A DNA stretch of 64,000 nt from Octopus sinensis. Taxonomy: Eukaryota. Location of the stretch: contig NC_043007.1 in NCBI RefSeq assembly GCF_006345805.1, positions 55,180,001 to 55,244,000 on the forward strand, in the 5' to 3' direction. The position numbers and the translations under genes are program-made. Shown one piece after another: positions 1 through 64,000 of the stretch. The notes below the pieces were generated by a model, which saw nothing but the letters and a program-made list of their open reading frames with translations, ran no database searches and had not been told where the DNA came from. Each line of letters opens with the position of its first letter. Within the stretch, counting starts at the first letter, position 1.

Positions 1-110
1 CACACAAAACCACATATATAAATGTACTTCCGTACACATAAACACACATGAACATCTGCCCGCATATATAGACGCATATGCCTATATACAGACATTTGTG
101 CATATAAGCA

Positions 111-200
111 TACATACGCATATATACGCATCCATACGCATATATACGCATCCATACGCATATATACGCATCCATACGCATATATACGCATCCATACGCC
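111..200. repeat. 20-bp minisatellite (CATATATACGCATCCATACG), about 4 units, at the start of a ~1.5 kb TA/CA-rich low-complexity tract (1-1500)
   Basis: Units read directly in lines 121-181; the surrounding sequence is degenerate (TA)n/(CA)n/(TACA)n. Confidence 0.85.
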
Positions 201-432
201 TTTAAGTACATATTAGCACACATGCACGCATACACGTGTACATAAAAGCATACCTACATATATCTACCTACACACATACATATACATACATGCACGTATA
301 TACACATACGTACACGTACCTACAAATTCATATCTACACGCATACACATACATACATCTACACACACACAGAAGACTAGTCCATATATATACACATATAT
401 ATATATATATACACACATATATATACATATAC

Positions 433-497
<65 letters not shown>

Positions 498-790
498 CAC
501 GCACGCATATACCTACATATACATACACATATATACTTACACCAGTCATATACATACCTACATACACATACATCCATATATCTATACATATACATACACA
601 TATATATACACATGCACATACTAATACACATACGCATATCTACGCACATACACGCACACACATCTATCTACATATATGAAATGAAACCCAACAAGTCCAT
701 ACATATACACACATGCACATACATACATACATATACACATATATACCCATACATATATACACATATATACACATACACATATATACACAC

Positions 791-845
<55 letters not shown>

Positions 846-956
846 CATATACATACACACACATCTACATACACATACATATACATCCGTACGCACACCC
901 ATATACATACATACATCCACACAGAGGTATACAGGCATATACACACATATATACAT

Positions 957-999
<43 letters not shown>

Positions 1000-1499
1000 C
1001 ACGAACGCACACAAATACACATATATACACATATATACACCAACACACATACGCATACATAAATGTATACATATGTATATACATATGCATACACATACAC
1101 ACACACACGCACATCTATATATACATAAATACATACATGCATACAAACATATACATATATACATACATGCATACTCAAATAATAAATAATAAATATATAT
1201 ACGTGCAATTACCCATCATACAGACGGATACATACATATAAACATACACATGTATACCTATTTACACATATGTATATATATATATACCTACAAACATACA
1301 CATACACATAAATCTACATACCTACATATACATAAACACACAAGCGTACATATATATATATCCACATACATATATATACACATATATATACATATACATA
1401 TATATACACGCATGTAAATACACGCACACACATACATACGTATATTCATACCTTCACCCATACATATCTATACATATATACATGTGTACACATACAATG

Positions 1500-2536
1500 T
1501 GAATTGTCTTAGGAGAGAAGGTAATTGGGGGTGCTGAGGGAACGGTGGGGGCGGGGGGTTTGTGGGTGGGGTGTCATCAATCGGGTTGCCGGGTGGGTCT
1601 GTAGTTTTTGTAGTTTGCATAAATCTTGTGCATACAATTTGAGGAGTGTTCCGAGATCTTGTTGAGGAGAGGGCCTTTGGCGAACAAGATCTCCAGGCTC
1701 TCAGAAATGCAAAGGTCACAGCAGGTATGGCCTCCTGTGTACGAACGCGCCCTCTGTAGTAGTCTCCACTTGATCTTGAAGGGGATGGAGTTCGATGTGG
1801 GCGGCGAGAGTAGTTTGGTTAGATTTGTCAGGTCGCCGGAACGAATGTGTGTGGGCGTACCAACGAGTCTTAAAGCTGTTTGACGTCATTCCGATGTACG
1901 ATTTTCTTTTATCATCGGGGCCTGATCGTACCTCGCATGTGTAGACGAGGTCCTTCTGTAGGCAGTTGTTGCTGAGGGGGCAAGTGGTTTTATCAGGGCA
2001 GTTGCAATTGCTTTTGGATGTTGGATGGGCCCCGGAAAAAGTAAATTTATTAAGTTTTTTCACGTTATTGTTGGCTAGGTTCCTGGCTAGATTGGGCGTG
2101 GTGGAGTAGGAGAGTCTAATGGTGTTCTTATTTAGGATTGTATAGTACTTATGTTGGGTGGGGAAGTGTTTTTGTAGGAGAGTGAAGAAAATTTTAGCTA
2201 CAGGTGTGGAGACCTCACGGTTGAAGGGGGGGTTGTACCAGCTAATATGTCTTCGCCTATTTTTCCTGGGTTGGCGTGGGGCTATGCTAATGTAGGTGAT
2301 CTTATCTTTAAAGCTACTGCGGGCCATGGCCTCGTTGTAATAGGAGGCTGCGGCATTAAAGATATCTTCAGTAGCGGACAGGCTAGATATTCTAATTGAG
2401 ACACTTTTCACTAGGTTGTCTAATATATTTTTGGGGTGGTTAGAATTAATGTCTATATATCTAAGGGATTCATTTGGTTTATGGTACGGGTAATAAAGTG
2501 AGGTTTTTAAGTCGAGGGTAACGTTAAGGAAGTTAG

Positions 2537-2540
<4 letters not shown>
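1500..2540 (-). mobile_element. 5'-truncated Penelope-like element (Penelope/Poseidon type): RT C-terminus plus GIY-YIG endonuclease
   Basis: The minus frame from 2540 reads KANFLNVTLDL...YHKPNESLRYIDINSNHPKNI. ORF 1716-2411 has WYNPPFN, the Cys linker CNCPDKTTCPLSNNC, and LVYTCEV...SYIGMTSNSFKTRWYAH (GIY-YIG). Truncated against (TA)n. Confidence 0.9.
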
Positions 2541-2571
<31 letters not shown>

Positions 2572-2662
2572 CAAAGCGGTGTTCCAGCATGTCGAATGTT
2601 CCGCAAATGACTGAAACAAATAAAAGAATAAAAGGATTAAATAATACACACACACACATATA

Positions 2663-3218
2663 TCAGATCATCCCATAAGTAATGTCCGGACTTCTATATT
2701 TTCAATTTGGAAACGCTTTGACATTATTTTAGAATGTCTAATGCTATCAAGTAATATTTATATTTATTTGGACATATTAAAAATAATTAAATTTTATTTT
2801 GCAGGATAATCTGATTGAAATTTCACTAATTATAGCTCTACAAACTTGTAAGTGTCTAAGGAGTATTTGAGGCGCTTTATGAGTTTAAAAATGGGAACTC
2901 TGCAACTGAAGCGAATCGGATTATTCACTCAGCTTATGACGAAGAGTGTCTGAAAGAAAGAACTTGGAGAAGTTTACAGAATCATTTGGATGGATTAACT
3001 CTCGAAACAACCGAGGAAATCGAAACTGACCTTTCAGAGTTCTTCTCTTTGAAACCGAAAGAGTTTTTCACTAATGTGATTAAAAACCTTACGAGTAAAT
3101 GAGAAGATATTATAAATAGTCATGGAAATTATATTGACGATTAAATTTCATTAAAATGCAAGATTTGAACACTTGTTTTACTTATTTAAAATCGGACATT
3201 ACTTATGGGATGACCTGA
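2663..3218 (+). mobile_element. Internally deleted mariner (Tc1/mariner) transposon
   Basis: 26-bp TIRs TCAG(A/G)TCATCCCATAAGTAATGTCCG at 2663-2688 and 3193-3218, with TA on both sides. The interior encodes an N-terminal HTH piece (LYEFKNGNSATEANRIIHSAYDEECLKERT) fused to the transposase C-terminus (RSLQNHLDGLTLE...EFFSLKPKEFF...INSHGNYIDD*). The catalytic core is missing. Confidence 0.92.
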
Positions 3219-3225
3219 TATATAT

Positions 3226-3648
3226 ACTTTACTTTTACTTACTTTTTACTTTTTACTTGTTTCAGGTATGTGACTGTGGCCCTGCGGGAGCACCGCCTTT
3301 AGTCGAGCAAATCGACCCCAGGACTTATTCTTTGTAAGCCTAGTACTTATTCTATCGTTTTTTTGCCGAACCGCTAAGTTACGGGGACGTAAACACACCA
3401 GCATCGGTTGTCAAGCGATGTTGGGGGGACAAACGCAGACACACGAACATATACACACACATACATATATATATATACATATATACGACGGGCTTCTTTC
3501 AGTTTCCGTTTACCAAATCCACTCACAAGGCTTTGGTCGGCCCGAGGCTATAGTAGAAGACACTTGCCCAAGGTGCCACGCAGTGGGACTGAACCCGGAA
3601 CCGTGTGGTTGGTAAACAAGCTACTTACCACACGGCCACTCTTACGCC
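3226..3648 (-). mobile_element. Full-length tRNA-derived SINE
   Basis: Minus-strand head GGCGTAAGAGTGGCCGTGTGG (A box)...GGTTCAGTCCC (B box), an internal CA/TA tract and an (AGTAAA)n tail. Related plus-strand fragments lie at about 2570-2640 and 17160-17335. Confidence 0.88.
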
Positions 3649-3703
3649 TATAGTTATATATATATATGTTATTGTTTTTTTCTTGCTTGTTCTTGTCTGA
3701 ATT

Positions 3704-3789
<86 letters not shown>

Positions 3790-3795
<6 letters not shown>

Positions 3796-4074
3796 AACAC
3801 GAGGATGTGGAACAAGTACTCTATTATTGGACGCTTGGGAAAAGAAAGAAAAGAAAGAGGATTTCATGTTTCGAGTGGAGCTCTTCATCAGAAATATAGA
3901 AAAAGTTCAAAGGAGGGAAGACGGAGAAAGAAAGTCGCCAACGATACACACGCGGTCACAAATTGAAATGACCGGAAGGGAATGAGTGAAGAAAAAGTTC
4001 TTTCTAAAACTCTAAAACAGGAGAGTGCAAGAGAAGGAGGTATGTGTGAGTATGTGTGGGTATGTGCGTGCGCG

Positions 4075-4132
<58 letters not shown>

Positions 4133-6542
4133 GATAGCACGTGTATGTGTGTGTGATTGCGGCAGTTTATGTATATGTGTGGTTGCATTTAGTATCGCTT
4201 AAGGTCGTAGGAAGAATTTATAGTAAGAATTTTGGTAGGAGTGGCTGTCTGTTGTGTGTCTTCCTATACACGTGCGTAAGAGAATGGTAAGTAGAAAGTT
4301 GTTTATCTGGTAGTTTGAAGTATGTGTGTGTGCGTGTATTTATATGTTGTGTGTGTGTATGTGTTTTGTGTGCAGGGTGTGTCTGTGTGTGTGTGTATGT
4401 GTGAGTATGTGTGTATGCGTGAGGTTGTGTGTAATTGTCTGCGTGTCTGTATGAGAGTATGTTGTGTGTGTGGGAGGTATGTGTTCATACATATGCGAGT
4501 GTGCGTATGTGTGTGTATGTACGTGTGTATATGTGTGTGTGCGTGTGTGTGTGTATGTGTGTGTCTGCATGTGTGTATGTTCGTGCGTGTGTATATGTGT
4601 GTGTGAACGGGGAGATGTGTGTTGAGTTATGTGTGCGTTTTGTTGCGTGTATGCGCGTGTTTGTGTATGTATGTGTATATGGTTCTGTGTAAGTGTGTAC
4701 GTTTATGTGTGCGTGTATGTGTATACAGGTGTGCGTGTCTGTGTGTTCGTGGGGTTGTGTGGTATCGGTGCAATCTTGTGCGTGTGTATGTGTGTGTGTT
4801 TGTGTACGTTTGTGTGCGCGTGGGTATATGTGTGTGTGTATGTATGCGTGTGTGAGTGCGTGTGTGTGTGTCCGCGCGTATGCGCGTGTGTGCGTGTGTA
4901 AGTGCGTGTGCGTATGTGTATGGAAGTATGTGTGTGTCTATGTACATGTATGTGTGTGGTGTGTGTGGGAGGTATATGTACGTTCATGTGTGTGCACGGG
5001 TGCGTGTATTTTTCGTGTGTGTGTATATGTACGTGTGTGTGTTATGTGTGCGTGGTGCAGAGCGAGGCCAAAGACTGAAATCTCAGAGGGGAATGGTTGA
5101 CCAAGCGGAAGTGACAGACGACTGGGATGTTCGAACGTAGCCTAATATCCCTTAGATGTTCGGTGAACCGGTCGGCCAGTCGACGGCCCGTCTGACCTGC
5201 ATATAGTCTACCACAGAGGTTGCATCTAATACAGTATATGAGGCTAGAAGAGGTGCAAGAGAAGGAATTTGTGATGCGAAGAGTGTACTGATTGGAACCC
5301 GTGAGAGAGGTAGTGTTGATGATGAAGGGGCAGGTGTGGCAGCGGGATCTGAAGCACGGGAAGGATCCAGGGGGCGGGAGAGAAGGTGCTACGGACCAGA
5401 AGATCGCTTAGGTTCCAGGTGCGTTTAAAGGAGGACAAGGGTGGGTTGGGGAAAATGGAGCGGGTGGTGGGATCGAGGTGGAGACGACGGAAGGCCCGTT
5501 GGATCCTCCGACAAAGGGATAGGGTGGAGGGGTGGAAAAGGAGGGTAAAGAGGGTGCGGTTAGGGGGTTGGTGTGTGGAAGGAGAGATGGTGCGATCGAT
5601 TCGACGAGTTCTGGCAAGGGCAGTTTGGATAAGGGTTGAGGGGTATCCTCGATGCATGAACAGGCGGGTATGGTACTGGCACTGAGTCTCAAAATCCTGG
5701 TCCCGGCTGCACAAACGTCGGTGGCGGAGGAACTGGGAGTAGGGGATGGCCCGTTTGGTGTGGAAGGGATGGGAAGAGGAGAAGTTGAGGTAGAGGTGGG
5801 AATCTGGGGATTTGAAGAAGGCGGAGGTGGTGAGAGAGTGGGCAGGCAGAGGTGGTGAGAGAGTAGGTTTGAAGAAGGCGGAGGTGGTAAGAGAGATATC
5901 AAGGAAGTGAACCGAGGTGTTAGAGATAGTAGAAGTGAATTGGAGAGAAGGGTGGAAGTTAGAGAGGAAAGAGATGAAGTGGCAGAATTGTTCACGGGAG
6001 AGGGAGGTGGCACATATACAGTCGTCTATGTTGCGACCGTATAGTTCTGGGGTTGGCCCGGAGAATTGGGAGCATGCTTGGGCCTCAATGTGACCAACAA
6101 ATAGGTTGGCGAAATTGGGGCCCATTCTCGTTCCCTTCGCGACCCCAGACATTGTTGGTAGGTTTACCCGGCGAACGTAAAGTAGTTGAGGGTGAGGACG
6201 AGTTTTGCCAGGCGAAGAAGGGTGGAGTGGTGAGTGTGGGGTCAGGGCGACGGTCGAGGACGTATTGGAGTGCTAAGAGACCGTCGTTGTGGGGGAATTA
6301 CCGTGTATAAGGATTTGATATCCAAGGTGAAGAGGAGGTGTGAGGGGACGAAAAGGGAGAGAAGGAAAAGGAATTGAAGAAGCGAAGAGCGTGATTAGTG
6401 TCGTATATGTGGGATGGAAGGGCAGCAACTAAAGGGGACAGGATACGGTCAAGGTATTTGGAAATGAGTTCGGTGGGGCAATTATAGGCAGAAACAATAG
6501 TAGGGCGGTCAGGGTTATTGGGTTTATGTATTTTGGGAAGGA
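3790..6542 (-). mobile_element. Penelope-like element (Neptune-like), 5'-truncated and frameshifted: RT, GIY-YIG, ~1 kb CA-rich 3' region, hammerhead-bearing terminus
   Basis: FLPKIHKPNNPDRP at about 6540; GVAKGTRMGPNFANLFVG; the catalytic motif is mutated to RNIDDC; KRAIPYSQFLR; LIYCIRCNLCGRLYAGQTGRRLADRFTEHLRDI at about 5150-5245. Both ends abut (TA)n. Confidence 0.9.
3861..3891 (-). ncRNA. Minimal hammerhead ribozyme motif in a Penelope terminus (degenerate stem III)
   Basis: The minus strand reads CTGATGA-A-GAG-ctcca-CTC-GAAAC-ATG. Confidence 0.6.
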
Positions 6543-6554
6543 ATATATATATAT

Positions 6555-6735
6555 ATCACCGTGATTACCGTGACCGACCAGGCTATCAGATGTTGCAACA
6601 CATCGCTGGTCACAATGCGCTTCGCATTGTTTTAACCTTCATATGACGCCATCCCGCCGACTAAGCGAGCAGGCCAAAGAGAAAGTTGTGGCGAAAGAGT
6701 ACAGCGGGGATCGCCACCACCCCATGCGGAGTTGT
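6555..6735 (-). mobile_element. Probable 3' fragment of another SINE family
   Basis: GC-richer segment ending in a short (ACGGTGA/ACGGTAA) repeat at a TA tract. The assignment rests on recalled resemblance only; no tRNA head is present. Confidence 0.4.
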
Positions 6736-7279
6736 AAGGTACCGCACGAGTGGAATTATACATGAAAGAAGGTTTGAAAATGCAATTTTAAAAGATGTTT
6801 ATTTACTTTACCGGTCAAAAGTAACATGTAAAAGTTTGGTTGTGTTAATTATTGGTTGTCACAAAATACAACAATACATATATACATTCTTTGGTTACAA
6901 GAACATGTTAAGAACATAAAAAGTTTTACAAGTTCATTAAAAATATTGGGCACAAAAGATTACAACATATATATACATTCTCAAGAAAATGTTAAAGATA
7001 GTTTCCAGAAGGAATTATCAAAAAGTTCAGTGAAATATTGGTATTGTATCTGTATATACATACACACACAGAGTATCATAAGTTCAAAAAAGTTTACATT
7101 ATAGTAGTAGGGTAGCTTAAACTGACCTGGTCCACCATGTTATCGTAAAAGACTATTTTCTTTTTCAAGGGACACTGTAGGTGTGTTTGGGTGGGGGGGA
7201 GGGAAGAGTAATGTGGAACTGAAAAGAATTTCTTTTTGTCTCTCCTTCAAGCATCAATGATTTGGGGGATTGGTCTTTA

Positions 7280-7910
7280 GAGGTCAGAATGGTGCGAGTG
7301 TGTGTGTCTTTGTATGTGTGCATATACATATGTGGTGTGAATAGATGTGTCTGTATGTGTTTGTAAAATTTGGTAGGATGGTGTGTGTATATGTGTGCCC
7401 GTTTGCCAACCATGTGTGTGATTGTCTTGGTGTTGTGTGTGTGTGTGTATGTATGTGCGTGATTGGTATTTGTCATGGTGCTGTGTGTGTGTGTGCATGT
7501 GTGTGTGTCTTATGGAGGTCAGAATGGTGTGAGTGTGTGTGTGTCTGTGTGTGTATATATATACATGTGTTTGTGTGTGGGGGCCGTTTTTGATTGGTCC
7601 CAGGGTCCATTGTTGTGTAAATAGATGTGTGTTTTTAAAATTTGGTAGGATGGTGTGTGTATATGTGTGCCCGTTTGTGTATGTATGTATGTATGTGTGT
7701 GTGGTTAATGTTTGTTAGTGTGTTGCGGGTGCTCTAGTGTATGTATGTGTTTGTTCGTATGTGTGTTCATGTATGTTGGGTGTATCTGTGTGGCGTGTGT
7801 GTGTGTATGTGTGTATGCGTTTTGTGTGTGTTGGTATTGAGTATGTTTGTGTGTGTGCGTATATATGGTACGAGTGTGTGTGTCTTTGTGTGTGTGTATA
7901 TACATATACA

Positions 7911-7951
<41 letters not shown>

Positions 7952-8163
7952 GCGTGATTGGCATTTGTCATGGTGCTGTGGGTGCGCATGTGTGTGTATA
8001 TGTGCGTCTGTATGGGGGTCAAAATGGTGTGAGTGTGTGTGTCTTTGTGTGTGTGTGTATATATATATACATGTGTTTGTGTGTGTGGGCCGTTTTTGAT
8101 TGGTCCCAGGATCCATTGTGGTGTAAATAGATGTATGTTTTTAAAATTTGGTAGGATGGTGTG
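7280..8163 (-). repeat. Three imperfect ~250-500 bp CA/GT-rich tandem units, probably a Penelope 3' region in inverted orientation
   Basis: AAAATTTGGTAGGATGGTGTG recurs at about 7365, 7637 and 8143; GGTCA(G/A)AATGGTG at about 7282, 7517 and 8017. Confidence 0.7.
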
Positions 8164-9054
8164 AGCCTTACCCTCAGAGAAAGGATGACAATTCATCGCC
8201 AACAACGGAGGGACCCCACCACAAGACTGATACCACTTAGTGGACACTTAGACCTCTGTGCACACAATAAGTCCCCCAAATTCTTAGTTTCCCGACTATA
8301 CCAATGCCCGAACAACACCACAGACCAAACACGAATAAATAGAGAAAATAATCTTATTTAAAAATACAGACCACAACTAAACATACTCTAACATACCCCC
8401 CGGGCACACATCCAAAACAAACACGCACAGAAATACATACAGATATACAAAATCACACACACATAAAAACAATGCCAACCTCCGACGCAAATACACTTGC
8501 ACAAACACAATATCCTCCCACTAGAACACAAACCCTCACAAATCCCAGGAAAAAACACATACATAGATACACTTGCAATAAGATTTTAGCATCCATAACC
8601 AACACCTTCACACATATATACACATGTGAACACGGACATGCACACACCTAGACACACCACCCCGAAATTACAAACCACATACACACAAACAAACCACACA
8701 CACACACATACAGATACATAAACACGCAACTACATCACAACCCACACAAACACACACGCATTTACGCACACCTGTACACACATGCACACAATACACTCGA
8801 AACCCAGTAATAATATCACACACACACACTCACATTCAAAAGGAAAAAAACAAACATACACGCACATTACAACCACAACCAAACATAACAAATCACTCAC
8901 AAATGCAACACACACATGCACACAAACACACATCCGGAAACTACAGAACTACATAAACAATACCCACACATATACACACACACACAAACACATACTCAAT
9001 ACCAACACACACAATACGCAAATGCATGCCAGTTCACCGCCAGTGGTACCCGTC

Positions 9055-9055
<1 letters not shown>
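8161..9055 (+). mobile_element. Penelope-like 3' fragment: GIY-YIG C-terminal half plus CA-rich 3' region
   Basis: LTLRERMTIHRQQ...LIPLSGHLDLC...TRINRENNLI*KYRPQLN, matching the GIY-YIG R..H, R..E and P.LN motifs. Confidence 0.75.
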
Positions 9056-9110
<55 letters not shown>

Positions 9111-9686
9111 GTATAAATATATATATATATCTTTATATATATAAAACTGAGAATGTGTGTGTGTGTCTGTCTGTCTGCCTGTCTGTCTGTCTGTGTTTCC
9201 CTAAAACTTGAGAACTACACAATCAATTTCATTCAAATTTTACACATGCCTTACTTAGAGTCCATGTAGTTTCATGGGAAAAAAATGTTCAACTTCTTGC
9301 CTAGAGCGAGCCCATAGCAATATCATATCTTCTCCACTATTTCAGTATTACGTGTTAAAAGTGAAACAAAAATATTTCTCTATTTTATGTCAGATGTTTT
9401 CACTTTAACAATAAAAATAATAATAACAATTGAATTATATGTAGTAAGTAATAATTAAAATCAAACTAAAGTATAATATAAGTAAAAACAGCAATTGGTA
9501 TAAAATTGCATCAATGATTTGAACTTGAATAAGTGGTTTCACATGAATGGGAATTAAATAAAAATAAAATCAGCGTGCAGAAATGGAATAGTCCAGATGG
9601 ATAATAAAAAAAAATAAATTAAAGAAAAACTATTGTCTATAAAGTATACAACGTAGACAAAAAAGAAGAGCTAACAATTGCAGTCT

Positions 9687-11535
9687 TCATTGCGTTGGTT
9701 AGTTGTTTTTTCTGTGAACAGTTAAATTGAAAAAATAGGTTGAATCGCGTGAGGCGCTTGCCGCCACGTGTTGGAACCTTGTTATAGAAGGTGCGTCGAC
9801 CCTCAAGTCATGGAGACTTGCGCGGGGGTCGCCGCTACGAGGAGTGATGAGCCTCTTATGGTGGGAGAGGTGTTCTTTGGAAAGGAGCAGTTGATGGATT
9901 GTGAAAGGTTCATCAGGGGGGAGGGTGGCAGCGTGGGGCTGGTCCCGCCTGCTGAAGCGATGGAGGAGAGGAATGGTAGGACTATCACGTGCAGGACGCG
10001 GGACAGAATTGCAGAGGAATTGGTGAGAGTAGTGATGGAGGAGATTGAGAAGTGTCTGGGGGACATTGTGAAAGGGGCAACGTGCGTGAGCGGAGGAAGG
10101 AAGTATGGTGCGGTGGACGTGAGATGCGCAACGGGGGAGGTTGCGGCCTCGTGGCTTCCACGGTTACTGAAGGCTGAAGGCTTCACCATGTGGCTAACAT
10201 GTGAGGGACGAGGGGGGGTTCAGGTAGAGATGCCAGGGGTGCCCCCAGAAATAGAAACGGAAATGCTGGTAACAGCTATCCTGGGGTCGGCAAGGGATGA
10301 AATGGAAATGGGCTCGATCAGGGAGACCAGTGTTGTGAACTGGAGGGGATTCGGAGTGGAGATGTGGCTGATGGCCACAGAGGAAGACATGGAAGGGTTT
10401 CCCTTCCAAATTGAACTTGAAAGTGAGGGAACAATGAGCGTAGTTGTGGAGGGGAGAAGGCCGAACTGCTACTTGTGTGGGTCAGGAGGACACATAAGAG
10501 GGGAGTGTCCGCTATATGAATTCACAGCGGAAGGGGAAATGGAGCAGGGAGAGACACAGGGTGGAGAGAACAAAGAAGAGAAGGAAAAAGAACACGAAGT
10601 AAAGAACAGCGAAAGCAAGGAAAAGGATATAACGGTGAAACAACAAGAGAAAGGAAATAACAACACACTGAAGGAAAATGAAATCAAAGGGAAGAAATTA
10701 ATGGAAGAGGAACAGAGTTCACAGGGTAGAGAAGTAATAGAGAAAGAACCAAAACAGAATCAAGAGAAGGAGAGGGAGGGTACACTGGAAGAAAAGAGAG
10801 AAAACAGGGAAAGAACAAGAGAAGGAACAGAAGCAAGAGAAAGGAAAAGATGGTGCACGAAAAGAAAAAGAAACAACAGGAAAAGAACATAAGGCACAGG
10901 GTAGAGAGACGACAGACAAAGAGCCAAAAAGACAAGATAAGGAAAAAGAAAGAAGAGAAAACAAAAAGAGAGAAAGAGAGAATCAAAGAGAGGAGAACAA
11001 GGAAGAAATAAGCCCGAAAAGGAAGATGAAGGAAAACGCAGGATGGAAACAAGATTACTATTACTATAAGTTAGTAACCTACCATTTCTGCCCTGAAATG
11101 AGTGAATTAACAAGTAAAACGGAGGGACATATATGGGTCAACAGGATGACCGACCGGTGGGAGGAGACTGCTCTAATCCCCGAGGAAGGTGCCGCTGAGT
11201 TCTTCAGAGCTGCCGGAGAGAGTGTAATATTTTACACGAAGGTTCGAGTGAGAGAGCGGCTACCTGAGGACTCAGTGATGGACTTCAGAGAAGTGGAAAC
11301 AATTATAGAAGATGTATAGAATTGTGAGAGGAAAAAAAAAGAGAAAAAAGAAAATTTGGTGAAATATATGTGACGAATATGTAACCTCTTGATTCCGGGG
11401 ATCTTATTGTAAATATTCTTTCATATGTCATTATTATTTTTATTTTTCCCTTTTCTTGTCATTCGCTTTCTTATTTTAAGTTCCCCGATTGTATTATCCC
11501 CTTTATGTTCGCCCTTTGTGGGTAGTAATAAAATC
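9687..11535 (+). mobile_element. ORF1-only (HAL1-like) non-autonomous element related to the adjacent Tx1-like LINE
   Basis: Shares the 5' motif TCATTGCGT and the 3' tail TTGTATT.TCCCCT.TATGTT.GCCC.TTGTGGGTA.TAATAAAA with the neighbouring LINE. No endonuclease or RT sequence lies between the ORF1 end (11319) and the tail. Confidence 0.8.
9768..11319 (+). pseudogene. Gag-like ORF1p with a CCHC zinc knuckle and an E/K-rich region; one frameshift near 10860-10890
   Basis: CYLCGSGGHIRGEC knuckle. The blocks GRKYGAVDVR, VPPEIETEMLVTAILG and VVVEGRRPNC align with ORF1 of the next element. A second frame continues to the TAG at 11319. Confidence 0.8.
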
Positions 11536-11790
11536 ATTGCAGTCTTCATTGCGTAGTGAGTTATTATATTTTCCTCTGTTATATTCTACTGTGTTTTTGA
11601 AATACTGTTGACTTTGTCTGTATTGTCTGTTGTTGTACAATTATTGTAATCAGCCTTCTTGCGAGGGCTTCGTGTTGGTGTTCCCCCCTCCGTGGGGGAA
11701 AAACTATCATTATTGCTGCATTTGAGGCTTGCAAAACAAAAAACTTTTTGTCGCGGTTGTGCTAAAGGCTTGTTAAGCCAGTTTTCGGAG

Positions 11791-13087
11791 ATGGACTCCC
11801 CCATCTCCTATTCACCCGTGTCAAGTGATGCAGGATCACCGGCGGTGTCGCCGAGAATAGAAGAGACCCCAGCACCAGCTAGAAAATTTTCCGAAGTGGC
11901 CGGAAAGAAAGTTAAAAATATCGACACAGAAAACCTTCAGAAATACGCAGAATGTTTTAAAAAAGAGGGCACAGAAGTAACGGTGTTTACGAATGCCCCA
12001 AAACAAGAAGAAATTGAAAAAAAAAGAATCATATACAAAACATTTAATATTACAAGCAAGTCTATTCAAAAAATAGAAGAAAAAAAGATCGAAAATTACT
12101 TGAAACCGATTTGGAATAAGATCACTTACATTAATCGCGGGAAAAAGTACGGTACAGTGGAGGTGAGATTTGAAACAGAGGAAATAGCCAAAAAGCTATC
12201 TACGGAACCTATGAAAGCAGAGAATATTGTTCTCCTCCCCCTGCATAGAGGCAAAAGAACTTCAAGAATAACAATAAATAATATTCCGCCAGAAGCGGAC
12301 GCCACATGTCTGGTGGCAGCAGTTATGGTAGGCCTGGAGGATAAAATAAACATCCTCCGGGCCACAGTAGAAGAGGAGGAACATTGAAAAGGGCAGCGTA
12401 TCTCGATGGCCATACAGGCAGAGATACAAACCCTCGAAGATATACCGGAGACACTGAAAATCAGTGAGGACGAAAGAGTCGTGGTCTTTGTGGAGGGTAG
12501 AAAGCCGAGGTGCTTCGGCTGCAGAAAGAAAGGGCATGTGAGGGCAGAATGCCAACCCAAACCGCAGGAAGCAGCTCAGCCAGATAAAAAAACGGAAGAA
12601 GTGTCACCAGAATCAACGCCAGACAGCCCAGAAGGGACAACTGAAGGTGAGGAGGTGACGGAATCAGCGGCGGAAGTAACAAAAGAAACAAAAAGCGAGG
12701 AAACGAAAAATGAGGAGGGGTGGTCAAAAATCACTAGGAAAAAAAGAAAAACTGAAACCACCCCTCCGAAAGTAAGCCTAAAGAAAAAAAGAGAAACATT
12801 AAACTCATTTATGGCCATTAAGGCCTCAAATAATAGACTCATTGATGTGTTGGCAGCTATGGCCAAAGTAGAAAAAAAAAAAAAAAAAAAACGATTTCAT
12901 ATTGTACAGGATAGGCCGGAAGGATTACGGACGGATAAAGTCCGAATTTTTTCATGACGTGGGCCCTCTCAGAATGGATATATTATCACCATATATATTC
13001 GAGGGCCTGCGTCAGACTCCCCCACGAGGCCCAGAAAAAGAGGAAAAAAATGAAGAAGAGAAAGGAAAAGTCGAACCACTGATATAA
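11791..13087 (+). pseudogene. Tx1-like ORF1p (zinc knuckle)
   Basis: ATG at 11791; CFGCRKKGHVRAEC. The in-frame TGA at 12385 falls where the paralogue has Trp (EEEH*KG vs VVNWRG). Frameshift in the A-run at about 12871-12891; TAA at 13085. Confidence 0.85.
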
Positions 13088-13095
13088 GGTAAGTC

Positions 13096-16000
13096 ATGGA
13101 TTACATTTATGTTGGTTGTTTAAATGTGCGCGGCCTGGAATCAAGCTGGAAGCAAGGTCGCTTCCTTAATGATATCAGGTCGCGTAATTTGGATGTTATT
13201 GTTGCTACAGAAACCCGGTTAGAGGGGCCAAGAGGTCTACTCCCGCTGTTTGACGGCTACGAGTGTTTTTTCTCTCCGGCCAGTCCTACAGGCGTGGGTG
13301 GGGTGTTGGTCCTATTAAAAAGAAACCGGGTTTTTGAGAAAAAGTTAATTTTTTCAGACCCAGAAGGTAGGCTGGTCGTCATGGATTTGACGTTCAGTAA
13401 CGGTAAAGTTATCAGACTGGTTGCAATTTACGCACCCAACCAAAAAGGGCAAAGTGATTATTTTCGAGAACTGGAAAACTTTCTTGGTACTTCGCATTCA
13501 TTAGTTGTGCTAGGAGACTTTAACACAATTTGCAAAGCGGATGTAGATTGTGTTGGCTTGCGTCCAGATAGAAAAGGTAACATTGGCTTCCTGGAACTGC
13601 TAAGCCGCTTTGAGCTAGCAGATCCTTATAGGTTGGAATTTCCGAACGCTCCATTGTGGACATGGTCAAACAGCGACGGATCTTCCAGGTCATACATAGA
13701 TAGGATACTAATTAGAAAAGTAGACAGAAAAATAGCTAAGTGTCCACAGTTTTACCTGGTCAGCTACAGTGATCATAAAATGGTCACCTGTAAGCTTGAC
13801 ATAGATAAGGTTAAAAATAGAGGCTCCGGTTACTGGAAACTTAATACGTCCCTTTTGGCTATTAAGGAGTACAGAGACCGGATTAGGACTATAATTCAGA
13901 GGGCGCTATCTGGTGCCATCATTAATAACAAATGGTGGTATGCCCTCAAGCGAGCCATCAAATTCGAGTCTATTAGATATAGCATAGGATTAGTGGCTAG
14001 AGAGGCTAGGAGGGAATCTACTCTAGTTAAGGAATTAGAGGAAGCCTTGAAAACTGGCTCTGCGACTCAGGTGACGGCCAAGAGACTGGCGTTAAACCAG
14101 CACCTCGAGGCCAAACACATGGGCTGCATTGTCAGGGCTAGGATCCGCGCAATGGGTTGTGAAGGAATCAACGCCGTGAGATGGGCCCGAGTGGTGGAAG
14201 CTCAGCGTGGTAACGACGCCACGATTCGATCTATGACGAACCAACAAGGTGAGTTGATAAACGAGCCCGAGGAGATGTGTGAGGCCTTTCAGGAGCACTT
14301 CGCTCAGCTTTTCGGTGAGTGCGGCGGACTGGATAGGAGGAGGGCCTTTACGGACCTCTTCGACGGGCTGCCGCGCTTATCGGGGCGAGATGCGGAGGGC
14401 TATGAAGGGCCAATCACGCCTGGGGAGGTGGTTGAGGCGATGGTGGACTGCAGCGCGGGCAAGGCGCCGGGTTTAGATGGTCTACCCTATGAGTTATATA
14501 AGAGTATGCCAGACTTGTTCGGGCACCTACTGGCGGAGGTCTATACGAACTGGCAGCAGAACGGGTTCATACCCAGATCTGTGCGCCGGGGAGTAGTGAA
14601 ACTCGTCAGAAAGTACCCGAGCAAGGGGGAGTGCATTGATAATTTCAGGCCCATCACTCTGCTAAACACAGAGTTGAAGATTTTGGCCAAAGTGTTATCG
14701 AAAAGATTAGCGCGTGTCGCGGATGGTCTGATCGGGGAGGCACAGACAAGTGCCGTTCCCGGCAGAACCATTCAGGATAATCTCCATCTTATGCGGTACA
14801 CTATAGAGGGGTTTAATAGTGATTCTGGCAAAAGGTGGGGCACTGGTCCATTTAGACCAACTAAAGCATTCGATAGGGTCGACCATCGCTACCTGGTATC
14901 TGCCCTGGCACAGTTCGGGCTGGGCCTTGGCTTCCTCAGGTGGATTATCTAAATTTACGACAACATCGACTCGGTAGTTCGGGTGAACGGTTTTTGTCGA
15001 AGCCGTTCAACATCAATCGCTCGGTTCGTCAAGGGTGTCCGCTCTCCCCGCTTTTGTACGTGATGGCTCTTGAGCCATTACTGCGAAAACTGAGCGGCAT
15101 CCCGAGACAGCCAGGTTGTGGAAAATCAGTGTCAGCGTACGCGGATGACATCACCATCATCGTAACCGAAATGGACCACCTACAGAGGGTAAGCAAGGCC
15201 ATAGAGGTTTACGAGACGGTGACAGGAGCAAAGGTTAATCGTGAAAAGTCAGTCGGCTTGCAACTCGGCACCTGGAAAGGCAAGTCAATGCCTCCTGACA
15301 GCGTCGTGGGACGTTGGACGGAGGGTCCGATTAAGTTGCTAGGGGTTTGGTTCGGTCCAGACCTCCAAATAGAGAAGAATTGGGGCGAGGTATCGAGCAG
15401 GGTGGCTGCAGTAACCAAGACCTGATCTTGGCGGTGGCTATCCCTGAAAGGGAGGGCGGAGGTAGCCAATGTGTTTATCGCATCGGTTATCACCTACCGC
15501 CTTTCCGTCATTCCTTGCCTTGATTCGTGGTTGATCAAGTTGGAAAGACAGCTCTTCTACTTCTTGTGGAAGGGCGGGAAACCACTTGTGAAACGCTCTA
15601 CTTGCTGTCAACAACCGTTAAAGGGTAGGCTAGGGATGCCTTGGCTGATGATGCGCAGACATGCGCTGATGTTAAGACATCTGTGGCTCTACCTGGATGG
15701 TGAACGGGTGTGGTCTCCGCTAGGAAAACTGATGTTTCCCAAGTTCACTAGTTTCGGTGGATGGGAAACCTGGCTGAATCGTAGATCGAAACTGGGCACA
15801 TGGTACACGGAGTGTCGCAAGGCTCTCCTGCTATTCTGTCGCTCGGGCAACGCCTGCGGTGGGGGTTCCACCACATTCTTCTATAGAGGGTTGGTAGAGG
15901 CGGAATGTGAAGATACCTTGGGGGAAACCCTAGGTCTCGACGATAATCAGCTGGCCAGTCTGTTCCGACGTACGTTCGAGCCGAAGACACCGGACAACTT

Positions 16001-16490
16001 CCAGAAGTCTCTGGCATGGCAATGCTACAGAGGAGCTCTACCTGTTCGGGATAAACTCGCAAGGCACGGTGGCCAAGACAGTCCGATATGTCCAAGATGC
16101 GAGCGGGATAAGGAAACCGTCCCGCACGCTATTGTTCATTGTTCGGTCGTGTCAGAGGTGTGGGTTTACGCCGAACAGCTGTTGTCAAGCACACGAAGAG
16201 TACAGCTGTCGACTGAGTCTATTACAAAAATTGACCCACCAGATTTCCTCGCGAAAGAAAGTAAGAATAGTTTTCTCGTTGTAGTAGCAATTGCGAAAGA
16301 GGTGATATGGAAGACGAGAATGAAAGGTTTACGGTCAGGCAAGTTCATCTCCGGCCCTGGTTTGATGAATTACTTCATCTTTCACCTGAAAAGGAAGATA
16401 GGGCTGGAGAGAAAATGCCTGACTAAGAGAGTGTACGAAGAACGATGGAAAGATGTAGCACGAAAGTTGCGAGTGGATGATCCCACATAA
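13096..16490 (+). pseudogene. Tx1-like ORF2p: APE endonuclease, reverse transcriptase and C-terminal Cys motif
   Basis: CLNVRGL, ATETR, VLGDFN, SYIDRI, SDH (APE); KAPGLDG, NFRPITLLN, KAFDRV, RQGCPLSPLLY, AYADD (RT); CPRC...H...C. Frameshifts at about 14830-14990 and a stop at 15423. Confidence 0.95.
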
Positions 16491-16912
16491 ATGTAAAACT
16501 AGACGAAACCAAAGTATCAGTAGGGAGGCGGGGCTCGTGGGGTCCGAGCTAAACCCGCTCCCACTCCATCCGTGATGTCTTCCGGTCTGTTCCTCATTCA
16601 ATTTTTAATATTTTTGTAATTTTTGTAAAGTTTTAAATTCGCCTTTTTTTGCAAACCCATTCGTTAATCAGACCCCACATCAGGTTGTATTGTCCCCTCT
16701 ATGTTTGCCCCTTGTGGGTAATAATAAAACAATTCCAGTCTCTTATATATTTTGAGTATTGCTATCACTAGCGATATCAAGATATAACTTTGTATTTTGC
16801 ATTTTATGTGTAGATGTATATATATAGATGTACATGTAATATGTACACATATATATACACATATACACATGCACTAGCACTATGACCCGGCAACGACGGG
16901 TCTTTAATGCTA

Positions 16913-16968
<56 letters not shown>

Positions 16969-16972
<4 letters not shown>

Positions 16973-17160
16973 GGAAAGTTTACGAAAATAAACAAAGGAC
17001 GAAGGCAGGTGGAGTAAAAACAAACAAATGTATTAGTATAGCGCTCAGGAATAGAAAAAGTCTTTTACGTTTCGAGCCTACGCTCTTCGACAGAAAGATT
17101 CACAAAAAAAAACAAGGAGAGAAAAATATGCGTGTAGGAGCTAACGATCTATCATGGCGT
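16969..17160 (-). mobile_element. Solo Penelope terminal-repeat fragment inserted in (TA)n
   Basis: Homologous to the termini at 43200-43340, 45060-45232 and 54420-54597. Confidence 0.75.
17061..17098 (-). ncRNA. Minimal type I hammerhead ribozyme motif with a variant core
   Basis: TCTTT-CTGTCGA-A-GAGC-gtag-GCTC-GAAAC-GTA-AAAGA: 5-bp stem I, 4-bp stem II, palindromic ACGT stem III, GUA cleavage triplet. Confidence 0.7.
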
Positions 17161-17330
17161 CATATATGTATATATTTTTGTGTCTGTATGTGTTTGTGTG
17201 TCGGTGTTTGTCCCCCACCATCACTTGACAGTAGATGTTGGTGTGTTAGCGCTTCAACCGATAGAATAATTAATAGGGTGCTCCAGCATGGATGCAGTCA
17301 AATAACTAAAACAAATAAAAGAATAAAAGA

Positions 17331-17388
<58 letters not shown>

Positions 17389-17389
17389 T

Positions 17390-19628
17390 TACTTACCTCC
17401 TCCCCCAAAATAACAAAACGAAAGAACCAAAAACTAGACATGTTTATCTACTACCTATAAGATTTTGACATCTATTCTAGTAGAGAAAACATATACGTTT
17501 ATGGAAGAGAATAACCTCTTTCTCATTGAACAAAAAGGATGCAGACGAGGCTCATACGAATGCAAAGATCAGCTCCTAATTAATCGCATGATCCTTGAGA
17601 ACTGCCATAACAAGCGCAGAAATCTCAGCTCTTCATGGATTGATTATAAAAAAGCCTTTGACAGCATACCGCATTCGTGGATTCTGAAATCGCTGGACAT
17701 TTTCAAAATTTCTCTTGTGATTTCAGATTTTTTAAAGTATAATATATCACTATGGAACACGAAGCTCCAATTATATCATTCTAATGGAGAATTGCGCTCA
17801 AGCAACATTAGCATAAACTGTGGAATTTTCCAAGGTGACTCACTTTCATCACTAATTTTCTGCATAGAACTAATACCACTCTCAAGTGAACTGAATAGAA
17901 CAGGATATGGCTACAAAATTGACAACAGGAAAATAAGCCATCTATTTTATATGGATGATTTAAAGCTATATGCCAAAAAAAAAAAAATGGCTTGAAGGAT
18001 TATTACATACCGTGAAAGGATTCAGTGATGATATCGGGATGGAGTTTGTCCTTGAAAAGTGTGCCAAAGCCACTTTTAAGAAAGGGAAATTGGTAAAGTC
18101 TAGTTCAATCGAATTAGATGTCGAAACAGTAATAAAGGAACTTGAGCAGGAACATGCAAGCATGAAAGAGAAGGTTAGGAAGGAATGCTATAGAAAAGTT
18201 CGAGCTGTCCTGAAGTCTGAGCTGAATGTATATAATAAGGTGTTAGCCATAAATTCCTTAGCAGTACAAGTTGTTCTTTATAGCTTCAATTTGCTTAACT
18301 GGAATACCAGTGAAATAATGAAAATTGACAGAAAAATCCGCAAGCTACTGACTTGTAATAAGATGCACCATCCAAAGGCAGACGTGGATCGCCTTTACCT
18401 TCCCAGAGCTCAAGGAGGTCGAGGTTTGATCCAGCTTGAACTTACATACAAAACCACCACAATCGGACTGGCCAAATACCTTGAAGTAACCAACGATTGG
18501 ATGCTAAAACTTGTTGAAAAACATGAAAGACCGAAAAAACTTCACTCTATTCTCAAAGAGAGCAAAAAATTCGCTGCTGATCTCTTAGATACCCACCAGA
18601 TTGATCAGGCTGAAGGAAATGCGCCAACTGCAGCTGCAAAGAAAATAAAATTAATTGCAAAGACAAAAGCACATGAACATTTAGCTAGCAGATGGGAACA
18701 GAAACCTCTCCATGGCAAGTATGTGACCCGTAGCAAACAAGCTGATGTCGACCAGAAACACACGCACCAATGGTTACGAAGCTCAGGGCTAAAAGCAGAG
18801 AGTGGAGGTTTCATATTAGCTGCTCAAGACCAAAGCTTATTAACCCGGAACTACCAAGCCAATGTGGTAAAAAATGGAGCTGACCCAAAATGCCGATTCT
18901 GTAACGATGAGATTGAAACAATAGACCACCTAATCTCAGGGTGTAGAGTCTTAGCACCTGCAGAATATAAAGCAAGACATGACAGAGTCGGCCAGTATTT
19001 ACATTGGACAATATGTAGGTATTATAAAATCAAAACCGCTGACAAATGGTATAAATACCATCCTGAAGCTGTGACTGAGGGAGAAAATGTGTCGATTCTA
19101 TGGGACTTCCCTGTACAGACCGACAAGACTATAAAAGCTAATAAACCGGATATTATTATAAAAGATCAGACAAAAAAGATGTGTGTATTAATTGACATGA
19201 GTATCCCTTGCGATCACAATATAGCGGCGAAAGAATTTGACAAGATTAGTAAATATAAAGACCTGCTAATAGAAATTGAAAAAATGTGGCATCTCAAGGC
19301 GACTACAGTACCAGTGATTGTAGGATCTCTAGGAATGATAAAAAAAAGGTACTGAAACCTATTTGAAAATGATTCCAGGCTTACCATCCCTACAGGAAGT
19401 GCAAAAAATCGTATTAACTGGAACGGCTCATGTACTGAGAAGAGCATTATCGCTGTGAAAACAACATCCATCCATGAATTTATTTATTTATTAATTTTTA
19501 AATACATATTTTATCTGTGAATTTGCGTATGTAGTCTGGGAATGCATACAATGAGCTTCTCTGCCCTAGGTGTATGGAAAACACTGGGCGAGAAATGGAA
19601 GAAAATTTGAAGAAAGAAGGAAAGAACA
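17390..19628 (+). mobile_element. 5'-truncated R4/Dong-clade LINE (RT, CCHC, restriction-like endonuclease) flanked by (TAA)n
   Basis: EQKGCRRG, WIDYKKAFDSIPH, GIFQGDSLS, HLFYMDDLKLY, ADVDRLYLPR, CRFC...H...C, RHD, ANKPDII...IDMSIP...KY.DL. Frameshifts occur at A-runs (about 17980 and 19345), the YKYLG block appears deleted, and the stop is at 19458. (TAA)n lies at 17335-17388 and from 19629. Confidence 0.92.
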
Positions 19629-20389
19629 TAATAATAATAATAATAATGATAATAATAGAAAGTAACAACAAAAGAACGAGACCGAGATATTAGATAACTA
19701 GAGGATTATTTATATATTTTATAATTGTCATTATAATACTCGAAGTTTCGAATGTCGGAGCGAAGAGTTACGATGCATTCTCGTCGCCTATTAATGGCAA
19801 CAGACGCTATGAAAACCTGTTGAATAAAAGGGAAGTTATTCTAATAGGTAGAAAAAGAAAAAAGAAAAAGGATAAGAAATACACGCTACCATATTCTCAC
19901 AATACATAGACATAAACCTCCTGCTTTCATAACGTCTACATACGTACACACTCACACAAACATGTATATGTACATGCACATACACACACACAAACATATA
20001 TGTGTTTATACGTACCCATACATACACACGTATCCACACACACTTAAGTCAAAATATATAGATCTACATAAGGAAAAGCATTTACGCCTGTATACGTGAA
20101 CACGTATGTATATGATTGCCTACTTATGCATACAGGCGTATATGCATCTATAGATATATGCGTACATAAATTAATATATATGGTCATCTGAATATTCAGT
20201 TTACAACATGCATGTCATCCACAACACTTTTGCAGTAGCTATCCTACATTCGGTTTTCTAAACTAATTACTGCAAGAGTTCAACGACAGAGAGGTACAAA
20301 CTAGCGAGCTGCTCGGTGTTACTGAAAACTTCAGCATCAGTGGAGATACAGACAAGTTATACTTCTCGGGCAAGGATTGTAGTCATGGT

Positions 20390-21095
20390 TTTTAATTTGT
20401 ATTGATGTCGAATGGTGCATGCATTGAAACACTGAAACAACATCTATAATATAGGAAAGAGGCCAGTAACTATCTTACCCAAGTTTGCGGCTACGAAATG
20501 AATGACATAATTAGGATAGTAAATGAGAGGCATGAAATAAGAGATGATATAGCTCTCTCTCTTTAAGGACCATTGGTAAATTCTAGTTTTTAGAGGAAAA
20601 GTATAAAAAGACCAGTTCGTTGGGAATCTAGTGCATGGGTAGTTGGTAAATGCCGTAGAAGGAATAAATCCTAGAAACAGCTCGGCATGGAGTACCGTCA
20701 AGTCTATGATATCCCACATTGAAGGCTACATCCATGCAATCCAAGAACAAAAGATCTCCACCAAGTACCTACAGCATAAATAAAGGAAACATAGACAGAC
20801 AACAAATTTGGCTGAGCAAAACTAAACCTGAAAACATCAAGGAACTACGAGAGAATGTCTTTTAGATCTCATCTCCTCATAAGCATGATGTGGTGACCAG
20901 AACAGTCTGAACAAGATCAGAAATAAAGAAAAATCCAACAGACTATATTCAGACCGATGGGTCAAAATAATGTTGATGGAGCTTAAAAATTTAGAGCAAC
21001 CACTAAGTTAAAATACAGCTGGTCAAATATTGTTATGTGAGACATGAAAAAGTATGCTCCGTTGTGGAAATCAGTTGCAGTTTGGACACCAATGT
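20390..21095 (+). mobile_element. Heavily decayed R4/Dong-like LINE 3' remnant
   Basis: IEGYIHAIQEQKISTKY at about 20718, KHDVV (the RHD position) at about 20880, and VVEISC...DTNV at about 21061. Confidence 0.55.
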
Positions 21096-22135
21096 GGTCA
21101 TGCTACCAAGTAGGTGATTGACCAAAATTAACTCTAAATTAAAAAGAGAAAAATAACATATAAACATACGTATAAACATATATCTTGCCGAGATCAAATT
21201 TGTCTTTCATCCTTTCGTGGTTGATAAATAAAACTCCAGTAAAGTACTGGGGTCAATAATTTTCTTTCAGTCTGTCTGACTTTCTCTGTTTTGGAAGAAT
21301 CAGCTGTGCCAGAGGGATGAGTCCCACCGCTTCTAAAAATACCCAAGACACACCGCATGTAACGACGGCACTCCTATTACTTTCAAGGTGTTGAAAGTCC
21401 CAAGCAAGACAAGACATATATACATACATAGCGGACTTAGTAGAAAGCTGTAAATATAACCTGAATATAACTTTACCTATGATAACTGGTAAACTCCATT
21501 ATTAACTCTCTTTGTTAGAAAATACACTTCACAATACCTGAAAGGACTAAACAAAATAGAAAATTAATGGAATGTTAAAGAAACATATATTCCAGGAGTT
21601 TAGGTTGTTAGAATGTGTATATGCATACTAACAAATGTATGTATACACATGTTCATACACATTTAAATCTCAACCCCAATTTCTGATTGATATAGTAAAG
21701 TTCACATTGGTACAACTATAACGTGTGTTCTACTGTGGAATTTAGATTTCCTGTGTGTATGGCCCTCATTTTTCAGCGCAGGCGAAGTACACGTGAGAGA
21801 GAAAGCGTGCTACATAGGATTAAGCGAATCTATGTCCCCACCCCATATAAGTATATATATATATATATACACACACATACCTACCTACATACATACATAC
21901 ATACATACATACACACACATATGTCATTTAATATACACAATATAAAGATGCTAGCTACTAATAAATTCTAGCTTTGGAGACACGTGCTTAGGCAGATTTT
22001 TATAACACGCCTTGTGTCTCCAAGTAATCTTTATGCTCTGAGCACTGTTATCTTTATATCGTGTACATTAAATGATATTATCCCTCAATGGATGGAATTT
22101 TTTTCTTTTGCTGATCTTACCTTAACGGAACAGTA

Positions 22136-22194
<59 letters not shown>

Positions 22195-22199
<5 letters not shown>

Positions 22200-22329
22200 T
22201 GAAGGAGAGCTCTGCTCGAAATGTTAAATCCTCCTTCTTTCTTTCCTTTCTTGAGCGTCCAATAACACTATACTTGTTCCCCGTCCTCGCGTTGTTGTGT
22301 TTTCTCTTTGTTCATGTTTGGAGCAACTA

Positions 22330-22332
<3 letters not shown>
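22195..22332 (+). mobile_element. Solo Penelope terminal fragment between two (TA)n tracts, with a decayed hammerhead
   Basis: GAGAGCTCTGCTCGAAATGTT...GCGTCCAATAACACTATACTTGTTCC is homologous to 3790-3900 and 58827-59000 (both minus strand). Confidence 0.75.
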
Positions 22333-22413
<81 letters not shown>

Positions 22414-22414
22414 C

Positions 22415-22517
<103 letters not shown>

Positions 22518-22919
22518 TTGTTAAACGCTTGTATTGCAGTATTTAGTTTGAGAGCTGTCCTTTTAAAAACTATTTTGTTAAAAAATCACAGCATATGTCA
22601 GAGCTGGGCGAAACGAAATCGTCTCGGAAGTGGACAAGAACAACATAAATCGATATTTTGCGGAAAAATTGTGAAAAATCAATGTCCATCGTTCTCGTTC
22701 ACTTCCGGGGCGATGTCGTTTTACCTAGTTTTGAGTTCACCTGTTTTCTCTTTAAAATATACGTCTCTGGCGAAATGCTGTAGACGTGTAGCATTTTCTG
22801 AGACATATATTAAATATTTGATATTGACAATGTTTACATTATTGATCGGCGTATAACACAAAATTTTCACACACACGTATATTAGTACTCACACACACAC
22901 ACACAGAAACACATACATA

Positions 22920-22966
<47 letters not shown>

Positions 22967-23228
22967 GTATACCTATGTATATATGTATATATACATGATG
23001 TATATGTATATGTTTGCATGTACTATGTTTGCATGTAATGTACATATATATGCACACATACGCACACGCGCACGAGGGAATGACTGAATGTTACTGATAC
23101 ATTACGATGATTAATCAAGATTTAGAGGGACCTGATTCTAAGATTTATAATCAAAACCATAGAATCAATATATTCGCCTTATTTCTCCAACTTCCCTCTT
23201 CCTTTCAACTCCAATCGTCCTCTGCTTA

Positions 23229-23296
<68 letters not shown>

Positions 23297-23399
23297 TCAT
23301 TCACTTGCTCTTATTTAGCCCACACTGTTAATTATCAATTCTTAGCATTGCTATTGCAATAATAAATGTGGTTTTCTTACTTTGAATTGTAATGATTTG

Positions 23400-23750
23400 C
23401 AACATAAGTACGAGATCAGAAATTTGGTAGTGAAAGATTAAGTGATTTAATTGATTTAATCGAGACTGGTTCTTCACTGATATTAAATTATTGATTTTGG
23501 GAAGATGAAAGGAAAAGTCAACTTCGGTGGGATTTGAACTCAAAATGTAAAGGGACGTATCTAAATGCGGCAAAGCGTTTTCTTTGGTTGCTAACCGGTT
23601 CTGCTATGTACCACCCTTTTGTAATAATCCCTTCTATTATAAGCACTTTGCTTGAAATTTTTGGGGAGGAAGCTAGTTGATTACCTTCACTCCGGTGCTC
23701 AACTGGTTCTCGTTCCCGACAGGATGAAAAGTAAAATCGACATCGGTACG
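23400..23750 (-). mobile_element. Two decayed Nin-domain tRNA SINE copies; others at about 21187, 30160-30500, 47520-48120, 48820, 50460, 52320 and 62800
   Basis: Variants of GGATGAAAGGCAAAGTCGAC.TCGG.GG.ATTTGAACTCA, matching the well-preserved copy at 60 kb. Confidence 0.7.
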
Positions 23751-24358
23751 CTGCAGCAATAATAACAATGGTCCTAATTATTGTAATGCTTTATTTTATA
23801 ATTCAGAAGGGCCATGACTTTGGGAATTGCACAAAAACAAAATCGTAACACGAAACAAGGCAATTTCCATGGAGTAAAAAAGGGAAAATCTTTAACAGCA
23901 ATGAGAATAATAATATATAAACAGCAAACGACAACGAAAATAACAAGAATAAGCAGAATGATAAGAAGCAACACACCTAAAATCTATATCAATCTGGTAT
24001 CTTTCCCACCAGTTGTTGCTCCATTTAGCCAATTCTGTCGATTTAAGCCAGGTTTCATGAAATTCATTGGAAAACGGCACCTACCACTTTATGAGTTTAT
24101 ATATCCATGGCTGTTAGCCTTTATCACTATCTTGTTTTATATTCTAAGACTTGTATTCATACATGCATGTGACTGGCTGCATGTATGTGTGTGTGTGTTT
24201 TCATACCTACATGTGTGTTATAGTCGTTTGTGTGAGTGCGCAAGTGTGCGTATTGGTTCATTTATTTTTCGTATGGATGACTTTCTTCCATGTCTAAGAG
24301 TTCTACGTACGTGTGTATGTATATGTGCGTGTGTGTGTATGTATGTATATATGTATGA

Positions 24359-24480
<122 letters not shown>

Positions 24481-24669
24481 GGCTTCAGTATCTATGTGTG
24501 TGCGTGTGTGTATGTATATTTTCGTATGTATATGTCTGGGTCTGCGCATTCGTTTCGATTTTGTCAGAAATGGTGACATTTTGTAATATTTTTAGTTTAA
24601 TAATAAAGAAGATTCTTGTGTTTTGAGAATTTGGTTATATGTTTGTTATATACAAATATTTATGTCTAC

Positions 24670-26010
24670 GAGTACGTAGGTGGAAACATTTTATTGGAAC
24701 AATGCAGTGTTTTGTCTAAAAACGAAGAACATTCATACAGATAATCAGAATTTGAATTTAAATATTATATAGACTGGAGGATGTAATGTTTTGTAGCCGG
24801 ACAAACAAAAAAGCATTGTGTGTAATATTCAGTGACAAAACTATGAATACAATATGTGTAGGCGTTAGGAAATGAAGTATTCGCAGCAGTCATCAAACAG
24901 GAAAACTACCAGATGAGAAAATGGAGGCTTGAAAGAAAGTATTTGAACACAACTATCATTTTCACTTGGATAAATGCGAATATGTTGCGCTTAATGCTAG
25001 CTTAAGGCTAACTTATTTTCAGCAAATAAAGAAATATTATTTACTGACAACCCTGTTTTTCAATTAAAGTACAAGCTACCCAATCAGTTTCTCGGATTGC
25101 TGATGAGCAAGCAAATATGTCTGAAAGCGTTACTATTATTATTCGGGGACTATGCTAACTTTAAAAGTGACACTCGAACATGGAAAAGCTGCATTTTCAA
25201 AAATACGGAGTAAAAATGAAGTTTGGAAACGTTTAAAGTGTGTCACAGCCGAAATCTGTGAAGCAGGAAGACGTTTCCTTGAATGGTGACATATCGTGAA
25301 GAACAAAATTTTACAAGAACCGGTCGTATCATTGGTGAAATTTATCTAATCGGGTAAAAACAGAAACTTGATAAAACGATTTTGCCGTACCACGCTGTTG
25401 ACGATAGCCTTGCTGTTATTTCACAAATGTTTGGCACTTTTAACGAGAAAAATCGCTGACTTAATGATGCATTTTAACGAGTTTAGCCTTAGGTTATATG
25501 ACTAGATATCTGCCGAGAAAAGTTTCTACATAAATTAGCCTCTTTCTTTTTTCAGTCGCAGTTACTAATAGCTTGAACCACTTTCTTTGCTGTGGAAAAT
25601 ACAACCAAGAAGCAAACTCTCCATTTCCTTTTAAATTCACTTTCTTCATTAATCTTAAGATACAGTTTCAACAGTGTTTTTTTTCAGAAACATTAAAAAT
25701 TATTCAAAATCCATTTGATTATATTATCAAAGAACTTCCGTTAGATCTACAACTGGAAATTATTGACCCGCAATCAAATGACACATTAAAAGACACGTAC
25801 ATAAGAGAAAACATGATTAATTTTTATTTAGATTCCTCTTACATGAAGGATGTACTTCTTTATATTCTTTGCTTGGAGTGGATTTCAACATTTGTCACAA
25901 CCTATTTACATGAAAAGGCATTTTTCAAAGTTAAACTAAATCAAATTCATTTTTAGGTCATTCTTAACAGATTGCTATCCAAACTCAGTTTTAATTACAG
26001 GGACCACAAA
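24670..26010 (+). mobile_element. Decayed hAT (SPIN/Charlie, GTF2IRD2-like) transposase remnant
   Basis: ORF 25573-25956 reads IIQNPF...ELPLDLQLEIIDPQSNDTLKD...NFY...ISTFVTTYLHEKAFFKVK, which matches the hAT C-terminal dimerisation region. The upstream boundary is approximate and I found no TIRs. Confidence 0.7.
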
Positions 26011-26339
26011 ATTTGACCACTACTTGACAGCATTACATCTCCCCCCCCACCAAAAAAAAAAAACGAATTCTATGGTTCCCATTGATTGTGCTATATGGAA
26101 GATTATGGTATATTCTTCTATAAGGAAAAAAATCAAAGTAATTAAAACACAAGCTGTTTCCATAAGTTTTTATGATCATGATTCTGTCTTTTATTTGCCT
26201 TTGTCTAAAAGACAAAAAAACATTTCAAATCCTGCTCGCCTCCAAAATGTTTTGCCTATTCTTTTTTAGGATATGAAGGTTAACGTTTCACCGACGACGT
26301 GGTCTAACTGGTAGCCTTGCGTTAAACACCTGACATCTA

Positions 26340-27350
26340 CCAAGATTGTTTTGTTTATGTTGAAGATTATTTTATGAACTTTGGCAAATAGTCTACGCAT
26401 TTTTTTTGATACTATGAAGATTAATACCTTAGTTTTTTAGCTGGAGTTGTAAAGTCATATTTCAACTGATGAAGTTAGAAGTTTCAAATTTTGTATTTCC
26501 AAATTTCTAATTTCAGCATTAAATGCTTCTGAAGTTTACTGTTTTACAATTTACCAGTTTCCGACTGAGAGCTGCGGTCATACTGGTATGCTGTTGACTC
26601 CTTATATTTCCTAATTACGATAGTCTATGAAATATTTTGTTGCAGAAATGACATTTTATTTTTCTACTTGCCTGTATTTTGATTTTATGACTGGAATGTA
26701 TTCAAAAATGTGATTGCTGATAGTTGGAAATTTACTGACTTCTTGATTGATTTTATGCTCCTTGATCATGTCTCTTTAAGGTAATTTATTGTCATTTTAT
26801 TATCTGCATCAAGTTGGGAACGCTTCTTTCCCCTATATGTGTTTTGAATTGTTTGTCTCTTACGTCAAAGTTTTATACATATTGCGACATATCATACTTA
26901 ATTACTTGTAGTGTGTTCAATAAATTTTGGTATTGATATATTTGCCCAAGCAACTTTGGATTGAAGATGATTTCCCGATAATTAAGGGAAAACACATCTC
27001 TTATCGTCTATTATTAGCTTCAGGATAACTGCTGCCGGACTCTGGGTAGCTGGTGTATTGATGTTTTTGTTAATGTAACGTATATCGTTAATTGAATTTT
27101 GTTTTACAGTAAAATCGTGCACCATTCCTGATTTGGATGACTCGATTTGTTTGAATCCATTTTATTCTTGTAATCTGATTAATATGTTCATTAAGGTGTT
27201 TTGAGTTTAAGTCTAGGCCTGGGTGTTTGATATGCCATATATATTTCAGTATTTGCACATAACCAAGATGCCCAGGCTCAGAATATTCGGTGGCATCGCT
27301 ACTTTGTACCATTGGTCATAGGTCTGATTGGACTTATACTTTTAGCCATG
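26340..27350 (-). mobile_element. Possible very old R4/Dong-like RT remnant
   Basis: Only scattered motifs (KHPGLD; AEIRNLE..LKLLT; a VD.YLP-like stretch) in broken frames. Confidence 0.3.
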
Positions 27351-28003
27351 ATGGTTTTGTATATTACTGTTAAATTATATTTACGTATATGATTATGATT
27401 TAAAAAAATATCTTTGATCAAATCAAAAGTTATTAATTGGAGATTACGTTTCTTTAACATTGAATTTTATTTTGTTCTAATTATGCAATATATTCCAGCT
27501 TACATGCTTAGCTACTGTGCAACGAGTCGAGAGTATTGTTTTACATATTTGTTCAAGTACACATGTTACACTATATGTACTGCTTAGGTATTTATATAGA
27601 AATATTTCTATACATATTAACCCACATTTTGTTCATATTTGTTTGTTACTGCATATGTAATGTTTCGTTACCTGTATAAACTTACTTAGATATTGTAGCT
27701 GAACTTGTCTATAAAATGACTACTTTAATAGGTTACTTGAATAAAGCGTTAAATGTATACGTCCGAATATCGAAATGACTATTTGTATGTATGTATGTAT
27801 GTAAGTATGTATGTATGTATGTATGTATGTATGTATGTATGTATCGCTGAATCAATAAGATGTATATGTAGGATTTGATAGCTAGCTAGTTAGATAAGTG
27901 GAAGGTTAGGATAAATGTATGAGAACACCTTTGATCGTAGGGTTTATTGCTCAGAATCTGACCTCGGTCTAGACAACTAAGCGGAAAGGGAAAGATTGAA
28001 GAT

Positions 28004-28047
<44 letters not shown>

Positions 28048-28712
28048 AGAGAGATAAATATAGATAGATAGAGAGAGAGAGAGAAAGAGAGAGAGAGAGG
28101 AGGAGGAGGAGAGAGAAGTGGGGTGAGAAAATATACTTTATCTACAATTCCGTTCTTTTGACAAATAACAAGAGAATAACTGGGGAAGAAGTATAATTCG
28201 TTTCTGTTTCTAAACAATTTACAGATAAAACAAATATCTGTAGAAATTCTATCACGGGTAGTTAATGTGTCCACACAATGCCGCTTTATACCAGAAATAT
28301 ATTTTACTGCGTCTATGATTAAAAATATGTTTCATTAAGAAACTCTGAGCGTAAGCGATATATAAACGGTAGTATCATTTGTCTCCCTTGTGTGCAACAC
28401 TATGATCTATGCTGTCTCTAAATTATTTATGTGCTAGCTTAGCTGTAATATCACCAATGATGTCAAATATTTATCTTAATTTAATGTATTAAAAACTATT
28501 ATAAATTAAGTGAAAATATATGCGGCTTGTTGACAGAATTACAGGAAATTGACGTCTGTTTACACTACAAAGGAATATCGCTATCACTGGATGTTAAATT
28601 TGATATTAGGATGAATACTTCATCTCGTTCTTTATTGCCAATCTGTACTTTCATATAATACATATATACATTCATACATACACTTACACAAACAGCATAT
28701 ATATATATATAA

Positions 28713-28811
<99 letters not shown>

Positions 28812-29131
28812 GAATGACTATACTTTTAAATTGAATTGTTTTTCGATTAAATTTAAATTTAATTGTAATTCGAATTGAAGTAGCCACGAAATGTACGTAG
28901 TCTTTTTACTTATCATATATTGTTTATTAATTTTTGGGATACATTTTGAGATCTAGTTATATGCTTTATAATATATTTTATTTTTTTCTACATGATATGG
29001 TTTATATCAATCATTGTTTGAATTACTTATTAGTGGTTTTTCTCTAATTTATATATATTAAATATTTATATTGTGAAATTTGATTTAATACAAAATTGAA
29101 TTTTTCCCTGTAAGTTTGGATTTATACTTCC

Positions 29132-29189
<58 letters not shown>

Positions 29190-29273
29190 ATATATATAAT
29201 AAATAAATAAATATATATATATATAAATATATATATAAATAAATATATATATATAAATAAATAAATAAATATA

Positions 29274-29332
<59 letters not shown>

Positions 29333-30879
29333 CCTATATACTCCAGTTCGCTTCAAACTTTAATAGTGGTAACACTTTGAATAAAGCTGCACGAATACAT
29401 TTTTAACCAGGATGAACTCTGGGTGCTGAACTATATATCCTGTATTGCCAAACCTTTGCGCGGAAATAACACTTTTACTTATAATAATCACCAGAACAAA
29501 CACTTCAAGCGCCATGAACGCAACCTGAACAAGCTACAAGATCGTCTGTGTAGTCATCATCCGCATTATCTTCCACACAGGATATCGAAATCGTTTTCAT
29601 CATCATTACTTCGATCCGTCAACATGATCTCTATACTGCAGAGTTAATCCGTTGCCCGGCTTAAATTCCCCACGTAGGTTTTGAGTGCATTTTGCATAAT
29701 CTACTCTGTTTTATACACAGGATCCCAGGTCTTGGGTTTGGAAATAAATTCCACCTTTCTTGCCACTATGCAAGGAGGACTTGAAAATGGTTTATGTTCT
29801 CAGTTTGCTTGTGCGGATGTAAAAAAAAAAAACTTTCCTTACTCTGTGGTTTACTGAAACGCCACTTCCTTATAAGCGGAGTAATTCAAAATCCAAATAT
29901 GGAAATATGAAATAACAGTTATTTCAATTCAGATATTTTGATTAAATTTTAGATCTGTCATACTAGCTATCGACTTAGTCACTACTCCTTAGCTGTGCGA
30001 TTAAGTTCTCAGCAATTATATCTTCTTTCTCACACCTTTTCTGTGATTCTTTCTCCACAACATACCTTGTCTTATTGTTTATATTTTCTCACGATACATG
30101 TTCTGTTGTTGTCCCACCTCTGATTAGAGCTTCCTATCAGCATTTAATTGTTTCTAATTTAGGTACAAGATCAACCGTTCTGAGGATAGGCGATTTGTCG
30201 GTAACATTGCCCCAAGAACTTGATTGGTACATTACTTTATTGATTTCCGAGAGATGAAATGCATAATTGATTTGAACTCAAAACGTTAAGAGCCAAAATG
30301 AGTATTGCAAAACACTATTTTCCGTTTCTCTAACGATTTATCAGCTTACTCTTTTTATTAACTTTGATAATTGCTTGTAATATAAGCATAATACCGTATA
30401 AGCATTCCGTAGTTTAACTAATCCATAGCTGGTGCCTGTTTTAATGATCGCCAAATGAGGAATGACAAAGAAGGTTCTGTGGGATTTGACTTTGGACTGT
30501 ATTAACGAAAACTAAAGTCTAACATGTAACCGCAGGAGAGAGACTAGTATTTACTTACATCCTCAGTTACACAGGTACACTATATATAACCGTCAGGTTG
30601 ATGGGAGGATTCATAACCGAGGCATTTAGAGTGAAAATACATGGTCACTCAACCTACAGGAAACACCAAATAAGTCAACTTCAAATCATAATCTACTGTC
30701 TCAAAACAAAAAGCAGTAAGACACTGGAAAATAATAAGCTGATACGTCTGGGACGTCTTTCATTGTATATCAGGAGTGACATGAGTTTAACAACAAATCA
30801 AGAAATCGGTGGTTGTGCCTGTATCACAGACATATAACTCAATTGTCAAATCCTCCTGACTTTATGTGGGCACTGATGG

Positions 30880-33567
30880 CTCTTTAACAGGTCGGGCGGA
30901 TTTCTTTCGACGTTTAGAAGTATTCCTAGGAACGTCTCGTCCTTTACTTTTAGTGGGGAATTGGAATGCTATCTTGGACACACATATGGACTACGTGGGC
31001 AGAGATAGGAATAGACGGGGATGCAAATGCCTCAGAGACCTGCTCAGACGCTTTCAACTGTCTGACAGGTACGGACTCAACCACCCGAATGCGCCAACGT
31101 GGACATTGAGCAACCGCATCGGGTCGTCGAGATCGCATCTAGATAGGATACTGTGCAGGACAGTAGATAGAGATAGCATAGGATGTCCACAATTCCACAT
31201 GGTCAGCTACACAGATCACCAACTTGTGACATGTACGCTAGACTTAGGTAAGACGCATAGGCAGGGTCCCAGGTACTGGAAACTAAACGTGTCTTTCCCA
31301 TCGAGACAAGTTTTCAGAGACCGGATTAGCACACTAGTAAAGAGGGCTTTGACGGGAGCCATCATCAACAACAAATGGTGGTTTGCCCTCAAGAGAGCAA
31401 TAAAAGCAGAAGCGATTAGGTATAGCAAAGCACTAGCCATAGATAGAAACAGAGTAGAGAGTGAGCTAGTTAAGAGGCTAAAAGAGGCATTTAGAAGCGG
31501 AATCGCATCCAACGTTTTGGCGGCGAGGTTGGCCCTCGACCAACACTTCAACGCCAAACACGAAGAGTGTGTTGTCAGAGCTAGGATGCGTGCTCTAAGG
31601 AACGAAGGTGTTGGAGCCGCGCGAGAGGCTCGGGTGGCAGAAGCGCAACAGGGCAACAAAGTCACCATTCGGTCTCTGGTAGATGAACAAGGGCGCGAAT
31701 TACTCGAGCCAAGTAAAATGTGCGAGGTCCGTCAATGATGCCCCCTCTCGTCGCTTCTATACGTATTGACTCTCGAGCCATTACTGCGGAAGCTGGCGAC
31801 TCTGAGGGACATCCCGCGAGAATTGGGATGCAGGACGAGCGCGTCTGCATACGCGGACGACGTCACCGTCATAGTGTCTAGCCACGAGCAGATCGAGCTG
31901 GTCGGCGAGACACTGAAAGACTACGAAGTGGTGACAGGAGCGAAAATCAACCGGGAAAAGTCAGTGGGCTTGCGGCTCGGCACATGGAGAAGCAAACCCA
32001 TGCAATCCACCAGCGCCTCCGTAGTGGGACGCTGGACCGACGGTGCAGTCGAGTTGCTCGGGGTCTGGTTTGGTCCAGACCTCCAAATGGAGAAGGACTG
32101 GAACGAGATAACGAGTAGGGTGGTCACTCTCGCCCGGCAATGGGCCGAGAGGAAACTGTCCCTAAAAGGTCGGGCGGAAGTGGCGAACACGTACATCGCG
32201 TCCATCATCTACAACCGCCTGACCGTTGTGCCTTGTCCCGACCCTACCATCACCAAACTAGAATGCATTCTCTTCCGCTTCTTGTGGAAAGGATGCGTCC
32301 CGATGGTCAGGCGATCCATTTGCTGTCAACACCCGTTAAAAGGAGGACTGGGCATGCCGAGGTTGATGATGCGCAGACACGCGCTGAGACTGCGACATCT
32401 CCGGCTTTACGTAGACGACGGTGAACAGATGTGGTCGCCGTTTGTGAGGCACGCTTTCCCGCAGTTCGTCTCCATGACCGAACTGCAGTCGTGGATCAAA
32501 GTGAGGCCGAGGAAGGGCAAATGGCATCGCGAGTGTCGTGTTGCTCTCAAGCAACTATGCCATCCCAGGTTGACCTTGAGCGACTTCAACACAACCAAAG
32601 CATTCTATAGGGGGTTAGTGGAGGTGAGGTATGACGACGATCTCAGGGCGAACCTGGGCGTCGACGAGGAATACTTGACCCGCCTGTTCAAGACGACTTT
32701 CGGGCCGGGACCTATGGACAACGTCCAGAGATCCCTGGCTTGACAGTGCTACAGAGAAGCGCTACCCGTTCGGGATAAGCTCTACAGACACGCTCGAGAA
32801 ACATGGGGCCGACCTGCCCGAGATGCGGTCAGAGCGACAAAACCGTTCTGCACACACTCGTGCAGCGTCCAATCATTTCCGACCTGTGGGCTTGTGTCGA
32901 ACGACTGCTGTCACGTGTGGGACGAGTCGGTTTATCAGCCGAGTCTATCGTCAATATCGTCACACCTTCCTTCAAACAGGAAGGAAGAGCTATTTTCATC
33001 ATACTTGTGGCTATAGTGAAAGAATGTATCTGGTTGACACGTCTGAAAGTATTAGAGACAAACACTTTCTTCTCTAGTCGATCTCTCGTCAACTTCTGCA
33101 AGTATCACTTGAAAAGGAAAGTGAGAGTAGTTTTGTCTAGCGAATGTTTCAAAAAAAGATGGGTGAATGTAGCAAGGATGGCACGTATGAATGACGAAGC
33201 CACCTTGAGCATAATCCTATGAACCCGGAAAAATCTAAAACAGAGAGTTACTTACTTGCAAATAAATGTATTAACATGTGACATTATTGACCGACGTTAC
33301 CGTGGTCTTTTCCGTAGGCTTTTCTTTCCACGGATAAACCTTATCTGCTTCTCCTTTTACACTTTACATCATGACATTTCTGTTATACACGGTTCCTATT
33401 GATCGTTTTTTTCTCTCTTTTTACGATCCATTTTGATCGAAAACCTACCCCCCCTTTTTATTTTTTCTCTTTCTTTTTCTTTTCCTTTTTTTTCTCCCCC
33501 AAAAGAAAACTCTACTTTGTAATTTGTCCTTTCTGTGTTCAACCCTGTGTGGCTAATAAAGAAACAT
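30880..33567 (+). mobile_element. Second Tx1-like LINE (related subfamily), 5'-truncated, with an internal deletion of the RT core
   Basis: Collinear with the ORF2 at 13.4-16.5 kb (GAIINNKWW, AYADD, VWFGPDLQ, LSLKGRAEVAN). It jumps from EPSKMCE to VRQ*CPLS at about 31727. 3' tail TTGTCCTTTCTGTGTTCAACCCTGTGTGGCTAATAAAG. Confidence 0.92.
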
Positions 33568-34192
33568 ATTATAAGCCTTCACTCTAGTTAGTGACTGCAA
33601 TCTGAAATTTGCGATTGGTTTATTGGTTAGCAATGTTTTTTTTGCAGCAGACTAGCATTATACCCAGTAGGACGCTTATCAGCTGCTAAATACAAGATAA
33701 ATTTTGGTCGAGAAGACTATGAAGAGACGGGAAAACACTAATTTAATTTTCTATTGAAGCTTTTGACATCAGTGGCGTCCTAAGAAAGAAATAGAGTTAG
33801 GTGTATGACTGTGGATAAGTTAAGATGGCTAGATGGTTTCACAACTTCGTTTCACTTCCTCCATACTGCTTATAAAGGTTAAAATATTTAATTTCTAAAT
33901 CATAACGGGTTGTGCTGAACAAGCGTTGAAGAGGAATCGATAGCCTTTTCTCGGCTTCAAATTGTGATGAGAACGATTTCACTTAATGTTCAGCTTTCAG
34001 TGTTCTTGAGTGAAGCAAAAGCATTAATCAGTAAGAAGGCGCAGGCGAGACGGATGATAACTGAAGAGGGGGAAGAGGACAAGTAATAGATATGTAAGGT
34101 GTGGTTGGTGTTTAGCTTCAATTGGTGCAGGCTGATATCTGGGGGAAAACACTGGCAGAAAGGAATGGTTAAGAAACGTGTTTACTGTTTCG

Positions 34193-34640
34193 GGATCTTT
34201 TCGGTTTGAACGGCAGTTTTTAACATAATTTCTAGGTAACTAAAAAATTTTAAACATCGTATACTGGTAGAATGTGTTTATAAAACATCTTTTTCTCTTG
34301 GATTTATTGAGAAAATTCTATAGTTTGTAAAATATTTGTTGTTTTTTTTCTTTAATTTCTGCAATTTCAACCAATCACTAACGTCAATTAAGGTAAAAAA
34401 CATTCTGTGCCGTATGAATATGTCCCTCGTTTAAGAAACAGATTGGGTTTATTTACATTTGTGAAGAAAAAAAGATACCCTTCCCCCACCCCTAACCCTT
34501 ACCCTAACCCTAACTAACCCTAACTAACCCTAACCCTAAAACAGATTGAAATGCAATAGATCAATACTAGGGTCATAATTATAGGTGACAATTTCATATG
34601 ACGCCGCTAGAAAAAACTGCCGTTCAAACCGAAAAGATCC
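34193..34640. mobile_element. MITE with 29-bp TIRs and an 8-bp TSD (Merlin-like), containing (CCCTAA)n
   Basis: TIR GGATCTTTTCGGTTTGAACGGCAGTTTTT at both ends; TSD CTGTTTCG at 34185-34192 and 34641-34648. GG-starting TIRs with an 8-bp TSD fit Merlin (inference). Confidence 0.88.
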
Positions 34641-35643
34641 CTGTTTCGTAAGGTGTAACAAACTTTGAGTACCTATATGAGAAAGACTGGACGGGAAATG
34701 CTTCACTCAGAAGGACAAAATGCCTATGTTTATCACATGGGTGGTGATATTTTGCTAATCAGCCCCCCCCCCACACACACACACACACACACATACACAT
34801 CGTGATTATATATGTCACGTATTTTCCAATAAATCGTTTCATTACTGGCAATGAAAGATATCCATAAATTTCTTCAAAGTAAAATAAACGCATGATTTTT
34901 AAGATCCATCCCCCTTCTGAGTTCATTAAGGACATAAGAGATTCCTTTAAGAATCAAAGGCAAATCACAAACTCGCAAGGATGAGATTTTACCCACATTC
35001 AATGATGTTCAACGTATGGATATCAAATATATTTGAGTGTGTGGTAGAAACATATGCATGAATGTGCGTGTTTCTGAGTGCGTGAGTTCGAGTGTGTGTG
35101 TTTGAGTGTTAATATGTCTGAGTTTGTGAATGTGTGTGTTTGTACATGCATGAATGTACATATACACACTAAACACATACATAAAAACACATATACACAT
35201 CCAAACACAGCACATTACACACACACTCAAGGGATGCAGATATTTGTATGAGGTTGGATATAAATATGTTTGTGTGCTTGTCTTTATTGTGTCAACATCT
35301 GATGTATTTTTAGAAAGAAATTATTGATGTTTGGGGGAAGGGTGATGTAGTGAGGATGGAGAGAAGAAAGAAAAATATATGAAGAAAAGGAAAGAAGGGG
35401 GGAAAAAGCATGAAGATGAGGTGGGTTGAAGAAAGGAAATAGACTGGTGAAATGATGCAGGGGGTAACAACGAGATATGAGGGGTAGTAACAACATATAT
35501 AGGGGTTGTTAACAATAATATATAGGGGTAATAACATATTGGGGATAACAATAGCCTACACTTCATGAAACTAATTTATATACTTTTAGTGATTCATTTA
35601 ATTTCGTGCCAATTTGCAGAAAGTTCAATATTCTCCGAAAAAC

Positions 35644-35877
<234 letters not shown>

Positions 35878-36362
35878 ATTCTTTTGCTATTTGGTAGTTG
35901 ATATTTTTTTGGGTTGTTAGTTTTACTGATGTTTGCTTCCAGCTATTTTGTTTAACGTCAGTTCCTCTTTTGTTTTTTAGTGATTGTTTTATTGTATTTT
36001 CATTATTTCTAGTGTTATCTTTTATCCGAACGTGTCTTCTTTAGTTGTTACACATTCACACAGCCATACTTTTACACATATACACACGAGCACACACACA
36101 CACACACACATGTATTTATGTATGAATATATGTATATGTACACATATACGTACACACAAATATACACTCACGCTAAACATTCACAATCAAATACTAACAC
36201 ATTCATTTTCAAGTATGTTTTCTTGTATTTTTTTGTTTGTATAGATACTTGTTTGGTTGGTTTGGTTTAGTTTGAATTGGTTCGAGCTTGGTTTTATTTT
36301 AAGCTATTCTTTATAGAATTTTATTTCCACTCGTTTTCTTTACTGTTCTTATTATACTTTAC

Positions 36363-36489
<127 letters not shown>

Positions 36490-36779
36490 GATGCAGACTT
36501 TAGTCTAACGTGCTAAAATTCCGGTGTTTCTCGATATTTTACAAGTGTAACTAAAAAAAGTAATTTTGATTTTGATTTTTATTTCCCTCAAGAACAGTTA
36601 CTGAGCGTTTTGGAGGTCTTCTCCTATTGGGATTTGACAACAATGTCGGTTGTTAAAAATATGTTCATTTTATTCTATCGTCTAACGACATAATGAAAAT
36701 TGATTTTTTCTCCCCAAATCCGCCCCTCAGAAAGATTATTGTAAACATAGCAAAATAACTACAAAACAAAAGAAAGCAA

Positions 36780-36920
36780 TCTTATACATAAATGGCAATT
36801 TCTGTCTGTCGATCTGTCTGTTACCATCTTGTTCCCTGCACCAGTAAGCCAATCTTGACGAAACTTTGCATACATGTTAAACTAACATCCAGTTCAAGAG
36901 GAGGGTGCAAGGAGTGTCAG
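36780..36920 (+). mobile_element. Possible Helitron 5' fragment
   Basis: A|TCTTATACATAAAT...CTGTCTGTC...CCAATCTTGACGAAACTTTGCATACATG resembles the 5' region at 9130-9250. I found no 3' CTAG end. Confidence 0.45.
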
Positions 36921-37223
36921 TGTGATGGAAATATGGTGGCAGAGTGGGTGTGGCTGATATCAAGGAAAGGGAGAACAGCGTTGTGTAAGCGACAAATATG
37001 GTGCGGCAGTGAGATGAAAACGTTAATACAGTTGTCATTCACAGATATGCACGCGACACTGCATACATACTTTCGTAAATACATAGACATAGGCATACAC
37101 TCACGCATGCATACACACATAACTAACTTTTAAAACGCCGAGGAAGGGAAAGAAAGGTGGGTGTGAGGAATAAGTAACTTTAAGGACAGAGAGAGTAGAT
37201 GGCTTTTCTGCTGTATATGTGTA

Positions 37224-37344
<121 letters not shown>

Positions 37345-37833
37345 AAATCGACAATGAAGAACGGTGAATTTGCCATGGGCAATGTGTGTGCATTATGCAT
37401 TGTCTGGAATTTAAGATCACGTTTTGTACCCACGCATACACGCCATAATCTTTTCAATTCACTTGTCCTGTAAGAACAAGCTCATTTTCTAAATATTACA
37501 ATTTCAATATAGCTTCAAATAATGTAAACACATATATCTCCCAATCAGCTACCAACTTATCAGCCTACTTATAATTGTCAAAAATCCATCTTCATTTCAA
37601 ATCAAAAGAAGTCGTATGCCAAACAACCGAACAATTTCAAGAGGAAAATTCCAACTTTCTCAAAATTCCTCTGGAACTGAAAGACCAGAGATAGCTGTAT
37701 CTCACAATAACAAGAAAATTATTCTTGAAACTACTCTATACCCTTATGAATAACTATTTGCCAAGTTGAAAAGTTCAAGATCGTGAATTAACCTGTGACA
37801 TCTCCTTAACGGCGATCAATTTTGTTGTCTTAC

Positions 37834-37948
37834 TGGCCGCCATCGCCGATGGTTCCTCTTAGAAATGTTTCAAAATTTCTGTTTTCAAACCTCGAACTAA
37901 GTTGTCTTCTTCGACACCGCCATAGCGCAAGAAGAGTAGTTCCGCAAT
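37834..37948 (-). CDS. Candidate isolated 115-bp internal exon of an unknown gene
   Basis: Acceptor TTTGTTGCAG and donor CA|GTAAGA. One frame is open: (D)CGTTLLALWRCRRRQLSSRFENRNFETFLRGTIGDGG. I recognise no homology. Confidence 0.3.
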
Positions 37949-39026
37949 CTGCAACAAATTTAACCAACTTTAAACAATAAGAATGGTACCTTTTGTTCAT
38001 AGAAATCAGCAAGCAAATTATTTGCTGATGTATATTTGTTGATGTTTCCAAAACCAATAGTATATTATCATGTGCACTTTAGAAGTGCCCTAACGGAATC
38101 ATTCAAGTGTATCTGCTATATCATCTGAAAGATCACAAACATATATCTTGTAAGTGTGCGTGTATGACTGAATGATGTTGGAGTAAACTCTTGACTTTTT
38201 ATATATATATATGTGTATGTATGTCTGTGTGTGTGCGCGTGTGCGTGTGTGCGTGTGAGTGTGAGATGTTTATGATATTTTTATATTGATGAAAATCCAA
38301 CGTAATGTTATTGTGTCACGCAGTGATTTGAATATTCTTTAAAGGTAGATGAAACAGATGAAGAAAAAGGGACAAGCAAGGGGAAAAGAATCATACTTAA
38401 ATGTAGAATAAATATTAGGTTAAAGAAAGAGTGTCATATAAATATTTCCCATATTTATATAGGAAATATACTGAAAAAGGATATAAGGAAGAGAAGAATA
38501 AACTCACATAGGTGATATGGAGTGAAAAGGCATACACTAATATAAATTGTCTAGTATAAAGAAAGGGTAGGAAGAAAGAGAACCAAAAAGAGATATTTAT
38601 ACGTTTAATTAAATGCAATGAAGAGGAGTAAAAATAGAAAGAACAAGTCATACATATTGAGAGAACAAGTAAGAAAGAAACGGAAACGGGCCAAAAATGA
38701 AAACATTAAGGGAAGAATAAGTGAATGAATGAAATACAATACAAAAACAAACAGACAAGAGGAAAGGTAGAAGTTTTATGAACAGAGAAAGTGAGGCTAT
38801 GCCACTTCTCTCACAACAAGTAAAGATAGCTGTAGACGACATCTAGGGAATGTATGAATACATAGAGAGATGTATATCAACAAAAAGATAATATACATGT
38901 TCAGATTGGGGAGTGTACCTGCCAGGAGAGGGAGTCTCTATAAGCATAAATAGGTTGTTATAGAAAGAAATATATGTAGACCCGGTTGCTGTTTACACAA
39001 AAAGTGGATAAATATACGTAAACATA

Positions 39027-39354
39027 AATTAATTCTGAGCTCTTCTGTGAAGTATAGCTTCAACTTACTGGTAGAAGTGAAGAACGAATTACTAAATTCG
39101 TACCTTCATTGTCGTAAACAAAGAGAATCCATTAAGTCAGAGAAGTATGTGATAAGAAACTGAAAGAGAGTGGGTGACAGAGAGGGAGAAAGAAAAGAGG
39201 GGAGAAAGAAGAGAGGGGAAGAAATAAGAGAGGGGAAGAAAGAAGAGAGGGGAAGAAAGAGGAGAGGGAGAGTAGGAAGAAAAGGGGAGAAAGAAGAAAG
39301 GCGAGAAAGAAACGAAGTGTGAAAGAGGAAGTGAGAGAGAGGAAGAGCGCACGC

Positions 39355-39405
<51 letters not shown>

Positions 39406-39670
39406 CATGTATATAGAAAAGTACGCCTGATCGTTCGGACAAACGTCATAGGATGTATTGAGCTAAACAGAGAAAAACATAGTTAAGTAGACAAACATGG
39501 TAATGATTTCATCACGATTTTGAATACTTCACTCATTAAATATTTTAACACTAATTTAAATATTGTTGCCTTCTTGAGCTTACGACAATGAAGGTACAAA
39601 TTTAGTAATTCGTTCTTCACTTCTACCAGTAAGTTGAAGCTATACTTCACAGATCACCTCAGAATTAATT
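39027..39670. repeat. ~90-bp inverted repeat pair (39027-39117 / 39580-39670) around a GA-rich spacer
   Basis: CTGTGAAGTATAGCTTCAACTTACTGGTAGAAGTGAAGAACGAATTACTAAATT.GTACCTTCATTGTCGTAA and its reverse complement. Confidence 0.9.
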
Positions 39671-39697
39671 CAAAGTATATCATGAGTTACCTCCGCT

Positions 39698-39752
<55 letters not shown>

Positions 39753-40516
39753 GTGCTTGTGTGTGTGAGTATTTGTGTTTGTGTGTGTGTGTATGTATAC
39801 ATGTATGCTTATATATGAAATTCAACTAATGGTGTATCTAAGAAAGTAACTTCGATGATTTATTTTCTATAAACAGAAAGATGTATTTGATTATACATTT
39901 TTAGAGTGTTTTTGAATGTTTATGCATATTTACTTATGTGTGTATAGTCTTGTTTGTGAGTGTGAGTGTGCGTATGCGTGTTGTATCCATGAGCATAGAC
40001 TGACCATGACATCGGAGAATAGCAGACCTAAACCACAAGAAAACTACAAATGGTCAATAGATTGAGACGAATGTAATCATCTGGCGTAATTACTAGCATC
40101 ATAAAAAAGCGGTAACTCAGTAAAAAACTCGTTAGATAACGAAATAAAATGGCGGATACGAAACGGTGGCTAATATCGATATGACGTTAAAGTTTGTTGA
40201 AAAATCAATTTAATTTACTGACAACTTTTTACATGATACACAAGATTTAGCCGGGAACATTAAGAAGGCCAATATGACTATATAAACAACACTGCGAAAG
40301 AGTAATATATAAAAAACAATAAATGCATTTATAGATACACATATACCGACACATTTAAATGCATACATTCATACATACATACATTCATACATACATACAT
40401 ACATACATACATACATACATACATACATACATACATACATACATACATACATACATAATACATACATACATACATACGTACAGCTTTATTTTTTACATTA
40501 ATCTTAATCTTATTTC

Positions 40517-40561
40517 GGCCAGAGTTTTTTCGTCACACTTCTGTGACCTCGTCAGTGGTCC
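40517..40561 (-). ncRNA. Hammerhead-like motif from a different family
   Basis: CCA-CTGACGA-G-GTCAC-agaagt-GTGAC-GAAA-aaacTC-TGG: canonical core, 5-bp stem II, stem I CCA/TGG, stem III decayed. Confidence 0.5.
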
Positions 40562-40782
40562 TTTGCTTTCTTCTTTGTTATTTGTGTGTCTCTCCTTACT
40601 AACGGTCAGCCATTTTGTATTTTGTATTCCTATTGCCTTATTTGCGCATGCGTATACCTCTATGTGTGTCTAAGTTTAGTTAGTGTGTGTGTGTGGGAAA
40701 GTGCCTGTAATATTTGTATCTCCTGTTTATACACGTTCGTGTAATTTGTTTCTGTTTATTTTGTTCATGTATTTACACCTAC

Positions 40783-40844
<62 letters not shown>

Positions 40845-40854
40845 GTTATTATCA

Positions 40855-40925
<71 letters not shown>

Positions 40926-40928
<3 letters not shown>

Positions 40929-41591
40929 TAGTTTTATTTTTATAGCGTGCTTTCACTTCAGTACCGAGCGCAGCTCTGTGTGCCTTGGGTATGTGCTGTG
41001 ATTTGTTGTGATGCTCTGATGGTTATTGTATGGAAAGTGTTCTGCGTAGGATGTGTGCAGTGCCTAGTAGTGCAATTTTCTGTATGTTATATGTGTTTGT
41101 AAGTCCTGGTGTTTTTGTTATGTATTTGTCTGAATATTTTTTTATCATGCCTAATGCACCTACTATGATAGGGATTGTTTCTGTTTTCAGATTCCACATT
41201 CTAGTTATCTCTATTTCCAGGTCTTTGTATTTTGAGAGTTTCTCCATTTCTTTTAGAGACACGTTGTCATCTGCCGGTATTGATACATCAATTAGAAAGC
41301 ATTTTTTTTCTTCATGATCTCTGACAACTATATCTGGTCTGTTGGCCTTAATTTCTCTATCTGTGTGTATCGGCATATCCCAGAGTATTGTTGCTTTCTC
41401 GTTTTCTGTGACCTTTTCTGGTGTGTGCCTATACCATCTTTTTTCTGTTGTTATTCCATAATGTTGGCATAGCTTCCAATGTATGTAGGTTCCAACTCTG
41501 TCATGTCTGTGAATATATTCCTTCTTAGCCAGGACTGGGCAGCTAGAGATAATATGATTTATTGTTTCTTGTCCATCTCCACATATTCTGC
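40926..41591 (-). mobile_element. R4/Dong LINE 3' fragment (restriction-like endonuclease), copy 1
   Basis: ORF 41023-41376 reads ANRPDIVV...LIDVSIP...EKLSKYKDL...PIIVGALG. The 3' end runs into (TAA)n. Confidence 0.9.
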
Positions 41592-41637
41592 ATCATCATC
41601 ATCATCATCATCATCATCTTCATCATCATCATCATCA

Positions 41638-41674
<37 letters not shown>

Positions 41675-41716
41675 TACTATTACTATTACTATTAATATTA
41701 TTATTATTATTATTAC

Positions 41717-42585
<869 letters not shown>

Positions 42586-42589
42586 AAAA

Positions 42590-43340
42590 ATCCCTCTACC
42601 TTAACTTCTCCTCCTACCACCCTACCCATACTAAGCCTACCATCCTTCTACCCTGCCCCTCCAACGCACCATTCTCTGATCCTTCCGGAGGTCCATAACC
42701 TGCGTGACTTCATGGTCCTTAGTTTCTCCCATAACGCCACTTCCCACGCTATCGTACATGCCCCTACCTCCCCAACACCACCATCCTCACAAGCACCCAT
42801 CATCTTCCCAATCACGTCACTGATTCCTTTACCTGCATTCCTAGTAACGTCATTTAGTGCATCTCCTGTTCTTTCTGCCCTTCTTTGTACATCGGTCAAA
42901 AGGGACGCTTCTTGGCTGACCGGTTCGCGGAGCACCTCCGAGACATCAGAGTCGGCAATGACACCCCGGTCTCGTACCATTTCCGCTCTACCGGTCATTC
43001 AGTACAACATCTGTCTGTGTTCGGACTGTCTTTGCACAGGGGACCATCGCCGTGAACAGGAATTAATATTCTTTCTTCGTGCCTTTGCGTCACATGGGCT
43101 CAAATCCCCTCCTCTCTTCATCTTACACCTACCACTTCTCTTCCCTCCTATCTACATCCTCTCTTCATTGATAACACCATCAAATACCTCTGTTTACTCT
43201 CTCTTATATCTTTCTGTTGAAGAGTGTAGGCTCGAAATATAAAAGACTTTTTCATTTTCCCGAGCGTCAAATTATTACATCCGGCTTGTTGTTCATACAT
43301 CTGTCTTCGTCTTTTGTTTTTCTATAAATTTCAACTATAT
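42590..43340 (+). mobile_element. Deleted Neptune-like Penelope fragment (GIY-YIG) with a hammerhead terminus at 43209-43246
   Basis: LYIGQKG...LADRFAEHLRDIR...PVSYHF at about 42885-42985; TCTTTCTGTTGAAGAGTGTAGGCTCGAAATATAAAAGA. Confidence 0.8.
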
Positions 43341-43509
43341 AAGAGGGATAAATACTAAGTGAACATCCATTACGCTAGAGGTAGACCCCATACGGTCTGA
43401 CCATTAAGAAAAGATTGTTCTCAAGAAAATTCAGCAAACGTCAGAACGTAAGCGAGCAAGACAAATGAAAATATACAAAATATAAAGATTAATCACAAAC
43501 TCGGTTTCA

Positions 43510-45232
43510 TTGTTACCTCACTCTCCCGCGAACATCTAGACTCCTTCCTCTCTTTTGTCAAATCTTTCCATATTGCCCTCCACTTCTGCACTATTTCCGA
43601 CACCTCAGTCGCCTTTCTTGACATTTTGGTCAGCATTCATCACTCCACTTTCATCACCTCCATCCACTACAAACACACAAACTCACACTCATACCTCAAC
43701 TTCTCCTCCCACCCTAAACACACCAAGCTCTCTATCCCCTATTCCCAATTCCTCCGTCTACGCAGGCTCTGCAGTGACGACTATGACTTTGAGACTCAGT
43801 CTCAACTCATGGCTCGCCAATTCATCCTTCGTGGATATCCCCTCACCACTATCTACACCCCCTTGCCAGAGCACGTTCCATAAACCGTGCATCTGCTCTG
43901 CCCCCGCACTCGCACCGCCTTCACCCGTCTCCTGTTTCCCCTCAACCCCCACCACTCTACCTCTCCAACGCACCATTTTCCGAGATTCCCGGCGACTCCA
44001 GTCCGACCCCTCCACTTCGCACATCTTCCCTAACCGACTCCTCCCCTCCTTCAAACAAGCCCACAATCTATGAGAACGCTTGGTCCACAGCTTCTTCCCT
44101 AACCCAGCCTCCTAACCCGGCTCATTCCCCTGCTCCCGCCCACGCTGCTGCACTTGCCCTTACCTCTCCAACACCAACCTCCTAACAGACAGCCATCATC
44201 GACCATATCATCTGCACTGACTCCTTCATCTGCACTTTTAGCATCATCTGCTCTCCCTGTCCTTCTCTATACATAGGTCAAACGGGACGCCGTTTAGCTG
44301 ACCGGCCCGTGGAACACTTCCGAGACATTGGACTCGTCAACGACATCCCGGTCTCGCGTCATTTCCGCTCTAACGGTCATTCTGTACAACACCTGTCTGT
44401 TTACGGATTGTCTTTGCACAGGAGCCATCAAGACTTCCGTCTTCGCTGTGAGCAAGGATTAATCTTCTCTCTTCGCTCCTTTGCGACACATGGGCTCAAC
44501 TCCTCTCCCTTCTTCATCTAACCTTCCTCTTCTCTCCTCTCTTCCTCTTACACTTCTTCCTACTCACCTCTCCTCTTTTGCTCTGGCACCTACTTCCTCT
44601 CTTCTCTCCTATCCACCTTCTCCATTCTACCCTCTCTCTTCATCCTTACCCTCCCTCGTTACCCACCCCTACACTTTCCAACCCCACCATCCCTATTCAT
44701 CTCATTCCACCCCACCCCATCCCTTAGACGCCACCCTTGCTTCCCCCACTCTCGCCTCCCCCACACCCAACACCACCACACCACACCACACCACACCATC
44801 ACACTACCACACCACATCAGACCATCCCGCACACACTAGCACTGACCACTTCCCAGCAACCACACCAGTGCACACACTAGCACTGACCACTTTCCAGCAC
44901 CCACACCATCATCCACACACCTACACATGCACACACGCACACAACAAGGTCACCAGTCCCCTTCCACACGCAAATACACGCTCTCACATACACATGCACG
45001 CGCACCTTCATTTTGGAATGACCGCTACTTTATTATCATCCTTTCTTCCTATGATAGATCGCTAGCCACTAAACCTTTTCTATTTTCTCTCCCTGTTTAT
45101 TTCTGTGTTCCTTTCTGTAGAAGAGCGTAGGCTCGAAACGTAAAAGACATTTTCCCTTCCGAGCGTTAAACTAATACACCTGTTTGTTGTTTACACACCC
45201 GTCTTCGTCTTTTTATTTTTTGTAAATTCTCA
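43510..45232 (+). mobile_element. Neptune-like Penelope element, 5'-truncated, with a hammerhead terminus at 45111-45146
   Basis: TSIHYKHTNSHSYLNFSSHPKHTKLSIPYSQFLRLRRLCSD; YIGQTGRRLADR..EHFRDI; CA-rich 3' region; CTTTCTGTAGAAGAGCGTAGGCTCGAAACGTAAAAG, followed by (TA)n. Confidence 0.88.
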
Positions 45233-45329
45233 CTATATATATATATATATATATATACAAATTAGTAAATGTTTTATAGATATATATACATGCCTATATA
45301 TATGCATGTATATATGTATATATATGTGC

Positions 45330-45726
<397 letters not shown>

Positions 45727-48700
45727 ATAGATCAACTCGTGTGTTCCTTTTCATCCTTATACATGTTTGCATGTCAGTGTGTATGTGTATGAGTATGTGT
45801 GTAGACAGTATATATAAGGAACTTCATCGTTATTTAAATTCCACATTTCACAACCATAGCCACAGAATATTTGTACTCAGTTTCAGATACCACGGAAAAC
45901 AGAAAATAAATGTATTCTTTCATTACTTCACATTGTAATTTATATTCCTCAAATATTATGTTTTATATTCTATAATCCGAAATGATATTTTTTTTTATAA
46001 TGATTGAATGTATTTCCATTTTATAAGAATTATCATTCTGATTAATAAGACACAATACTTGAATATTTTCAAAGCACAAGCAAATTTACACATGAAACAA
46101 TGGAAGAATGCGCTATTTTCAATTTCCTGTAGTATTTGAAAGCCCGTACTAATTAATGGGAAATTTCGATTAGCTATTTATATCTTTGTCAGCTTCTGCA
46201 CAATATTCAACTTCATTTAAGGACCTCTGAACAATTGTTAGATATGTCTGCGTAACATACTTCGTAGGTGGCCAGAAAAGATGTGTCTTGGAAGATGTTA
46301 CAGTGTAGAACATTGTCTTGAGGAATGCTGTAGATCTGCATTCCCCAAACATGATAAAGAGCCTCTTTGCTATTAGTCTCTGTTTCGATTTACGATTCAA
46401 TTCATAGTAACGTTGTCTTAATAACCCGGACAGCATGATAGAAGATATGTTGCATCAATTCCGAAACTAAAAGAACCCATACCTAAAGTTTACTTCTATC
46501 ATGTGAAACCAAGATATAATATTTATTGAAAATATTGTTCGGTCTATGGCAGACAAGGACCTTGAAGAATGTAGACGACGAGCTCCGGCTCTTCTGCAGC
46601 AGCTCTCAGTAGAAAGATTTTGAATAAAGTCTGAAGAAGAAAGCAGACACTTACACTACTACTCAAGACTCTCTATATCTCTTTATTTTGCTCATTCATG
46701 TTTACTCAAAAAGAGAACTTGAACCTGGGATTAGATAAAAACGCTCTGCCTACATATCTCTTTCAGAACGCGCAAGTGTGCTTTTTGTTATCTCATCTAA
46801 CCACATGAATATTAGATATATTTCTCCCAAACTTGCTCGAGTGTCGAACTGGAATTCACCAGCAACAATTAAGCTCTCTATAGGGGTTGGGTGGGGTTGG
46901 ATAGGGTCAAGATGTCTGATAACAAAATAGCTCATCTCGATAAGCTGCTTACACGTGAATTAACTGTAAAACTGAATAAGTTACAACTTAACGGATAATA
47001 TTTTGATATATAGTGTATAGCATATATTTCAGACTGAAACCTCTCAACAGTACATATGTACGCATGCCCCCCCCACCTCACACACACATACATATATTAT
47101 TACACACATATGTAAACGTTTAATCATTTTCAGATAACATGAATATGAGGAAAATCTTAGAGAAATTAAGTAAAAATATATAAATAAATTTAACGACTGT
47201 ATCTAAAATTTGAATCATGTATTATTAATGTTGTTGAAGATGGAAATGAAAATAATTTGGGCGGAGACAATTTAAGAAAATAGAAACAAAAGCGTTATTT
47301 TATGTATGTTGCACATCTGTATTGATTTATACATAAGAAATATGTGCATATTTTCCAAACGTATTACAATTTTGATTTTGAATTTAATTTATAGATGAAA
47401 ACCTATTGCTGTTATCTTAAAAGCTATAAAAACAAACAAACAAAAACAAATCATTAGATTTTTCACTATTTCATTCAATCTGATAAGTTTCAATCATTAT
47501 TAAATAGATAATTGCTTCAAATTTTGGAACAATACCAATAAATACAACGAGAAGGGGCCAGTCGATTACATTGGCCTAGTATTTGACTGACACTTTACTT
47601 TAACGCCTTCGAGAGGATGAACAGCAAAGATACTCACGTCGGGATTTGAACTCAAAACGTAAAGAGCAGGGAGGTCTGCTATTAAGAATAATTTGTCCGA
47701 TGCGCTAAAGATTCCCCTAGCTCATCTATTGTCAGTGTATTGAATAAAGAAATGTATAAAAATTTAAATATGTTAGTCTATATCTCCATAATAACAGCGT
47801 GAAGTTGTTGTAATGAATTATCAATGATAATATTAAAAAAACATCGCGTAATGGTCTTTCAAATCTTGTGACTTGGATTAGAATCTTATGACTTAATACT
47901 GAAGAATTTAACAATGTCAAAAATATTGGTTTCAGACTTCGGCACAGTATTGGGGGAGGAGTAAGTCGATTACATCGACTCCAGTGCTCAACTGATACAT
48001 ATTTTATGGACCTCGAAAGGATGAAAGGCAAAGTCAACTTCAGCTCAGAACGTGAAGACGGACAAAATTCCGCTCATCATTTTGCCCGGCGTGCTAACGA
48101 TTCCGCCAGCTCTCCACCTTACGTAATGTCAAATATATCGTTTGTAGATTTTCATCAGAACTTATCGGATGTTAAAGACTTTACGATTAGTTAAAACGTG
48201 ATGGAATTTTATTCATCATAGTTTCCTAAAGAAAATCCAGCGCCATATAAGATTAGGACACCCACCCATTGCTGCTGCTTCCGGAGTTTAACCTATCAGT
48301 TCACACAGAATCCCGTATCCACTTTAAATCGAGTTGATGAGTTACTCCAGCGAATCTCTGAAACGTGTGTTTGCATATTTTCATCTGTGTTATTTGAAAT
48401 AGATATAACGCTGAATGTTATCTTCTTCCCTTTCGACACATAAAATGTCCTCTGAAAGATGATGTCAAGAATTACTCAGCTAGAGAATTATTTGCATTAA
48501 CATTTGTGGACGTTTGTTCGACATTGACTCTACCCACCATCTCCTCGCATATAAATAACGAATTTTATTTCTCACCTTCAAATACACATATCAATAAATC
48601 ACCTCTGCTTCCAGGGTCCTGTCGTCCATGTTCTAACTTCACGACATCTGTTACACCTCACTCTCTCATAATTCATCTTCTTTGGCTAGATATCTTTAGT

Positions 48701-51700
48701 TATTCTAGCACATTTCATTTCTTTAAATTCCTTTAACAAGAAGGCAACAAATTGGAAGAATCATTTGAGAGTCTCGCGATAATTGTTCTAATCCTTTCCC
48801 TTCTTTCCGTGTTCAAGTACCGCCGAAGTCATATTTACCTGTCATGCCTTTGGAATAGATAAACAATGTTCCTAAGTGGAGGATTGGCGGAAGTTTTAGC
48901 GCATTGTGGTATTTGTTCCAGTTCTTACGTTTCCGGGCAGGTGTGATGAAATTGTCTATATGTTGTCAACAAGATGGTGTCTCGTAAACTAGAAGCAATT
49001 ATCACAGTCTTCCACGATAGTTCCATGGCAACAAGCACATAACGCTTGTTTCAGTCATCATTAAGGGTTGCTCGTTGATGCGATAAGAAACAAATTTTTT
49101 TTACGATTCTTTTAACTTCTCTCAACATTACCAATTGTTCGACAGTCTCTTGTTTTGTATTGAATGGCTCTCTATAACCCAGACCAACATTCCATTAACT
49201 GTAACATAAACATCACTTCTTTGATTTTGCACACCACCAACATCGACACACAATCAATATCTTTGCTAATCTGAATGTATCTTCTCCGCTTCACAGTTAC
49301 TCACCGTCTTTCCTCATCGTTTTGGAACCTTTCAGATCACCAGAGTATTGTCTAATCAAAGCAACCAACATCAACTTCCCTAACCGTATCACTTAAACTT
49401 CTGGAAGAAGCACCACTCGATTTATGCCGACTTCCTAACAAAATGAATTTCATTCCTGGATTATCTAAGATAACTAAACAATAGGTCCTTTCATATTTCT
49501 TACACTGTAACAGGTTACAGTCCCAAACTCCAAAATGGTTCATTTTACAGTAGTATTGGCAAAAATCATTGCTTGCAAAATTTGACAGAGGTTACCAACA
49601 CGACGACAACTAGAGCGACGACGAAGAACACCCCCCCCCATAATCATCCCTGTAATCATCATCGCTTGTCTCTGTAAGCCCCACTTTCTGCTCACGTATT
49701 CTACAACTATTCAACATCCACCCTCACAGTCATACATGCAATTACCTGTTGCACTCTGCCTTTGAGTCAGTTCTCCTCTAAAGATAACCAACATTTTTTT
49801 TCTCTTTTTTTCCGTCGGCCATTTTCCATCGAGCTTTTGTGGTCCGCACAGACTGCAAGTTTTCATACCTTTGCAATGTATGTGTGTGTGTGCCCGCATA
49901 TGTATGTGTGTGTTTGTGTCTATGTATGTATGTGTATGTCTGTCTATGTGTGTATGTATGCATACACATGTATACATCTCACCCTGGGTTATTTCATTTA
50001 TCTCATTTTCCTGTCATTAATGCAAATTCTCTAGAGCGTAAATGTATTCTAGGACAATTGCTGTGTTGATGACCAGAGAGCCCACTTGTCTCTAGACAAT
50101 CACACTAGTCTTTACTTAATGTCGTGTCAATTTTTGAGAAAACTTGATTCTTGAAATTATCGGTCGCATTATATGGTCCCAGTTGCCACCAAAACGACTT
50201 TTCTATTTCCTCTAGAAGAGGAGATATTTACAATAAGTCAAGAATTTATCTCGCATGTAATTTAAAATACAATTAATCGTCTTTGCCGTTTAAATGCATG
50301 CCTCTGACAATTCTAAGTTTTTTTTTCTGTTTGCTCATTTTCAATTGACACGTTCTTGTTGTCACCACAGTTATGTCCAGTTAATGAACTCCAATGACTT
50401 GGCCTTTAGTAACTCAGATATACCACCCTGGGCCGCCTAGCTTACCCCAATACACACGATGTTAACATTGCCTTTTATCGTTCTGTAAATGACAGAATTA
50501 GTGAAATACTATAGTCAAAATTTTTCGATTATTCCCACCTCACTCACAAATTTCTGGTCTTGCAACTGTTACAAATTATTGAGACTGTTATTACACCAAA
50601 AATTGGATGTTTGAATTCGTTTGTCCCACGCTTCTGGTAACATAGTATTGTACTGGAATATGGAAACAACTTTGAAAGAGAAGTCCAGTCTTAATCATCC
50701 AAATGTTTTTTCATTAACTATTGCAATATCTTTAGAATTTCTCTTCTATTGACTTTATTATAGAAATGCGAATTTAAAGATTTTATGAAAGAAATTCGAT
50801 TTAAATACTTCTAGATATAATAATAAAGCAAACACAGTTTACTCAAAATGAATCAAAACTATAAATAAATCTTTAATAGAATGAAAATGAAAAGACGGAA
50901 CTACTTCTAACAATTCTTTATAAACCAAGATAAACATCGTTTACAGTTTTTCAAATGATTTGACAAATTAGAATCACCCCTTCCTTCGACAATCTCGTAT
51001 TCGCACATAACAACAAGACATATATCTAAAGACATAAATTTTGTTCTTATGATTTTCCTTCAATTAATCGGAACGCTTTGTTATGCATTTATTGTTGCTG
51101 CGAATTAACTTCTAGCTCTTTGCTTCTCTTATTGCTGTTGTCGAAGTACTTGTTTCTGTTCAATAGAGCAGAGTTTACGTGATCGTTCGTTCTTGTGTTG
51201 CTGCCATTTAGAAATGATTGTCCTGAAGTATCTTTCACAAATTACTCCACCATCGGGATTCTTAATCCTCCAGCATTAGATTTTACTCAATTGACACTGA
51301 GGTAGAGACACTGTTCCAGATGGCTTTTAATATGTCAGGGTTAATAAACCCTTGAAATTCTGTCACTAAATCAACTCAGTTCTTTTCTTACAGTGTATAC
51401 TTTATTTTTATTTCCTGCACCATTTTATAAACACCACGACCGTTAATGGATGCTTAAACATATGCAAGTTCAGGGTGCTACATTCATCTTTCTCATGTAA
51501 CGTTTCTCGAAGCTGAACACCAGTTCCAAGTGGCGGAGGTACACATTCTCAAATGTCTCACTATAAAATGGTTGTTAATCATTCTCAAATACCTCTTTTA
51601 GGAGTAATTTCAATGATTTTTGGTGAATGGCAAGAAACATCGACGTCTTTCATTTCAATATTATTTCTTGATATATTTGACGATATAGTTTGATGTAAAA

Positions 51701-52234
51701 CCAATTCTAATCATTCCTCTGAAGTTTGAGTAGAATAACCTCCATGTAGCGATACTGTATGGCACTTGCAATCCTTGATGGCGCTGCTGCTGTTGCTTTG
51801 GCCCGAGGTCAGCTTTGATCAAGCAACCACAGAATTAGAAAGGTTCGGTTATGACTATCATATTCTACTCTTCAAACACACATTATCTAATGTCATTTCT
51901 TTTTTAAGATAGTGTGTCATAAAAAGAAATTTGGCTGCTATTTCCAGCGAGTCGAGAGACTAAATAGATTTACCACCGAAGATGCTGCTGCAATTATTTA
52001 TTTGTAGCTGTTCACTTGTTAGTAACCACCCTGTAGAGCTAGATCAAAGGGGATTAAACCATGACCCCCCATCTTTTTTATTACGGTTGGGTGTAATTTG
52101 AGACAGAATTGACTGTTATTTCTAGCACATCAAATGACTGCCATTGGTATTGTTGATGTTGTTATTGTTACCATACTACAGTTGTTCAAGATGCAGTAAA
52201 CTGAATCAGGATTACCGATTAGTAACACAATTAC

Positions 52235-52293
<59 letters not shown>

Positions 52294-53499
52294 CTTACAG
52301 TTCTGTCAAACTACTACCTTCTATTGGTATCATTTTATCGAGAGGATGAACGACCTGGACGGAATTTGAACTCAGAGCGCAAACTCGGAAGAACACAATG
52401 AAACATTCTGTGCCACACTCTAACGACTCTGGTAACCACCCTTTATCTTACTTATGTGCCTTATAAGTGAAACTGACGGAGAAACTACATGTAAATTCAT
52501 AAACAAAATTACCACTACCGCCGCCGCTGCCGCTACCGTCACCAGCCCCAGCCCCAGCCCCAGACCCAGCCCCAGCCCCAGCCCCCAGCACCAGCCCGAC
52601 CACCAGCACCACCATCCCCACCACCGTCAACAACAATAACAACAATTACGATAAAAAATATTTAATGAGTTAAATCCTTGAAAATTAAAATAGCTTCTCT
52701 CATTTAATCGCTTAATCTGGTAAAAAGGGTTTCTTTGGAAACAGTCTTGCAATATTTTATTTATTTTGCATGAAATCTTAAATAGTAGCATGGACTTTGT
52801 ATTTTTGTTTCACTGAAGTTAATGTACATAAAAAAAATGATAACATTTCGTCTCGTTTCAATTTAAAATTGGGATCATTAAAACCAACAAAAATAGAAAA
52901 TAGGAAGAAGCTCAAGAAAAAATGTTGTTTATCTTCAACAACATGAATTAGTATGTATTTTAGACGGAACAAATAACGTGATTGACAATGGTAGTGCTTG
53001 GTTTATTTAGAGGAGGAAGAGCAGGCCTATGATATTTCTCTGGGTATCGAAGACTGATGGGCCGTTGGGAAGAATTTATCCTCGAGTAGATGCTCCATCT
53101 CATGGTCTTCTATGGAATTTCCGTCCACTGATTTTCATTCACAAGACTTTGTATAACACATTTAGTAGCAACAGTGCAATGCGATCAAACCGGAAACAGC
53201 GAATGAAAACGGGACGTGTTGAGATTACGAGAAAAAATGCGTCTGAAGAGTATTAAGTGGTTAACGAATTATCTGTAAAGCAGGTGAGAAACCGAGGAAT
53301 TTTAAAAGCTAGGCAGATATATATTAATATATAATCTGAGAGCAAAGGGAACGCATATTTTAATCTAACATGATCGCCCAGCACAACATATTTACAGCAC
53401 AATTTGAACTCTGTCATTGAGTTTATTGTTCTTTACAAAGTATAACGTTTAATATTGTGTTTATATGTGAATACATACGTGCGTACATACATAAACGTA

Positions 53500-54597
53500 A
53501 GCATTGCTCTCTCTCTGCGCTTCTCTATACATCGGGCAAACGGGACGCCGTTTGGTTGACCGGTTCGCAGAACACCTCCGAGACATCCGGTCACTCTATG
53601 CAACACCCGTCTGTGTTCGGATTGTCCTTACACAGGGGCCATCTGGACTCACGTCTTCGCCGTGAACAGAGATTAATCTTCTCTCTACGCTCCTTTGTCC
53701 CGTATGGGCTCAACTCTCCTCCCCTCTTCATCTAACCCTCATCCCCTCACCTCTCTTCCTACCACCCACCTCTCCTCTCTTGGTCCGATTCCTACTTCTT
53801 CTCTACACTCTTACCCTCCTTCTCTCCTCTCTCCTCTTCACTCCTACCCACCTTTCCCTCCCCCTCTCACTTCATCGTCACCCCTACACAATCCAACCCA
53901 CCTTCCCTATCCATCCTATCCCATCCCACTCCATCCCTTACACCCACTCCCACATGCTCCACCTCTACCACCACCTTCACCCTAACCAAGACCCCGCACT
54001 TTCTTTCGTCACTCTCGCCTCCGTCACATCCCACCACCATCACACCACACTACACACCACCACACCACACACCACACACCACCACACCACACACCACCAC
54101 GCCAAACACCACCACACCACACACCACCACGCCACACACAACCACGCCACACACCACCACGCCACACACCACCACGCCACACACCACCACGCCACACACC
54201 ACAACACCACACACCACACCACCACACACCACCACACCACACCACACACCACCACGCACACACTAGCACTGACCACTTCTCAGCACCCACACTATCATCC
54301 ACACACCTACACATGCACACACGCACGCGCACCTTCGTTTTGGAATCACTTCTACTTTATTATCTAACTTTCTTCCTAGCTCTCCTGTGTGACCCCCCTG
54401 TCCGGCATTCGCCATGATAAATCGCTAGACATTACACATTCTTTAATTTCTCTCCCTGTTTCTTTCCGTGTTCCTTTTTGTGGAAAAGCGTAGGCTCGAA
54501 ACGTTAAAGACTTTTTCACTTCCCGTGTGTTAAACTAATACGTCTGTTTGTTGTTTACACCACCTGCCTTCGTCTTTTTTTTTGTGAATTCTCCCCA
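53500..54597 (+). mobile_element. Neptune-like Penelope 3' fragment, same family as 43510-45232
   Basis: LYIGQTGRRLVDRFAEHLRD at about 53525, a (CACCA)n/15-bp minisatellite, a decayed hammerhead at about 54475-54510, and a (TA)n end. Confidence 0.85.
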
Positions 54598-54669
54598 TAT
54601 ATATATATATACCTTTAAAAATGCTGGCCATTGATAGAATTTTTTTCGAAAAATTCTATCCTACATTAG

Positions 54670-54814
<145 letters not shown>

Positions 54815-54824
54815 ATATAATATA

Positions 54825-54867
<43 letters not shown>

Positions 54868-55077
54868 ATATAATATATTCGTTTTGCATTTATATGTATG
54901 TGTATATGTATGTGGTTTGCGCACATCTATCTGTATTTTAGTATGAGTATGTACTGTTGTGAAATATTTTAATATATTTTAATATATTTTAATTAAAATT
55001 TTTATGTATTAATTGTCAGAAATATTAAATTTCTAAATATCTCATAGAGATATGTACGCTGGTGGGGCGATAGGATT

Positions 55078-55254
55078 GTTGTATACTGTCAATTTAACGT
55101 GATAGTAGGGGATTACACCACCGTTGTTTAGCCCTAGGAAGCATCGACGCTTAGGAAAAAATGTGTCGAAGCTATCAGGAAGCGTCGATGCTTCCTAGGG
55201 CTAAACAGCGGTGGTGTAATCCCTTACTGTCACATTAAATTGACAGTACACAAC
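55078..55254. repeat. Hairpin with 75-bp arms and a 27-nt loop
   Basis: 55078-55152 is the reverse complement of 55180-55254 with about 5 mismatches. Confidence 0.92.
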
Positions 55255-55678
55255 CATTGTATTAATTGTGTTAATCGAATTATATTTTCTACATAATTAA
55301 TGACAATATGTATTTGAATCAAATCTTCGATTTAAGGTTTTTCCTCGATTTTTAAAATTTTACATTGAACTCATTTATTTGTTTTGTTTATTTTTGTTTA
55401 TCGCTCGCATATGATCGTTATTTGAAAGGACCAATCAAACAAATCCATTTTTAAAGGTGTAACGTTTATACTAGTATTGATAGAATTGTCATCTCGGTTC
55501 TATTTTAACAAAACTGTCCGACGAACGGGAACATGAAACTCTGTTAAACTTTTGTTAAATTTCTGCTGTTTTTAAATATAGCATATTACTCTACCTCTGG
55601 TATTTGAGTACTCTTTTTTCCACCTTGTTTCACATTTATGTGTTTACTCCGGTATATATATATACATACATATATATA

Positions 55679-55806
<128 letters not shown>

Positions 55807-55815
55807 ATATATATA

Positions 55816-56356
55816 TCAATATCTATAAATCTGAAATGCGACAAATTTGTTCGTTTGGTTTTGGCATTGGAACGGGTTAAAGGCCACTAGAACCCGTCGG
55901 ATTGACTCCAAAATTTACAGGGACATGTAAAATGAGGTGAGGATGCGAGTGGGCTAGAAACCCCTATCTTAAAAGGTGTCGTTACTAGGGCAAAAAACGC
56001 ATACTTTGACAAGTCTCCTCTCATTCTCTTATCTGCATGTCTTCCCCCGTCTCTCTCTGTTTCCTCCCTTCCCACCACCTTCTCTCTATAACGACGTTTG
56101 ACATACTACTATCTTTCTTCCCGCCCCCTTCGCCAGTGCTGGCCCTCTTTCCCCCACCGCCTCCCTCTCTCTCTGTAAGTCTGTCTGCATTCATAGAGAG
56201 TTTTATTATCGCCACATCCACCACACAATCATGAGAACAAATATTATGAATCAGATATTTATTGGGTTAATTTATATATGTGTGTGTGTGTGTGTTCTAT
56301 ATATAAATATGTATATATAATGTATATATACAAAGTGTATATATCTGTATATATAA

Positions 56357-56392
<36 letters not shown>

Positions 56393-58142
56393 ATATATAA
56401 TGCGTATATATATATAATGTGTGCATTATGTGGTCGGTTGAGCTGAAAATATGCACACCTATGTTAAAAGTGCTGGCGAGTTTGCATGGCAACTATTTTT
56501 TCCTCAAATGAAAGGCTGACCTCTAGAACAAAATTCCTCATCTTATAAAATGTGGCCCGAGTAGACCCGAATGAAATCGGGTTATATTAACCAAAATGTG
56601 AAAAGAGGTCTAAATGGGGCTGGAAGGGGATTAAAATTTACAGGAGCGGGTGTTTAGGAATTCTCTGTTACATCAAGCTAAAAAATTTGCGCCAGCCTTT
56701 AAATCGTCAATGTGTTGCCATGATGAAGTTTTGAATGCTTGCCATGGTGAGTCTACTGTCGTGAGAAAGAATCACTTCAAAACTTGGTGTTTAGGAATTT
56801 TCGGATCTTTTCGGTTTGAACGGCAGTTTTTAACATAATTTCTAGGTAACAAAAATTTTTTAGTTACCTAGAAACTTTGTATACTGGTAGAATGTGTTTA
56901 TAAAACATCATTTTCTCTTGGCTTTCTTGAAAAAAATTCTGTAGTTTGTGACATATTTCGTCTTTAATTTCTTGCATTTCGTCAATTTTAACCAATCAAT
57001 GACCGTCTATTGAGGTGAAAGCATTCTGTGCCGTATGAATATGTCCCTCCTTTAAGAAACAGATTGGGTTTATTTACATTTGTGAAAAAAAAGATACCCT
57101 TCCCCCACCCCTGATCCCTAACCCCAACCCTAACTTACCCTAAATCTAAAATAGATTGAAATGCAATAGGTCGATTCTAGGGTCATAATTATGGGTGACA
57201 ATTTCATATGACACCGCTAGAAAAAACTGCCATTTTCTCTAGCGGTGTCATATGAAATTGTCACCCATAATTATGGCCCTAGAATCGATCTATTGCATTT
57301 TAATCTATTTTAGATTTAGGGTTAGTTAGGGTAGGGGTTAGGGATCAGGGGTGGGGGAAGGGTATCTTTTTTTCTTCACAAATGTAAATAAACCCAATCA
57401 GTTTCTTAAAAGAGGGACATATTCATACGGCACAGAATGCTTTCACCTCAATAGACGGTCATTGATTGGTTAAAATTGCCGAAATGCAAGAAATTAAAGA
57501 CGAAATATGTTACAAACTACAGAATTTTCTCAAGAGAGCCAAGAGAAAATGATGCTTTATAAACACATTCTACCAGTATACGAAGTTACCTAGAAATTAT
57601 GTTAAAAACTGCCGTTCAAACCGAAAAGATCCGAATTTTCTTTTACATCAAGTTCAAAATTTTACACCAGCCGTTAAACTGCCACTACGTTGCTGTCCGT
57701 CGTTAAGAAATGCCAGCCATAGTGACTCTACTATCCTCAGATTCTATCCCTTCAAACTTTGGTTTCCAATATTTTAAATTTTTTTATTCAGCTCGCAAGT
57801 TCGTCTGGCCCTTTTAAATGTTAGTGTTTTGCTGTCTGCCTTTAAGCAGACCTTTCTGTTGTCACTGCCTGATATTTATGATTGATCTTTCAAAATATTT
57901 TATTTCTCAACTTACTCAAGATCTTTTGTTGTTTATAAATGGGAGAGAGATAGACTGAGAAAGATAGAGAGTAAGAGAAAGCGAGGGAGAATCCGAGAGA
58001 AATGAAGAGTAAGAGAGTGGAAAAGTGAGAGACAATGGAGAGAGAAACAAAGAGGGAGACTGGTAATAAAAAACAGAAAGGAGGCAACAGAAAGTAACAA
58101 CCACACTCTTACCCGCGCGTAGAGCGGGTCACCTTAAGCTAG
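55816..58142 (+). mobile_element. Second non-autonomous Helitron, hosting the fold-back MITE
   Basis: The 5' end A|TCAATATCTATAAATCTGAAATG resembles the end at 9130. The 3' hairpin ACCCGC-gcgtaga-GCGGGT (58111-58129) is followed by CTAG|T (58139-58142). Both ends lie in (TA)n. Internal ~140-bp diverged direct repeats occur at 56658-56800 and 57633-57770. Confidence 0.65.
56803..57632. mobile_element. Inverted (fold-back) dimer of the Merlin-like MITE
   Basis: The left TIR is present at both ends, ~400-bp arms invert at about 57231, and there is a single TSD GAATTTTC (56795-56802 and 57633-57640). Confidence 0.92.
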
Positions 58143-58143
58143 T

Positions 58144-58214
<71 letters not shown>

Positions 58215-58394
58215 TATATATATAAATATACATACATATATACATATATATATATATAATATATATATGTATATATATATATATAATATATATATATATA
58301 AATATACATACATATATACATATGTATATACATACATATATACATATGTATACAACTATATATATACACATTCACATACACACACCTATATATA

Positions 58395-58680
58395 TGTATA
58401 TTTGGAGGGCAAGCCACTATGTGGTCAGCCGTATGCTAGAAGTAGATCACCTACGATCAAACTACAAAGAAAAGAATGTTCTCTAGAGGAAAATTCAGCG
58501 GACACCAGAACGAAAATGCGGGCAAGACAGTATTTAATTTTCATCTGTCTTGCCCGCATTTTCGTTCTGGTGTCCGCTGAATTTTCCTCTAGAGAACATT
58601 CTTTTCTTTGTAGTTTGATCGTAGGTGATCTACTTTTTGCATACATCCGACCACATAGTGGCTTGCCCTCCAAATATACA
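58395..58680. repeat. Near-perfect palindrome with 136-bp arms and a 14-nt loop
   Basis: 58395-58530 versus 58545-58680. The ORF track gives nearly the same peptide on both strands. Confidence 0.95.
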
Positions 58681-58781
58681 CATGTATTAGAATTTTCTCT
58701 GATTTTTCAGATTTTTGTATGCTAGGCTACTGGTTTTAAATTGATGTTAATTAAATTAATATTCAATTTATCTCCCTCATT

Positions 58782-58826
<45 letters not shown>

Positions 58827-58830
<4 letters not shown>

Positions 58831-59000
58831 ATCCAAACATGAAAACACAAAGAGAAAATACAACAACGCGAGGATGTGGAACAAATATAGTATTATTGGA
58901 CGCCCAGGAAGGGAAGAAGGAGGGTGAAACGTTTCGAGCAGAGCTCTTCGTCAGAAACATAGGAAAAGGAAAGATCCAGAGAAGGGAAGACAAATAAATA
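58827..59000 (-). mobile_element. Solo Penelope terminal fragment with a canonical-core hammerhead (58927-58954)
   Basis: CTGACGA-A-GAGC-tct-GCTC-GAAAC-GTT; the 3' side abuts (TA)n. Confidence 0.78.
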
Positions 59001-59995
59001 AATAAATAAATATACCCCCACAACCAATGTGATACTTGGGTGTATGTGAAATTTTAGATTAGTCAGTTACTTTAGAGAGAAAACTAATTTGCTTTAGGTT
59101 TCTAACAAACTGAGAATCGTGACTTTGACTGGAGGAGTTAAATGGTGGCTCAATAAATGCTAAGTCTTTTTGAAATCCTTGATGTAAAGTTATAATTGCA
59201 AAATAACGTAACAAATTTGTGCAGCATGCTTTTAAACAGTTATGGGGATTTGCTATCTACACAAACGTATAAAGAAGGTAGCCTTAGCAAAATTCACGTT
59301 ACAATCAAGCATATCTTTAGATACTAATCGAAACATACAGAGCATAGTAACTGAAAATCAAATCTTTAATAACACCAAGTAATAAAGGTGTAAGAATATT
59401 CCACAAAGGAACTGATGCCAAATTAATCGAGATTAACGTTTCTTCTGTTTTCTGGTGTCAAATACAGTAGTCTGATAGCCTTTAAACTTCTAAATGAAAA
59501 TTTTCCTGTTTCTTCCCCAGTAGCTATTTGTCAAACATTGTTTATTCTAATATTCGCTATCTCTCAGCTCATTAATGCATTCATGTTTATTCAAATATTC
59601 TGTAGACTTTTCAAAATTCCAAGACATTGTATAGAATAAAAAGAATATTGTAGTAAAAATATTAACCTATCTACCTTTTAATTATGTTTCTTCAGAAAAG
59701 GGTACGTATTTAGAAATTTCCTACATTTTGTTTCACCTATTAACCTACAGGTGGTTTTCTTTGAAACTTAGTAACGTGTTTAGAAATTTTTCATAGTTGG
59801 GTTTTCGTACTGCTTTCTAATATCTCACTACAATAATGGCGATTGATTTCCAGAACTGCTATAAGGCAAGACAAATTAATAGTTAAAGCATTAACCTAGC
59901 AGCCAGGTATGCGTGCTCTGCTTAGCCACTGAACGCGAAGCGCTGCAACAGTGTAGGCATCTAACAATCCTAATTCGTGAGATTTATATTTAAAT

Positions 59996-60394
59996 ACTTT
60001 TCTACTCTAGACACAAGGCCAGAAATTTTTTGGGAGGGGGACAGTCGATTAGATCGACCACAGCACGCAACTAGTACTTAATTTATCGACCCCGAAAGGA
60101 TGAAAGGCAAAGTCGACCTCGGCGGAATTTGAACTCAGAACGTAGCGGCAGACGAAATACCTATTTCTTTACTACCCACAAGGGGCTAAACACAGAGAGG
60201 ACAAACAAGAACAGACTAACTGATTAAATCGATTACATCGACCCCAGTGCGGAACTAGTACTTAATTTATCGACCCTGAAAGGATGAAAGGCAAAGTCGA
60301 CCTCAGCGGAATTTGAACTCAGAACGTAACGGCAGACGAAATACGGCTACGCATTTCACCCGGCATGCTAACATTTCTGCCAGCTCGCCGCCTT
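59996..60394 (-). mobile_element. Dimeric tRNA/Nin-domain SINE with a 16-bp TSD
   Basis: Head GGCGGCGAGCTGGCAGAAATG (A box), B box GAGTTCAAATTCC twice, and the core GCCTTTCATCCTTTC.GGGTCGATAAATTAAGTAC twice. TSD AGATTTATATTTAAAT at 59980-59995 and 60395-60410. Confidence 0.9.
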
Positions 60395-61435
60395 AGATTT
60401 ATATTTAAATCAACAAGCTGAATGGGTCAGGTCTTTTCACTTGAAATCTATATGTAAACTTGAATTTTCATTGGTTACTCAACAACAGCTGGGGTCAGTT
60501 TCAGCAATGAAACTTGCATCTAAATGGATAAGCATTTGACATTCAGACATTAAACCTACATTTCAGGATTTGATAAGGGATCACGCAGACATAGTGATGA
60601 ATTAGTTCTTGTAACGTTACGTAAGAGACCAATAATACCGCACTGATGTTCACATTTGTTGTTATATCCTTCATATATCACAAATATTGAAAGTTTCATG
60701 TAATATCTTGCAAATTTACTCCTACATCCATTTCATCAATACTCACTAATCACTTCCTTTCCAATATAAATGGCTTTGCTACATACCTGTAAGATATCCC
60801 AGCTTTGCCACCTTCTGTTTTGATCTATATCATTTAGTTTATTTTGTACAATTATTAAAAAACATATTAATTATTAACAAATTACTTAATTACTTACACA
60901 ACTGCTACTTATTTATCTATTTGTCTTTTTAGAAATTTAGCTAATCAATTACTTAATCTATTCATTTTATTACTGTTTAATTTACTACATCCGAGTTAAC
61001 CTCCCTCCAAACTACATCTACAGATAGTAGGGTACTTACTTTATTCAGTCATCTATAACTGTATCTCCTTATTAATCTTATTTTATTTGATCTCATATAA
61101 CATTATTCCATATTATATTTAATTTATTGGTCACAATATTATCTCTCAATAAATATAATTTTGAAATTATTTCATCCTCACTGGACACTTAAAAGATACT
61201 TTGCTGAATCACATATTATTTTGACTGGCCATTCACATGATGTTTTTGTAAACAATGGAATGTAGTTGCGCTACCTCTAGGTTAAACACATTTGCTGGGG
61301 ATGTGTATTCATTGCCACAACTGCTGTTGGAGGATCCAATAATACGCAAAAATTCAATACAAGCACACACACATACATAATACATGCATACATACAGACA
61401 GACATGCATGCATACATACATAATACATACATACA

Positions 61436-61470
<35 letters not shown>

Positions 61471-63306
61471 GTGTATATAATAAAACGAAAGATGTGTGTG
61501 TATGTGTGTGTACAGGCCTTTTTTCTTGATCCCCCTTAAAATCAATACTTTTCATCCGATTTCGTTCACCCTGAGAAAATACATCGCTTAAGTTCCAGAG
61601 ATGGTCATACACTCTTCAAAGTTTCCACATAATGAGTAATGCCGCCCCTAGGGGACGAAAACACCTTCTCATAGGTAAATAACAAATACCGATGATCGTT
61701 GCTTTAAAGGACATTACTCTTGATAACGTAGTTATGCTACTTTCACTTCGTCTTTAACTACAGTTTTTACAATGCCTATTCATGACAAACTGCCGATATT
61801 TGCACATTAGCAGTTCGTTGAAGTAGCCATGCGTGTATATGTGTGTGCGTATGTATGTGTGTGTGTATATGTTTGTGTACACCAATGTCTAATATTTGTC
61901 ACCAAATGATACAAGAAGAATACAGGCACATCTCAATACCATTTTATAATGAAAATATTTATATTTAACTGTATAATTAGGTTAGTTAATCGTCCATTTC
62001 TGTACAGGTTCCCCAGTAAGATTTTAAAATGGCATACTTGGAACTATTTAAAAGTTACCACTATTTGAAAAATCCTACATGGGAAATTCTAGTGGCGACT
62101 AGTTAATCGAGTTGAACTGTTTAATACACACAAAACCCACCCACCCAACACACACACACACACACACACACACGCATACAGACATACACACAAACACTTA
62201 TATGAACACGCACACACACACACACATATATGTAAGTGTGAACTTCCACTACTTTGATTTAAGACGTTAGCACTTCGCTCACAAACCCTTACTCACATTA
62301 TTTGGAAAGGGAAGTTGAAATCCAGTCTTCGGCAAGTAAGAGCCACATATTTTGAGTAGATGCTTCGTTGTGTGTGTAAGTGTTGTAGCATTTAAAAATA
62401 TCTCTAATAAATATATAAATCCATACTTCTTGATTCTTGTTCCATTTATCGCGGATTACACAAGCATTTGAATTCTGATATTCCAGTATTAGTCCAGTAA
62501 ATAGTGAGATGAAGCAGGCTTAGAAAAAATACCAGACAAAGAAGGATTGAACAGTTTGTCAGCCAAAATCGTTTGAAGCAGTTCTACAAATAAAATTTTG
62601 GTCAAACACTTCGAAATGTGTAATTGATTTCCTACTAGTAGTGCAGAGCTAAGGGCTGACGGTGTAGCTTTTAATGTACTGTGAGTCATATATTGAAAGT
62701 CATATAGAGAGAATCGCATATTGATTCTAAAAACCTATTGAGAGCATAGGTGATTGGCAGAACCCATGATTTGTAGCTATTCTATCATTCTCCGTGATGA
62801 TAAAATGTAGAGTCGACATCGGTGAGATTTGAAACCAGAAAATCAAGCAACTAATTACCACAAGGTATTTTGTGCGACACTATGTCAATCTTTCCAATGC
62901 AATAACTGCTACAAAGACTCATATATTGAAAGATATCTTGCGCACACTTACCTCCTCCAAGCGCATATACATTTACACTAGAACACGCACATGCACACAC
63001 ACACATGTGCACACACACATTCACGCACGCACGCGACGCATGCATGAATGCACGCGCGCTCACAAATTTTTGCATAAATGTACAAATATACGCATACATA
63101 GATTATATTGTTTGAAATGTTTTTCAGTAATAATAAGCATGATCTATTTTCAGGCGTGAGAGAAAATATATGGTCCAATATATGTGCTCTTACTTCTGAT
63201 TTATGTGCGACAGACCAGTATTTTTCTAAGCAGATGCGTGTTTCTATTCTTATTATATCAGACACAAGCTGCTGCTGCTGCGAAAGCTAGATACATTGAT
63301 GGAACA

Positions 63307-63340
<34 letters not shown>

Positions 63341-64000
63341 CATACGTACATGCACATATGCATACATATATACATGCATATGTCTGCTTATATATGTGTG
63401 TGTTTGTGTATATATGTATGTACACATCCATATTTGCATGAATTTCTTATAGTCTTGCATTATATATGATTAAATTGACTTCAAATAGTAGTTATTAAAC
63501 GTCTAATGTCACTGGTGTCTGAAATAAATAGAGTCTCAGTGAGTTTTTATTCTAAGCCATTCGAGGCTAATTTATTCCTATCTATCTATAAATACCACTT
63601 AACAGTATTTTCTAAATGGAAATCTGCGATAGACAACAGTTTTTCTTTTTACAAGGAAGTTTCTAAACTGCTTATTATCATGAAAGCTGGTATAATCTTC
63701 TGCAGATTCTAGCTTTTATGGAAAACACTTCAGAAGCAGTACATAAGCCCACTAGTGATGAAATATCCATTTCAAATAAGGTTAGGTTCACATCAATACC
63801 TGGTTTACCCTGACAGTCACAATAAATGTAAATGATTTGATTGAAACCTGGCAATACGAAAACAACTTCTTTTCACATACAGATTGGTTATATCAATGAT
63901 AACAGAATATTTACCCGCAGAGTTTCGTTAAATTATTTGGAGTCGCTACTTCTTGGAATTGAACACCTAAATAAGTTTACATCTCTATTCAATCTTTACG

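Follow-up and report, generated by a model that had tools for sequence, protein, structure and literature searches.

An ORF1-only element and an L1/Tx1-group LINE at one Helitron target in Octopus sinensis, an example of genome-wide retroelement trains

Tx1 elements that target transposons, stacking of copies at a duplicated target, and LINE derivatives that code for ORF1 only are all known, each separately. In crocodilians, Tx1-Mar LINEs and SINEU-3 target Mariner-N4_AMi, a non-autonomous DNA transposon, at two regions; LINE and non-autonomous partner often lie in tandem around the target site duplication (TSD), an arrangement read as sequential insertion, and some 5′ extensions resemble the host transposon (PMC4494074, accessible parts). 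The same source presents Tx1L of Xenopus, a site-specific APE-type LINE nested in Tx1D, a non-autonomous DNA transposon described as piggyBac. In 28S rDNA, R1 forms tandem arrays in which a new copy enters the 5′ TSD of one already present, and TSDs separate the copies; R1A has been noted upstream of R1B, and the upstream target has been discussed as shaping 5′ junctions (PMC2718515, accessible parts). For octopods, L1-Tx1 and Helitron families are reported from Octopus vulgaris, with no nesting mentioned in the accessible parts of PMC13282606.

The window considered here, the whole 64,000-nt stretch of Octopus sinensis DNA that was analysed, contains a tandem pair of retroelements that the original prediction had delimited by three motifs. 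All three were found (AACAATTGCAGTCT at 9673–9686, ATCATTGCAGTCT at 11533–11545 and AACAATTCCAGTCT at 16728–16741), as were an identical 19-mer at both 5′ starts (an exact shared run of 19 nt, from 9677 and 11536) and near-identical tails of ~45 nt (40 of 45 nt in common, 11489–11533 versus 16685–16729). The motifs are confirmed to mark where two elements join each other and the non-autonomous Helitron around them, namely A, which codes for ORF1 only, and B, a full L1/Tx1-group LINE that is now broken; beyond the tail, A and B have little DNA similarity. The features of the locus are as follows.

9130..9676, + strand: Helitron 5′ part, short subtype, starting with TC directly after an A and ending in the tract GTAGACAAAAAAGAAGAGCTAACA immediately before the target; 84–94% identity to the 5′ parts of other copies.
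9677..9695, + strand: left copy of the 19-nt duplication, ATTGCAGTCTTCATTGCGT, the probable TSD of the A insertion; TSDs of the family elsewhere are mostly 14–21 bp.
9696..11535, + strand: element A, ORF1-only (HAL1-like), non-autonomous, with the 3′ end AATAAAATC.
9810..11319, + strand: ORF1 of A, with predicted alpha/beta domains and a CCHC knuckle; open over 9810–10892, C-terminal part in another frame, stop at 11317–11319.
11489..11535, + strand: 3′ tail of A, common to B, with a small predicted GCCC/GGGT hairpin ahead of AATAAA.
11536..11554, + strand: middle copy of the 19-nt duplication, the 5′ junction of B; a target copy likely part-overwritten by the target-like leader of B.
11555..16731, + strand: element B, a full-length L1/Tx1-group LINE, now broken, with the 3′ end AATAAAACA.
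11791..13062, + strand: ORF1 of B, with a premature stop at 12385–12387 and a frameshift further on; 3′ limit approximate.
13096..16490, + strand: ORF2 of B (APE endonuclease, reverse transcriptase, zf-RVT), interrupted.
16685..16731, + strand: 3′ tail of B, common to A.
16732..16913, + strand: Helitron 3′ part, with the original target ATTCCAGTCTCTTATA, a hairpin at 16884–16902 and the end CTAG directly before a T.

By itself, the 10-mer motif shows no excess over chance in the window (7 matches at ≤1 mismatch, 4.9 expected), whereas the 19-mer has only two occurrences in the 2.72-Gb genome, both at this locus; the signal is thus the placement of the motif at three junctions together with the 19-mer, rather than the 10-mer alone. 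The duplication begins at ATT (9677, 11536 and 16732), and copies outside the Helitron show that the ATC or ACA before it is part of the elements’ 3′ ends. The right junction retains Helitron sequence, while the left and middle junctions deviate from it. Because non-Helitron loci fix the 3′ ends and TSD size of the family, the 19-mer can be seen to match, in length and placement, a TSD formed at the 5′ junction of B, and it is best read as a local target duplication from A inserting there. A relative of B (C4_77.39) carries the leader variant TTGCAG...ATTGCGTAG, which would account for the G and the TTGCGT of the window 19-mer.

The host shows the termini of a Helitron (5′ TC, 3′ CTRR in the form CTAG, insertion between A and T) and a hairpin of −11.3 kcal/mol, a hairpin also present in 28 of 30 empty copies, most of which end in CTAG before a T. 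Empty copies hold the motif exactly once, as the original prediction required of the empty Helitron: the short subtype, with at least 149 empty pattern matches, reads GAAGAGCTAACAATTCCAGTCTGTTATA, and the long subtype, which has ~320 extra bases and at least 926 empty matches, reads GAAGATTTGAACAC(A/C)TGGAGGAAAGCACC. The A allele occupies 22 of 26 multi-unit filled long-subtype sites, and the C allele looks commoner among 100 listed empty sites, judged without an exact count. Site-specific insertion within the Helitron, as proposed, is supported, but ATTGCAGTC alone does not describe the target: the consensus at the site is ATTCCAGTCTGTTATA, and a second, unrelated sequence, ACATGGAGGAAAGC, holds most arrays. 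Both sites lie just after the same upstream tract, and the family endonuclease likely reads this tract and cuts two unrelated downstream sequences.

Element B is full length yet broken, with a stop in ORF1 at 12385 and stops plus a frameshift in ORF2, in which the Pfam domains PF03372, PF00078 and PF13966 are recognisable. An intact 1131-aa ORF2 from another copy is closest among solved structures to LINE-1 ORF2p (1e-62; R2 at 3e-25), and its nearest matches are unnamed or hypothetical proteins, the nearest named relative being from Argonauta hians (63%). The order of an N-terminal APE, RT and a C-terminal zinc motif places B in the L1 group (L1/Tx1), and the fixed 3′ end, TSDs and many 5′-truncated copies of its family are marks of TPRT. 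Target preference, common in the Tx1 clade though not diagnostic of it, is seen in the 33 census loci, out of 60, that occupy the two Helitron sites. The behaviour of the family is compatible with a Tx1 label, and the clade placement is putative, being based on that behaviour rather than on a tree with named references. More diverged LINEs (76–83% in ORF2) and another ORF1-only family were also observed at the same Helitron sites (L092–L093, L096–L097, L228, L276 and L231), and one diverged LINE there has a tail end, AGAAATAAGAGC, that mimics the upstream target sequence.

The window pair is one example of a genome-wide system of trains. A tail pattern gave 406 matches in the genome, of which the first 100 listed were grouped by hand into 60 loci, each of them read; 33 loci lie in the Helitron, at either of its two equivalent sites, two in a third low-copy repeat, 24 elsewhere, and one was unassigned. 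Many of the 24 loci elsewhere are short and some are likely SINE tails, and 16 bear a duplication of at least 14 nt (15 of 14–21 nt and one of 30), mostly beginning 3 nt after AATAAA, with two of the 16 sitting in simple or tandem repeats. Element 3′ ends are accordingly AATAAA plus ATC or ACA, and the TSD is ~14–21 bp in size. The third host repeat (C3:1.18 Mb, C3:99.39 Mb and C8:81.34 Mb; L286–L292) extends for >1.5 kb per side and carries insertions of the same elements within ~60 bp. Three arrays that might be taken for random off-target arrays (C3_1.18, C3_99.39 and C8_81.33) lie in this repeat and do not count as evidence for nick re-use.

Forty-nine Helitron arrays (the census loci plus extra loci found by similarity) were read to the right end; 38 contain at least two units, with a maximum of 15. 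Adjacency of the two element types, raised as a check in the original prediction, recurs in many arrays, and the order is strongly polarised. Of 32 complete census loci, 31 have an ORF2-coding unit at the 3′-most position; the other positions hold 78 ORF1-only and 11 ORF2 units (three short truncated pieces were scored as ORF1-only); all 21 mixed arrays among these loci end in an ORF2 unit, compared to 7.3 expected under random order. Among the 49 arrays, five consist of ORF1-only units alone, and an ORF1-only unit stands last in two of the mixed ones. 5′-truncated single elements were found at the same Helitron site. On contig C1, with 14 filled and 87 empty sites (exact pattern), nine of the 14 filled sites are multi-unit versus 7.3% under independent insertion (p = 8e-8), a test that is conservative with regard to missed empty copies and less so with regard to inaccessible copies.

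The ORF1-only elements comprise several subfamilies of 1.7–1.95 kb; a similarity search with A gave 486 candidates, of which 40 were scored, and one full-length copy, C3_89.76, stands alone between the two halves of a 16-nt TSD. Comparison with B gave no ORF2 match in A. The ORF1 proteins of A and B had been described as alignable only in short blocks; when another member of the B family, with an intact ORF1, is used, this protein aligns to that of A at 30% identity over 206 aa (E 6e-32). The ORF of A is frameshifted after ~360 aa, and CCHC is present in 11 of 16 aligned ORF1-only members. A protein search with the ORF1 of A returned no relative at E ≤ 0.001; at lead level, the Atlas gives a resemblance to CCHC and ZCCHC3-like RNA-binding proteins (0.90–0.93), and the predicted fold is modest (pLDDT 69, pTM 0.47). 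For seven ORF1-only copies that retain long ORFs, dN/dS lies at 0.08–0.19 with dS up to 1.6, and for A in the window it is 0.17–0.42. The ORF1 of these families is thus under purifying selection, and they represent an old lineage dependent on its ORF1. Element A itself is likely a recombinant of two ORF1-only subfamilies, since the best match is the C7_101.17 type over its 5′ part and the short type over its 3′ part.

The shared tail, GCCCCTTGTGGGTAGTAA, also occurs in the window at 60030–60195 (−), where it forms the end of a SINE-like repeat and has AGAAATAG after it. A depth peak and loose ends in reads at the tail of B point to an abundant family, which may be another passenger of the LINE group of B. 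The accessible part of the MetaSINE paper contained no partner for this tail. Elsewhere in the window, an RT-coding fragment of another LINE type lies just downstream of the Helitron (17500–19355), a second L1/Tx1-like LINE at 30890–33565 (+) is internally deleted, with a different tail and no flanking target motif, and long near-perfect inverted repeats of 141–160 nt with short spacers occur at 45422–45732, 56933–57528 and 58388–58687. Two ORFs at 1716–2327 and 5244–6152 (−) resemble Penelope-type RT/GIY-YIG fragments.

In long-subtype arrays, the last internal junction can be compared to the local A/C allele of the Helitron, and the two agree in all 18 scorable arrays of 26 (15 A/A and 3 C/C, Fisher p = 0.0012; eight unscorable). 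For 16 long-subtype arrays, the left junction resembles the first internal junction of the same array more than the corresponding junctions of other loci (p = 5e-5), and the same comparison for four short-subtype arrays, the class of the window, was not significant (p = 0.085). Read from right to left, junction motifs form a stepwise ladder of variants in which changes are inherited 5′-ward. Outside the Helitron, the evidence for nick re-use retained here is a single site, present on contigs C8846 and C6142 only, where a non-Helitron 16-mer stands left of an ORF1-only unit and again between this unit and the LINE, with a Helitron-like leader after both occurrences; the 3′ end of the LINE is missing, and a third copy of the 16-mer would hence not be visible. 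Reads from two independent sets (X8 and X9) contain a tail-to-head joint of this type. A 5′-younger age gradient was not recovered from private substitutions in 23 arrays (hand tally: 10 for, 11 against, 2 ties), and an older 3′ unit was observed in a few arrays (C2_153.25, C2_86.73 and C1_127.29). Together, the ladder, the allele match and the C8846/C6142 16-mer suggest a target-derived leader on the element RNAs, with units joining the train at the same nick, on the 5′ side.

Very probably, A and B are two separate retroelements at one Helitron target, of which B likely came first and A was likely then added at the 5′ junction of B by the B-family reverse transcriptase, duplicating the local 19 nt. 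Judging from the DNA, the family endonuclease would place its nick a few bases 3′ of the Helitron tract GTAGAGAAAAAAGAAGA, with the shared 45-nt tail as the start of reverse transcription; the element RNA, with its target-like 5′ leader, may anneal to the left target copy and partly overwrite it. As the upstream tract and nick would survive at the left junction, later units could be added there and the train would grow 5′-ward. ORF2-coding RNAs would usually come first, likely through cis preference, and ORF1-only RNAs would follow in trans, either in the same event, while the nick is still open, or later, once the site has been cut again, both of which are compatible with the data. More generally, the head-to-tail, LINE-last trains at one fixed spot likely arose by addition of each new copy at the duplicated target left by the previous copy. 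A bolder version, which we regard as possible but rather doubtful, has trains built in single events, with the LINE RNA copied, then the target overhang, the original primer end regenerated at the unligated nick, and co-packaged ORF1-only RNAs primed serially. If true, the ORF1-only families would be specialised hitchhikers selected for their own ORF1p, making HeT-A-like polarised interstitial arrays. The arrays constitute an ordered record of successive insertions in which each 5′ junction is fixed in sequence, and through this record two points of LINE integration become testable in natural data, namely the formation of 5′ junctions and the use of several RNAs per nick.

The original prediction had offered two successive site-specific insertions or one co-mobilised bipartite unit. 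The former is supported, with empty sites holding one motif and 33 of 60 census loci at the duplicated Helitron target; the latter is not supported for the window pair, as the nearest relatives of both A and B have other partners and internal junctions follow the local allele. A broader form of co-movement, in which read-through yields multi-unit RNAs (ORF1-only upstream of the LINE) that are reverse-transcribed whole from the LINE tail and move as 5′ transductions, is unlikely as an account of the trains. The LINE-last polarity would be explained directly by it, and the order short–long–LINE prevails in a hand count (8 arrays versus 2 reversed). It is likewise favoured by three arrays in different Helitron shells that have the same rare junction variant and close units (C1_69.54, C3_117.95 and C4_27.71), the first two of which are each other’s closest relatives for every one of the three unit types and fit some co-mobilisation. 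Transduced trains, however, are at odds with the local allele at internal junctions (18/18 scorable) and with the local non-Helitron duplication at C8846/C6142. Further, distances between partners were not significantly correlated in three Mantel tests (r = 0.31, p = 0.10 for 8 pairs; r = 0.28, p = 0.10 for 18; r = 0.06, p = 0.38 for 15); the nearest other A standing ahead of a LINE lies 19.8% away from window A, while window B is 3.7% from a LINE with a different partner. Since partners assort in this way, a fixed A–B unit fails for the window pair. For parts of 11050–17000 there are contigs from two presumed RNA runs, which are uninformative on starts, strand and read-through.

Two further explanations invoke copying of DNA already in place. 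If Helitrons had copied themselves with trains inside, a few insertions would have been multiplied by rolling-circle transposition; arrays do lie within Helitrons with intact ends, the window included, and Kojima raised the same possibility for SINEU-3 (PMC4494074, accessible parts). The third low-copy repeat also points this way, as all seven of its exact matches adjoin elements and three are 95–98% alike across cargo and flank. For the Helitron host, this explanation is largely refuted and hardly tenable: the shells of look-alike arrays differ by 7.0–7.1% while their closest units differ by 0.3%, filled–filled shell distances (median 5.2–5.7%) resemble filled–empty ones (5.2–6.0%) once near-zero values of truncated flank extracts are ignored (C27_6.88, C1_73.40 and possibly C3_81.25), and 5′-truncated singles occur at the same site. 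The Helitron shells thus appear older than their cargo. Very unlikely, too, are independent insertions at a preferred site followed by unequal crossing-over or assembly stutter, with no special re-use of filled sites. Runs of 6–9 near-identical units (95.5–99% alike; C1_69.54, C3_72.15 and C3_72.26) and homopolymer errors at assembled junctions are in its favour, and such processes may explain homogeneous runs, but not the A–B pair; it is countered by the excess of multi-unit sites on C1, eight of nine of which mix ORF1-only and ORF2 units, impossible by duplication, and by the C8846-type joint in independent reads.

In the literature covered (largely open-access papers, as listings, abstracts and parts of the sources cited), no Helitron-targeting L1/Tx1 element and no ORF1-only satellites in such trains were found. 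New in print, as far as this coverage extends, is therefore the combination of a Helitron target, selected ORF1-only partners, strong clustering and LINE-last order, and the Helitron joins the known targets of site-specific L1/Tx1-group elements. Compared to Tx1-Mar and SINEU-3 as described in the accessible parts of PMC4494074, the octopus trains also pair a LINE with a non-autonomous partner in tandem and have leaders that resemble the host, but the host is a Helitron, the partners are ORF1-coding elements of 1.7–1.95 kb rather than snRNA-derived SINEs, the 45-nt tail is common to partners and LINE, and arrays reach up to 15 units with the LINE last. The account of Tx1L and Tx1D in those parts names no ORF1-only partner or polarised train. 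R1 arrays differ in clade and target, all of their units are of autonomous type, and their highest averages are two to three per site (PMC2718515, accessible parts). HAL1 (half-L1) is likewise a non-autonomous L1 derivative coding ORF1p only, though from mammalian L1 and with no target specificity or tandem trains mentioned in the accessible parts of PMC5753468. Element A is HAL1-like in having a LINE ORF1 homolog without ORF2, a family of its own, a LINE-type 3′ end and a selected ORF1; it is not HAL1 proper, the nearest named relative of its partner LINE being an octopod, and thus works like HAL1 but is an independent derivative. In Drosophila, the gag-only HeT-A likewise outnumbers its pol-coding partners TART and TAHRE in head-to-tail arrays that run in one direction and grow at the 5′ end, but those arrays occupy chromosome ends, are described as randomly ordered and have been suggested to form without a nick (PMC5537684, accessible parts), whereas the octopus trains are interstitial, separated by target duplications and ordered. 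The trains thus resemble HeT-A/TART, but at interstitial positions: elements with ORF1 only are more numerous than their autonomous partner and keep their ORF1 under selection.

What the first reader, a model, noticed from the sequence alone, without database searches (positions are those of the whole stretch)
9687..11535. HAL1-like ('half-LINE') family apparently derived from a Tx1 LINE
Seen: a ~1.85 kb unit with both termini, a zinc-knuckle ORF1 and its own C-terminal region, but no trace of endonuclease or RT. It is far too diverged from its neighbour to be a recent deletion product, yet the cis termini are conserved. Known: HAL1 elements are ORF1-only non-autonomous L1 derivatives. Inference: a long-lived parasite that supplies its own ORF1p and borrows ORF2p. 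I do not know of one described in a mollusc, but I cannot check.
Basis: partly seen in the sequence, partly recalled or inferred. Interest (0 to 1): 0.75.

Follow-up and report, generated by a model that had tools for sequence, protein, structure and literature searches.

The report
ADAR-scarred half-LINE in an octopus
A 1.85-kb jumping-gene copy, likely from an octopus genome, carries only the first of the two usual LINE genes, likely belongs to a multi-copy family that borrows its copying enzyme from full-length Tx1 elements, and has about 40% of the testable A's in the front half of that gene changed to G, likely because an RNA-editing enzyme hit its RNA before it was pasted into the genome.

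Summary
The unit is real: 9687-11535, between two copies of a 10-bp target repeat, with a Tx1-type ORF1 (predicted tandem RRMs, CCHC knuckle), a Tx1-type 3' end 216 nt after the stop, and no ORF2 trace. It lies head-to-tail before a broken full-length Tx1, inside a Helitron-like repeat.

Corrections: ORF1 is frameshifted here (true end 11319), and the 3' end is clade-wide, not special to the neighbour.

The ORF1 belongs to a multi-copy lineage: 20 distinct Octopus vulgaris proteins (24 accessions, 8 contigs, several consecutive runs) share its C-terminal domain, none fused to EN/RT. Whether those copies lack ORF2 could not be tested, because no DNA of relatives was obtained. The HAL1-like reading stands at about 60%.

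New: the 5' half of ORF1 carries a one-way A-to-G excess (32 of 80 testable A's; 26:6 against the reverse) with ADAR's 5'-neighbour preference (p=1e-5), absent from the C-terminal domain and the neighbouring Tx1 copies. This copy is most likely a dead-on-arrival product of hyper-edited RNA. Verdict: new variant of a known kind.

The parts
9130..9686 (+). Left part of the host repeat, Helitron-like non-autonomous element (begins TC after an (AT)n run); label inferred from termini, Helitron end features recalled
   Evidence: Sequence; single copy in the window; no Rfam family near its gathering score
9677..9686 (+). Target-site copy 1, ATTGCAGTCT (extends to 14 bp, 9673-9686, matching 16728-16741 with one mismatch)
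9687..9809 (+). 5' UTR of the unit; starts TCATTGCGT like the neighbouring Tx1; composition not G-shifted
9810..10800 (+). ORF1, in-frame first part: predicted two RRM-like domains (aa ~11-215), CCHC knuckle (10467-10508), start of charged linker
   Evidence: AlphaFold model pLDDT 88.4; Foldseek best matches are tandem-RRM proteins, E 1.6e-5; PF00098
9810..10540 (+). A-to-G hypermutated tract with ADAR-type 5'-neighbour preference; edges approximate, may tail off to ~10800
10753..10889 (+). Tandem repeat in the linker (period 73 by TRF) that holds the +1 frameshift
   Evidence: in-frame relatives
10804..11319 (+). ORF1, second part in the shifted frame: rest of the linker and a ~87-aa C-terminal alpha/beta domain (about 11059-11316), stop at 11317-11319
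   Evidence: 71-88% identity to O. vulgaris relatives; model pLDDT 81.7; only middling ferredoxin-like matches, best Z 7.7
11320..11535 (+). 3' UTR, 216 nt, T-rich, ending in the clade-conserved ~45-bp block and AATAAAA; no ORF2 remnant
11536..11545 (+). Target-site copy 2, between the unit and the full-length Tx1
11546..16729 (+). Full-length but broken Tx1-type LINE (Tx1A): ORF1 with an internal stop, ORF2 with EN, RT and zf-RVT in several pieces; representative of the likely helper type
16728..16741 (+). Target-site copy 3 (one mismatch)
16742..16913 (+). Right part of the Helitron-like host: subterminal hairpin 16884-16902 and CTAG 16910-16913 followed by T
   Evidence: DNA fold z -4.98, 0 of 200 shuffles as good

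Best explanation
The unit is a dead, frameshifted Tx1-type retroelement copy that has ORF1 and no ORF2; it likely belongs to an old ORF1-only (HAL1-like) octopus family that would be copied in trans by the ORF2 protein of full-length Tx1 elements, and its RNA was likely hyper-edited by ADAR before reverse transcription. Mechanism. Shown: ORF1-only anatomy, Tx1-type 3' end, the same target sequence as the full-length neighbour, a 10-bp flanking repeat, a multi-copy ORF1 family, and a one-way A-to-G tract with U/A 5' preference. Inferred: a source copy is transcribed from its 5' end and makes its own ORF1p (RRM-RRM-CCHC RNA chaperone); a helper's ORF2p recognises the conserved 3' block, nicks the preferred target inside a Helitron-like repeat and reverse-transcribes the RNA; each insertion duplicates the target, so elements pile up head to tail. 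For this copy the 5' ~730 nt of ORF1 were double-stranded with a partner RNA (not in this window) and deaminated; inosine was copied as G, which fixed roughly 100 or more changes (estimate from composition) without creating a stop.
For: ORF1-only family: no ORF2 remnant; stop-to-end distance 216 nt against 239 and 340 nt in the two Tx1 copies of the window, with the stop at the family's conserved position, so a one-off deletion would need both breaks in narrow windows. 20 of 28 members of the six clusters hit by the C-terminal domain carry it (24 accessions, 8 contigs, all O. vulgaris); none of the six representatives up to 2000 aa has an EN or RT domain on record. Consecutive accession runs (CAI9715245-249 and 251; CAI9739099-101; CAI9729052-053; CAJ1099379-380), with 1-27 differences between members of the first run, fit tandem arrays. 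The clade includes O. bimaculoides proteins and excludes Tx1A (100/99). Same target as a neighbour whose ORF1 is 26% identical; precedent for tandem insertions sandwiching a TSD in a DNA transposon target (PMC4494074, passages). Editing: residue differences explained only by A>G versus only by G>A are 26:6 against P0169, 43:10 against P0001 and 11:0 against P0009. 32 of 80 testable A's are changed in aa 90-245, against 1 of 61 in the C-terminal domain and 11 of 168 in Tx1A ORF1. Changed fraction by 5' base: T 11/15, A 15/26, C 1/7, G 5/32, p 1.2e-5, matching ADAR's U/A over C/G preference (PMC3113232 section 7). T>C is not raised (0-1 sites per comparison). Terminal branch 0.51 against 0.01-0.13 for most clade members. 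Six relative-versus-relative control pairs show no comparable excess (most lopsided 19:13, 0:3 and 3:7).
Against: No DNA of any relative was seen, so ORF2 absence in the family is untested. Gene annotation can skip ORF2: five O. vulgaris models splice an unrelated upstream peptide to this ORF1 across an intron of unknown length, so consecutive accessions do not exclude ORF2 between copies, and runs of identical proteins may be isoforms. The O. vulgaris models all start at internal methionines, so a full-length intact ORF1 of this family was not seen there. The A>G calls are inferred from protein comparison with relatives 40-76% identical, cover only non-synonymous sites, and one control (Tx1B) showed a borderline neighbour bias (p 0.048). 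No inverted partner for duplex formation was found in the window. P0009 shows the same out-of-frame peptide after the linker, so the frameshift may be older than this insertion.
Confidence: 0.55

Rival explanations
1. One-off loss of ORF2: the ORF1 family is an ordinary autonomous Tx1 family, and this copy lost ORF2 by DNA deletion, template jump or splicing of the RNA (spliced L1 retrocopies are recalled, not checked); the editing reading is unchanged.
For: Divergence from Tx1A does not exclude another parent. The nearby Tx1B copy shows that large internal deletions happen (EN-linker joined to RT near 31730). Annotation may hide ORF2.
Against: Both breaks would have to fall outside coding sequence: no ORF2 remnant, UTR of normal length. 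This ORF1 is annotated 20 times, while five other octopus Tx1-type ORF1 clusters looked up (P0005, P0006, P0011, P0019, P0024) have one member each, as expected if a short element keeps ORF1 despite 5' truncation; this is weak.
Confidence: 0.33
2. The A-to-G excess is not RNA editing but lineage drift in composition, GC-biased conversion or a DNA-level mutator.
For: Only protein-level inference was possible; Glu codons supply much of the spared 5'-G class.
Against: One strand and one direction only: T>C not raised, C content 15% against 19% in Tx1A ORF1. Confined to ~730 nt. Hits residues conserved in two distant relatives (12 A>G-only against 1 reverse among 27 differences at 81 conserved sites). 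Absent from the closest relatives.
Confidence: 0.1
3. The unit and Tx1A came in together as one read-through RNA or by segmental copying, so the middle target copy is inherited and the unit need not be mobile by itself.
For: The outer junctions match over 14 bp while the middle one matches over 10.
Against: Tx1A shows no editing excess; the unit has its own perfect 10-bp flanking repeat; sequential insertion is the published reading of such tandems (PMC4494074, passages).
Confidence: 0.12
4. A domesticated host gene derived from ORF1 (as with L1TD1).
For: O. vulgaris copies are annotated as genes.
Against: Intact transposon termini and target duplication, a frameshift, loss of conserved residues, and dozens of near-identical dispersed copies.
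Confidence: 0.02

Closest known systems
HAL1 (half-L1), mammalian ORF1-only L1 derivatives
   Same: ORF1 kept, ORF2 absent, both ends of a LINE kept; presumed mobilisation in trans (PMC5753468 passages; PMC5786205 passages).
   Different: ORF1 here is Tx1-type (predicted RRM-RRM-CCHC plus its own C-terminal domain); short conserved 3' block and a preferred target; likely a cephalopod host; independent origin.
HeT-A and other ORF1-only telomeric elements (Jockey clade); Ag-Sponge (CR1 clade)
   Same: ORF1-present non-autonomous LINEs; telomeric ones form head-to-tail arrays with autonomous relatives; about 40% of Drosophilid telomeric families are ORF1-only (PMC13534243 passage).
   Different: Different clade; arrays here arise at an internal target, not at chromosome ends. 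The 2018 list of ORF1-present types names L1, Jockey and CR1 clades, not Tx1.
Target-specific Tx1 families and their passengers (Tx1L in Tx1D; Tx1-Mar with SINEU in Mariner-N4)
   Same: Insertion into a DNA-transposon target, tandem copies sandwiching a TSD, shared target used as evidence of trans-mobilisation (PMC4494074 passages).
   Different: The passenger here is protein-coding and LINE-derived; the target looks Helitron-like and target preference rests on one locus.
ADAR hyper-editing of repeat RNA, and deaminase footprints fixed in retroelement DNA
   Same: Clustered A-to-G with 5'-G depletion; octopus has one of the two strongest hyper-editing signals among the animals screened (PMC5625713 passages).
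   Different: Here the changes are in genomic DNA. The genomic footprints in the paper read are APOBEC-type G-to-A (PMC2873906 passages); ADAR footprints in proviral DNA are recalled and named in scan notes.

Membership tests
HAL1-like ORF1-only LINE family | ORF1 present, ORF2 absent in the element | tested here: met
   (this copy only)
HAL1-like ORF1-only LINE family | 5' and 3' ends of a LINE retained, flanked by a TSD | tested here: met
HAL1-like ORF1-only LINE family | ORF1 family present in many dispersed copies | tested here: met
   20 distinct O. vulgaris proteins, 24 accessions, 8 contigs; protein level, in a related genome
HAL1-like ORF1-only LINE family | Many copies share the same ORF1-to-tail junction, i.e. 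ORF2 absent family-wide | tested here: inconclusive
   No DNA relatives found; no EN/RT fusion among six hit clusters, which is weak
HAL1-like ORF1-only LINE family | ORF1 under purifying selection (dN/dS < 1) | not testable with these tools
   Needs DNA of copies; this copy is frameshifted and hypermutated
HAL1 proper | Derived from mammalian L1 with L1-type ORF1p | tested here: not met
   Relatives are cephalopod CCHC-knuckle ORF1s; no L1 ORF1 Pfam match
Tx1 clade | RT phylogeny places the autonomous partner in Tx1 | not tested
   No reference RT set on hand; label rests on EN+RT+zf-RVT ORF2, knuckle ORF1, target preference and recalled knowledge; O. vulgaris has 80 L1-Tx1 families (PMC13282606 supplement)
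Tx1 clade | Target-sequence preference | tested here: inconclusive
   Two different elements at the same 10-bp target at one locus; other loci not seen
ADAR hyper-edited sequence | Dense one-strand A-to-G cluster | tested here: met
   (inferred from protein comparison)
ADAR hyper-edited sequence | 5' neighbour U/A preferred, G avoided | tested here: met
   T 11/15, A 15/26, C 1/7, G 5/32; p 1.2e-5
ADAR hyper-edited sequence | Long double-stranded partner | tested here: inconclusive
   None in the window; it would lie at the source locus or in an antisense RNA

The most novel reading that the evidence does not exclude
Octopuses carry a long-lived Tx1-derived ORF1-only family that stacks with autonomous Tx1 elements in head-to-tail arrays at one target inside a Helitron, and germline ADAR regularly hyper-edits these RNAs on their way back into DNA. 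Cephalopod genomes would then hold a datable fossil record of RNA editing written into the germline, and possibly of editing as a brake on LINEs.
Probability: 0.35. Interest if true: 0.72.

Novelty: new variant of a known kind. Interest (0 to 1): 0.5.

Why it matters
If the family is ORF1-only, it adds a fourth LINE clade (Tx1) and a mollusc to the short list of protein-coding LINE parasites, and offers a young family with a defined 3' signal and target for testing why such parasites keep ORF1. If the editing reading holds, it shows that ADAR acts on retroelement RNA in octopus germline or early embryo cells and that edited RNA is still reverse-transcribed. That makes RNA-to-DNA write-back of editing countable genome-wide in an animal group known for heavy editing. 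Such copies also inflate repeat-age estimates.

Tried and rejected
No genome was held, so copy number and junctions could not be checked by BLAST.

DNA relatives: a 3'-end pattern in metagenome contigs gave 0 matches; the ORF1 alignment gave no confirmed locus in metagenome (0 of 518 pattern matches), prokaryote genome (0 of 2) or viral contigs (0 of 18).

The word-index protein search with ORF1 aa 1-245 found none of 1914 candidates, probably because of the hypermutation; the full HMMER search found 160. The ORF2 search was limited to 339-1082 aa and 8000 candidates, so it says nothing on whether octopus ORF2s are annotated.

Sequencing runs: 20 of 24 rows hold part of the stretch, 5 rows from 3 studies and 2 organism labels hold half or more; no RNA holder listed. 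No reads or contigs were laid, so which part is held is unknown. Shares of 0.21-0.30 in runs of 0.55-0.7 Gb would exceed the 1-2% expected for a single-copy locus in a 2.8-Gb genome, but library types are unknown, so this is not counted as evidence.

Rfam on the target flanks gave only low-score matches to TA-rich sequence: no sign of an snRNA, tRNA or rRNA target. The 3' block folds into only a 4-pair stem without covariation. The C-terminal domain has no clear fold match and no detectable likeness to the Tx1A ORF1 tail or the 89-aa peptide (shallow profiles); a weak pairwise match to P0014's tail (E 5e-4) suggests a diverged clade-wide domain. Matches of the unit's tail to the Tx1A ORF1 end and the Tx1B UTR are low-complexity runs. 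A three-letter search for an inverted partner gave only 64-67% low-complexity matches.

Literature: Bao and Jurka 2010 was not held; Repbase and Dfam could not be checked. Searches for a Tx1 or mollusc ORF1-only element and for ADAR-edited non-LTR copies in genomes listed no such paper; the library is partial.

Full report
1. Observation. The unit spans 9687-11535. It is bounded by two perfect copies of ATTGCAGTCT, the only two exact copies in the 64-kb window; a third copy with one mismatch closes the neighbouring element at 16732-16741. Both elements begin TCATTGCGT right after this sequence. The unit's last 57 bp are 86% identical to the neighbour's end, and a similar block ends the more distant Tx1 copy near 33560. 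The neighbour (Tx1A, 11546-16729) has ORF1 and an ORF2 with EN, RT and zf-RVT matches, broken by stops and shifts. The unit has none of ORF2 (best tblastn E 1.7 for 7 ORF2 pieces). Its ORF1 is 26% identical to Tx1A's over 208 aa. The flanks look like one Helitron-type repeat split at the target: TC at 9130, and a hairpin plus CTAG at 16884-16913 (z -4.98); the Helitron label is my inference from recalled end features.

2. The protein. AlphaFold on a 79-row alignment gives a confident model of aa 1-245 (pLDDT 88.4) whose best Foldseek matches are tandem-RRM proteins (E 1.6e-5), followed by one CCHC knuckle. The listed 360-aa ORF leaves the true frame near 10790-10805, inside a linker repeat. 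The next frame runs to 11319 and encodes a compact alpha/beta domain (pLDDT 81.7; no clear fold match) that is 71-88% identical to the in-frame end of relatives. P0009 shows the same out-of-frame peptide, and P0167 and P0171 have other shifted stretches in the A-rich linker, so slips recur there.

3. The family. A full HMMER search found 160 relatives; those with names are from Octopus vulgaris, O. sinensis, O. bimaculoides and Argonauta, which is the basis for calling the host a likely octopus. The C-terminal domain hit six clusters. Of their 28 members, 20 carry the domain (24 accessions on 8 contigs, most 94-98% identical to P0169 over the shared part); the other 8 are unrelated 89-106-aa peptides. 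Several accessions are consecutive, and the longest run (six of seven numbers) holds sequences differing at 1-27 residues, which fits tandem copies. Five gene models splice the unrelated peptide to this ORF1, which fits mixed arrays like the one in the window but also shows that annotation can jump over whatever lies between. In a tree of 24 chosen ORF1 cores the unit groups with these proteins and three O. bimaculoides proteins (100/99), apart from Tx1A. So the ORF1 lineage is old and multi-copy. What follows the stop codon in other copies was not seen: no genome was held, four collection scans returned no locus, and no reads were laid.

4. ORF1-only family or one-off loss. For a family: the stop is at the conserved position, the distance to the end (216 nt) is that of an ordinary 3' UTR here (239 and 340 nt), and no ORF2 remnant is left on either side. 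None of the six cluster representatives has EN or RT on record (weak). Five other octopus Tx1-type ORF1 clusters have one member each (weak). The unit uses the same target as an element whose ORF1 is only 26% identical. Against: none of this replaces DNA, and Tx1B in the same window has a large internal deletion. I put the family reading at about 0.6.

5. Hypermutation. Residue differences that can be explained only by relative-A to window-G outnumber the reverse 26:6 (P0169), 25:6 (P0177), 43:10 (P0001) and 11:0 (P0009) in aa 1-240, binomial p 5e-4, 9e-4, 6e-6 and 1e-3. Controls are balanced or lean the other way: the C-terminal domain 1:1, 2:4 and 5:6; Tx1A ORF1 16:18, 5:11, 12:17, 12:15; Tx1A ORF2 14:26, 16:18, 28:37, 14:21; Tx1B 9:19, 9:10; six relative-versus-relative pairs. 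The linker is mixed (4:7, 8:6, 9:1). Of testable A's, 32 of 80 are changed in aa 90-245, 1 of 61 in the C-terminal domain and 11 of 168 in Tx1A ORF1. By 5' neighbour the changed fractions are T 11/15, A 15/26, C 1/7, G 5/32 (p 1.2e-5); five of six control sets show no such bias and one is borderline (p 0.048). No clear 3' preference is seen. ADARs prefer 5' U and A over C and G (PMC3113232), and 5'-G depletion holds across animals (PMC5625713). T>C is not raised, which argues against GC drift or a both-strand mutator. The tract is 40% G and 25% A against 24% and 38% in Tx1A ORF1, which suggests on the order of 100 changes; this is an estimate. A-to-G cannot create a stop codon, so the open frame is no sign of selection. 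Among 146 of 152 ORF1 cores tested, two others show the same one-way excess (P0028 28:6, P0091 11:0); both come from Logan contigs of unknown DNA or RNA origin.

6. Mechanism. Shown: anatomy, target repeats, multi-copy ORF1 family, A-to-G tract. Inferred: transcription of a source copy, ORF1p made in cis, ORF2p borrowed from a full-length Tx1 through the conserved 3' block, target-primed insertion with target duplication, and ADAR editing of a double-stranded stretch of the RNA before reverse transcription. The duplex partner is not in the window.

7. Known kinds. ORF1-present non-autonomous LINEs are described from the L1 (HAL1), Jockey (HeT-A) and CR1 (Ag-Sponge) clades (PMC5786205). It works like HAL1 but is not HAL1. 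Tandem insertion at a DNA-transposon target is known for Tx1 and its passengers (PMC4494074). Ten searches listed no Tx1 or mollusc ORF1-only family and no paper on ADAR-edited non-LTR copies fixed in genomes, but the library is partial, Bao and Jurka 2010 was not held, and Repbase and Dfam were not checked. Unchecked notes of this scan report similar A-to-G scarred retroelements in other genomes, so the editing footprint is probably not unique.

8. What I read. Passages: PMC5753468, PMC5786205, PMC4494074, PMC5625713, PMC10294476, PMC3747384, PMC13534243, PMC2873906. Abstract and sections 7 and 8: PMC3113232. First third of the text and a search of its supplement: PMC13282606; its repeat library was not seen and may already hold this family. 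Recalled only: Helitron end features, spliced L1 retrocopies, ADAR footprints in proviruses.

9. Verdict. Observation largely confirmed with corrections; the HAL1-like family is likely but its key test is open; the A-to-G tract is a solid added finding. New variant of a known kind, interest 0.5.

Noticed in passing
window 30860-33565 (+): Second, more distant Tx1-type copy (Tx1B), 5'-truncated within the endonuclease and with a large internal deletion near 31730 joining the linker to the middle of RT; same kind of 3' block.
   Followed up: partly
window 9130-9686 and 16742-16913: Helitron-like non-autonomous repeat of about 730 bp split by the two retroelements; a possible new kind of Tx1 target.
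   Followed up: partly
proteins P0172, P0173, P0180-P0182, P0185-P0187 (O. vulgaris): A young multi-copy 89-aa peptide family (one sequence on 9 contigs) that gene models often splice to this ORF1; it may be the ORF1 tail of another element sharing the arrays. No Pfam match.
   Followed up: partly
proteins P0028 and P0091 (Logan contigs): Two other Tx1-type ORF1 fragments with the same one-way A-to-G-type excess (28:6, 11:0); DNA or RNA origin unknown.
   Followed up: partly
window 17501-19355 (+), 41023-41376 (-), 41942-42295 (-): Fragments of another LINE type (RT and zf-RVT matches at 17501-19355); two near-identical short 3' pieces of a similar type at 41-42 kb.
   Followed up: no
window 1716-2327 (-), 5244-6152 (-), 42648-43242: ORFs that read like Penelope-type retroelement fragments (recalled likeness; no Pfam match for the first two at E 0.01).
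   Followed up: no
window 34477-34539: Short interstitial CCCTAA (telomere-type) repeat.
   Followed up: no
window 13076-13098: The Tx1A ORF1/ORF2 junction holds a strong splice-donor-like sequence just before the ORF2 start; it might offer a splicing route to ORF2-less RNAs.
   Followed up: no
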